DNA of 64,000 nucleotides from the NCBI GenBank assembly GCA_031292375.1, contig JARLHF010000049.1, forward strand, positions 4,377 to 68,376, read 5' to 3'. Source of the stretch: Chlamydiales bacterium (lineage in GTDB: Bacteria > Chlamydiota > Chlamydiia > Chlamydiales > VFKH01). The notes under the pieces are model-generated. The model did no database searches. It was not told the DNA's origin and was given only the letters and a program-made list of their open reading frames with translations. The translations under genes were made by a program, and so were the position numbers. This document shows positions 1 through 64,000 of the stretch, piece after piece (the first letter of the stretch is position 1; every line of letters starts with the position of its first letter).

Positions 1-18961: not shown

Positions 18962-19756
18962 ATGCGCTGCACGGCGTACTGTACTGCTAGTGCCTACTCT
19001 ATCCAGTTTCTTTTTTCTGCTCTAAAGGCAAAAAGCAACCCAAGCATCTACAAGGATGTAGTTCATGTTCCCGTTGAGCGAAAAGATGGGATTTGTGGTG
19101 ATGCTTTCTACTTTTCTTTCGGTGCTACTGTGTTTTGGGGCTTAAACGAGGAAGAAGAGCATGCTGTTTTAGAAGAGCTTAAGCCATTTGAAGAGGGAGC
19201 TCTTACTTTAAGAGAGTTTGATGAACTAACTTATGGCTACGGCCCTACTTTCAAAATACATCAAGATGAAATTACCCTTGCTGATTCATCTTCCCTTGCA
19301 AAGCTTGCTGTATCTTATGGAATTGCACAATCTGTCAAACTTGCTATCTTTGAACACTCGATTCGAGAAACGATTGAAAAAACACGCCCCCTGACTCAAA
19401 ATCTGGTAAAAAAAGGCGCTATTGCGCTTTCTAGAAAAGATATCGCTAAAAAAATTGGAGAGCTTTTTATTGAGAGGAATTCCATTAATCTACATTGGGA
19501 TGTTTTAGACACTCCCGAGTTCTTTTGGGAATATCCAGAGCTAGATCTGCTTTACCGTACCACTGCAAATTACCTTGACGTTATAACGAGAGTAGATGTT
19601 CTTAACAAACGACTAGATATTGTAAGAGAACTTCTTGAAATGCTTGGCAGTCAGCTCAATCATCAACACTCTTCCGCATTAGAGTGGATTATTATTATTT
19701 TAATTATCATGGAAGTGATACTTGCTCTTTCCAGAGACTTTTTACACATCTTCTAG
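18962..19756 (+). CDS. RMD1/YagE (DUF155) family protein
   Basis: MRCTAYCTA, FYFSFGATVFWG, SYGIAQSVKL, LDTPEFFWEYP, LEWIIIILI C-terminal TM. ATG 18962 preferred. Confidence 0.9.
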   Translation: MRCTAYCTASAYSIQFLFSALKAKSNPSIYKDVVHVPVERKDGICGDAFYFSFGATVFWGLNEEEEHAVLEELKPFEEGALTLREFDELTYGYGPTFKIHQDEITLADSSSLAKLAVSYGIAQSVKLAIFEHSIRETIEKTRPLTQNLVKKGAIALSRKDIAKKIGELFIERNSINLHWDVLDTPEFFWEYPELDLLYRTTANYLDVITRVDVLNKRLDIVRELLEMLGSQLNHQHSSALEWIIIILIIMEVILALSRDFLHIF

Positions 19757-19762
19757 CTTTTT

Positions 19763-19972
19763 ATGAAATCACTTTTTATTGCACTCATTCGCTTATACCA
19801 GATTACTCTCTCACCATTTATTGGATGCAGCTGTAGATTCTTTCCAAGTTGCTCAGAATATGCTATCGAAGCCTTTCAAAAACATGGGATCTTAAAAGCT
19901 TTCTGGCTTACTCTTAAACGCCTTGCAAAATGCTTTCCTTGGAACAAAGGCGGCTGTGATTTTGTCCCCTAA
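19763..19972 (+). CDS. yidD: Membrane protein insertion efficiency factor YidD
   Basis: LIRLYQ..LSP...CRFFPSCSEYA..A...HG...RLAKCFPW..GG.D.VP. Confidence 0.95.
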   Translation: MKSLFIALIRLYQITLSPFIGCSCRFFPSCSEYAIEAFQKHGILKAFWLTLKRLAKCFPWNKGGCDFVP

Positions 19973-21222
19973 GGGATTGTAAGAACCTTGCCTGTTCGAA
20001 TGGAATCAGCTTTAAGTTGGTTTGCATTTTTAAGTGCCTCGACACTCACTTTATACTTCTTAGCAATGGTCCAAAGGCTTTCACCCTCTTTTATTGTGTG
20101 CGTACGAAGTTTTTTTTCAATAGTAGATGACTTTGCAGCCAAAGGCTTTGCTGGAAGCGATGATTTATTCACAACCGCTTTTGCAACCTTTGTCTTTTCT
20201 TGAATTACTTCTGCAGGAATAAAACGAGTGAGTGCTTTCATATGATCATAGGGCTCAATTAAAGCCTCTCCCATATATATGCAAAGCCTATCTGCTGCAA
20301 CCTTCCAAACAGCTGTGCTTCTAGGGCTCAAGAGCAATGCCTTTGCAAAGGCTTCAGAGCGCACCGTTTTATTATCTAAAAGATTCAACATCGCAATTAC
20401 GTGAGCATCGTCTAATTTTTTTACAGCAAAAGCGCCATGGGCTTGCAGCATAAATTCTGTAGCTTTTTTAGAACCCCTGCTAACATAGTCCAAGAGAAAA
20501 CGCTGTTGATGCGCTACAGTTAAGTCCTGCGCTTCTTTTTGCTTTTTTGCAAAACTCTCTAGCATCTGCCAATCACCTTCTTGCAAGATCGCTAAAATTT
20601 GATGTTTGTCTATTTTAGCGTCTGCTGCCCTAAAAAGCGCCTCTGCAGAACAAAATTCGGATGATAAAAAAAATGCATCTGCAAGTGACTCAGGGAGCTC
20701 CTTAGTTTGTTTAATACGCAAAAACAATCCCTTACTTGTAAGGGGCCACTGCTCTGTTCTTGCGTAGTGCAAAATGGCTTTAAAATCTTCATCTAAAAGA
20801 CCTGGGAACAAAACGATTTCAACAGAACTACCCTCTTGTTTTAAAACAGAAAAAGTACGCTGATCTACTGGCATTTTAGAAAGGGCTTTTGTAAGATTAA
20901 AATGAAAACAGGAAACAAGACAGCCAAGAGCTAAATCTCTTTCCGTAAACCCATCTTCAATTAATGTTTTACTATCAAGTTTTGCAATTAACTGCTCAAA
21001 AGAGAGCTTTTCAAACGAATGTATCACATCCGCATGAGAGCGGAAATCGGCTATAAGAGTTGCCTGCTCTACTGCGGGCTTACGCTCAAATGAATCTTCT
21101 GTATCCTTAACAAACAAGCAAAATATAGTCAGCGCTAAACCCACATTCAAGGCGACACTGAAAATCAATCCCTGTAAAAAAAAACGAGCCTGTCTAACTA
21201 TACGCTTGTTACTATCGTGCAT
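19969..21222 (-). CDS. Chlamydial LysM-domain membrane-anchored protein
   Basis: N-terminal TM (GLIFSVALNVGLALTIFCLFV) and C-terminal LysM HTIKEGESLWTIAKKYKVSVEALKNANQL...GKVLTIP. Confidence 0.85.
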   Translation of the reverse strand: MHDSNKRIVRQARFFLQGLIFSVALNVGLALTIFCLFVKDTEDSFERKPAVEQATLIADFRSHADVIHSFEKLSFEQLIAKLDSKTLIEDGFTERDLALGCLVSCFHFNLTKALSKMPVDQRTFSVLKQEGSSVEIVLFPGLLDEDFKAILHYARTEQWPLTSKGLFLRIKQTKELPESLADAFFLSSEFCSAEALFRAADAKIDKHQILAILQEGDWQMLESFAKKQKEAQDLTVAHQQRFLLDYVSRGSKKATEFMLQAHGAFAVKKLDDAHVIAMLNLLDNKTVRSEAFAKALLLSPRSTAVWKVAADRLCIYMGEALIEPYDHMKALTRFIPAEVIQEKTKVAKAVVNKSSLPAKPLAAKSSTIEKKLRTHTIKEGESLWTIAKKYKVSVEALKNANQLKADSIRTGKVLTIP

Positions 21223-21349
21223 TACAATTCTCAATCGAAAAAACAGTTAGATAATAACGTTCTTATTAAGCACTTGTCAATAACATATTTGTAACATATT
21301 TATTTTAGGATACATAAAAAAAATGAATGGGATGAGACATATTTTTTCC

Positions 21350-21435
21350 TGTCGCCACGTTGTGGCTCTAATAGTTTTAGAATGGTTGTCCATGGGTTTC
21401 ACCCGTGGCTAGCAACATGCCGCCACTTCGTGGCA
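21350..21435. repeat. REP/BIME-like cluster of three short hairpins
   Basis: gtcgccacgttgtggc ... ccatgggtttcacccgtgg ... gccgccacttcgtggc; GC-rich patch in an AT-rich divergent intergenic region. Confidence 0.65.
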
Positions 21436-21561
21436 AAGCTTCGCAGTTTAAAAATTATCGGCCATTTGATTAAATCACATGATCTTTTTTGCTGATTGAT
21501 AACAAACTTATCTTGTTATACAATCCCTGTAATTTCACCCTCACTAACATTGAAAATAATT

Positions 21562-23595
21562 ATGAGAATTCCCCTATCTTGGCTTAAAGAATTTATTAAA
21601 ATCACACACTCTCCAGAAGACTTGAGCGAGCTTTTAACAATGGCAGGCCTGGAAGTTGATGCAATTGAGCGCACACCTGATGATGTTATCTTCGAAATTT
21701 CTTTAACACCCAACCTCATCCATACAGCAAGCATTTTAGGAGTTGCAAGAGAGCTTTCAGCGCTTACTAAAACCCCTTACCATGTTTCAAAAACAAAATT
21801 AGCTGAAAATAGTTCTATTTCAACTAATGACTTTGTTAGCGTATCTATTGACAATCAAGAAACATGCCCACGCTATGCTTGTAGATTAATTCAAAATGTC
21901 AAAGTAGGCCCATCTCCAGATTGGCTCAAGAAAAAATTAGAAGCATGCTCCATACGCCCTATCAACAATGTAGTAGACATTACAAACTATGTACTTCTCG
22001 AATATGGCCATCCTCTACATGCCTTTGACTACGATAAAATCAGTGGTCAACAAATTCATGTAAAGACCGCTATAAATGGCACTGAAATAACAACATTAGA
22101 TGGTACTACAAGAACACTGTCTAACACTATGCTATGCATCTATGATAACAAAGAGCCCATTGCTCTAGCAGGTATCATGGGCTGCAAAAATAGCGAAGTC
22201 TCTGATAGCACTCAAAACATCCTTCTAGAGTCTGCTTTTTTTCAAGCCTCTTGCATCAGAAAAACGAGCAAACAACTCTTTTTAAGCACAGAAGCATCAA
22301 GACATTTTGAAAGAGGTGCAGATCCAGGGCAAGTTTTAGATTCTTTAGATAAAGCAGCTATGCTCATTCACGAAATTGCCGGAGGATCCGTTGCACAAAA
22401 CCCCATCGACATTAAAAAGCAAAATTTCTTACCAAAAACAGTAACTTGCAGATTAAGCCGCATCAATGCTCTTCTTGGATCTTCTTTTAACTTAGGCGAA
22501 GTTGAAACCATTCTCAAGCGGCTAGAATGCATTCTCACATATGAAAGCCAAGATCTATTCCATGTTAAAGTGCCCACGTATAGAGGTGACATTCACTCTG
22601 AAATTGATATCGTAGAGGAAGTTGCGCGAATTTATGGTTATAACAACCTTCCAAAGCCCTCTGTCAAATATCAAAACTCAACACTTCCTCATACCCCCAT
22701 CTTCCTATTCGAAAATAAAATACGTGAAAAGCTTCTCTCACATGGCTTACAAGAGTTTTTAACATGCGATCTTATCAGCCCAAAAGATATAGCTCTTATC
22801 CAAGCAGATGCGCTTTCTGTTGCAGTTCTCAACCCCACTTCCATGCAACAATCCGTGCTACGTACATCCTTGCTTCCTGGCTTATTACATGTTGTAAAGC
22901 ACAATATAGACCATCAAGTGCACGACATTTTTGGCTTTGAAATAGGACGCACTCATTTCAAAGAAGAAGAGAGCTTTAAAGAAGTGTCTTCTGCAGGAAT
23001 TATTTTGAGCGGGCATGTTGCACCTTTTCACTTTGATGCAAGCCCTCAAAATGTCGATTTTTTTGACTTAAAAGGTATTGTAGAAAACTTATTAGAAAGT
23101 CTTTATTTTGCAAAACCTACTTTTAAGCCTTCTCAAATAAGTAGTTTCCATCCAAAACGACAAGCTTCTTTATGGATAGAAAATTCTTGTGTTGGAATAC
23201 TTGGTGAAGCTCATCCATCTCTACTAAGAACATTTGATATTGCCTCCAAAGTCCTGTTTGCAGAAATTAATTTACATGAACTACTCCTCTCTAAAAGACA
23301 TGATCCCTTTATGCGTCCTCTACCGCAATTTCCTGCCTCTGAAAGGGATTGGACAGTAACACTTCATGAAAACATCCCCATTCAACATGTAATAAATCTT
23401 ATCGAAAAGTACTCTTGCACTATTTTAGAAAAATTCGAATTAATAGGCCTTTATCAAAGTGAAAAACTTGGGGCTCATATAAAAAATGCAACTTTTCGCT
23501 TTTCCTACAGAAATCCTAAAAAAACCCTTTCTTTTGAAGAAGTAGAAAAAGGACATAACAATATTGTGCAATCTGCCCTCAAGGAGCTTTCATGA
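21562..23595 (+). CDS. pheT: Phenylalanyl-tRNA synthetase beta subunit (short form, no B2 OB domain)
   Basis: MRIPLSWL, EISLTPN, RPINNVVDITNYVLLEYGHPLHAFD, HFERG, DIVEEVARIYGY, LRTSLLPGLL, C-terminal FDX-ACB; 677 aa. Confidence 0.95.
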   Translation: MRIPLSWLKEFIKITHSPEDLSELLTMAGLEVDAIERTPDDVIFEISLTPNLIHTASILGVARELSALTKTPYHVSKTKLAENSSISTNDFVSVSIDNQETCPRYACRLIQNVKVGPSPDWLKKKLEACSIRPINNVVDITNYVLLEYGHPLHAFDYDKISGQQIHVKTAINGTEITTLDGTTRTLSNTMLCIYDNKEPIALAGIMGCKNSEVSDSTQNILLESAFFQASCIRKTSKQLFLSTEASRHFERGADPGQVLDSLDKAAMLIHEIAGGSVAQNPIDIKKQNFLPKTVTCRLSRINALLGSSFNLGEVETILKRLECILTYESQDLFHVKVPTYRGDIHSEIDIVEEVARIYGYNNLPKPSVKYQNSTLPHTPIFLFENKIREKLLSHGLQEFLTCDLISPKDIALIQADALSVAVLNPTSMQQSVLRTSLLPGLLHVVKHNIDHQVHDIFGFEIGRTHFKEEESFKEVSSAGIILSGHVAPFHFDASPQNVDFFDLKGIVENLLESLYFAKPTFKPSQISSFHPKRQASLWIENSCVGILGEAHPSLLRTFDIASKVLFAEINLHELLLSKRHDPFMRPLPQFPASERDWTVTLHENIPIQHVINLIEKYSCTILEKFELIGLYQSEKLGAHIKNATFRFSYRNPKKTLSFEEVEKGHNNIVQSALKELS

Positions 23596-24563
23596 AAAAT
23601 ATTTTTTTCTTTTTATTTGCATCCACAGCAACCCTCACAAGCCCTCTTTTTTCAGCTGCACCTCCTAGTAGGGATGTAATCAAAGAGACTTATATTGCCA
23701 AATACCTGGGGCCTACATCCGAACAGGAGTGGGAAAAACGTGGCGGAAATGGACAGGTCATCAAAATACTCAGTGATGGCGTAACAGTGACATCTAGCTA
23801 TACAAACCACCACCTGCAAGGTAAAACCACCTACACTTATCCACACACAAACATACCTCAATTTAGCGAAAATTATGAACAGGGAAGGCTCATAGGTAAA
23901 ACGACATATTTTACTTCAGGATTACCTGAAAGCGAAGAAAATATTCTTTCAAATGGCCTTCTTAAAATCTCATCCTGGTATACAGATGGCGTACCATCCA
24001 GCGTAGAAGAATGGAAAGGCACACAGCTAGTTACAGGAAGCTATTTTGACAAATCTTCAGAAAAAGAGTCGTCTGTACAGGAAGGAAGGGGTATTCGCAT
24101 TGCAAGAGATGCATACGGAACACTTATTTCAAGAGACACTTTTGCAAACGGACAAATTGTCAGAAAAGAAACATTTTATTCATCTGGAGAGCCAAAATCT
24201 TCTACTCCCTACATCAATGGCAAAATCCATGGATTAGTGCGCACCTATTTAATGGGAGGAGAGCCTCTATCTGTTGAAGAATGGTCTCAAGGCCAAAAGC
24301 AAGGTGCCTGTACTCAATTTGAAAATGGAGAGCCCCATATAACAGCTTATTTTGCTAACGATCAAAAGCATGGACTGGAACAACATTTTAAAAATGGCAC
24401 ACAAGTTGTAGAAGAAATTCACTGGAAGGAAGGCAAAAAACATGGGCTATCATGTGTATACATCAACGGAGAAGCGCATGAACAGTGGTACTACGAAGAT
24501 AAGCGCGTAAATGCCTTTACTTACCAATTTTTAACGCCCGGTCAAGGCAATAGAAAAACGTGA
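23592..24563 (+). CDS. MORN-variant/YwqK-type repeat protein with signal peptide (CT476-like)
   Basis: Repeated (Y/F)xxGxxxGxxxxY units; position between pheT and ogt as in Chlamydia. Confidence 0.75.
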   Translation: MKNIFFFLFASTATLTSPLFSAAPPSRDVIKETYIAKYLGPTSEQEWEKRGGNGQVIKILSDGVTVTSSYTNHHLQGKTTYTYPHTNIPQFSENYEQGRLIGKTTYFTSGLPESEENILSNGLLKISSWYTDGVPSSVEEWKGTQLVTGSYFDKSSEKESSVQEGRGIRIARDAYGTLISRDTFANGQIVRKETFYSSGEPKSSTPYINGKIHGLVRTYLMGGEPLSVEEWSQGQKQGACTQFENGEPHITAYFANDQKHGLEQHFKNGTQVVEEIHWKEGKKHGLSCVYINGEAHEQWYYEDKRVNAFTYQFLTPGQGNRKT

Positions 24564-25075
24564 ATCGTCTTACAGAAAGCACTTTTATTGCGAAAAAACC
24601 CGCAATTACTGTTCTTGTAAAAACAGATGAAAACAATCTTATTATTCGAAGTGATTTATCTATTAATATTAATAATCAATTCGAATTAATATTCGAGTCA
24701 TCCTATCTATCAAAAGAGTTGCTCGATGAATTGCTTAGTTCACTTTTTGTTTACGCAACACAAAAGAAAAGCCATTTTTCACAACACCTCTTTTTTCCGG
24801 CAAAGTTTGCCCCCTTCACAACAACTGTATATTCTCTGATGAAATCCCTTCCCTTTGGACAATCTCTCTCATACCAAGAGCTTGCAGAAATGGCCGGTAG
24901 CAAGCAAGCTCAGCGCGCCGTTGGATCTATATGCAAAAATAATCCCTTTCCCCTCTTTGTTCCTTGTCATAGAATCCTTGCGAATAAGCAACTACTAGGT
25001 GGCTTTTCTGCAGGAGGCTTAGATGTAAAAAAAGAGCTCCTTGCTTTTGAAAGTATACCCTTTATTGGCATGTAA
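24560..25075 (+). CDS. ogt: Methylated-DNA-protein-cysteine methyltransferase
   Basis: LPFGQSLSYQELA, RAVGS, NP.PLFVPCHR active site. Confidence 0.92.
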   Translation: MNRLTESTFIAKKPAITVLVKTDENNLIIRSDLSININNQFELIFESSYLSKELLDELLSSLFVYATQKKSHFSQHLFFPAKFAPFTTTVYSLMKSLPFGQSLSYQELAEMAGSKQAQRAVGSICKNNPFPLFVPCHRILANKQLLGGFSAGGLDVKKELLAFESIPFIGM

Positions 25076-25127
25076 TTTGCTTAATACTCTATGAAGCCTT
25101 GAAATTCAAAGGGCAGGAGGTAAATGT

Positions 25128-25298
25128 ATGCGCAAAACACGATTATTAAAAAAACTTGCTTACTTAGAATTTGTAAACGACCAATTGCTTACTGAAATTA
25201 AATATGTAGATCGTCTTTTAAAACTAGTTGGATTTCCAAATGGCTTAGAAACTGTAAAACAAGCATCCAAAGAGATTTTGAGCGATCGAAAGAAATAA
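25128..25298 (+). CDS. Small 56-aa protein (not in ORF track), resembles a conserved chlamydial hypothetical
   Basis: Strong RBS AGGAGG upstream. Translates MRKTRLLKKLAYLEFVNDQLLTEIKYVDRLLKLVGFPNGLETVKQASKEILSDRKK. Confidence 0.75.
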   Translation: MRKTRLLKKLAYLEFVNDQLLTEIKYVDRLLKLVGFPNGLETVKQASKEILSDRKK

Positions 25299-25605
25299 AT
25301 ATGCTAAAAAAAACAAAACACAATAATCACCTAGAAAACCACGGTAAAAACACTTCCATAATATGTTTTAAAGGCAAAACTTTCAGAAAGCTCATAGGCT
25401 CTAAGAATAACGTTTTCAACTTTTTTTTAGAATTTTGAAAAAAAATGATAGCTCTTTATATAGAGGTTGTACTATAGATAAAAATATCGTTACATAGCAG
25501 ACACTTGTGTGGTCGCAGTAGCGTTTGTGTCTACAATCCTATAGTGGGATGAACATTTGACACTTTAACGTTTAAAAAATCAACTTCCTACAAGGAGTTT
25601 TTCTA

Positions 25606-25848
25606 ATGAAAAAGACTGCAAAACTATTTTCAGCTCTAGCTCTATTAACAGTAGCAACTCTTGCTCTAACTGGCTGCAACAGATGTTGCCAACCAAACAA
25701 TTGCTACCCATCAAATTGTGATTGGAGCTGCAACCCATGTCCAGCACCTTGCGACACATATTGTGCGCCTGTTTGCAATCCTTGCCCAGCACCATGCCCA
25801 GCACCTTGCAATCCATGCCCACAACCATGCAATCCTTGCTGCTATTAA
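25606..25848 (+). CDS. omcA: Small cysteine-rich outer membrane lipoprotein OmcA
   Basis: AAGGAG RBS, lipobox LTGC, 17 Cys in 80 aa, CNPC/CPAPC repeats; near omcB. Confidence 0.8.
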   Translation: MKKTAKLFSALALLTVATLALTGCNRCCQPNNCYPSNCDWSCNPCPAPCDTYCAPVCNPCPAPCPAPCNPCPQPCNPCCY

Positions 25849-25871
25849 TCAGCAGACTTGCTGGATAAGCA

Positions 25872-25904
25872 TACAAGAACTGCCCTTTGAGGGTAGTTCT
25901 TGTA
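25872..25904. terminator. Hairpin between convergent omcA and SNF2 genes
   Basis: tacaagaactgccc / gggtagttcttgta, 14-bp stem with one G-U pair. Confidence 0.75.
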
Positions 25905-25907
25905 ACG

Positions 25908-28574
25908 TTATAAACTAGTTAGTAAATCTAACCATTCTTCTTCAGTGAGCTTATCCTTTTCTGACCCATCTTCCAAGATTTCTTGGATAAGGCTTTTCTT
26001 ATGAGCCTTTAGCTTCATTATTTTTTCTTCAACGCTCTCTACCGTAACGTATCGCTTAGCAATCACCTTTTCTTTTCTGCCAATGCGATGAGCTCTGTCG
26101 ATTGCTTGATTTTCTACCGATTCATTCCACCAAGGATCATAAAGAAATACATAGTCCGCAGCAGTGAGGTTTAAGCCAACACCTCCTGCCTTCAAACTAA
26201 TTAAGAACACCTGCATTTCAGGATCCTCTTGAAATCTTGTAACTAGCTCTTCACGGTTTTTTGTTGCACCGTCTAAGTAGAGTACACCTCTTTTCTGAAC
26301 CTGCATCTCTTTTAAAAGGATTTTTAAAAAGGCTGTAAACTGGCTATACACCAATACTTTAGCTCCCTCATCGCATACAGTGGCAATATCTTCAAGTAAT
26401 GCACTCCACTTACCTCCACCTACAATACCCCCTTCGTATTCATGCGATACAACAAGTGATGGATGAGAGCAAATTTGGCGAAGGCGCAAAATCGCTTCAA
26501 AAACTTCCATTCTATGCTCTTTTATCCCATCCACCGCGATCTTCTTTAAGAGGCCAGAGCGAATGTTTGCAAGAAATGTTTCGTACATCTCTTTTTGTAA
26601 AGGTTCCATCTCCACCCATACAACCTGTTCCTGTCTCTCTGGAAGATCTTTTGCAACTTCCATTTTTTTACGCCTCAAAAAAAATGGCTTTATCATCTGT
26701 TTTATGTGCTTGAGATGAGAAGGATCTAAAATTTCAAACTCTTTTCTATCTGGCAAAAGACCTGGCATCAAAAAATAAAACTGCGACCATAAATCTCGAA
26801 GGTGGTTTTCTACAGGCGTACCCGTAAGTGAAAGCTTACAATGAGCCTGCAAGGAAAATGCAGCTTTTGCAGTTTGCGTATCAGGATTTTTGATATTTTG
26901 AGCTTCATCCAAAATGACAATGTGAAAAAACACCTTAGAAAGTAGTAATTGATCGATCCTCAAAATAGCATACGTTGTAATGACAATAGAGCATGCATTA
27001 AAAGACTCTATGTCTGTAAAACGAGCATCTCCTTGGTGCAAGTAGATGGGAGTATTTTCTAAAAACCTCTCAATCTCACGCTTCCAATGGAACACAAGAG
27101 TTGTTGGCAAAACAATTAAAACAGGTCCTTTTATTCTAGATAAAAAAGCAAGCACTTGAACTGTCTTTCCAAGGCCCATATCATCTGCCAAAAGTCCACT
27201 GAAGCCAAACTCTTCTAAAAAACAAAGCCACTGAAAACCTAAACTTTGGTAGTGGCGCAATTCTGCTTTAAAATGCCCAGCTGGTAAAAGATCTGGTAAT
27301 GGCTTGCCATCTTTAAGGCTCTCCTGACAGCTTCTTATTTTTTCAAGCAGAGGAGATTTCTTACATTCCTTCCAAAAATCCTCTAATAGACCAAAGTGCG
27401 CGCGCTTTATACGAACACTCATCGCAACCACTTCCATGCTCTCAAAAGCTTTACTATCACTCGCACTAAATTCAAGCAATCCCGTATAGCCCGGATTATT
27501 TAACTGTACAAAGTGCTCTCTTCGGTTGAATGCGCCTATAACATCTTGTACATCTGCATCAAATGCTTCATAAACGTATTTACCTTTCACTAAAATTTGT
27601 TGATTTTGAAGATCAAAGTCTAATGTTTTATCTGTTTGTCGTATAATTTTACGTCCCTTAACATCTAAAACTGTCCAGCCACATTCGAGCAAAAAAAGAA
27701 TACTTTTAGATACTTTATCAAGCGGACAATAATAAGTAGATGTCCCTCTTGGACTATATATAAAGTCCGTTTCTAACAGATCTTTCTCATAGCCTTTCTC
27801 GCAAGTAGTATTGCGATATGCCAGAGGTTCTTCTAAAACGTCAATGACTCGTTGATCACCATAATCCATCCATAATGTTGCAAAAGAGCCCAAACGATCT
27901 GTTAGCTTAAGGACTGGAAGAGAATCTTGTGCTTGTAAAGAGCCCTGTGTGTGCAAGGAAAGTGCAAGCCTTGGAACTACAGAAAAATCCCCTTCATTAC
28001 ATTCATCCAAAAGTGTTTCTTGCTTTCTTGCATCGAGGGTGCATGGTCCTTTTATTACCTGTGAAATCCAACGAGGCGCCATCTCTCCTTTGATAAAACG
28101 CAATGTATTCTTAAAAATAAACCAGTGGGGAGGGCCTAAAAAAATAAGATCACATGCTATGATAGGCATAACCTCATTCTCTAAAGATAGGTGTCCAGAG
28201 ATTTCAAATTGAGCATGAACGTTATTTTTTCCCTCATAAAAAAACTCAACCGGAGAAAAAAAATTACAATAGAGTTTTTTTTCCTCAAAATAGAGTTTGC
28301 CACTTGCTGCAAGTTCTTTGAGAAGAGATACTACTTTTGATCGCTCTATTCTTATCGTATTTAATACAATCGTTTCACTAGATTCCACTCTACCGCAGGA
28401 TCTTGCGTACCTCATTTCTTCCTTAGCAAGAGCTTTGATCAGCTCTTTTTCATTTGCATCTACCATCTCTATCAATGCAGGAAAATAGAGGTTTTTCTTT
28501 TTTCCAGGCAGTATAATTTGAATTGTGAGGTATTCAAACGAAAGCGGTTGTTGTTTACCTATACAGTACATCAT
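25908..28574 (-). CDS. SNF2/SWI2-family helicase-like ATPase
   Basis: LRHYQ, GLLADDMGLGKTVQ, ILDEAQNIKN, LTGTPVEN, FLISLKAGGVGLNLTAAD, DPWWN, QAIDRAHRIG. Start codon uncertain. Confidence 0.93.
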   Translation of the reverse strand: MMYCIGKQQPLSFEYLTIQIILPGKKKNLYFPALIEMVDANEKELIKALAKEEMRYARSCGRVESSETIVLNTIRIERSKVVSLLKELAASGKLYFEEKKLYCNFFSPVEFFYEGKNNVHAQFEISGHLSLENEVMPIIACDLIFLGPPHWFIFKNTLRFIKGEMAPRWISQVIKGPCTLDARKQETLLDECNEGDFSVVPRLALSLHTQGSLQAQDSLPVLKLTDRLGSFATLWMDYGDQRVIDVLEEPLAYRNTTCEKGYEKDLLETDFIYSPRGTSTYYCPLDKVSKSILFLLECGWTVLDVKGRKIIRQTDKTLDFDLQNQQILVKGKYVYEAFDADVQDVIGAFNRREHFVQLNNPGYTGLLEFSASDSKAFESMEVVAMSVRIKRAHFGLLEDFWKECKKSPLLEKIRSCQESLKDGKPLPDLLPAGHFKAELRHYQSLGFQWLCFLEEFGFSGLLADDMGLGKTVQVLAFLSRIKGPVLIVLPTTLVFHWKREIERFLENTPIYLHQGDARFTDIESFNACSIVITTYAILRIDQLLLSKVFFHIVILDEAQNIKNPDTQTAKAAFSLQAHCKLSLTGTPVENHLRDLWSQFYFLMPGLLPDRKEFEILDPSHLKHIKQMIKPFFLRRKKMEVAKDLPERQEQVVWVEMEPLQKEMYETFLANIRSGLLKKIAVDGIKEHRMEVFEAILRLRQICSHPSLVVSHEYEGGIVGGGKWSALLEDIATVCDEGAKVLVYSQFTAFLKILLKEMQVQKRGVLYLDGATKNREELVTRFQEDPEMQVFLISLKAGGVGLNLTAADYVFLYDPWWNESVENQAIDRAHRIGRKEKVIAKRYVTVESVEEKIMKLKAHKKSLIQEILEDGSEKDKLTEEEWLDLLTSL

Positions 28575-29018
28575 TTTTAACCTGAGTTTTGGACTTAAAT
28601 TGGATATGCTACACTCTTTTTTCTATTTTTTGAATTTTTTTCTCAAAATGAAAATACTGAATTTCAAATAGATGCGTAGCAAAAACCCATCTAGAGGCCT
28701 ATCTGAATAAAATTTTAGTGAGGAAAAATCATTTCTTTAAAAATGTGTAGCTTCTAAATGCAACTTGTAATATAGAAATGTTAACTACTACTGGTATACG
28801 CCTCTTTGGCACCATTAGTTGAGAAAAAGCTTCAGCTCTTCTTAACCTTCTTAGCAAAAACTAAGAAAAATTAAGAGTCCACTCCTTGCACAACATAGAG
28901 TGAACAAAAACAAAGAGGTGAATAAGAGAAAAAAGCTGCGATTATTACAAATGAGGTTTTTTTTACTTACTAAATCAGTAAATCAAATGACCAAAAAATT
29001 CCAATAAGGAGTTCATAC

Positions 29019-30854
29019 ATGCAAAGACCCCGAAAATTGTTATCATCCCTAGCCTTGTTTACTGTAACAGCAGTAGCTGGGCTTATTATCTCTGGATGCT
29101 GCCGCAATAGCTGTTATGACAGCTGTTACCCAGCACCTTGTGCACCAACATGTGCTCCTGTGTGCGCACCTAATTGTGCACCACAGAACGGCTGGGCCCC
29201 ATCAGGGTATCAGAACAATAGCTATCGCTTAGATTACAATTCTAAGTTACAATTTGGCCAACAACAGTATTATAATAATAGCAACCAAGGTGGCTATTAT
29301 CAAAATAACAACGCACCAGCGTATGCTCCAAGCACACCTGTAGGAAACTGTGGAGCAGGAAGCTGTTCTGTACCTACTCCAGTATGTGCACCAGCACCTG
29401 TTTGCGCCCCTGTTTGTGCACCAGCACCTGTATGCGCACCTGTTTGTGCACCAGCACCTGTTTGTGCACCTGTTTGCGCACCAACACCAGATTGTCCTAA
29501 TACAGTAACAATCAACACAGACCTTATTCGCATTACAAAAAAATTCCCTCCAAAAGTTGACCTCAACCAAGAATTTATGGTTGAAATGACAGCAACTGCT
29601 TTGGATAATGCGTCTAATGTTGTGATCACAGAAACAGTTCCAGCAAGCTTGTCATTTGTTCGCAGTGAACCTGGAGCAACTGCAGGTGCTGATCACCTAG
29701 TATGGAACATTGATGCAATTAAAAAAGGCCAAACACAAACAATTAAAATTTTCTTCAAGCCAACAGCTTGCGGTGAAGTTTGTGGATGCACAACTGTTAC
29801 AGCAGTGCCTTTCATTTGCGCACCTGTTTTTGTTGGATGCCCATGCATCACATGTAAAAAAACAGGACCTACAAGAGTTAATTGCAATGAGCCAATTGAT
29901 TTCATGATCACTGTTACAAACACAGGTACAGCTGTTGCTAAGAATGTTCTTGTAACAGAAAACCTTCCACCAGAAGTAGAGCATGCAAGCGGACAGAGAG
30001 TTCTCAAGTTCCCACTTGGCGATCTTTGCCCAGGCGAAACAAAGCAAATTTGTGTACGTGTAAAAGCTTTAACACGCTGCATTCGCGTATGCAACCAAAT
30101 CACAACAACATCTTCTAACTGCGAAGGCAGTGGTTGTGAGTGCTGCTTAGACATTTGTCAAAACATCGTTTCTATCAGAAAAACTGGTCCTTGCGAACAG
30201 TATATCTGCAAAAATGCTGATTACCAAATCGTCATTAAAAACGAGGGTGACAACGTTCTACATAACGTAGTTGTAACAGACTATGCACCTGCTGGAACAT
30301 CTATTGTGATGGCTCCTGGTGCTAATGTTTCTTGCAACAACGCAACATGGTGTGTACCTTGCTTAGGTCCAAATGAAGAAAAAGTATTCAACCTAAAACT
30401 TACTTCTACTGTATGTGGAACTTATTGCAACAAAGCATCTGTTCGTGCATCTGATGGATGCGGTGCAGACACACAAATTTGCACTATATGGAAAGGTTGC
30501 GGCGGTATCTGCACAAATGTATGTGGCTGCGAAGGATCTATTTGCCTTGGCAACTTTGACACATACAAAATTACTGTAAGAAACCAAAGCGTTGTAGCTG
30601 ACAAAAACGTTGCAATCGTTGCAACATTCAGCCCAGAACTTCAACCAGTTAGCGCAAATGGCTCTACTGCTTGCACAGTTTCTGGACAAACAGTTACATT
30701 CAAACCAATTCCTTCTCTTGGACCAAAACAAGTAGCTGAATATACAGTTAAAGTTAAAGGTGTAGCAGCTGGAGATGGACGTGTAAAAGTTTCTACAATG
30801 TCAGACTTCTTGACAAGACCACTTGTTGATGAAGAAAGCACACAAGTGTACTAG
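29019..30854 (+). CDS. omcB: Large cysteine-rich outer membrane complex protein OmcB (DUF11 repeats)
   Basis: Cys-rich. DUF11-like modules (ITVTNTGTAVAKNVLVTENLP; IVIKNEGDNVLHNVVVTDYAP). C-terminal ...EESTQVY typical of OmcB. Confidence 0.9.
   Translation: MQRPRKLLSSLALFTVTAVAGLIISGCCRNSCYDSCYPAPCAPTCAPVCAPNCAPQNGWAPSGYQNNSYRLDYNSKLQFGQQQYYNNSNQGGYYQNNNAPAYAPSTPVGNCGAGSCSVPTPVCAPAPVCAPVCAPAPVCAPVCAPAPVCAPVCAPTPDCPNTVTINTDLIRITKKFPPKVDLNQEFMVEMTATALDNASNVVITETVPASLSFVRSEPGATAGADHLVWNIDAIKKGQTQTIKIFFKPTACGEVCGCTTVTAVPFICAPVFVGCPCITCKKTGPTRVNCNEPIDFMITVTNTGTAVAKNVLVTENLPPEVEHASGQRVLKFPLGDLCPGETKQICVRVKALTRCIRVCNQITTTSSNCEGSGCECCLDICQNIVSIRKTGPCEQYICKNADYQIVIKNEGDNVLHNVVVTDYAPAGTSIVMAPGANVSCNNATWCVPCLGPNEEKVFNLKLTSTVCGTYCNKASVRASDGCGADTQICTIWKGCGGICTNVCGCEGSICLGNFDTYKITVRNQSVVADKNVAIVATFSPELQPVSANGSTACTVSGQTVTFKPIPSLGPKQVAEYTVKVKGVAAGDGRVKVSTMSDFLTRPLVDEESTQVY
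29382..29483 (+). repeat. In-frame 30-bp tandem repeat (about 3.4 units) encoding VCAPAPVCAP
   Basis: gt(a/t)tgtgcaccagcacctgt(a/t)tg(c/t)gc(a/c)cct repeated within omcB. Confidence 0.9.
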
Positions 30855-30895
30855 TAGAAAACAGCTCAATAAACCCTAAAGTTTACTTGAGATAA

Positions 30896-30926
30896 AAAGG
30901 GGCGGATTTACAAAATCCGCCCCTTT
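30896..30926 (+). terminator. Rho-independent terminator of omcB
   Basis: aaaggggcggattt-aca-aaatccgccccttt followed by gctttttt. Confidence 0.9.
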
Positions 30927-30986
30927 GCTTTTTTAAAGCTTATGTTATATCATAGCTCCTGTTATCAAAAACTTCGAAATATATTT

Positions 30987-31793
30987 ATGAAAAAATTACC
31001 TTTATGGAAAGAAGCTTCTTCCTTTGGTGAAGCAGAAAAAAACTGGGATGAAGGAGCAAAAGCTGCAAGAAAGATCTGTCCCTTAAAAATTCCTAAATCT
31101 CTACCCTCCATGGTAGGCATCACTCCTGAGACTCAAAAAGGTCTCAAGTGGAAAAGCCTAAAATGGATGATAAAAGAAGATAAAAACAGAGCCATCCTTA
31201 AAAATATTTTACAGCACCCTTTCAAATACCCTTTATCTTTCTTAAAATCAGTTTTCAAAAAAAGCTCTTATATTAGAGATGATGATTTTTTTCTTTATGG
31301 GATCAAAAATGTAGATGAATTCAAAATTCTTTTAAAAAAACCCAATGTCCTTTTAGTTGCAGGCTTTTCTTATTGTCATAAGCCTCACGAATGCCCCTCT
31401 GGTCGTTTTACAACTAGTTGTATTCATGATAGCGAAAATCCCGTCTGCAGACAATGCTACATTGGTAAGTGCGTCAATGCCCTTCCAGAAAACAATGTAA
31501 AACCCCTCTTTATTACCACGATCCACTACATTGGTGAAGAAATTTTTAAACTTGTGCACGCAAATCCAAACAAACAGGTCATCTTTATCATCACAGCTTG
31601 TGAAATGACCCTTCAGATGTTTGGAGATTTTGGAAATATGGTAGGGATCAAAGGAATTGGTGTAAGACTCGACGGGCGCATCTGCAATACCATGAAAGCT
31701 TTTGAATTATCAGAGCAAGGCATCAAGCCAGGACTTACTGTTGTTCTTGACCATACACAAAAGCGTATTCTCGACTTACTCCGCTTGCTCTAA
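30987..31793 (+). CDS. Cys-rich hypothetical protein, DUF116-like
   Basis: SYCHKPHEC...SC...CRQCYIGKC, IITACEMTL, GIGVRLDGRIC. Start 30942 or 30987. Confidence 0.5.
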   Translation: MKKLPLWKEASSFGEAEKNWDEGAKAARKICPLKIPKSLPSMVGITPETQKGLKWKSLKWMIKEDKNRAILKNILQHPFKYPLSFLKSVFKKSSYIRDDDFFLYGIKNVDEFKILLKKPNVLLVAGFSYCHKPHECPSGRFTTSCIHDSENPVCRQCYIGKCVNALPENNVKPLFITTIHYIGEEIFKLVHANPNKQVIFIITACEMTLQMFGDFGNMVGIKGIGVRLDGRICNTMKAFELSEQGIKPGLTVVLDHTQKRILDLLRLL

Positions 31794-32975
31794 ATCCTGA
31801 ATTCTTTGAAGGATAAACTCCTCATATTTTGCAATAGCTACTTCTGGATCGCTAAGGCGCTCCTCTTTTGAAACCATCAACATCTCCTGAATCAGACATT
31901 GTAAAGGACTCTTTTTCATATGCTCTGGAGTAATCGTAACAATCTCTCCTTGTTGCAAATTTATTATTGCTCGCATCTGCTTTCTAATAGCCTTTTTCTC
32001 ATCTCCAGATTCATTCCGCAAAATCCAATGGGGATGTTTTGCATAATACATCTCAAATAGTGCACAACCAAGAGCCCACATATCCTCAGAAACGCTTCTT
32101 AAAAAAGGACTTGATCCTCTTTCAAAGCTCTTAGCATATTCTGGAGAAAAGTATATAGGTGTTCCACTAGCTACTTGTAGACGCTCATGATTGCTACTTC
32201 TGCAAGATAGGCCAAAATCACCAAGATATCCAGAGCATTCTTCTTTGCCTGTATTTGCATCACGGGTAATGTCAACAAAAATATTATCTCGCTTAACATC
32301 TAAATGAAGGATCTCTCTTGCTTTACATCCTTTGAGCCCATAAAGCACGTCTAGCGTAATTCTTAACTGATCTTTTTCCAAATAGTCATATTCTAATCCC
32401 TCTTCGTTTTTTTCATCTAAAGCGCCAAGCCTATAATAAGGTTGCTCTAAAAAAGCTTTTTCGCATCCTTTTTTGCCTCCTATAAAGTTTAAGCTTAAAG
32501 CACTTGCAACCCCCCTTACGCCTTCTAGCTCCTTTAAAACCCCATACTCTCTTTCAATATCCGCTCTCAATTTGAGCGTATCTGCTTTAGAAATACCTAC
32601 AACAATCATTTCCTCTAAATTACAACTTACGGCGGTGCGAACCTTGTATTTAAAAGTCCCTGGGCAAAACGTATAATCTCCAAGCCTCTTCTTATTAAAA
32701 TGTACCCGAACATCGCCATCTCTCAATACTTCAATAGCCCTTGGAAGCTTATTTGCAGAGGCCCCTTTATAGACAAATCCATCAAGACTCTCATATGCCT
32801 CAGCTAGCAGTGCCTCATAGTTTGTTTTGATGTAATGATAAATATCTGCAACATCAAATAGGGAAAGACTTGGGTAGCATATCTTTGCAGCCCTCTGAAA
32901 ACCTTTTGCTTTTTCAAGACTTGGAGAGTATTCCAAATCTAATGTTACAAAACTATGAGATGTGACAGTACTCAC
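31776..32975 (-). CDS. Eukaryotic-like Ser/Thr protein kinase (non-RD)
   Basis: GTFK Gly-loop, HLDVKRDN, DFG, GTPIYFSPE, DMWALG. Confidence 0.88.
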   Translation of the reverse strand: MSTVTSHSFVTLDLEYSPSLEKAKGFQRAAKICYPSLSLFDVADIYHYIKTNYEALLAEAYESLDGFVYKGASANKLPRAIEVLRDGDVRVHFNKKRLGDYTFCPGTFKYKVRTAVSCNLEEMIVVGISKADTLKLRADIEREYGVLKELEGVRGVASALSLNFIGGKKGCEKAFLEQPYYRLGALDEKNEEGLEYDYLEKDQLRITLDVLYGLKGCKAREILHLDVKRDNIFVDITRDANTGKEECSGYLGDFGLSCRSSNHERLQVASGTPIYFSPEYAKSFERGSSPFLRSVSEDMWALGCALFEMYYAKHPHWILRNESGDEKKAIRKQMRAIINLQQGEIVTITPEHMKKSPLQCLIQEMLMVSKEERLSDPEVAIAKYEEFILQRIQDLEQAE

Positions 32976-34500
32976 GATGGCTCCTATTTTTTTCTAAAAA
33001 TTCAATTCTTTCAAGGAAAAGCCTTTCATATTTTGCAATAATGACTCCTGGATCTGTAAGACGCTTATCCTTAAACACTGCTAATAAATCACAAATCATA
33101 TACACCAAAGGACATTCTTCCACTGGAACATCTGGGGGTATAAGTTGTAACATATTCTTCACCATTGTTCTTACCTGCTTCCATGAAGTCACTCGTGTTT
33201 GTGGAAACCAAGGAGGACTATAATTAAAACACAGTTTATATAAAGTGCAACCCAAGGCCCACATATCATCAGAAAATTCTCTTAAAGGCATCTCTAAATT
33301 CCTTCTACGGCATCTGGAAACTTCCTCAATGTATTCAGGAGAGAAAAACGCAGGTGTTCCAACCAACACTTCTTTTAAACGATCTATTTCATCTTTTCTA
33401 CAATAAGAACCAAAATCACTTAAGTGAGCTGAATATTCTCTTTCACCTGTAATTGCATCTTCATTAGAAATACCAATAAGCACATTACCCGGCTTAATAT
33501 CTCTGTGGATAATTCCATTTGCTTTACACTTTTTAAGCCCATAAAGCAAATCAAGCGTTATCTTCAATCGATCTACTTCTGAATATGCTTCAGGATTATT
33601 TAAAGAACCCATTTCATAACAAGGTTGCTTTAGAAAGGCCTTTTCTTGATTTTCTTTACCACAAATAAAATTCAAGCTCAATGCACTTGCAATACCCCTT
33701 GTTCCTTCTAATTCTTTTAAGATCACATATTCTCTTCCAATGCTCTCTCTTAAATCGGGATTATCCGCTTTAGCTACAGCTATACTAACTACTTTTCCTA
33801 AATCACAGCTTATGGCTGTACGAACTGTTTTATATGTTCCCTCACCAAGTAAACGGTCACCTAGCCTCAGCTTATTGAAGTGCACAAGCACATCACCTTC
33901 CTTTGAAACTTCAACAGCCCTTGGAAGGGACTCAGAAGCCCTCTGATAACCAGGTTTTCCATCTTCTTTGCTGGCCGCCACATGCAATTCCTCGAAATTT
34001 GTCTCAATGCAAGCAGAAATTGCTTTAATTTCATCAGGGAAAAAGGGATAACTATTAGGAGCTGCTTTTACAATGCTCTCAAAAGTTTTTGCTTTTTTTG
34101 AGCCAACAGAGCGCATCTGAACATCCTGCTCTTTAAATTGCATTAAATTGCCTTCTATACAAGCCTTATAAGCGTCGCTTTGCTCAATATTAAAGCATTT
34201 TGCTATATCTTTAATTTTTGCAAGAACAATATGTAATTCACCACTCTCCTCAGTAACCACACGCAAGGGTACTTCACGCATCTGAGGATTATAGGAAACT
34301 CCTTCATACAGCTCTAAAGTATCAGATGCTTCTTCTGAAGTAATAAATCTTACAGAAATCTTGTTTTCTACGGATTGGAAACAAGATAGAGTCAAATGCG
34401 AAGCGATAGGGCTTTCTTCATTTGGATCTTTAGTAAATGAACCCCTTACGCAAGCAAGAGAAGAGAGTGGTTCTAAAAAATTACATACAACAGCGCTCAT
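32953..34500 (-). CDS. Eukaryotic-like Ser/Thr protein kinase (RD type), paralog of downstream kinase
   Basis: GEGTYKTV, HRDIKPGN, DFG, GTPAFFSPE, DMWALG; extra N-terminal region of about 150 aa. Confidence 0.9.
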   Translation of the reverse strand: MSAVVCNFLEPLSSLACVRGSFTKDPNEESPIASHLTLSCFQSVENKISVRFITSEEASDTLELYEGVSYNPQMREVPLRVVTEESGELHIVLAKIKDIAKCFNIEQSDAYKACIEGNLMQFKEQDVQMRSVGSKKAKTFESIVKAAPNSYPFFPDEIKAISACIETNFEELHVAASKEDGKPGYQRASESLPRAVEVSKEGDVLVHFNKLRLGDRLLGEGTYKTVRTAISCDLGKVVSIAVAKADNPDLRESIGREYVILKELEGTRGIASALSLNFICGKENQEKAFLKQPCYEMGSLNNPEAYSEVDRLKITLDLLYGLKKCKANGIIHRDIKPGNVLIGISNEDAITGEREYSAHLSDFGSYCRKDEIDRLKEVLVGTPAFFSPEYIEEVSRCRRRNLEMPLREFSDDMWALGCTLYKLCFNYSPPWFPQTRVTSWKQVRTMVKNMLQLIPPDVPVEECPLVYMICDLLAVFKDKRLTDPGVIIAKYERLFLERIEFLEKNRSHREYCHIS

Positions 34501-34515
34501 AATCTATTTACTCTT

Positions 34516-35475
34516 CTATTTATAAAGGTGTTTTTTTCTAAATGGCTTATGCGTATCTTCTGCATGATAGGGTCTAAGTCTTTCCGAATGAACGCAACTT
34601 TCCTGGCAACACCCCTTGTGAGTATGTAAGCAGGTAAGACAACATAAGAAAAGCTCATTACAGTCCATATTAGCACAGTTATAATAGGTATCAGAAAGCG
34701 ATTTACAATGACGACAAGAGCCAATAATCTCAGATCCATCCTCATTGCCAACACTAATTGCAAGACGATCATCAAAAACAAATAATTTCCCAACCCAGTG
34801 CTTATGCCCAACTTCTAAGCCATATTTAATGACGCCCCCTTGCAACTGATAAACGGACTCAAAGCCTTCTTCCATCATAAGAGCAGAGTAAAGCTCGCAG
34901 CGAATGCCACCCGTGCAATACATCAAAACTTTTGTTTTTTTGGGATCTCTTGTTTTTTTTAATTCTTTTGCAAATTGTGGAAATTCACGAAATGTTTCAA
35001 GAGGAGGTAGTAGTGCGCCCTCAAAATAACCAATCCTTGTTTCATAGTTGTTGCGCGTATCAATAAGGACGAGATCTTCATCTCGATTATCTAGCATACT
35101 TTCCCACTCCTTTGCAGAAAGGGGCTGACCTCTTTTTGAAAGATCAACATCTTTATCCATTGCAACGAGCTGTTTTCGCACCTTTACTGTCATCTTAGGA
35201 AATGCATTCTCATGATGTTTATGAACTTTAAACTCCATGTCTTTAAAGCGAGCATCATCATGCATCCAATGCATATATGCATAGGCATCTTCTTTGAGCG
35301 CGCTCATTTGACCATTAATCCCTTGGTGGGAAATGTAGATTCTTCCGCTGACATCTCTCTCTTCAAAAAATGTCTTATGCTTTCTAACTTCATCTTCTGG
35401 ATTTTCGATGGGCGTAAAATAATAATAGGCAAGAACCCAGTACTCTTTAGATAAGGATGTCATATTTTCAGTCAT
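34516..35475 (-). CDS. trhO: tRNA uridine(34) hydroxylase (rhodanese YceA/TrhO)
   Basis: GRIYISHQGING, IDTRNNYE, YCTGGIRCE, LQGGVIKY, GKLFVFDDR. Confidence 0.92.
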   Translation of the reverse strand: MTENMTSLSKEYWVLAYYYFTPIENPEDEVRKHKTFFEERDVSGRIYISHQGINGQMSALKEDAYAYMHWMHDDARFKDMEFKVHKHHENAFPKMTVKVRKQLVAMDKDVDLSKRGQPLSAKEWESMLDNRDEDLVLIDTRNNYETRIGYFEGALLPPLETFREFPQFAKELKKTRDPKKTKVLMYCTGGIRCELYSALMMEEGFESVYQLQGGVIKYGLEVGHKHWVGKLFVFDDRLAISVGNEDGSEIIGSCRHCKSLSDTYYNCANMDCNELFLCCLTCLHTHKGCCQESCVHSERLRPYHAEDTHKPFRKKHLYK

Positions 35476-35624
35476 GATCTTAAAAGCTTTAAAATAAATT
35501 ATAAACGCTGCCAGTGTATCAGCAATTTCTTATTAAATCAAGAAATTTACCTTGCGAAAAATAAGAAACTCTAACTAATATACTGGATCTATAAATGCAA
35601 CTTTCTAAAGATTCAGGAGAAATA

Positions 35625-36239
35625 ATGGCTCGATATACAGGTCCTAAAAACCGTATTGCACGTCGTTTTGGCGTCAACATCTTCGGACGCGACCGCAATC
35701 CACTTATCCACAAACAAAATCCTCCAGGCGTACATGGCGCTCGCCGTAAAAAGAAGTCCGATTTCGGCCTTCAACTTGAGGAAAAACAAAAGCTCAGGGC
35801 TGTCTATGGCATGATTAGTCAAAAACAACTGGTAACTTATTATCACAAAGCTATCAAAAAGCAAGAAAATACAGCTGAGTGTCTTCTTGCTATGCTTGAA
35901 TGCAGATTAGACAATATCGTTTACAGACTCAAGTTTGCCGGAACTATTTTTGCAGCTCACCAACTAGTTGCGCATGGACATGTGCTCGTCAATGGAAAAA
36001 AAGTAGATATTCGCTCTTTCCAAGTACGTCCTGGCATGGTTGTTTCATTAAAAGAGAAATCAAAAGAGATCGGAGCTGTAAAAAAAGCTCAAGAAAGTGT
36101 ACGAGAAATTCCTGAATATTTGTCCTTAGAGGCAAACGGCGCCGGAAAGCTCCTTTCGCTTCCAAGCCCAGAGCAAATCTCTCATCCGCTTCCTTTAAAT
36201 ATACCTCTTATTTGCGAGTTTTTAGCTCACACTAACTAA
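35625..36239 (+). CDS. rpsD: 30S ribosomal protein S4
   Basis: [39 protein letters not shown]; AGGAG RBS before ATG 35625. Confidence 0.97.
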
Positions 36240-36273
36240 GTTTTGCTGCCTTAAGCATGTTAGAGATTAACTT

Positions 36274-36302
36274 AATTGAGCCTTTTATATAAAGGCTCAA
36301 TT
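36274..36302 (+). terminator. Terminator-like hairpin after rpsD
   Basis: aattgagccttt ... aaaggctcaatt followed by a T run. Confidence 0.75.
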
Positions 36303-36333
36303 TTTATATATACACAAAGTTCGGAGTGCCACC

Positions 36334-37050
36334 TTGAAAAACAAAATCCTACCAACACTTTGCCTATTTTCATCTTGCCTACTAAACCCTTTTACTTGCA
36401 CTGCAACACCTGCACCGCAAGCTTCTGATCACTATAGTGATATCTACCCTTCCATTATACAAACTATCGCATCCACCTCCGTCTTTAGTGGGGATCGACA
36501 TGGACAGTTTGAAGGGGATCTTTTAACAACACTATCCGATGGGTCCACTTGGAAAATACACCCTGACTCACGATCAACCTATGAGTCTTGGCAGGTAGGA
36601 GATCATGTGCGCGTCAAACTACGCACAGAGTTTTACTGGTTTAAACGAGAACACAAATTTGAACTATTTAATCACGACCGTGGGCAAACAGTTAAAGTCA
36701 TGCTTATCAAGCATAAAACAATACCAGGGCCTTTAAAAATCATCTCTACAGAAACATATGCAAAGTCTACTCGTACTATTCAAGAAACAAAAGAGGTTCT
36801 TAAAGTAAAAGAAGATGGGACAACAAAAAAAGAATATGTAATTGAAACAAAAGAAGAGCCTTGTGATTTTCGTAAAATACTATCTCTCAATGATGGCAGC
36901 ACTTGGGTAATCAAAGAAAATCTCAACCAAGTTCAGCTAGGATCCAGAGTATACATAGGCGCTCAAGGCGTGCCTGGACAATTTTATGATTACGTTATCA
37001 TTACAGGCGACCAAAGAGAAGCTCTTTCTACCAGAGCAAGACACCAATAA
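36334..37050 (+). CDS. Secreted hypothetical protein with duplicated L-x-DGSTW-x-I motif
   Basis: Signal-peptide-like N-terminus; LSDGSTWKI and LNDGSTWVI; TTG start with GGAG upstream. Confidence 0.7.
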   Translation: MKNKILPTLCLFSSCLLNPFTCTATPAPQASDHYSDIYPSIIQTIASTSVFSGDRHGQFEGDLLTTLSDGSTWKIHPDSRSTYESWQVGDHVRVKLRTEFYWFKREHKFELFNHDRGQTVKVMLIKHKTIPGPLKIISTETYAKSTRTIQETKEVLKVKEDGTTKKEYVIETKEEPCDFRKILSLNDGSTWVIKENLNQVQLGSRVYIGAQGVPGQFYDYVIITGDQREALSTRARHQ

Positions 37051-37065
37051 CTATAAATTGTCGTC

Positions 37066-37103
37066 GTAGATGAAAAATTAGTCGCGACTAATTTTTCATC
37101 TAC
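37066..37103. repeat. Perfect 38-bp palindrome
   Basis: gtagatgaaaaattagtcg|cgactaatttttcatctac, no spacer. Confidence 0.95.
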
Positions 37104-37197
37104 AGACTTCTTTCGAAACCACAATTCCTCGCCTCTGCCCCATATACACACATCATTAATGATGTGTATAACTCAGGTTATGCAAAAAGTCTAATTC

Positions 37198-38835
37198 TCA
37201 AACCAGCTCTTTTTTCTTTCTTAGGGTGAGCATTGCGACAATATCTTCTGCAGATATAAAGAAGGAGATGATTACAAAAACAACAAAAAAAGATACCCCC
37301 TGTATAACAAGAGAGGCTAGTTGCCAAGAAAAATGCCGCTCAAAATTAGGTGTTATAGAAGAAATAATTATTGACAGTGTCCTATCTTTCAGCAATATAC
37401 CAACAAACAATGTTACAATAGATGCGATCATACTAGCAATACCTACTTTGCCAATGCATCTACCAAGCTCTGTAAGCCAACCATTTCCCTTTTCGATGAC
37501 TGAAGACATAAAAAAACAGTTAAAGTAGGCTGCAAGACTCGTAGCAACAGCTACGCTTACTGATGAAAAGCCAAAACCAAAAATAAAAAGGGCGTTTAGA
37601 CTTGCATTGATTACCATGGAAAAGAAAGAGGCTTTTGCAGATTTTTTAAAGTTACTCTGTGCAAAAAAAGCTGTTGCAAAAAGTAAAACAATGGTCATCG
37701 GAACAAGACCTATACAATAGCCCCACAAACAATAAGTAGTCTCTTGGATGGCTTTATCAGAAAAATCTCCCCTTCCAAATAAAAGGGTCACACTTGCACT
37801 TCCGAGCACTAAAAATGCAAATGTAATAGGAACCATAAGGCTTACAATACGTTTTAGACCTAAAAGTAGAAGCATATTATACTTTTCCTTATCTAGAGCT
37901 TTTAATGCCCTAGAAAGAGAAGGCAAAAGAGCTCCTGAAAATGCAACACCCAAAAGTGCAAGAGGAAGCTGTTGAATACGAATGGCATACCAAAGATATG
38001 CAGGTCCTTCTAAGTCTGCACTTCTTGCAAATATAGGATCTAAGCTGCTGTTCACCTGCGTTGCACTCACACCTATAACACCCAAAAGAAGTGGTCCTAA
38101 AAGCCTGCGAACATCCACTGAAAGCAACTTTATAGATGTAAAAATCTGTTTTCCAAGCGCTTCTCGAATAAACTTCCAGCTATAGGGCAAGGTAAGTGCC
38201 CATTGAAAAAAATAAGCAATCACTAAGCAGAGTGAAAGCGTACTCATTGCCACTATGTAGTCTTGATCTTTAAGTAGAAAGGCCGACCCCATCCAAATTA
38301 CATTAAAGGCAACGGGTGCAACACTTGGAAGAAAAAATCGATTTTCACACTGAAGAAGAGAGGTATTCAGCCCATAAAGACAGATAAAGACAATTCCTGG
38401 AAACATGAGGGCTGTGAACTTCAAAATCTCTGCATTGTCTTGCTTTAGATCACCATATTCCAAAGTAAGCCATAAAATAGATTCTACTACTAATGTAATC
38501 AAAAATAAAAGAGCTGTTAGAGAAGCGCTCAAATCTCTAAAGAAAGTAGCTGCGCGCTTTGTGCTTTCAGCACGCAAAGATTCAAACTCAGGAACAAATG
38601 CCGACTGCATTGCACCTTCTCCAAGAACGCGTCTTAAGAGGTTAGAAAAACGAAATGACATCAAAAATGCAGCAAGCGCTGGATGACTTCCAAACACAAA
38701 TGCCATCATCATATCTCTTCCCATACCAGAACATCTACTTAGCATCGTACCAGAAAAGAAATACTTAACAGCCCTTAGAACTGACTCAGAAGAGTCTTCC
38801 TTCATGAACATCTCATTTTTTTTTGCAACACCCAA
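37198..38835 (-). CDS. murJ: Lipid II flippase MurJ (MviN)
   Basis: SGTMLSRCSGMGRD, RRVLGEGAMQSAFVP, QLPLALLG, RGDFS; many TM helices. Start may be ATG about 25-30 nt downstream. Confidence 0.93.
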   Translation of the reverse strand: MGVAKKNEMFMKEDSSESVLRAVKYFFSGTMLSRCSGMGRDMMMAFVFGSHPALAAFLMSFRFSNLLRRVLGEGAMQSAFVPEFESLRAESTKRAATFFRDLSASLTALLFLITLVVESILWLTLEYGDLKQDNAEILKFTALMFPGIVFICLYGLNTSLLQCENRFFLPSVAPVAFNVIWMGSAFLLKDQDYIVAMSTLSLCLVIAYFFQWALTLPYSWKFIREALGKQIFTSIKLLSVDVRRLLGPLLLGVIGVSATQVNSSLDPIFARSADLEGPAYLWYAIRIQQLPLALLGVAFSGALLPSLSRALKALDKEKYNMLLLLGLKRIVSLMVPITFAFLVLGSASVTLLFGRGDFSDKAIQETTYCLWGYCIGLVPMTIVLLFATAFFAQSNFKKSAKASFFSMVINASLNALFIFGFGFSSVSVAVATSLAAYFNCFFMSSVIEKGNGWLTELGRCIGKVGIASMIASIVTLFVGILLKDRTLSIIISSITPNFERHFSWQLASLVIQGVSFFVVFVIISFFISAEDIVAMLTLRKKKELV

Positions 38836-38934
38836 GGTTACATTCTAAGAGGAAATATTATCCATCAAAACATTCGATTGACAAATTTAAAAATTTAACA
38901 GAATATCAGGAAAGAATTTGATTCAGAAAAAAGG

Positions 38935-39180
38935 ATGTCTAGAAAGATGTTAAAGATCATATTAATTGTCTTAGGTTTAATTATTTCTTGTATCGGTATA
39001 GCAGGATTTATCTTCCCTGAAATCAGCTACGATGCTCAAAAATCTCTATTTGAAATAGGGCCATGGAATGCAAAACTCGATGTGACTCACATCGTTCACA
39101 TTCCTAGAATGTTCAGTGGAGCATCTCTTGGTCTTGGACTTTTAATTCTTATTTTTGCATCTCTCAAGAAATCAAAATAA
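38935..39180 (+). CDS. Small two-TM membrane protein
   Basis: Two hydrophobic helices flanking SLFEIGPW; AAGGA RBS. Confidence 0.65.
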   Translation: MSRKMLKIILIVLGLIISCIGIAGFIFPEISYDAQKSLFEIGPWNAKLDVTHIVHIPRMFSGASLGLGLLILIFASLKKSK

Positions 39181-39184
39181 GAAA

Positions 39185-40054
39185 ATGCAAAAAAGCGCAG
39201 AAAAGCTTCTTATTGGAGCGCATACCTCCGCCGCAGGTGGTGCGTACCGCGCACTCTTGGAAGGAAAAAGCATTGGTGCAACCACCATTCAATTTTTTAC
39301 AGCAAATCAACGTCGCTGGGCGTCCAAGCCTTTAGATCAAGAATCCATTGACTTATGGTACAAGACGCTAGAAGAGACAAAGATTCGGTCTGTAATGAGC
39401 CATGCAAGCTATCTTTTAAACTTAGGGGCTCCAAATCCCGATAACTTGCAAAAAAGCAGACATTCTTTCAAAGAAGAATTAATGCGCTGTATCTCTCTTG
39501 GAGTTACATTTTTAAACTTTCATCCAGGAGCATCTCTTGATGAGAGCAAAGAAGCATGCCTTGACAAGATCATTGAAAGCATCCTAAGTGTTCAAGATCT
39601 TGCAAATAACGGACCTACTACCCTGCTCTTAGAAACTACAGCTGGTCAAGGATCCTGTGTAGGTGCTTCTTTTGAAGAGCTTGCCTATATCATAGCTGGG
39701 GTAAAAAAATATATACCCATCGGTGTTTGTGTGGATACTTGTCACATCTTTGCAGCCGGCTATGACATTCGCACAAAACAAAGTTTAGACAACACTCTCA
39801 AACAATTTGATGAAATCATAGGCCTTTCTCATTTAAAAGCCTTTCATCTAAATGACTCTCTTGGAAAGCTTGGATCACGTAAAGATCGACACAAACCACT
39901 AGGAGCTGGTGAAATTGGCATTGAGTGCTTTAAATGCCTCATGCAAGATCCAAGAACTTGCATAACTCCTAAATATCTTGAAACACCAGATGGCCCTCCT
40001 CTTTGGAAAGAAGAAATCAAGATGCTACGCGAATTTTACACTCATCATTCTTAG
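39185..40054 (+). CDS. nfo: Endonuclease IV
   Basis: IGAHTSAAGG, HASYLLNL, FHPG, LETTAGQG, CVDTCHIFAAG, HLNDS, DRH, LETP. Confidence 0.95.
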   Translation: MQKSAEKLLIGAHTSAAGGAYRALLEGKSIGATTIQFFTANQRRWASKPLDQESIDLWYKTLEETKIRSVMSHASYLLNLGAPNPDNLQKSRHSFKEELMRCISLGVTFLNFHPGASLDESKEACLDKIIESILSVQDLANNGPTTLLLETTAGQGSCVGASFEELAYIIAGVKKYIPIGVCVDTCHIFAAGYDIRTKQSLDNTLKQFDEIIGLSHLKAFHLNDSLGKLGSRKDRHKPLGAGEIGIECFKCLMQDPRTCITPKYLETPDGPPLWKEEIKMLREFYTHHS

Positions 40055-40131
40055 GTTTCAAAAATCAGCTACTTAATAATTTTGTTTGCCAGAATCCTTA
40101 AAAAAGGGATTTGCGGCATTTTAAATGCCGC

Positions 40132-40258
40132 CGAGGCTTGCTAGAACAAAGAGGATTCGCAGCGCAAGAGCGCACACAGTGCTTTGCACGGGAAGCGATG
40201 AGCACGCGAAAGTAGAGCGCAAGCGATACGCTCCTCACAGTTATAGTCAAGTCCCCTT
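40132..40258. repeat. GC-rich RPE/MITE-like intergenic element
   Basis: Abrupt GC-rich patch with gaggattcg ... cgctcctcac and a ttatagtcaag end. Only one copy in window. Confidence 0.45.
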
Positions 40259-40324
40259 CGTGGATCATGAGCTTTCTTATCGTTAACAGCTATTTTTTCA
40301 GAAATCGACATTGTAATGATTTTT

Positions 40325-40373
40325 TAAATTTTTCTGAGCAATTCCCGCAGCGGGAATTGCTCAGAAAAATTTA
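40325..40373. repeat. Perfect palindrome, 24-bp arms, 1-nt spacer
   Basis: taaatttttctgagcaattcccgc-a-gcgggaattgctcagaaaaattta. Confidence 0.95.
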
Positions 40374-40438
40374 TGTATATATAAACTATCTAGTTAAGTT
40401 ATGCTGCTCCTTTTGTTTTTACTAAAAAGAGATGAGCT

Positions 40439-41836
40439 ATGCGAACAAAAATCAAACAAATCTTTCAAAGAGACCCTGCAGAGATCATAGACACCCCTAC
40501 CCTGGTTAAGGGATGGATAAGAACGGTGCGCTCTCAAAAAACTTTTACATTTATCGAAATCAATGATGGATCTACTTTTTCTAACTTACAAGTTATATTT
40601 GAATCTTCCCACCCAAACTATGATACACTTGTTGCAACGCTCTCAACAGGATCAGCAATTAGTGTAAATGGTATCATTGCAAAAAGCCCTGGAGCAGGGC
40701 AAAAAGTAGAACTTGTTGCAAAAGAATTAGAAGTTATTGGCACATGTGATCCTGCAACGTATCCTCTTCAAAAAAAGCGACACTCTTTTGAATTTTTAAG
40801 AACTATTGCCCACCTTCGTCCAAGAACAAATACTCAAGGAGCTATTGCAAGAGTTCGTAACGCTCTTTCCTTTGCAACACACAAATTTTTCCAAGAGATG
40901 GGCTTTCTCTACGTGCACACCCCCATCATAACAACTTCTGACTGTGAGGGCGCTGGTAAGCTCTTTCAAGTAACAACTCTGGAAGCTGAAAAACCACCTC
41001 GCACACCAGATGGGAAGATAGATTATTCCAAAGATTTTTTTGGAAAGCCTGCCTATCTAACTTGCTCTGGGCAGCTCAACGCCGAAATCTATGCTTGTGC
41101 ACTCTCTGACATCTACACCTTTGGCCCTACATTTAGAGCGGAAAATTCCAATACCTCTCGGCATTTGGCAGAATTTTGGATGATTGAGCCTGAAATGGCA
41201 TTTGCTAACTTAAATGACAACATGGAATCTGCAGAAGCCTTTCTAAAATACGCTCTTACCTATCTTCTTAAAGAGTGTGCAGAGGACATCGCCTTCTTTG
41301 ATGAGTTCATTGAAAAAGGACTTATCAAACGCCTAGAGAATGTCATCACATCTCCTTTTGAGCGTCTTTCTTACACAGAATCCATTAAACTTCTAAAAAA
41401 TTCAGGGAAAACTTTTGAGTTTCCAGTAGAATGGGGATGCGATCTTCAATCGGAACATGAGCGCTACCTTGCAGAAGAAGTTTTTAAAAAACCTGTCATC
41501 CTCTTTAACTATCCCAAAGAAATTAAGGCTTTCTACATGCGCGGCAATGAAGATGGTAAAACAGTTGCTGCCATGGATGTCTTAGTTCCAAAAATTGGAG
41601 AGCTCATCGGCGGCAGTCAGCGCGAAGAGCGCCTTTCTGTATTAGAGCAAAAGCTTGAAGAGTTTAAGCTGGAAAAAGAAGCTTACTGGTGGTACTTACA
41701 GCTACGTGAGTATGGAAGCATTCCTCATGCAGGCTACGGCATTGGATTTGAAAGGCTTGTACTCTTTGCAACGGGCATGGAAAATATCCGCGATGTAATC
41801 CCCTTTCCCAGATACCCAGGAAATGCAGACTTTTAA
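40439..41836 (+). CDS. asnS: Asparaginyl-tRNA synthetase
   Basis: [62 protein letters not shown]. Confidence 0.97.
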
Positions 41837-42876
41837 ACACCAAGTAAAACTAGAGGATTTTGATAAAAGCGCGCGCTTCTTAAATTTTCCTTATCTAAGA
41901 AAAATGCTATTTGATTTTCAACAGATTCTGTAATGTATCTGTCTATCACGCTAATCTCTGAAAGTTTAGATGAATTATTTTGTTCTACGATTTTATTCAT
42001 CTGATCCACATTCAAAAGGGTAATGGAATCAAAAGCATCTAATTCTGGGTCTATGTTTCTTGGCACACTCAAATCGATTAAAAGCTGTTTTTTTGAAGAG
42101 AGCCTCTCATTTTTCAAGAGGAGATACTCTACTGATTTAGTACCAACAATTACAACATCGTAATTAATCCAACATCTTTTCTCTTGCCAGGCTATAGTTT
42201 TGATTGGGATTTGAAAAGCCAATCTATCTAAATGTTCTAAAGTACGATTACAGAAGGTAATATTTTTAATACCCTTGCTTAAAAGTGCTCTACATACTTT
42301 AATATTAATCTCTGATGCGCCCAAAAACAGTATTTTGCTCTCTTTAATATCTTGCATGTGGTTTTTAGTGACCTGTAAAATAGCTTCTTCTAAAGATGCA
42401 AGCCCCTTACCCATCGGAAAGCCTGTACGTACATCTTTTCCTATTTTCAGACTCTTTTGAAAGAGAAAATGTAATTCTCTTGGCAAATTATTGTATTGCT
42501 TTACGGACTCATAAGCAGACTTTACCTGTCCTTGAACTTCTGTTTCTGCGATGATTGCACTATCCATACCAGCAGTTACTTTTGCAAGATGCACAAAACA
42601 ATCAAAACCAAAATAAGAATAAAGTTTATGCTCAAACTCCCCTTCTATATCATAGCGCAACACTCTTAATAAATAACTATGTGTTACTGCCAAGTCATCA
42701 GAGCTAAAATAAATTTCTGTTCGATTACAGGTAGATAAAAGTACAAAAAAATGATTAGAATGTGCCGATCTTCCAGGAGAAAACCTTCTTACACAGACTT
42801 TTGCAAGACTTTCTCTGAGAGATAACTCCGCTGATTTATGATTGACTCCTAAAACACCTATTAGCATGTAATACAT
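41833..42876 (-). CDS. hemA: Glutamyl-tRNA reductase (short chlamydial form)
   Basis: [47 protein letters not shown]. Confidence 0.9.
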
Positions 42877-42954
42877 CCTTTAAATACAAACCTGGTCTTA
42901 TAGAAAAAAAAAGAATTCTTGCCAATGATTTTGCAGAGTCGTTACTATTCAGGT

Positions 42955-44835
42955 ATGAAAAAAGAATACACAGAAAGTTCTATCCAAACAGTCGATGCAC
43001 TAACGCACATCCGCATGCGCTCTGGCATGTACATTGGCAGGCTCGGCGATGGCTCGCATCATGATGATGGCATCTACATTCTCATTAAAGAAATTATCGA
43101 CAACGGCATCGATGAATTCATTATGGGCAATGGCAAAAAGATCATTGTCACTATCGACTTTTCTTCTCACTTAGTGGAAGTGCGCGATTTTGGAAGAGGC
43201 ATTCCTCTTGGAAAAGTTGTTGACTGCGTAAGTCAAATCAATACAGGTGCCAAATACAACGATGATGTCTTCCAATTTTCTGTTGGACTAAATGGAGTGG
43301 GAGCAAAGGCTGTCAATGCTCTCTCCTCTTCATTTATTGTAAAAAGCTACAGAGATGGGGAAAGTTTTGAAGCCCATTTTTCAAGAGGTGTTTTACAATC
43401 AGAAAAACGCTCTAAAAGTAAAGAGCCCCAAGGCACCTATGTCTCTTTTATTCCCGACTCTGAAATTTTTAAAAAATACCGCTTTCAAGAGCCTATCATC
43501 TTAAAACGCTTATGGCACTATGCTTACCTCAATACAGGACTCACCCTTGAGTTTAATGGCAATGCGATCTTCTCCGAAAATGGCCTACTCGACTTATTAA
43601 ATAGCGAAATCAAAGAAGACCGTATTTATGAGCCTCTTTACTACAGAGGCAAAACTCTAGAATTTGCATTTCTTCACACACATAGCTATGGAGAGAGCTA
43701 CTTCTCTTTTGTAAATGGACAGTACACTGCAGATGGAGGCACGCATCTTTCTGCCTTTAAAGAGGGCATTCTCAAAGGCGTTAACGAGTATGCAAAGAAA
43801 TCTTTTCAAGGCCTCGATGTTCGAGAAGGTATCTTTGGAGCTATTGCTGTTAAAGTTAAAGACCCTATTTTTGAATCACAAACAAAAAATAAGCTCAGTA
43901 ATACAGAACTTAGGTCCAGCGTTGTACAAGAAGTCAAAGATGCTATTGTTTCGCTTCTTTATCAAAACCAAGAAAGCGCAAAGCGCATTATTGAGCGCAT
44001 TGCCTTCAATGAAAAACTTAGAAAAGAGCTTGCTGCTGTCAAAAAAGAAGCTTCAGAAAAGCAAAAGAAAATCTCTTTTAAAATACCTAAACTGCGCGAT
44101 TGCAAATTTCATTTTACTGACCAAAATTTACTTGCTACAGATACGATGATCTTCTTAACTGAGGGAGAATCTGCAAGTGCATCCATTGTTGCCTCTAGAA
44201 ACCCTCTGACACAGGCCGTATTTTCACTACGAGGTAAACCTATGAATGTTCATGGGATGAAGCTCGATCAGCTCTATAAAAACGAAGAGATGTACAATTT
44301 AATGAGTGCGCTTGATATTGAAGAAGATTTGGAAAGACTTCGTTATAATAAAGTAGTTCTTGCAACGGATGCAGATGTAGACGGTATGCACATTCGCAAT
44401 CTTTTAATCACATTCTTCCTTACCTACTTTGAGGGGCTTGTAGTAGGAGGCCACCTCTATACCCTAGAGACTCCTCTTTTCAAAGTTCGCAATAAAGACA
44501 AAACAATTTACTGCTTTTCTGAAGAGGAAAGAGATCACGCCATTGCAAAATTAAAGTCAAATAGTCTAGAAATTACACGCTTTAAAGGGCTTGGAGAAAT
44601 TTCTCCTCACGAATTTAAACAATTTATCTCAAAAGAAATTCGCTTAACACCCATTACGATCAATGCCATATCAGACATTAAACCGACTCTTGAATTCTAT
44701 ATGGGCAAGAATACACCGGATCGCAAATTATTTATAATGAACAACTTAATAAACGAACAGCTCCTTTTAAAGGAACTATCTGAGCTTACACCAAATTCCT
44801 TAAAAGCTGCAAAACAAGAGTCTTCCAATGGATGA
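42955..44835 (+). CDS. parE: Type II topoisomerase B subunit, chlamydial second paralog (ParE/GyrB2)
   Basis: HIRMRSGMYIG, EIIDNGIDE, GLNGVGAKAVNALS, TEGESA, LRGK, TDADVDGMHI, RFKGLGEI. Confidence 0.92.
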   Translation: MKKEYTESSIQTVDALTHIRMRSGMYIGRLGDGSHHDDGIYILIKEIIDNGIDEFIMGNGKKIIVTIDFSSHLVEVRDFGRGIPLGKVVDCVSQINTGAKYNDDVFQFSVGLNGVGAKAVNALSSSFIVKSYRDGESFEAHFSRGVLQSEKRSKSKEPQGTYVSFIPDSEIFKKYRFQEPIILKRLWHYAYLNTGLTLEFNGNAIFSENGLLDLLNSEIKEDRIYEPLYYRGKTLEFAFLHTHSYGESYFSFVNGQYTADGGTHLSAFKEGILKGVNEYAKKSFQGLDVREGIFGAIAVKVKDPIFESQTKNKLSNTELRSSVVQEVKDAIVSLLYQNQESAKRIIERIAFNEKLRKELAAVKKEASEKQKKISFKIPKLRDCKFHFTDQNLLATDTMIFLTEGESASASIVASRNPLTQAVFSLRGKPMNVHGMKLDQLYKNEEMYNLMSALDIEEDLERLRYNKVVLATDADVDGMHIRNLLITFFLTYFEGLVVGGHLYTLETPLFKVRNKDKTIYCFSEEERDHAIAKLKSNSLEITRFKGLGEISPHEFKQFISKEIRLTPITINAISDIKPTLEFYMGKNTPDRKLFIMNNLINEQLLLKELSELTPNSLKAAKQESSNG

Positions 44836-46750
44836 TCTAAAAGACCAGATGCAAGACAACTTCTTGAAGTATGCGTCCTACGTGATTTTAGATAGGGCCA
44901 TACCCAATGTTGTTGATGGCTTAAAACCCGTACAGCGCCGCATTTTACACACGCTCTATGGCATGGATGATGGTAAATTGCACAAAGTTGCAAATGTTGC
45001 AGGCCAAACTATGGCTTATCACCCCCACGGAGATGCTCCTATTACAGAAGCCCTTGTCAACCTTGCAAATAAAGGCTTTTTATTAGACAGACAAGGAAAT
45101 TTTGGTAACCTGTTTACAGGTGATCCAGCAGCAGCTTCTAGATACATTGAGACAAGACTCTCCCTTCTTGCGAAAGAGACACTTTTTAATAAAGATCTAA
45201 CAGAGACGCTACCCTCTTATGATGGCAGACATCAAGAACCTGTAGCCTTCCCTGCAAAGATCCCTGTCCTGTTGATGCAAGGAGCTGAGGGTATTGCTGT
45301 TGGAATGGCAACACGCATTTTACCTCATAACTTTTCAGAATTGTTACAAGCAGAAATTGACCACCTAGAAGGCAAAGAATTTACGCTTCTTCCCGACTTT
45401 CCAACAGGCGGTATCATGGATGCATCCTCTTACGATAGAGGGCTTGGAAAAATTAAATTGAGAGCCCGCCTCCATTGTCCTGATGAAAAAACTATTGTCA
45501 TCAAAGAGGTTTGCTACGGTACGACGACAGAATCTCTCATTCAATCCATCGATGAGTCTGCTAAAAAGGGCAAAATTAAGATCGACTCTATCTATGACTT
45601 TACAGCAGAAAATGTAGAGATAGAAATTAAGCTTCCAAGAGGACAATACGCACATCAAGTCATCGATGCACTTTACGCCTTCACAGAATGCGAAGTTTCT
45701 CTAAGCTCTCAAGTTCTTGTCATCAAAGACAACTTTCCTTGGCAAACAGATGTTCATGAGATTTTAAAGCTCCACGTGGAACTCTTACAAGAGTATCTAA
45801 AGCGCGAACTAGAATTTGAAAAAGCACGCCTTCTAGAAAAAATCTTCCATAAAAGCTTAGAGCGCATCTTTATCGAAAATAGAATCTATAAACGCATCGA
45901 AGAGATTGCAAACTATCAAGAGATCCATGCAACCATTGCCTCTCACTTACTCCCTTTCCACGAAGAACTCTCTCGCATACCTTCCCACGATGACAGGGAA
46001 AAGCTTTTGAATATTCCCATCAGACGCATTTCACGCTTTGATTTGAATCAAAATAAAGAAGAAATTGAGCGCTTTGAAAAAGAACTTGCCAAGGTTGAAA
46101 AAGATTTAAAACAAATTAAGCGAGTAACCATTTCCTACCTCAAAGGCCTTCTTACTAAATATGGCAAAGATTTTGAGAGAAAAACAGAAGTACAAACTCT
46201 TGAAGAGGTAGATAAGAAAGCAATTGCTAGCAAGAAGCTTAAAATTTTTATCGATCCAGAAACTGGTTTTGCGGGAACAAAAGTACAAGGCGGGCTATCT
46301 TTTGAATGCACCAATTTTGATAAACTCTTATTTATTTTTAAAGATGGCAGCTACGTTGTCATCAATATACCAGAAAAGCACTACCTCTATCATAACAACT
46401 CAGAGCTTGTCTTTGCAGGTGTTGCCGATAAAAAGACTGTTTTTACTGCTCTCTATCTAGATCCAAAAACTAAATACTTATATGGCAAGCGCTTTATCAT
46501 TGAAAAATTCATACTAGACAAAGTCTACAGATTCATCGATGAAGATACTCTCTTTAAGGGCATCACTCAGGCAAATAACGCTAATCTCAAAATCAATTTC
46601 AAGCCAAAAGCAAACCAGAAAGTGCACCTCTTAAACTTTAAGATAGAAGATATTCTTGTTAAGGGGGTTTCTGCAAAAGGCATCCGTATTTCTGACAAAG
46701 AAATCAAAACCTTTTCTTTGGATACACCCATTAACCTGGAGTGCTTATAA
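44828..46750 (+). CDS. parC: Type II topoisomerase A subunit, chlamydial second paralog (ParC/GyrA2)
   Basis: RAIPNVVDGLKPVQRR, YHPHGD, AASRYIETRL (catalytic Tyr); short C-terminus. Confidence 0.92.
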   Translation: MDDLKDQMQDNFLKYASYVILDRAIPNVVDGLKPVQRRILHTLYGMDDGKLHKVANVAGQTMAYHPHGDAPITEALVNLANKGFLLDRQGNFGNLFTGDPAAASRYIETRLSLLAKETLFNKDLTETLPSYDGRHQEPVAFPAKIPVLLMQGAEGIAVGMATRILPHNFSELLQAEIDHLEGKEFTLLPDFPTGGIMDASSYDRGLGKIKLRARLHCPDEKTIVIKEVCYGTTTESLIQSIDESAKKGKIKIDSIYDFTAENVEIEIKLPRGQYAHQVIDALYAFTECEVSLSSQVLVIKDNFPWQTDVHEILKLHVELLQEYLKRELEFEKARLLEKIFHKSLERIFIENRIYKRIEEIANYQEIHATIASHLLPFHEELSRIPSHDDREKLLNIPIRRISRFDLNQNKEEIERFEKELAKVEKDLKQIKRVTISYLKGLLTKYGKDFERKTEVQTLEEVDKKAIASKKLKIFIDPETGFAGTKVQGGLSFECTNFDKLLFIFKDGSYVVINIPEKHYLYHNNSELVFAGVADKKTVFTALYLDPKTKYLYGKRFIIEKFILDKVYRFIDEDTLFKGITQANNANLKINFKPKANQKVHLLNFKIEDILVKGVSAKGIRISDKEIKTFSLDTPINLECL

Positions 46751-48544
46751 ATTCATGGGCCAATTTGAATTTAGCTCGCTAAGTTCATCCTGAACATACT
46801 CATACTCGTCTAAACTACACCCTCTTGCAGCCGCTTGAGAATAAAGCAGATCCGCTTTTTCTCTATCTTGCTCTACACCCACACCCCAATAATAGCAAAA
46901 ACCAAGCAAATATTGGCTAACAGGATTAATATGTTCAGAATTGTTAAAACAATTAAAAGCACCTTCAGAATAAATTTCAGCTAGTTTTTTATCAATGCCA
47001 CATCTGTTTCTATATAGACTATAGTATAAATCTATTTTTCCTTTTTCAAATGCGGCCAGATAGCATCCTCCCTCTACCGCTTTTTCAAAATAAGAATAAT
47101 ATTCCGAGCTAGAAACTTGCTTTTTACAAACCAACATTCCCATGCAATAATTAGCGTAAGCATACTTGTTAGCCATTGCTTTTTCATAATGCTCTATCCC
47201 TATCTTTTCATCCTTTTTTACGCCCAGGCCTTGTATATAACAGGTTCCAAGCATGCATATAGCAGGCGCATATCCCTGATCTGCTGCAGGCCGTAATCTC
47301 TCTACAGCCCTGACGGGGTCTTTAAAAGTATGTATCCCCTTTTGAAAGGAATAGGCAAGCAATGTTTGTAAAAATGATTTCTCTAATTTCTCTTCAGGCG
47401 TAATCGCTGAAGAATCAACTTTCATTCGAATATTTTCTTGTGAAAGAACTATTTTGATAAATTCTTTTACTAAACCATCAGAACTACAGGTAATTAAATA
47501 CCACTGATCTGTAGTGAGTGGAAGGATGTCATCTTTTAGACTGCCTCTGGTAGTATATAAAGAGAGGATCGTATTAGTAAATAAATCAGCATTATAAGAA
47601 AAAATAAACTTTAATTCTTCCTTTATGTTATTTGCAAGTCCACCTAAACCAAACTCTTTTGCAAGCGCCAGTAATTCACAATACTGATCAATCGTTGCAT
47701 GTACAATCATTTCTTTTGAATGGTACAAAGAAAGGTTAATCCAAGATTTTGAATCAATTAGTAAGGGCTCAAGTTCATTTTTCCGATCCACTCTAGTATT
47801 ATGTAAAGCATGTAATGTACGAATAAGCACGTTCATATTATTAGAGCAAATAAGTTTTAAATGCTCTGTAACCTGAGTTTTTAGCTCATCCATATTGAAT
47901 CTATCTGCAAGCTCTAATAAAGCAAAATGTTGGTCGATAGTCATTAATGATTCATCAAGCCTACCACAACAATAGTCAAAAAAAGGTTTTGCATCCTCAA
48001 CTGAATAGGGAAATTGCATAGGTTCTTTGCGATCTGTGTTCAAATAATTTTCAAATAATGATCCTGGAGGCAATTTTGCTAAAATACTAGGATGAATTTC
48101 TAGCTCTTCTCCATTTTTACAACATACTTTTATATTTTCACCCTCTAAAACAGACTCTCTTTCAACTGAGGATGGCAACAAACTCTCTATAGCAAAAGTT
48201 TTGCATCTTACTATTTCAATACGTTTCATGATAGCATCCCATTCACCACTTACTTTGTAATGAGAATGAAAGTGCCGGTTAAGTTTTTCTATTGCAGGAA
48301 GCTTGTCAGGAGAATCTTCAAGTTGAGTCAGTTTATCGATAAGAAAGTCTGAAACGGTAGTAAGACGCGCTCCATCATTTTTACCAAATAGTCGTTCTAT
48401 CAGCCAACGAATTCCTCTGGGCTTAGGTGCAAAAGCGGGATAATATTCTCCGTTTAAATTTTTCTTAAGTTCAACACGTTCACTCTTAAAATCAAACTTA
48501 TCTTGAGCAACTTTAGCAAGAAAATCGTTAAGTTCAGCAGTCAT
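46745..48544 (-). CDS. BTB/POZ + Sel1-like repeat protein, effector candidate
   Basis: BTB-like NIKVCC...IHPSILAKL..SLFENYL...FFDY...LLELADRF. Sel1 repeats AICMLGTCYIQGLGVKKD and SQYLLGFCYYWGVGVEQD. Confidence 0.75.
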   Translation of the reverse strand: MTAELNDFLAKVAQDKFDFKSERVELKKNLNGEYYPAFAPKPRGIRWLIERLFGKNDGARLTTVSDFLIDKLTQLEDSPDKLPAIEKLNRHFHSHYKVSGEWDAIMKRIEIVRCKTFAIESLLPSSVERESVLEGENIKVCCKNGEELEIHPSILAKLPPGSLFENYLNTDRKEPMQFPYSVEDAKPFFDYCCGRLDESLMTIDQHFALLELADRFNMDELKTQVTEHLKLICSNNMNVLIRTLHALHNTRVDRKNELEPLLIDSKSWINLSLYHSKEMIVHATIDQYCELLALAKEFGLGGLANNIKEELKFIFSYNADLFTNTILSLYTTRGSLKDDILPLTTDQWYLITCSSDGLVKEFIKIVLSQENIRMKVDSSAITPEEKLEKSFLQTLLAYSFQKGIHTFKDPVRAVERLRPAADQGYAPAICMLGTCYIQGLGVKKDEKIGIEHYEKAMANKYAYANYCMGMLVCKKQVSSSEYYSYFEKAVEGGCYLAAFEKGKIDLYYSLYRNRCGIDKKLAEIYSEGAFNCFNNSEHINPVSQYLLGFCYYWGVGVEQDREKADLLYSQAAARGCSLDEYEYVQDELSELNSNWPMNL

Positions 48545-48717
48545 TATGCACCTAAAAATATATATACTTTCATCAAGTCATACCATAAAACTCTATAATT
48601 ACAAATAATTTTAATAGCTCATCTCATTCAATAAAGACATCCTTATTATTAAAATAATTATTTTATCTTAAGAAATTATGGATTTATGATAGGATAAAAC
48701 TAAAAGGAGTAAATATC

Positions 48718-49047
48718 ATGAGCGGTACTTCAAGCGTTGACAACTCACCTAATCTTGATCCTAATTTTAACCAACCCAAAGGCCCAACAGGTAGCCCCTC
48801 TCAAGCCTTTACACCGAAATCTTCCAAAGATACATCTACAAAACAATCACCTCTAGATCTTGCAAAAAGCCAAGCTGCAAAGAAAGGTGCCGATAAGGCT
48901 GATCCTACACTTGCAACTAAAGCAGGGCGAGAGGCTATTGTTAAAACTATCGAGCAGGGTGTAGTCTCTAATATGGTAAATCAAAACTTCGATACCATGC
49001 AAAAAGTGCAACAAAATGCCAAAAAGCAAGCAAGTCAAAATAGCTAG
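48718..49047 (+). CDS. Hypothetical protein, S/T/P-rich N-terminus
   Basis: AAGGAG RBS; disordered N-terminus followed by a helical C-terminus. Confidence 0.65.
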   Translation: MSGTSSVDNSPNLDPNFNQPKGPTGSPSQAFTPKSSKDTSTKQSPLDLAKSQAAKKGADKADPTLATKAGREAIVKTIEQGVVSNMVNQNFDTMQKVQQNAKKQASQNS

Positions 49048-49062
49048 AATTTAATCCCTCCC

Positions 49063-50031
49063 ATGCAGCAAGAAGAGAGCGAAACGATTACGGTATCAGA
49101 AGATGAAGTAGGCATGCGTGTCGATAAATTCTTAGCCTTGCGCTACCCAGAACAATCACGAACATACTTTCAATACCTCATAGAAGAAAAACTTGTTCTC
49201 ATTAATGGCGAGCCAATAAAAAAACGAGAGAAGTTAAAACTTGATGATGAAATAGAGGTGGAGTTTGCACTCACACCTGAGCTATCTCTAGAACCAGAAA
49301 ATATCCCCTTAGACATTGTATATGAAGATGAATACATCATTGTCATTAATAAGCCAGTAGGCCTTGTTGTGCATCCAGCTCCTGGAAATTGGTCTCATAC
49401 CTTTGTCAACGCCCTTCTCTATCATTGTAAACACCTAAAAGATGTAGGAGAACCTCTCCGCCCTGGCATTGTACATAGGCTGGATAAAGAAACATCAGGG
49501 CTTCTAGTTGCAGCAAAAACAAAAGAGGCACATCAAAAGCTAGTTGCTCTATTTGCCTCTAGATCCATTTACAAAGAATACTTAGCTATCTGCATTGGCA
49601 TACCAGAAGAATGTGTCATTACAACACATATTGCAAGGCACCCTATCCACAGAAAAAAAATGTGTAATGCACAAACTGGAGGCAAGCTTGCCATTACAAG
49701 ATGCTATCCTATTGCAAAGCTCAACTGCTTTTCTTTAGTGCAATGCATACTAGAAAGTGGTCGTACACACCAAATACGCCTGCATATGCAGGCTAAGCAT
49801 GCCCCTATTTTAGGAGATAGCTTATATGGCAATGAAGGGCTAAATAAAAAACATTCTACAACAAGACAATTGTTACATGCCTATCGCTTGGGCTTAAAAC
49901 ATCCCATTACAGAGAAACCCCTACTCTTCGAAGCACCGATCCCAAAAGATATGCTTACCATCATACAAAAAACCATGCCCTGTCCCCATATACCAATAAG
50001 ATCTCATACTCCTTCTCATTCAGCGTGTTAA
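49063..50031 (+). CDS. rluD: RluA/RluD-family pseudouridine synthase
   Basis: N-terminal S4 domain, INKPVGLVVHP, GIVHRLDKETSG, SGRTHQIRLH, ILGDSLYG. Confidence 0.92.
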   Translation: MQQEESETITVSEDEVGMRVDKFLALRYPEQSRTYFQYLIEEKLVLINGEPIKKREKLKLDDEIEVEFALTPELSLEPENIPLDIVYEDEYIIVINKPVGLVVHPAPGNWSHTFVNALLYHCKHLKDVGEPLRPGIVHRLDKETSGLLVAAKTKEAHQKLVALFASRSIYKEYLAICIGIPEECVITTHIARHPIHRKKMCNAQTGGKLAITRCYPIAKLNCFSLVQCILESGRTHQIRLHMQAKHAPILGDSLYGNEGLNKKHSTTRQLLHAYRLGLKHPITEKPLLFEAPIPKDMLTIIQKTMPCPHIPIRSHTPSHSAC

Positions 50032-50168
50032 GATACATTTTCCTTATCTATAAATAAATCTATCACTTACTCGCAGAAAAAAAATTATAGCTGAATATCT
50101 CTTGGCTATTGTATGGTCGAACTTGCGAACGATTCAAGTTATAACCCACCTAATTTTGAGGTCTGACC

Positions 50169-50441
50169 ATGAAAGATTTTGTTGCCTATATTATTAAGAA
50201 CCTAGTTGACCACCCAGATAAAGTTAAGATCAATGAAATTGGGGGTACGCATACTCTCATCATTGAGCTTTCTGTTGAAAAATCTGATATTGGAAAAATC
50301 ATTGGTAAAAAAGGAAAAACGATCAATGCAATCCGCACACTACTTATGTCCGTTGCTAGTCGAAATGGCCTTCGTGTAAACCTTGAAATTATTGAAGAGC
50401 CAGGAACAGAAGGCCACTTCGAGGCTCATCATCACGAATAA
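50169..50441 (+). CDS. khpA: KH-domain RNA-binding protein KhpA
   Basis: IIKNLVDHPD, DIGKIIGKKGKTINAIRTLL. Confidence 0.9.
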   Translation: MKDFVAYIIKNLVDHPDKVKINEIGGTHTLIIELSVEKSDIGKIIGKKGKTINAIRTLLMSVASRNGLRVNLEIIEEPGTEGHFEAHHHE

Positions 50442-50483
50442 TATAAGAAATTGATTTTTGAACTTGTTTGTGTATATTAAGAT

Positions 50484-50556
50484 TGGACTGAGTAGGACTC
50501 GAACCTACGACCACCCGCTTAGAAGGCGGGTGCTCTATCCACTGAGCTATCAGTCC
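50484..50556 (-). tRNA. tRNA-Arg (UCU)
   Basis: GGACTGA acceptor, GCTC-AGTGGATA-GAGC D arm, CCCGC-CTTCTAA-GCGGG anticodon arm, GTAGG-TTCGAGT-CCTAC T arm; 73 nt; CCA not encoded. Confidence 0.95.
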
Positions 50557-50682
50557 AAGAGCGCTTATTCTATCCTCCTAGCCTCTTATTTTACAAGAGA
50601 GAATTAAAGAGAGCAATTCCTGAAAGCAATTTAAAAAAACATTGCAATATTGATTTCTAAAAAAAATAGCCGTTAACGATAA

Positions 50683-50730
50683 GAAAGCTCCTTGAATCCA
50701 AATACAAGGGGCATTATACAAGGAGCTTTC
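50683..50730. terminator. 12-bp inverted repeat downstream of small basic ORF
   Basis: gaaagctccttg ... caaggagctttc. Confidence 0.55.
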
Positions 50731-50812
50731 GCCCTAGGTATACATAAACAATTCTTGAGCTTGTTTGTGTATATATCCAGAACATGATTTGTAGGCTGAA
50801 GATCTTAAATTT

Positions 50813-50926
50813 CTATGCCGTTTCTTTTCCTTGTTTCTTTTCCTGCTTCTTGGCTTTGCGCTCTTTTGGAGTAAGTGCAGGCTTCTTCTTCTCTTCTTTA
50901 CGATGCTTTGTTACTTCTTTAGTCAT
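50813..50926 (-). CDS. 37-aa highly basic small protein (not in ORF track)
   Basis: AGGAGG RBS; MTKEVTKHRKEEKKKPALTPKERKAKKQEKKQGKETA. Confidence 0.75.
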   Translation of the reverse strand: MTKEVTKHRKEEKKKPALTPKERKAKKQEKKQGKETA

Positions 50927-51030
50927 ATATAACCTCCTGTGAACATTTCGAAGCTACTTGTTAATAACTCCAACGATAAAAGATATTATGCAGTATTCGA
51001 TTTTTCTAAAAACACTTTTTAGATTTTTTC

Positions 51031-51159
51031 TCATTCGAGCCTTCTAGAACGAAAATTCCTCTCTAATAGACTCCTGTTTTTTGAGGCTTTAGACCTCGGG
51101 TTTATATTGGAGATCGTAAAGATACTCCGTTTTTGGAGTAAGCCTTTTTTTGGCTTCAT
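51031..51159 (-). CDS. Possible 42-aa basic small protein
   Basis: AAGGAG RBS; MKPKKGLLQKRSIFTISNINPRSKASKNRSLLERNFRSRRLE. No family recognised. Confidence 0.35.
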   Translation of the reverse strand: MKPKKGLLQKRSIFTISNINPRSKASKNRSLLERNFRSRRLE

Positions 51160-51305
51160 TTTTACGCTCCTTGGTTAAGGGCGCGCGATTACATTATGTC
51201 TAATGTTTTTTATTTACAAAGTACATAGGATCTGATACAAGCTGTTGCTTTAAACTACCCGTATTGGTAGGGCTTTCTTAAGCAACTTGTTTTGGAGTAT
51301 ATATC

Positions 51306-51794
51306 GTGAAAAAGTTATGTCTTCTCTTCCTATCTACTAGCTTAGCATTTTCTTTCTCTCATCTCTACGCATCTGCATCCACTACATCTGTAATCACAAT
51401 GTCTGTGGCCCCCATCAATGAGCTTGCTATTTCAGGAGCCTCTACAACGCTTGCAATCACTAGCGCAACGGCAGGCACAGCTCCTGTTGATGCCGAGTCT
51501 AAAGGCCTAACCTATGCAATTACAACGAACCAAACTAACAAAAAAATCACAGGCTCTCTTGATTCTAACATGCCTTCTGGAACAACACTTCAATTAGTCC
51601 TAAATGCTCCAAGTGGAGCTACAAGCTCTGGCTCCCAAGCCCTTTCAACAACAGACATCTCTCTTGTAACGGGCATATCACACCTTGCGCAAGCAGGTCT
51701 TGGTATGACTCTAAACTTTGGCGCAACACCTGCAGCCGGAGTTATCTCTTCTTTTAACCGCACTGTTACTTTGACTCTTTTGGATGGTCCTTAG
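51306..51794 (+). CDS. Secreted pilin/fimbrial-like beta-sandwich subunit A
   Basis: Signal peptide; S/T/A/G-rich mature part; ITMSVAPINEL, YAITTN, MPSGTTL, RTVTLTL; GTG start. Confidence 0.65.
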   Translation: MKKLCLLFLSTSLAFSFSHLYASASTTSVITMSVAPINELAISGASTTLAITSATAGTAPVDAESKGLTYAITTNQTNKKITGSLDSNMPSGTTLQLVLNAPSGATSSGSQALSTTDISLVTGISHLAQAGLGMTLNFGATPAAGVISSFNRTVTLTLLDGP

Positions 51795-51908
51795 TACTTA
51801 CGCTCAATAGAATTAAATTAAAAATTTAATTTACAATCATTTCCGATTTGTGATAAGAATAATTTTATACGCGCATTGGACTTCTTGCATAATTTAGGAA
51901 AGATTGTA

Positions 51909-52394
51909 ATGAAAAATAAATTGTCTCTTACTTTGAGCACACTCTTATTTCTTACCTCTAACATCTATTCTTCAACTTCTACTACATCCGTAATCACAAT
52001 GTCTGTAGCCCCCATCAATGAGCTCTCTATTTCAGGCTCCTCTGCATCACTTACAATTAACAGCGCAACAGCAGGAGCATCTCCAAACTCAACTGGCTCT
52101 ACAGGTTTTACTTACGCTATTACTACAAACCAGGCCAACAAAAAAATTACAGGCTCAATTGACTCCAATATGCCATCTGGAACAACACTTAACATCATTC
52201 TCAATGCACCACATGGCGCTACAAGTGCAGGCGTTCAAGCTCTTTCTACAACAGCTACAACATTAGTTACTGGGATTTCAAAACTTGCACAAAGTGGACT
52301 TGCCATGACTCTTGGCTTTGCAACACAACCCTCTGCTGGAGTCATCAATTCTTTCAATCGTACAATCACTTTGACACTACTGGATGGCCCTTAA
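51909..52394 (+). CDS. Secreted pilin/fimbrial-like subunit B (paralog of A)
   Basis: About 74% identical to A over the 139-aa mature region by hand alignment; signal peptide from ATG 51909. Confidence 0.65.
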   Translation: MKNKLSLTLSTLLFLTSNIYSSTSTTSVITMSVAPINELSISGSSASLTINSATAGASPNSTGSTGFTYAITTNQANKKITGSIDSNMPSGTTLNIILNAPHGATSAGVQALSTTATTLVTGISKLAQSGLAMTLGFATQPSAGVINSFNRTITLTLLDGP

Positions 52395-55166
52395 ATTATA
52401 CGACAGCGCACCCTCGTCAATGAATTGGATCTTTCTTGATTTTTGTATTGCCTCAAACGAACAAGATTTCTTTTCTCCGGGGCGTATGTCGATGATACAT
52501 TCTCTTGCTTTTAATGAAACACCCTCTGGAAGTTCACATGAATGAATAATAACTTCCCATTGTCCTGGCCTTAAATGCTTAAAGACAAAAAGGCCTTGCT
52601 CGTTTGTTACCATCTGCATCTTCTCTTTTATTCTTATAGAACGAAGTACTATAAACGCCCTATGTACACCTTTTAATGCACCACTTTCACGGTCTATATA
52701 ACAAACTCTACCAGAAATTTCGGCCTCTTTAACCATTTGAATATTACAATTAGTTACCCTACCCTCTTGTACAGCAATTACCATGGGAAGTGGCTGTAAA
52801 GAAACAAAACCATCTAATTGCGCCTCCAAATTCAAGTAATAGTATCCAGCACCTAGATGAGAAAAACAAAAAGTCCCCCTTGAATCTGTTAAAGAGCGCT
52901 CTTGATTACACATTACACTTTTTCTAGCAATAGGAAAGCTGCCAGCTGAAACAATACCTTGAACTGTTCCTCCACTTTTCTTGCGTCCAATAGGAATATT
53001 TAAGGGAACTGTATAAGTAAGCAACATTTCTACTTCCGTAGATTGTTTTGTAGGAAATGCGACATGCCCAAAAGATGAATGAAAATAACGAGTAAAATCT
53101 TCTCTATTCCAAAATCCTTTTAATTTAAGTGCATGCTCGTTTGGAAAAACGTATTTTACTTCGCCGCTTGCAAAATTTCTCTTAAAATCTTTGGTACGCC
53201 ATGTATGCTCATAAAAGAGATTATAAAACCAATTCTTATAACCACAGAGAACCAAATTAACACCATAAACTTGTGCCCATTTAACACAATCCACAATCAT
53301 TTGGTATCCCTGCCTAGAATAAATAGCATACATTTCATATGAAGATGGCCTATAATGGATGTAGAGTTGGTAATTTTGCCAATGATGATCTTTGTTAAAC
53401 ACGCGTCTATTAATATGCTTTCCCTGCTCACAAACACCTTGCAGCATCCATTCACAGATAGTTTTATTAAAAACCAAGCTTAAATAATTGGTTGTATAGC
53501 TAATATCCTTCAATGGGTCCTTTACAACAGCATTATTATAAGAAAGAGATGCATAGATATCATATGGAAGAGGTGATGAGAGTGTAACCCATCTATTTTT
53601 ATCTCTGGTAGCTCGTTCTTTGTTGGGATCACGATCTAAATTATAACTGTAATAATTTTGAGAAATACTTGCTTGCACCCTTTTATAGATGGGAAAGCCA
53701 ATACTTGCATTGGTCTGTCTTGTATCACTGTAAAAGCCTACAAAACGAGGAGGTGCATAAATATTTTGAAACGTATACCAACACGACTTTAAAGGCTCTC
53801 CTTTTACATAAACATAAGTTGCATAGCGTGTTTTTTCATAACTAGAAGTTCCCTTACTTACAGCACATTCAGTGTCTATTTGAGCTTGCTTACAAAAAAA
53901 CAACTGACTTCTTGCTGAGTATGTATGCGCACTTCTTGGCTGATCTAATTGAAAGGCAGCCTGCTCACCTTGATCCGTCTTTAACTCACTCAAAGAGAAC
54001 CTACACCATTTAGCAGGCTTATATGCAGCATAAAAAGCGCCATTCTTTTCTGCAAAATAAGAAGAATCTTTAACATACATAGTGCCTACTTCAACAGGCC
54101 CAAAATAACCTGCATAACCAGCTCCCCAACCATAGCGAAAACTCATTGTCAATGGAGTCATCGTATAAATTCCATTACCAAGATAAATATTTTGTGCATG
54201 ATCACAGTAGCGAAAATAAGCATCTTCCTGCACGCATGTTAAGTCATAGGCAACATCTACTTGTTGAATAAATGGCGCTCGAAAATAGTAATCAATATGC
54301 CTATCCTTATTTTCATCCAAGTACCCACATCCTTGAGAGCCCACATAAACTTGTTTTTTTCCTCCATAAAATCCAGCTCCTAACTCAACTGAAGATGGAT
54401 AATAATTATAAATGTCATTTTTAGAATACCCTAAAGGGAACATATCTACAAGTGTTGTATGTGCAAAAACAACCTCCTTAGAACATATATCTAATACGTG
54501 CAAAGTTACAGTATGCGCTATATGGCACTTCACATTACGATCTGTATTCACTAGCACTTTTACACATCTTGCCTCTCCTGGATGTAATGTAATGCGCGGT
54601 GTTGGGCTAATATAGAGAGGAAAATGAAAGTGCTCTTTTGCAGTAATGCAAAGGTCGGCAGAAATATTTCCCCTGTTTTTCAAATAGAGTGTGATAATAT
54701 AACTCTCGCCAAGAAATCCATGTTTAGGAACATCTTCAACACACGCTTCTATTTCTGTTGTAGCCCCAATAATTATTTGAAACAAAGATTTTTCTATGAA
54801 ATTATGCCCTTCATCTTCTTTTAAAAAATAATAAAGGTCGTATATCTCGCTACAAGCACTTTTTGGAGCCTTTACTGCAACAAGTTGTAAAAAAGACTCT
54901 CCTGGCTCTAAAACAATTGGAGCAAATTCTTCTGGTATAACTGTCCAATCAGTAGGCGCTTCTATACCCCCTTTTAAACATACTTTTTTTTGAGAATCAT
55001 TCGTGATTAAAAAGCTTGCCGTTGCAACACCGCCACTTTCTATTTCTGTAACTTGTAAAGATTGTCTCTCTAAGCGAATGCCCTCATTTGAACCTGCAAA
55101 AATGTTCGTTAGAAACATGATACAAAATAAAAATAAACTGCTCACAAAGAAGCGTTGCAATTTCAC
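52377..55166 (-). CDS. 929-aa usher-like outer-membrane protein (N-terminal Ig-like domains, putative beta-barrel, two C-terminal prealbumin/carboxypeptidase-regulatory-like domains)
   Basis: Signal peptide; NEW3/COG1470-like N-terminus (FLITNDS, LKNRGN); aromatic-rich alternating strands; C-terminal TDSRGTFCFSHLGAGYY and TNEQGLFVFKHLRPGQW. Confidence 0.55.
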   Translation of the reverse strand: MKLQRFFVSSLFLFCIMFLTNIFAGSNEGIRLERQSLQVTEIESGGVATASFLITNDSQKKVCLKGGIEAPTDWTVIPEEFAPIVLEPGESFLQLVAVKAPKSACSEIYDLYYFLKEDEGHNFIEKSLFQIIIGATTEIEACVEDVPKHGFLGESYIITLYLKNRGNISADLCITAKEHFHFPLYISPTPRITLHPGEARCVKVLVNTDRNVKCHIAHTVTLHVLDICSKEVVFAHTTLVDMFPLGYSKNDIYNYYPSSVELGAGFYGGKKQVYVGSQGCGYLDENKDRHIDYYFRAPFIQQVDVAYDLTCVQEDAYFRYCDHAQNIYLGNGIYTMTPLTMSFRYGWGAGYAGYFGPVEVGTMYVKDSSYFAEKNGAFYAAYKPAKWCRFSLSELKTDQGEQAAFQLDQPRSAHTYSARSQLFFCKQAQIDTECAVSKGTSSYEKTRYATYVYVKGEPLKSCWYTFQNIYAPPRFVGFYSDTRQTNASIGFPIYKRVQASISQNYYSYNLDRDPNKERATRDKNRWVTLSSPLPYDIYASLSYNNAVVKDPLKDISYTTNYLSLVFNKTICEWMLQGVCEQGKHINRRVFNKDHHWQNYQLYIHYRPSSYEMYAIYSRQGYQMIVDCVKWAQVYGVNLVLCGYKNWFYNLFYEHTWRTKDFKRNFASGEVKYVFPNEHALKLKGFWNREDFTRYFHSSFGHVAFPTKQSTEVEMLLTYTVPLNIPIGRKKSGGTVQGIVSAGSFPIARKSVMCNQERSLTDSRGTFCFSHLGAGYYYLNLEAQLDGFVSLQPLPMVIAVQEGRVTNCNIQMVKEAEISGRVCYIDRESGALKGVHRAFIVLRSIRIKEKMQMVTNEQGLFVFKHLRPGQWEVIIHSCELPEGVSLKARECIIDIRPGEKKSCSFEAIQKSRKIQFIDEGALSYNLRAIQ

Positions 55167-55178
55167 TTCCGTTATTTT

Positions 55179-56012
55179 TTAACTTTCTGAGTCCTTGATA
55201 TCTAACGTATATTGGGTGCCAAACAAAGCCTTATCTCCCTGATCAAAAACAATGAGCGTCATATATTTTCCGGGTTGTAGATCAGAAATGTCTGGAGCAT
55301 ATCTGACAGAACACGTAGGATAAATGCGCCGCTTACAAAGCTCTGCTTTCTTGATGCACTTGCCTTGTAAATCAAACACTTCCATATGCATCTTGGGCTC
55401 CATTACAAGTGTACCTGTATTGAGCACATCAATAACGAGCAAAGTCTTTGCATCTTGCCTTACAAGTTCCTTACTAACAACTTTTAAATCGTACGCTCCA
55501 CTGCCTCGTATATTCGTGATGAGCTGGAAACCATATCTAACAACGGTTTGAACGTCAAGACTTTGTTCTTCTTTACTGCCTTGATTTACAACTTCATCTA
55601 TTGGCTCTATTAAAATTAATCCCCAATAAGTCCCCTGCAACAGGCTATCACAGGGCACTACAATTTTGTAATAAAAGTTGACTTGGCTACATGGTGGTAT
55701 TTTTAGCAATTCAGTGCTTAAATGCGTCCAAGGAGCATTAGAGCGCAGATGGCTCCCAGGATTTGAGTAAAACGTCTCGCCAGATGCATTATAAAGGTAA
55801 TCAGCAAGAGATACTTTGACACTTGCAACTTCATTTCCTGCATTAAAAATAGGAATAGAGCCTTCAATTACATTTCCAGGCAGTACATCTCTTTCAAATG
55901 TCATTACCTCCGGGATTTTTATTTGAGAGGCAAATATAGGAACTTCTATCAAAAAAAGCAAAATCCCTATACAAAAGAGGCGGACAGGAATTTTACACAC
56001 AAAATATAACAT
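55179..56012 (-). CDS. Secreted DUF916/PapD-like two-domain chaperone candidate
   Basis: Signal peptide; PGNVIEGSIPIFNAG, LRSNAPW, YKIVVP, GTYWGLILIEP, NTGT, RIYP, PGKY. Confidence 0.55.
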   Translation of the reverse strand: MLYFVCKIPVRLFCIGILLFLIEVPIFASQIKIPEVMTFERDVLPGNVIEGSIPIFNAGNEVASVKVSLADYLYNASGETFYSNPGSHLRSNAPWTHLSTELLKIPPCSQVNFYYKIVVPCDSLLQGTYWGLILIEPIDEVVNQGSKEEQSLDVQTVVRYGFQLITNIRGSGAYDLKVVSKELVRQDAKTLLVIDVLNTGTLVMEPKMHMEVFDLQGKCIKKAELCKRRIYPTCSVRYAPDISDLQPGKYMTLIVFDQGDKALFGTQYTLDIKDSES

Positions 56013-56508
56013 GTTTTCTCACAGGATATTTTTTCTCACCATCTTATCTGGATACTTCTTTTTTTCTAACCTTATTTTTTCAAATACTATCTTAGAACAC
56101 CCAGATGAGCATGTCCTTAACAACACATCTTCATTGACAATACACACAACAAATCCCCAGCCCCTAATCATCACTAGTTGCTTTGCAGGAAATGAACCCC
56201 GTCCTCTTTCTTCAACTACAGCAAGCTACACAATTACAAGTGATGCTCATAAGACGTGTAAAATTTCAGCTTTTCTAAATAACAGGATGCCGCAAAATAC
56301 ATCTCTTGCAATTCAGCTAGCAGCGCCTTCTGGAGCTCAAAGTACAGGCATGATAATGCTTTCTACTATTCCTCAAAACTTAGTACTTCACATTCCACCC
56401 CATACAAATGCTACACTACCCATTACCTATCTATTTTCCACCAAGTGCCAAGCAGGTATTCTCCCACTTACCACCAAAATGGTTACGTTCACCCTCGATA
56501 CAGAGTAA
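56011..56508 (+). CDS. Divergent third subunit C (minor pilin-like)
   Basis: Signal peptide. Shares with A/B: AG.EP, SYTITS, KISA...MPQNTSL, LAAPSGAQSTG..LST, AGI...VTFTL. Confidence 0.6.
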   Translation: MFSHRIFFLTILSGYFFFSNLIFSNTILEHPDEHVLNNTSSLTIHTTNPQPLIITSCFAGNEPRPLSSTTASYTITSDAHKTCKISAFLNNRMPQNTSLAIQLAAPSGAQSTGMIMLSTIPQNLVLHIPPHTNATLPITYLFSTKCQAGILPLTTKMVTFTLDTE

Positions 56509-56578
56509 AATTGCAATAAAGTCTGTTTTGAATTATCATCTTTGCTGATTCATCTTAAGTTAAAAACAAGTCAAGTAT

Positions 56579-57415
56579 ATGAAAAGCGTGAAAATTAAAG
56601 ATTTTTATATTGGATCCGCAACCCCTCTTGCCATTATGTCAGGTCCTTGCGTAATCGAAAGTGAAGAGCATTGCTTAAGAGCTGCGGAAACTTTAAAAAA
56701 TATTTTCTCTAAGCGTGATATAAATCTTATTTTTAAATCAAGTTACGACAAAGCAAACAGGTCAGCAAACGATACCTTTCGAGGTCCCGGCCTTCAAGAG
56801 GGCCTACGTATACTAGAGCGCGTACAAAAAGAGCTCGATTTGCCAATAATTACAGATGTTCACTCACCAGAAGAAGCAAAAATTGCAGGGGCTGTTTGCG
56901 ACATCATCCAAATTCCTGCTTTCCTATGCAGGCAAACAGACCTGATCCTTGCTGCAGGAGCCACCAAAGCTGCTATTAATGTAAAAAAAGGGCAATTTAT
57001 GGCTCCTTGGGACATGGGAAATGTTGTAGACAAACTTTTATCCACTGGTAACGACCGCATTATCTTGACAGACAGAGGCACATCTTTTGGCTATAACAAC
57101 TTGGTCTGTGATATGAAGGCAATTCCCATCATGCAAAAGTTTGGCTACCCAGTATGTTTTGATGCATCTCACGCTGTACAACTGCCAGGAGGCCTTGGTA
57201 AAAGCACTGGAGGCCAAAGAGAGTTCATTCCAACACTTGCAAAAGCTGCCATTGCTGCTGGCTGTAATTGCCTTTTTATTGAATCCCATCCAAGTCCAGC
57301 CAGTGCAAAAAGCGATGCCTCTAGCGTGCTTGACTTCAAAGACTTACCCTCGCTTCTTTGGCAATTAGAAATGCTTTATAAAACATGTCTACTTACTCCC
57401 CCGAAGGATCTGTGA
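56579..57415 (+). CDS. kdsA: KDO8P synthase
   Basis: GPCVIES, KSSYDKANRS, QIPAFLCRQT, KKGQF, RGTSFGY, FDASHAVQLPG. Confidence 0.97.
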   Translation: MKSVKIKDFYIGSATPLAIMSGPCVIESEEHCLRAAETLKNIFSKRDINLIFKSSYDKANRSANDTFRGPGLQEGLRILERVQKELDLPIITDVHSPEEAKIAGAVCDIIQIPAFLCRQTDLILAAGATKAAINVKKGQFMAPWDMGNVVDKLLSTGNDRIILTDRGTSFGYNNLVCDMKAIPIMQKFGYPVCFDASHAVQLPGGLGKSTGGQREFIPTLAKAAIAAGCNCLFIESHPSPASAKSDASSVLDFKDLPSLLWQLEMLYKTCLLTPPKDL

Positions 57416-58098
57416 AAAAAAAACCTCTATTAGACTTCTTGCGTAATTACATTTGCTTGTTAAAAATTTCAATTTTAACAAGCAAAGCTAATTATGCAAG
57501 AGGTCTATTTTTCTATTCTATCCTCTCTGTTTTTGTAATAAGTCTTTTTCTTTTAGCTACTCTATTTTATGTAACAAATGAGGATGCTCTTCTCTATCAA
57601 GATCTTATGAAAAAACATTACATGTCTTCCAACCGTTCATCCTTTTTAAATACAAAACAAAAACGATCCGTTGTACACAAAGAAATTTGGCTTACAAAAG
57701 AAAATTCAAGACATAAAATAGATATTGAAAGTCCTTATTCCGAAATTGTCATCGTAAACCAAGCACATACATCCACCATCCAAGAAAAATTAAAAAACGC
57801 CAATCTTGTCATACAAGAAAAGCTCTATTTTAACCTTGATAAACCGATGCAAGAAATTCGTCATCTCTCTGCAGAAGAAGCAACGTTCTCCTACCAAGAC
57901 CGATTATTTATAGCAAGCAACGTTGCATTATCTTCTTTTTCTTGTCCAGGACACTCTCTACCAAAAAAATTAAATTCTGAATTTCTTACAATGAAAGGAC
58001 AAGCTAGTAAGGTCTATTTTAACGTAGACCAAACAACTTTTGATCTCAATGCAAAGGATTTAAAAGCAAACTTCTTTCCAACTAAAGACGCATTATGA
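57385..58098 (+). CDS. LptC-like membrane-anchored protein
   Basis: Single N-terminal TM then beta-rich region; position kdsA-(lptC)-(lptA)-lptB. Start uncertain. Confidence 0.5.
   Translation: MSTYSPEGSVKKKPLLDFLRNYICLLKISILTSKANYARGLFFYSILSVFVISLFLLATLFYVTNEDALLYQDLMKKHYMSSNRSSFLNTKQKRSVVHKEIWLTKENSRHKIDIESPYSEIVIVNQAHTSTIQEKLKNANLVIQEKLYFNLDKPMQEIRHLSAEEATFSYQDRLFIASNVALSSFSCPGHSLPKKLNSEFLTMKGQASKVYFNVDQTTFDLNAKDLKANFFPTKDAL

Positions 58099-64000: not shown

Follow-up and report, generated by a model that had tools for sequence, protein, structure and literature searches.

WNK1 is the established precedent for a protein kinase that is catalytically competent with its lysine in the glycine-rich loop, its catalytic Lys233 occupying the position of the third glycine (PMC5346417). 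The WNK (with-no-lysine) kinases of animals and plants are commonly presented as the only ones of this kind, the loop lysine being the basis of their chloride sensing and of WNK-selective inhibitors, and their chloride-binding pocket is formed by a DLG motif (PMC5346417).

An uncultured chlamydia carries two neighbouring kinase genes, K1 and K2, on the minus strand of the 64,000-nucleotide stretch of DNA analysed here (the window; all coordinates are window positions and all features given below lie on the minus strand). Both kinases resemble WNK1 in having a lysine at the third-glycine position of the loop and a residue other than lysine in the canonical beta3 slot, with the other catalytic residues kept. 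The WNK loop reads GRGSFKTV and the WNK beta3 slot is a cysteine, whereas K1 and K2 have alanine and glycine in this slot and DFG instead of the DLG of WNK. They differ further in their bacterial host, in being devoid of autoinhibitory, CCT-like and coiled-coil regions, and in having a helix and hairpin ahead of the kinase domain, an extension specific to the family. Taking all parts together, we think it likely that K1 and K2 belong to a chlamydial family which has moved the ATP-anchoring lysine from beta3 to the third glycine of the glycine-rich loop independently of WNK, and whose members are probable effectors.

The CAMK group (PhK-gamma, CaMKII and the apicomplexan CDPK1) gives the best profile matches to K1 and K2 (E 1e-58 to 1e-55), which align the kinase domain over most of its length and run without gaps from the glycine-rich loop to beta3. 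These kinases differ in having the canonical VAIK lysine and GxGxxG, are only about 20-24% identical to K1 and K2 and share no calmodulin or EF-hand regulatory parts with them. Eukaryotic-type kinase domains are also present in bacteria, as in Legionella LegK1, PknB and the chlamydial PknD, Pkn1 and Pkn5. LegK1 is the top NCBIfam match of K1 at 40.2 bits against a cut-off of 550, PknB reaches 30.8 bits against a cut-off of 450, and the NCBIfam search gave no PknD match to K1 or K2 at E <= 0.001. The T3SS-linked Hanks kinase of the same genome (C15:110056) is distinct from K1 and K2 in its canonical glycine-rich loop and beta3, where the lysine is kept as TIK.

The K1/K2 gene pair

The K1 gene (P0001, 32953-34500) encodes a 515 amino acid protein with an N-terminal module, a pre-kinase extension and an RD-type kinase domain. 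The K2 gene (P0002, 31776-32975) encodes a tandem paralog of 399 amino acids, which is of the non-RD type (HLD) and has no N-terminal module. The two genes overlap by 23 nt, and an AGGAG ribosome-binding site (32981-32985) is located 5 nt upstream of the GTG start of K2, within the 3' end of K1. Promoter and terminator scans gave nothing above shuffled expectation. Upstream and co-directional is a UPF0176/rhodanese, TrhO-like gene (34516-35475; assigned by Pfam and sequence), whose end lies 15 nt ahead of the start of K1. This gene is kept in 4/4 family-level relatives, the same relatives being without the kinases, and marks one edge of a variable slot; the K1/K2 pair is absent from the corresponding slot in a relative.

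Both proteins match Pfam Pkinase (PF00069, cut-off 31.7), K1 with 80.7 bits (E 1.5e-22, residues 216-482) and K2 with 79.2 bits (E 4.4e-22), whereas the first 215 residues of K1 are without a Pfam or NCBIfam match, as are the N-terminal regions of the paralogs. K1 and K2 align over 386 residues with 44% identity (E 2e-93) and are sisters in the tree (SH-aLRT 100), which together with the overlapping ORF coordinates bears out the tandem duplication put forward in a preliminary description of this DNA. They also have in common, as had been noted there, the sequence LPRA(V/I)EV...VHFNK.RLGD, which in K1 (33856-33927) is a pre-kinase beta-hairpin and, from conservation and the model, appears to be a family-specific extension of the N-lobe; its G, N, K and D are invariant in K1, K2 and their closest relatives. 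Judged by their sequences, K1 and K2 are one recent tandem duplicate within a much larger chlamydial kinase family, so that the loop-lysine trait would be old and not peculiar to this locus.

Lysine positions in sequence and model

The glycine-rich loop of K1 is GEGTYKTV (33823-33846), in which Lys224 (33829-33831), aligned to the third glycine of GxGxxG, is the proposed catalytic lysine. The beta3 sequence is GKVVSIAVAK, whose SIAVAK (33769-33786) has Ala241 (33778-33780) in the canonical lysine slot and Lys244 (33769-33771) three residues on, according to gapless alignments and DSSP. K2 has a degenerate loop, CPGTFKYKV (32640-32666), with Lys109 (32649-32651) as proposed catalytic lysine followed by a one-residue insertion, and its beta3, MIVVGISK, ends in GISK (32586-32597) with Gly127 in the slot and Lys130 three residues on. 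These readings agree with the earlier ones, which had singled out GEGTYKTV and a GKVVSIA strand with no lysine at the VAIK position in K1, and GTFK and MIVVGIS at the equivalent places in K2. Gapless HMMER alignments of K1 with MNK1, CDK5, PHO85, CDKL2, RAD53, CDPK1 and PhK-gamma put the canonical lysine on Ala241 and the third loop glycine on Lys224; in K2, likewise aligned to solved kinases without gaps, the VAIK lysine falls on Gly127 and the third glycine of GxGxxG on Lys109. The spacing of 17 residues between loop and slot in K1 (Lys224-Ala241) equals that in WNK1 (Lys233-Cys250) and PKA (Gly55-Lys72).

The catalytic loop of K1 is HRDIKPGN (33484-33507), followed by the DFG motif (33409-33417), and its alphaC Glu257 (33730-33732; conserved in the family and located in model helix 248-263) is expected to form a salt bridge with the catalytic lysine. 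The corresponding elements of K2 are HLDVKRDN (32283-32306), DFG (32211-32219) and Glu143, and both proteins have SPE as APE-type motif. HxD, K-x-x-N and DFG are kept in both and one kinase is RD and the other non-RD, as first described; among the Pkinase hallmarks tested, the VAIK-type beta3 lysine is the sole one missing from K1 (Ala241) and K2 (Gly127). Two further lysines were rejected as catalytic lysine, Lys236, which is Glu in K2, and Lys210 of HFNK, which is conserved in the closest subfamily only.

AlphaFold2 models were obtained for K1 residues 130-515 (pLDDT 92.6, pTM 0.91) and for K2 (pLDDT 90.5, with a mean of only 73 in the loop block). Foldseek gave a probability of 1.00 to many kinases, with TM by target of 0.65-0.74 and the CAMK group again as best match (E 4e-15), which indicates a bilobal kinase fold; about 70-100 of the 386 K1 residues in the model remain unaligned with the solved kinases. 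The K1 hairpin is modelled as strands 196-198 and 204-208 with pLDDT >90. By DSSP, beta3 spans residues 236-244 in K1 and 122-130 in K2, nine residues of which the slot is the sixth and the later lysine the last. Both models thus place the lysine of AVAK or GISK three residues past the canonical slot and not in it, the placement by which the preliminary description would have been refuted, and, from the alternation of side chains along the strand, Lys244 and Lys130 are expected on the opposite face of beta3. The structural argument for lysine placement is confined to strand register in the AlphaFold2 models.

In the proposed mechanism the ATP-anchoring lysine would have been relocated from the VAIK position of beta3 to the third-glycine position of the loop (GxGxxK), with a small residue in the old slot. 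By analogy to WNK1, Lys224 of K1 or Lys109 of K2 located at the start of beta2, would extend down into the room left by Ala241 or Gly127, and would there contact the alpha and beta phosphates of ATP and the alphaC glutamate (Glu257 or Glu143). Asp334, Lys336, Asn339 and the DFG Asp362 would perform ordinary phosphotransfer. Activity appears less certain for K2 than for K1, given its CPG in place of the first loop glycine, the insertion after the lysine and the low pLDDT of its loop block; being non-RD with a degenerate loop, K2 may be constitutively active or weakened.

Conservation and distribution of the family

The family was found by an exhaustive representative search, which returned more than 100 clusters. 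The family set of 115 members was selected by the loop lysine, whose presence in the set is therefore by selection; the unselected background (119 rows) consists of the matches, dominated by generic kinases, of a word-indexed search with the profile of a 124-sequence alignment. In this alignment Lys224, Glu257, His332, Asp334, Asn339, Asp362, the PE of APE and Arg480 are conserved to at least 90%. Within the family set Asp334 and Asn339 are kept in 115/115, Asp362 in 114/115, the alphaC glutamate in 112/115 and Lys336 in 103/115 members, and the DFG position reads DLG in 27/115. The slot column 241 is Ala, Ser, Gly or Cys in 84/115 members; about a quarter have Leu, Val or Ile, which could reflect either local misalignment or a less than strict need for a small residue. 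The alanine of the AxK motif, two residues before the slot, is found in 85/115 members versus 102/104 canonical kinases.

The 130 search matches comprise 115 with the loop lysine only, 8 with the slot lysine only, 2 with both and 5 with neither, and the 119 unselected kinases 10, 104, 0 and 5, respectively, counts which overstate significance since related sequences are not independent. At the third-glycine position a lysine is present in 0/104 canonical kinases, and all 119 background rows together show 49 G, 36 A and 19 S. On these alignments the motif pattern is not due to chance, with the loop lysine missing from every canonical kinase and nearly invariant in the family. In a tree calculated with both trait columns removed, 57 loop-lysine kinases fall in one 64-member clade (SH-aLRT 99), and two canonical-lysine members of this clade look like reversions, which suggests that either placement can substitute for the other. 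The central proposal of the preliminary description, a catalytic lysine in the glycine-rich loop with a non-lysine beta3 slot in the manner of WNK, gains computational support from gapless alignment, conservation, the anticorrelation of the two lysines and the AlphaFold2 register.

The lysine three residues after the slot is less regular. Column 244 is Lys in 29/115 family members and Lys or Arg in 44/115, and a basic residue is present at the same place in 26/104 canonical kinases, which have their own catalytic lysine, so that the later lysine would be an ordinary decoration. The genome holds nine loop-lysine paralogs, 9/9 keeping the loop lysine; K1, K2, C62 and C5 have the later lysine and the other 5/9 do not. 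A register shift or bulge in beta3 could in principle make Lys244 of AVAK and Lys130 of GISK the true catalytic residues and the loop lysine incidental. This would fit the presence of the later lysine in both K1 and K2, the Lys or Arg at its position in those 44 members, and the AIAVLK of the one loop-lysine kinase found in Planctomycetota, but it is very unlikely in view of the patchy occurrence just given, of the AxK alanine, which sets the slot three residues earlier, and of the modelled position of the lysine at the end of beta3.

Loss of the VAIK lysine is a classic pseudokinase signature, and the family might consist of pseudokinases or nucleotide-binding scaffolds without a catalytic lysine, in which the loop lysine serves a partner or another ligand. 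Clearly degenerate members do occur in this genome, including C45_16464 with HFE in place of DFG, C62 with HRDIHFGN and without activation segment, and C53, which keeps MIK and has GFE and HRDLCLEN; K2 itself combines a degenerate glycine-rich loop with HLD. Pseudokinases, however, usually also lose the catalytic Asp, the Asn, the DFG Asp or the alphaC Glu, and these four are kept in 112-115 of the 115 members together with a loop lysine that none of the 104 canonical kinases has at this position. As WNK1 furthermore provides a precedent for competent catalysis by a loop lysine (PMC5346417), we consider the pseudokinase explanation unlikely and retain the relocated catalytic lysine as the preferred reading.

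With an N-lobe probe the family was detected in 79/400 Chlamydiota genomes, and a single such kinase was detected in 502 genomes of Verrucomicrobiota and Planctomycetota. In one family-level group with genomes of about 1.1 Mb (f4), the family was detected in 0/29 genomes. A contig scan with the subfamily pattern [IL]HRD[IV]K[PL][EDG]N recovered only generic Hanks kinases of many phyla, a single-protein word-indexed search only K1, K2 and weak generic kinases, and the protein atlas generic kinase clusters only. By sequence, then, the family is a large one of eukaryotic-type Ser/Thr protein kinases, centred on Chlamydiota and represented in many of the chlamydial lineages. In the literature covered, to which most subscription journals do not belong, no description was found of a catalytic lysine in the glycine-rich loop in chlamydiae, in bacteria or in effectors, and the chlamydial loop-lysine family is apparently undescribed.

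Origin and possible role in the host

The preliminary description had left it open whether the architecture was convergent with WNK or acquired. Sequence and fold searches were led by PhK-gamma2, CaMKII, CDPK1, RAD53, CDK5, TNIK and ASK1, and no WNK was present among the best 60 matches of the full-domain profile search, the best 60 of an N-lobe profile with loop lysine, or the best 50 Foldseek matches. A 58-residue N-lobe query aimed at WNK returned only MNK1 (E 0.5). With CAMK-like kinases as the closest solved relatives and WNK absent from the top 50-60 of the searches, the comparison favours a loop lysine convergent with WNK, and the acquired half of the earlier alternative is not upheld. 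Descent from a eukaryotic WNK kinase by horizontal acquisition from a host would account for the resemblance of GEGTYKTV and of the family consensus GxGsfKkV to the WNK loop, and Chlamydiae are known for eukaryotic-type genes. It is nevertheless extremely improbable, as the best matches are CAMK, CDPK, RAD53, CDK and STE20-type kinases at the low identity given above, K1 and K2 have DFG where the chloride pocket of WNK has DLG, and Pfam detects no WNK-type C-terminal domains.

If the convergent reading is true, the chlamydial kinases are a second, independent and far more diverse family with the lysine rearranged into the glycine-rich loop, besides WNK. They would provide a natural test case for the reasons and the ways in which this lysine can move, apparent reversions to the canonical lysine included, and would call for caution in annotating pseudokinases from a missing VAIK lysine. 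In environmental chlamydiae they would also make up a large group of kinases, uncharacterised so far, that probably target the host.

As to function, the most likely role of the kinases is that of effectors introduced into eukaryotic host cells, which we infer because they are eukaryotic-type kinases of an expanded and patchy family, the pair is absent from the slot of a relative, the N-terminus of K2 is disordered and T3SS parts are present. That the family has, like WNK, gained a sensitivity to a small anion or ion of the host cytosol, with injected kinases turned on only in the right host compartment or ionic state, is a speculative extension to which we give little credence. The T3SS parts found are a secretin (C15:115283) and SctJ (C13:20909); the draft genome, which is 96% complete, gave no match to FHIPEP/SctV or Bac_export_2/SctU. 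Hints of an N-terminal secretion signal are limited to K2, whose start is rich in Ser and Thr and whose residues 1-14 are disordered in the model.

The kinase pair and its locus

The K1 gene (P0001, 32953-34500, minus strand) encodes a 515 amino acid protein and the K2 gene (P0002, 31776-32975, minus strand) a protein of 399 amino acids. The sequence is from an uncultured bacterium of the Chlamydiota, with a draft genome of 1.96 Mb in 70 contigs. Both proteins match the Pfam Pkinase model (E 1e-22 each), and each of the kinase motifs quoted in the preliminary description was found in its place. K2 starts with a GTG codon, preceded 5 nt upstream by AGGAG, and shares 23 nt with the 3' end of K1; a gene for a TrhO-like rhodanese on the same strand ends 15 nt ahead of K1. 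The proposed tandem duplication with a 23-nt overlap is borne out by the 44% identity of the two proteins across 386 residues and by their position as mutual sisters in the tree (SH-aLRT 100).

Converging on K2, with an 18-nt overlap at its 3' end, is a conserved cysteine-rich ORF of 283 amino acids (orf283, 30942-31793), which has no match in Pfam. A relative (G003) carries a homolog with 62% identity over 250 residues, and between this homolog and trhO it has a 480 amino acid sodium:solute-symporter-like gene (L117:6222-7664) and no kinases. The presence of this gene in place of the kinases indicates that the K1/K2 pair is a lineage-specific gain, followed by duplication. The site between orf283 and trhO (31776-34500), beside omcB, is a variable insertion site. 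The OmcB-type cysteine-rich outer membrane protein itself (29019-30854), encoded shortly upstream of the kinase pair, is composed of a Chlam_OMP6 domain and four DUF11 repeats, and has an unusual Gln/Asn/Tyr-rich N-terminal region with repeated CAP(V/A/T)CAP units.

Position of the lysine in the N-lobe

The kinase domains of K1 and K2 are of eukaryotic type, intact and conserved, and their lysine is relocated. The preliminary description had noted a lysine in the Gly-rich loop and none at the canonical beta3 position, and the alignment register agrees. In HMMER alignments the K1 N-lobe matches MNK1, CDK5, PHO85 and CDKL2 without gaps from the Gly-rich loop through beta3, the VAIK lysine of these kinases falling on Ala241, inside SIAVAK, and Lys224 matching the third GxGxxG glycine. 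The same register is repeated by a whole-domain profile built from 124 sequences of the Chlamydiota-centred family to which the pair belongs (against PhK-gamma2, CDPK1 and CaMKII) and by an N-lobe-only profile (against RAD53 and CDK5). An anchor independent of any alignment program is the alanine of the AxK motif (column 239), present in 102/104 canonical kinases and retained by 85/115 members of the family, the 115 having been selected as carrying lysine in the loop only. Two residues further on, the canonical kinases have lysine and the 115 family members have Ala (49), Ser (20), Gly (8) or Cys (7), among other residues.

The alternative raised in the preliminary description is that a later lysine, Lys244 (AVAK) in K1 and Lys130 (GISK) in K2, fills the canonical beta3 position. 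This residue is common to K1 and K2 and is found in just four of the nine paralogs of the genome. Its column holds lysine in only 29/115 family members, and lysine or arginine in 44/115; it holds lysine or arginine also in 26 of 104 canonical kinases, although these have their own catalytic lysine, which is the familiar VAIKxLK/R pattern. In the AlphaFold2 model of K1 (residues 130-515, pLDDT 92.6, pTM 0.91) beta2 spans residues 224-231, beta3 236-244 and alphaC 248-263, so that Ala241 is the sixth residue of the nine-residue beta3 and Lys244 the last; three positions further along the strand, Lys244 should face the opposite side, and Lys224 would be in contact with Glu257. The K2 model (pLDDT 90.5) has the same layout, with Gly127 in the canonical position and Lys130 last in beta3. 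Column counts, canonical-kinase controls and the strand register of both models argue against the AVAK/GISK lysine in the canonical position.

The loop-lysine family and its relation to WNK

A word-indexed search recovered almost nothing of the family; an exhaustive search of representatives gave 337 proteins at E <=1e-10. In the 124-sequence alignment at least 90% conservation is found for Lys224, Glu257, His332, Asp334, Asn339, Asp362, the PE of the APE motif, Asp412, Gly417 and Arg480. As read from this alignment, the profile is that of an active kinase with an unusually placed lysine and not of a decaying pseudokinase. Of 130 aligned hits of the representative search, 115 have lysine in the loop only, eight at the canonical position only, two at both and five at neither. 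The corresponding numbers for an unselected set of 119 kinases that spans all domains of life are 10, 104, 0 and 5, the ten loop-lysine proteins being further family members; other residues at the loop position include Gly (49), Ala (36) and Ser (19). These counts come from related sequences and are descriptive, with no valid significance test, but despite this kinship the anticorrelation is unambiguous.

In a maximum-likelihood tree of 111 kinase domains, from which both trait columns had been taken out, 57 loop-lysine kinases fall within a single clade of 64 (SH-aLRT 99), distinct from the Hanks kinases of bacteria as well as from the CAMK and NAK kinases of eukaryotes. Two search hits (P0046 and P0076) have the canonical arrangement, yet lie inside this clade, and a relative in another chlamydial genome (L021) combines GEGACS with LAVK. 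These three proteins, nested in or adjoining the clade, are apparent natural reversions, in which the loop lysine was lost and the canonical AxK lysine gained, and would serve as useful comparison proteins. A close relative of 681 amino acids (P0021) has two Pkinase stretches by Pfam and is possibly a tandem-kinase fusion.

The genome encodes nine loop-lysine paralogs, seven of them outside the window: a tandem triple (C45:12172-18176) and single genes at C37:2347-3741, C62:16417-17877, C5:17848-19995 and C11:6815-9013. Among the nine, the loop lysine is invariant, with Ala, Ser, Gly or Thr at the canonical position. The beta3 lysine is kept by two other kinase ORFs, a T3SS-linked Hanks kinase (C15:110056) with canonical Gly-loop and beta3, reading TIK, and a more distant, degenerate paralog (C53:366-1907) which has lost the Gly-loop and reads MIK, with GFE and HRDLCLEN. 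The latter looks like a pseudokinase, as do C45_16464, with HFE in place of DFG and a degenerate loop, and the C62 paralog, with HRDIHFGN and without the activation-segment GT...PE region.

The N-lobe profile was used as a distribution probe over sampled genomes, and is specific, since in the window's genome it matches exactly the nine loop-lysine paralogs and no canonical kinases. It matches in 79/400 Chlamydiota genomes (59/212 genera), frequently with multiple copies and tandem arrays. Matches are found in just one of four genomes of the window's own family group and in 0/29 of a group with genomes of about 1.1 Mb (f4). Outside the phylum weak matches occur in 1/251 Verrucomicrobiota and 6/251 Planctomycetota genomes; on inspection these are canonical kinases except one from the Planctomycetota sample (L121, genome G698), whose loop reads GEGGVK and whose beta3 reads AIAVLK; this is a stray member of the family or else represents another independent origin.

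What defines WNK kinases is a catalytic lysine that lies in the Gly-rich loop, at Lys233 in WNK1, and not in subdomain II; their chloride pocket is built on a DLG motif (PMC5346417). K1 and K2 share with them the lysine placement and no other WNK-specific feature; their motif is DFG, in distinction to the WNK DLG, and no domains beyond the kinase domain were detected. The best PDB matches are PhK-gamma2, CDPK1 and CaMKII for the whole-domain profile (E 1e-58 to 1e-55), RAD53, CDK5, Snf1 and TAO for the N-lobe-only profile, which includes the invariant loop lysine, and PhK-gamma2, CaMKII, TNIK, MST2, ASK1 and BIKE for Foldseek. WNK chains are absent from the top 60 of both profile lists and from the top 50 of Foldseek. 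Of the two origins initially considered, convergent or acquired, these rankings, together with the lack of other WNK-specific features, favour the first and speak against the second, and convergence is the best reading of the trait. Full-text searches, with most subscription journals outside their coverage, turned up no account of a WNK-like lysine in kinases of chlamydiae or other bacteria, and no NCBIfam model covers the family, which we regard as a group of ePKs whose lysine was relocated as in WNK, but independently. At the Phe363 column 27/115 family members have DLG instead of DFG.

Accessory regions and putative function

By their sequences, K1 and K2 would be catalytically active through Lys224 and Lys109, and they may act in the host cell as putative effectors. 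This role is suggested by the eukaryotic type of the domain, by a gene family that is patchy, expanded and prone to tandem duplication, by the lack of any visually recognisable signal peptide or membrane segment, by the disordered, Ser/Thr-rich N-terminus of K2, and by the type III secretion components of the genome (a T3SS-type secretin, C15:115283, and SctJ, C13:20909). FHIPEP (SctV) and Bac_export_2 (SctU) were not detected by Pfam in the draft genome. The genes for SctV and SctU adjoin each other in Chlamydia, and one unassembled contig could explain the lack of both.

K1 has an N-terminal module (34120-34320, residues ~60-125) common to most paralogs and absent from K2, with the motif WVPVTIKK...ILVNIRSAAKRLGV...FEAAKSG. 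It has no match in Pfam or NCBIfam and could serve for targeting or for chaperone binding. Both kinases carry a pre-kinase extension, confidently modelled as two helices and a hairpin, with an HFNK...GD motif (33856-34113, residues 130-215 in K1), also with no Pfam match, of which the Gly, the Asn-Lys of HFNK and the Asp of GD are invariant in the close subfamily. In K1 it is modelled (pLDDT >90) as two long helices and a three-stranded sheet packed on the N-lobe. Of the 386 residues modelled, ~70-100 find no partner in Foldseek alignments to solved kinases, which would fit an extension outside the solved kinase folds. K2 is a non-RD kinase with a degenerate Gly-loop, modelled at lower confidence; possible consequences are constitutive activity, weakened activity or a regulatory partnership with K1.

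Follow-up and report, generated by a model that had tools for sequence, protein, structure and literature searches.

In an uncultured environmental chlamydia (Chlamydiales bacterium), five adjacent genes with intact reading frames lie between a tRNA-Arg gene and kdsA (Table 1). The window, that is, the whole stretch of DNA analyzed here, comprises 64,000 nucleotides (contig JARLHF010000049.1, positions 4,377 to 68,376). At its stop codon, subB shares 18 nt with the 3' end of big, which is convergent to it, and mid and subC are divergently transcribed with overlapping start codons.

Table 1. The cluster and its borders, with positions in the window.
Feature	Position	Strand	Length	Description
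tRNA-Arg(tct)	50483-50557	-		Left cluster border
subA	51306-51794	+	162 aa	Candidate major fiber subunit
subB	51909-52394	+	161 aa	subA paralog
big	52377-55166	-	929 aa	Predicted usher-like outer-membrane protein
mid	55179-56012	-	277 aa	Predicted two-domain chaperone-like periplasmic protein
subC	56011-56508	+	165 aa	Divergent subunit paralog
kdsA	56579-57415	+		Right border, outside the system; translation reads as KDO-8-phosphate synthase

The N-terminus of each of the five proteins reads as a signal peptide, with a basic n-region, a hydrophobic h-region, and small residues at the cleavage site, and these N-termini are the only places where hydrophobic windows occur in the five proteins. 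The gene calls and N-termini agree with a preliminary description of this DNA, which had placed five adjacent signal-peptide genes between tRNA-Arg and kdsA. In public gene calls, the starts of subA, subB (131 aa), and mid (241 aa) fall at internal Met codons, which removes the signal peptides; the homologs establish the longer forms as the real ones. No LPxTG motif was found in the five proteins, and none of them reached the Pfam or NCBIfam thresholds, the sole matches being weak, transthyretin-like ones at the C-terminus of big. A scan for promoter and terminator consensus sequences gave nothing beyond the shuffled expectation, and a search of the 750-bp spacer upstream of subA with Rfam found the tRNA alone.

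SubA consists of a signal peptide of ~23 aa and a 139-aa mature Ig-like protein. It shares 73% identity with subB over 129 aligned residues (E = 5e-64; 74% across the mature length) and 38% identity with subC over 111 residues (E = 7e-15). The combined share of Ser, Thr, Ala, and Gly is 50.6% in subA and 51.6% in subB. The single Cys of subA is located inside the signal peptide, subB contains none, and subC has three in its mature part, while Trp is absent from all three subunits. Both the identity and the composition bear out the earlier account of two ~74%-identical, S/T/A/G-rich subunits with Cys-free mature parts. The mature subunits open with ...STTSVITMSVAPINEL and close with RTVTLTLLDGP or RTITLTLLDGP. 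In subA, we propose the N-terminal extension STTSVITMSVAPIN as the donor strand, with RTVTLTL as the C-terminal strand; subB shares this type of extension and C-terminal strand. The start strand and the RTxTLTL end, both of which had been pointed out before, turn out to be conserved family-wide. Since these N-terminal and C-terminal motifs are the best-conserved parts of a subunit family of more than 140 proteins, they are not due to chance. The mature N-terminal 14 residues follow an alternating, near-invariant pattern (Q 92%, V 93%, F/Y 87%, V 94%, A 82%, I/V 98%).

The AF2 model of subA shows a compact, pilin-like Ig fold (pLDDT 95.4), and the N-terminal 14 residues of this monomer model lie outside any strand. 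When the model was compared with the PDB using Foldseek, the top matches were nearly all donor-strand fiber subunits (CfaB, CS17, CsuA/B, FimF, and FimG), with weak E-values throughout, the best being that of CfaB (E = 1.3e-3). Further weak matches were the FimH pilin domain, TLP-1b, TasA, and cannulae. The earlier view of the subunits as pilin-like is sustained by the leading position of donor-strand pilins and by the conserved alternating extension, and it is qualified by the weakness of the matches. A PDB match of the subunit profile to an Aeromonas protease chaperone (ORF2) was dismissed as being at chance level (E = 0.56). The subunits were not identified as WxL domains either: the hhalign comparison with a shallow four-domain WxL alignment gave no significant match, the likeness being limited to the C-terminal strand motif, and the WxL family was absent from the 25 best-represented Pfam families among 119 subunit-family members. 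One family member matched Fimbrial_CS1 at a non-significant E of 0.026.

SubC lacks the donor-strand motif. Its mature N-terminus reads NTILEHPDEHVLNN..., and its donor-motif score is 1/6, compared with 6/6 for the subA and subB homologs. An extension-less paralog was found in most loci having several detected subunits, and such paralogs also adjoin mid or big in loci other than the present one. A gap between the subunit and mid genes exists in 29 loci, and in 27 of these a more distant extension-less relative fills it. The recurrence of such a paralog matches the need of a polar donor-strand polymer. Judged from its sequence, subC is a candidate tip or initiator subunit, and its place in this recurrent class strengthens the previous suggestion that the third subunit is a minor or tip subunit.

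Both domains of mid align with a 39-sequence alignment of WxLIP proteins (DUF916+DUF3324; hhalign probability 93.4%, E = 2.5e-7, 228 columns), and a profile search of the PDB returned EfmWxLIP1 (E = 3.7e-5). By these profile comparisons, mid is a remote homolog of WxLIP over both domains; what had been proposed as a WxL/DUF916 analog proves to be real homology in the case of mid. The best-conserved segment of mid, VQTVVRYGFQLITNI, contains the invariant R159 and aligns with the donor-strand region of WxLIP. No transmembrane window is present in mid beyond the signal peptide, and the alignment stops ahead of the WxLIP helix. The mid family has 8807 representatives at E ≤ 1e-3. Pfam searches with 54 mid homologs gave only matches below threshold, namely PF06030 in six (best E = 4.7e-4) and PF11797 in one, and PapD_N (PF00345) matched a single homolog at E = 0.018. 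Since the Pfam DUF916 model run on the source genome did not recover mid, the relation between mid and WxLIP is visible at the profile level only. Experiments have shown that the WxLIP family, represented by ElrE, acts as the donor-strand chaperone of Gram-positive WxL pilins (bioRxiv 10.64898/2026.10.17.759780). In the elrABCDE operon of E. faecalis, the chaperone ElrE is the DUF916/DUF3324 protein, and ElrC and ElrD are the WxL pilins (bioRxiv 10.64898/2026.10.17.759780; PMC10599100). WxLIP-type chaperones match CsuC, CfaA, Caf1M, and EcpB by fold (bioRxiv 10.64898/2026.10.17.759780).

The machinery could also work without polymerization: mid would chaperone the small proteins in the periplasm, and big would export them as surface monomers or as a loose coat, by surface display or secretion, instead of as a donor-strand fiber, a reading that we consider rather unlikely. 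It draws on the compactness of the subA monomer model and the weak fold matches to pilins, and the identity of the parts says "chaperone plus pore" without thereby proving a polymer. A non-fiber reading of related proteins was also long plausible in the form of the static-platform model of WxL and WxLIP proteins (PMC10599100). On the other hand, neither the conserved alternating extension nor a paralog lacking exactly that extension has an obvious role in monomer export, and the static model was overturned when the related WxL system was proved to be a donor-strand pilus (bioRxiv 10.64898/2026.10.17.759780).

The AF2 model of big (pLDDT 86.6) contains, in order, two Ig-like domains (residues ~30-245), a barrel of ~26 long β-strands (residues 253-721), and two sandwiches (residues 724-908). 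The N-terminal Ig-like domains are of the CARDB/NPCBM_assoc type, the C-terminal sandwiches are transthyretin-like (CarboxypepD_reg), and the protein has 26 Cys residues. Foldseek placed the ushers FimD (E = 9.8e-14 over 818 columns) and PapC (E = 1e-11) about 7 orders of magnitude ahead of the other PDB matches to big, with other barrels at ~1e-6. The usher matches are full-length and include the periplasmic domains. The TM-scores between big and FimD are low (0.29-0.33), and that of the 26-strand MtrB barrel is higher (0.44). As modeled, big shows the architecture of an usher, with periplasmic N-terminal domains, a large β-barrel, and two C-terminal β-sandwiches, and the large protein formerly described as barrel-like is predicted to be a β-barrel flanked by periplasmic Ig-like domains. 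DSSP assignment of the model revealed a single, small barrel insertion made up of a helix (residues 305-310) and a hairpin (residues 316-334), and a plug domain is not recognizable. Among 45 big homologs, Pfam detected CarboxypepD_reg in all 45, weak Porin_4/OMP_b-brl matches in nine, and weak BBP2 matches in some; Usher (PF00577) and PapC models matched none of the 45 at E ≤ 1 and were likewise absent from big of the window. The N-terminal domain pair of big was rejected as a full WxLIP-like module, the comparison with WxLIP being not significant. Only domain 2 aligns with domain 1 of mid (E = 4e-6, 78 columns), through a motif common to CARDB-like Ig domains, and we treat this sequence likeness as kinship within a fold family, not as a chaperone module.

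A different function of big would be that of a porin-like or uptake barrel, or of an MtrB-/LptD-like envelope-spanning sheath, which transports a foreign substrate with mid and the small proteins as accessory or binding proteins of the periplasm or the surface. The TM-score of MtrB, which is the best among barrels, the matches to TonB-dependent receptors and AlgE at E values of about 1e-6, the weak Pfam matches to Porin_4, OMP_b-brl, and BBP2, and the lack of a recognizable plug are in keeping with such a barrel. We nevertheless regard it as improbable. The full-length usher matches, periplasmic domains included, are far better (E 1e-13), and the partner protein mid is a homolog of a chaperone proven to act on pilins. 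Up to nine subunit paralogs are found per chlamydial locus, a number that suits structural or antigenic proteins over binding proteins; multiple subunit paralogs are frequent in pilus operons. Nor did the loci examined show any linkage of the cluster to energizing components, to cytochromes, or to genes for polysaccharides or lipids.

The preliminary description had named co-occurrence of the gene set across phyla as a test. Subunit(s), mid (~270 aa), and big (~900 aa) follow one another in this order in 48 of 63 loci, which belong to more than 12 diderm phyla; the same set was found at 15 of 16 chlamydial loci. The carrier phyla include Verrucomicrobiota, Gemmatimonadota, Nitrospirota, Zixibacteria, Armatimonadota, Atribacterota, Thermodesulfobacteriota, Spirochaetota, and Proteobacteria (Aromatoleum and Marinobacterium). 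The subunit alignment used for this cross-genome locus scan did not include the divergent subC; a 23-sequence version had no conserved stretch. Since BamA was found in every host checked, including four doubtful lineages, these hosts have an outer membrane. No member scanned from the three families reached a Usher, PapD, Fimbrial, or WxL Pfam model.

In Chlamydiota, the gene set occurs in 29 of 400 genomes and in none of the four other genomes of the source family. This patchiness and the adjoining tRNA gene would suit a horizontally acquired island that is decaying or silent and has no function in the source chlamydia. Such a fate is highly improbable given the five intact frames with signal peptides and the GC content, which is flat over the cluster, equal to that of the surroundings, and uniform across the borders. 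In addition, the chlamydial mid sequences form deep lineages, and those of every other phylum fall in one clade apart. Since the chlamydial sequences branch deep, recent transfer is unlikely, and the flat GC content also counters it. Furthermore, subA is transcribed in situ: RNA contigs with 100% identity cover it in all four metatranscriptomes, and one of them (51615-51927) leads from subA 19 nt into subB. No RNA contigs were seen on big, mid, and subC in these low-depth, unstranded assemblies, which does not prove that the three genes are silent. Finding subA RNA in four of four metatranscriptomes, with the machinery genes unseen, is consistent with excess production of a major subunit.

We read the cluster as a previously undescribed variant of chaperone-usher-type assembly. 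The five genes would form an assembly line for a thin surface fiber, built from parts outside the annotated chaperone-usher families, and we give this reading a probability of roughly 0.6. The results support the earlier interpretation of the locus as a surface-fiber system, and neither the survey of gene co-occurrence nor the model of big gave an outcome that had been named as refuting it. We infer each step of the mechanism from homology and anatomy. Sec would carry the five proteins over the inner membrane. In the periplasm, the soluble mid may bind newly exported subunits and complete their Ig-like fold with its own strand around R159. Mid would then hand the subunit to big, whose periplasmic Ig-like domains may dock the complexes and whose ~26-strand barrel would pass the fiber. 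The subunits would polymerize by donor-strand exchange, in which the extension of the incoming subunit (I/V-x-M/F/Y-x-V-x-A/P-I-N) displaces the chaperone strand from the previous subunit's groove. Since subC has the fold without the donor extension, it could occupy only the distal end and is likely the first, tip subunit. SubA, the sole gene seen as RNA, would be the bulk subunit and subB its variant, and the two may serve as alternative major subunits. The fiber would stand on the chlamydial cell surface, and our guess is that it has a role in host-cell attachment.

Chaperone-usher pili are textbook structures and are thought to be largely proteobacterial, and we know of no fimbrial system in chlamydiae. 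A literature search did not find a diderm WxLIP/usher system or a chlamydial chaperone-usher pilus described. The gene logic of the cluster, with subunits, a two-Ig-domain periplasmic chaperone, and an outer-membrane usher, is that of the Fim (FimC/FimD/FimA-H) and Pap (PapD/PapC) systems. The domain order of big corresponds to that of ushers, and the subA model overlaps FimF and FimG with a TM-score of about 0.5. However, the Usher, PapC_N/C, PapD_N/C, and Fimbrial (PF00419) families were absent in the members scanned, and the usher barrel has 24 strands and a plug, whereas the barrel of big is modeled with ~26 strands and no plug is recognizable in it. Big also has two N-terminal Ig-like domains instead of one, and its C-terminal domains are transthyretin-like. 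The Csu/CupE and CFA/I, CS1, and CS17 pili, which provide the best, albeit weak, subunit fold matches, are thin fibers composed of a single major subunit and a tip. The tip adhesin of Csu- and CFA-type pili has two domains, whereas the tip candidate of the cluster is a single-domain, donor-less paralog, and the cluster subunits have no sequence relation to the SCPU or CS1 families.

The WxL pilus system, recently described as a hybrid and reported as confined to Bacillota (bioRxiv 10.64898/2026.10.17.759780), resembles the cluster in its remotely homologous chaperone and in its small secreted subunits, which have an alternating N-terminal extension and a C-terminal T-x-T-x-x-D strand and are clustered with the chaperone gene. 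In both systems, one subunit type is fit for the tip. However, 96.7% of WxL chaperones have a C-terminal membrane helix, whereas mid is soluble and lacks it, and the cluster subunits have neither W-x-L motifs nor detectable WxL-domain similarity. The hosts of the cluster are diderm, with a usher-like outer-membrane protein of ~900 aa in place of an LPxTG anchor and sortase. Ig-like donor-strand subunits in lineages lacking annotated pilus genes were recently discovered through structures in the Pam pili of CPR bacteria, whose pilins are reported as exclusive to that group (PMC13278184), and in TLP-1a/b, which form pond-water fibrils (PMC11494351, PDB 9ikk). The subA model matches TLP-1b with a TM-score of 0.52 (E = 0.026), but TLP-1b has 237 residues and is only 10% identical, differing in both size and sequence. 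A usher-like outer-membrane protein is not described for either fiber.

The cluster joins two worlds, a WxLIP-type chaperone and a usher-like outer-membrane pore, and is a concrete candidate for what connects donor-strand assembly in Gram-positives with that in Gram-negatives. More tentatively, and with somewhat less than an even chance, it may represent a third branch of donor-strand pili in diderms, one that is ancient and very widespread and is defined by a soluble WxLIP-type chaperone, a plugless ~26-strand usher from a family of its own, pilins of a new family, and a donor-less tip paralog. The Gram-positive WxL pili would then be its outer-membrane-less derivative or sister, and the fiber of the source organism would be the first pilus of Chlamydiota, borne on the infectious particle and diversified under host pressure. 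If this is true, the WxL chaperone-pilin principle would no longer be confined to Bacillota. A surface fiber that is expressed and whose subunit families expand would add a new participant to the contact between environmental chlamydiae and their host cells. The gene set is common yet unannotated, extending over more than 12 phyla with thousands of chaperone-family representatives. Three new families could be defined from it, the gene starts in the public calls need correction, and culturable carriers exist in Aromatoleum aromaticum EbN1 and Longimicrobium terrae.

The cluster encodes three small secreted candidate fibre subunits (subA, subB and subC), a periplasmic chaperone-like protein (mid) and an usher-like outer-membrane protein (big). 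All five proteins have a signal-peptide-like N-terminus, and no hydrophobic segments were found in them beyond the N-termini. SubA and subB share 73% identity (E 5e-64), and subC is a clear yet distant paralogue (38% identity to subA, E 7e-15). Ser, Thr, Ala and Gly make up about 50% of mature subA and subB. The preliminary description of the five genes was accurate, with two amendments. Mature subA and subB contain no Cys, but subC has 3 (and big 26), and the public gene calls (131 aa each for subA and subB, 241 aa for mid) are too short: translation begins there at a Met codon inside the gene, which removes the signal peptides along with half of the putative donor strand, whereas homologues retain the longer N-termini. 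Pfam and NCBIfam searches with the five proteins gave only weak transthyretin-like matches at the C-terminus of big.

Features of the five-gene cluster and its borders
Feature	Position	Strand	Product or remark
tRNA-Arg(tct)	50483-50557	-	border of cluster
subA	51306-51794	+	162 aa
subB	51909-52394	+	161 aa
big	52377-55166	-	929 aa
mid	55179-56012	-	277 aa
subC	56011-56508	+	165 aa
kdsA	56579-57415		other border of cluster

GC content is uniform over the cluster and its flanks. The genes are closely packed: the convergent subB and big share 18 nt (52377-52394), and the start codons of the divergent mid and subC overlap (56011-56012), so the promoter of each of these two must sit within the other gene. 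The source genome (1.96 Mb, 70 contigs, from a bioreactor metagenome assembly) is in the same order as an uncultured Parachlamydiaceae MAG and is thus that of an environmental chlamydia.

The profile of mid (54 homologues) matched only one kind of solved structure, the DUF916/DUF3324 protein EfmWxLIP1 (9i25 and 9i1y; E 3.7e-5), with the runner-up at E 0.8. Against an alignment of true DUF916/DUF3324 (WxLIP) proteins of Bacillus, Listeria, Enterococcus, Lactococcus and Carnobacterium, hhalign gave a probability of 93.4% (E 2.5e-7) over 228 columns, which cover both domains and end just short of the WxLIP membrane helix. Mid has neither a membrane helix nor a lipobox and should therefore be a soluble periplasmic protein. 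The lack of annotation for this family is explained by single members matching the Pfam WxLIP models below threshold only (6 of 54). An early proposal was that WxLIP stabilises WxL proteins via a donated hairpin strand (PMC10599100), and the fold of ElrE, the WxLIP chaperone of the E. faecalis WxL pilus, resembles CsuC, CfaA, Caf1M and EcpB (bioRxiv 10.64898/2026.10.17.759780). The most conserved stretch of mid, VQTVVRYGFQLITNI, with an invariant Arg159, aligns with the WxLIP stretch QI-x-N-x-Y-A-Y-x-I-G-V, residues 139‒152 of EfmWxLIP1; the ElrE donor strand comprises residues 141‒152 in the preprint numbering, which may not match that of EfmWxLIP1 (bioRxiv 10.64898/2026.10.17.759780). Judged by these profile alignments, mid is a remote homologue of a chaperone family with an experimentally shown donor-strand mechanism, and it may complement the subunits in this way.

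The AlphaFold2 model of big (45-sequence alignment, mean pLDDT 86.6) comprises a signal peptide, two Ig-like domains (~30‒245), about 26 long strands (253‒721) with a single small helix-hairpin insertion in this barrel region, and two beta-sandwiches (724‒908). In a Foldseek search of the PDB, FimD was the top match (E 9.8e-14, 818 aligned columns), with further structures of FimD and of PapC behind it (to about 1e-11), and other barrels (TonB-dependent receptors, AlgE, MtrB) reached about 1e-6. TM-scores to ushers are low (0.29‒0.36), as is to be expected when a protein has several domains that can move, and the highest target-normalised score (0.44) belongs to the 26-strand MtrB. We consider it improbable that big is a transport barrel and the other products accessory proteins; its model has an usher-like architecture, and the subunits would pass through the barrel. 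Membership of the Usher family by sequence is ruled out, as none of the 45 members matches the Usher or PapC models. Pfam assigned CarboxypepD_reg to 45 of 45, NPCBM_assoc to 38 and, weakly, porin or OMP barrel models to 9, and the big profile matched only the flanking Ig/transthyretin-like domains in the PDB, plus faint porin matches. The second N-terminal Ig-like domain (residues ~150‒228) can be aligned over 78 columns with domain one of mid (hhalign E 4.2e-6) and is devoid of the 20-residue D-Y-x-F-x-A-D-G...R-S-N-A-x-W insert of mid. Big has 17‒29 Cys in the window genome and several other chlamydial families (loci L083, L088, L089, L091‒L093), 2‒6 in other chlamydial families and 0‒8 in other phyla. 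The chlamydial outer membrane is cross-linked by disulfides, and the Cys-rich chlamydial big is possibly an adaptation to it.

Mature subA is modelled as a seven-strand beta protein (119 sequences, pLDDT 95.4) with residues 1‒14 outside any strand. Its Foldseek E-values are weak (best 1.3e-3, TM-scores up to 0.54), and the list consists mostly of donor-strand fibre subunits (CfaB, CS17, CsuA/B, FimF, FimG, FimA, the pilin domains of FimH and PapG, TLP-1b, TasA and archaeal cannulae). The mature N-terminus of the family reads x-T-A-T-Q-x-V-x-[FY]-x-V-x-A-[IV]-N, where alternate positions are nearly invariant (Q 92%, V 93%, F/Y 87%, V 94%, A 82%, I/V 98%) and the intervening ones vary freely; at the C-terminus the pattern is [RK]-T-V-T-x-T-[IV], in which two Thr are invariant. 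This conservation pattern indicates one buried-face strand per chain end, as in strand-exchanging pilins, and together with the model it points to a pilin-like fold with conserved terminal strands. The subunits matched no pilin or SCPU family of Pfam, no WxL family was among the 25 Pfam families best represented in 119 members, and the sole feature in common with a shallow WxL profile is a C-terminal T-x-T-x-x-D-x-P.

For the N-terminal extension to serve as donor strand in a polar polymer, one type of subunit has to be without it. Among 144 subunit-like ORFs from fetched loci, most scored 6/6 for the N-terminal motif, and most loci with several detected subunits have one paralogue that aligns only from the first core strand on, usually directly adjoining mid or big. 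In the window this paralogue is subC, whose mature N-terminus NTILEHPDEHVLNN is non-alternating and contains a Pro. At 29 loci, most seemingly with a single subunit, the subunit and mid genes are separated by about 550 bp, and 27 of these gaps hold an ORF of 150‒260 aa from stop to stop. Twenty-five align as one family, with a mature start 1‒3 residues ahead of the first strand and the C-terminus ...TYS-x-T-I-I-F-T-V-V-D. Its alignment with the subunit family runs from the first to the last strand (118 columns), with modest statistics (hhalign E 0.004, probability 8%), so by alignment the gap-ORF protein is probably a distant subunit paralogue without the donor strand. In other phyla (loci L008‒L065, e.g., L008:7562-8035), the gap gene forms a fourth conserved part of the cluster; its product has about 160 aa and a signal peptide, and the mature protein opens at x-D-I-x-A-T-G-x-W. 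With the gap ORF as the probable extension-less subunit, the usual operon would comprise a subunit, an extension-less subunit, a chaperone-like protein and an usher-like protein. All four roles recur in the window, where the major subunit is duplicated and the genes are rearranged over both strands.

We consider that the cluster builds a donor-strand fibre, with a probability of roughly 0.6. The subunits would polymerise, subC may form the tip, and the fibre may act in host contact. That the same machinery exports surface proteins that do not polymerise is a minor possibility, to be weighed against the conserved N-terminal extension and the extension-less paralogues. A donor-strand fibre of this kind would resemble the chaperone-usher pathway in its working, but its proteins fall outside the usher, PapD-type chaperone and fimbrial subunit families by sequence. 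With the WxL pilus it has the homologous chaperone in common, but the membrane anchor, WxL domains, sortase anchoring and monoderm host are absent. The WxL pilus system is reported as confined to Bacillota, in the one paper that deals with how the related chaperone works (bioRxiv 10.64898/2026.10.17.759780), and our literature search found no paper describing a system of the window type.

The cluster is a conserved module and not a chlamydial oddity. A word-based search found 141 subA homologues (40‒55% identity), none with a Pfam domain, in Longimicrobium, Verrucomicrobiota, Aromatoleum aromaticum EbN1 and many metagenomes. In Aromatoleum, the subunit gene is accompanied by two further subunit genes and by genes encoding 269 and 920 aa, and in Longimicrobium terrae by genes encoding 262 and 857 aa. 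A scan of one genome per species yielded 63 loci, including Parachlamydiaceae, Nitrospirota, Verrucomicrobiota, Zixibacteria, Ignavibacteria, Atribacterota, a Bacillota MAG, Gemmatimonadota, Armatimonadota, Riflebacteria, Spirochaetota, Thermodesulfobacteriota, Bipolaricaulota, Krumholzibacteriota and Marinobacterium. HMMs from the window proteins detected subunit(s), mid and big at 48 of them, nearly always in that order on a single strand; at the others, a contig end mostly adjoins the subunit gene. The four hosts of doubtful envelope (the Bacillota MAG, Atribacterota, Armatimonadota and Bipolaricaulota) all encode BamA. At loci L024, L035, L052 and L062, single or paired subunit genes have no mid or big within the available flanks and are orphan or satellite genes; those of L052 lie a few kb from the complete cluster L039 on the same contig. 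The Bacillota MAG, which holds L017, has a second, far remoter match to the mid profile (G401:C155:15223-15828, minus strand, E 2e-11) in a 518-aa open frame, which is possibly part of a distinct though related system.

In a full HMMER search of 1.84 billion representatives, the mid alignment matched 8807 proteins at E<=1e-3, of which 799 reached E<=1e-30. Mid occurs in 29 of 400 chlamydial genomes (27 of 212 genera), in none of the listed genomes of 1.0‒1.2 Mb among these 400, and in 0 of the four further genomes that belong to the same family as the window genome. Mid and big occur together at 15 of 16 fetched chlamydial loci, with 0 to 9 recognisable subunit paralogues per locus. The mid tree groups by phylum, and since the chlamydial sequences form several deep lineages outside the clade of all other phyla (SH-aLRT 91), the system seems old in Chlamydiota and not a recent import.

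In all four metatranscriptomes of the same bioreactor study, contigs were 100% identical to subA (51267-51525 and 51550-51927, one extending into the start of subB), at a depth similar to that of kdsA and of a KH-domain gene nearby. No contigs covered big, mid or subC in these low-depth, unstranded assemblies, where absence does not mean silence; the pattern is consistent with a major subunit that outnumbers its assembly machinery. A silent island is very improbable, given the subA RNA. The window would hold an intact, expressed copy of a variant donor-strand assembly, with a periplasmic chaperone and an outer-membrane usher, in a phylum for which we know of no pili.

Between tRNA-Arg and subA lies a 37-codon ORF (50816-50926, minus strand) with a strong AGGAGG ribosome-binding site in front; its product would be a very basic peptide rich in Lys and Glu, MTKEVTKHRKEEKKKPALTPKERKAKKQEKKQGKETA. 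Just downstream of this ORF, the stretch 50652-50822 is covered by RNA contigs in two runs and in part by a third contig. The exact 35-nt sequence TTGGTTAAGGGCGCGCGATTACATTATGTCTAATG at 51171-51205, about 100 nt upstream of subA, has a second genomic copy with unrelated flanks (G000:C33:7330-7364, minus strand). It also lies on RNA contigs of 347‒403 nt in three runs, with flanks that differ from the window's; since their trailing flank AAGATTTAAGAATAAACTTCAATTCC aligns as in the C33 copy, the latter is probably the transcribed one.
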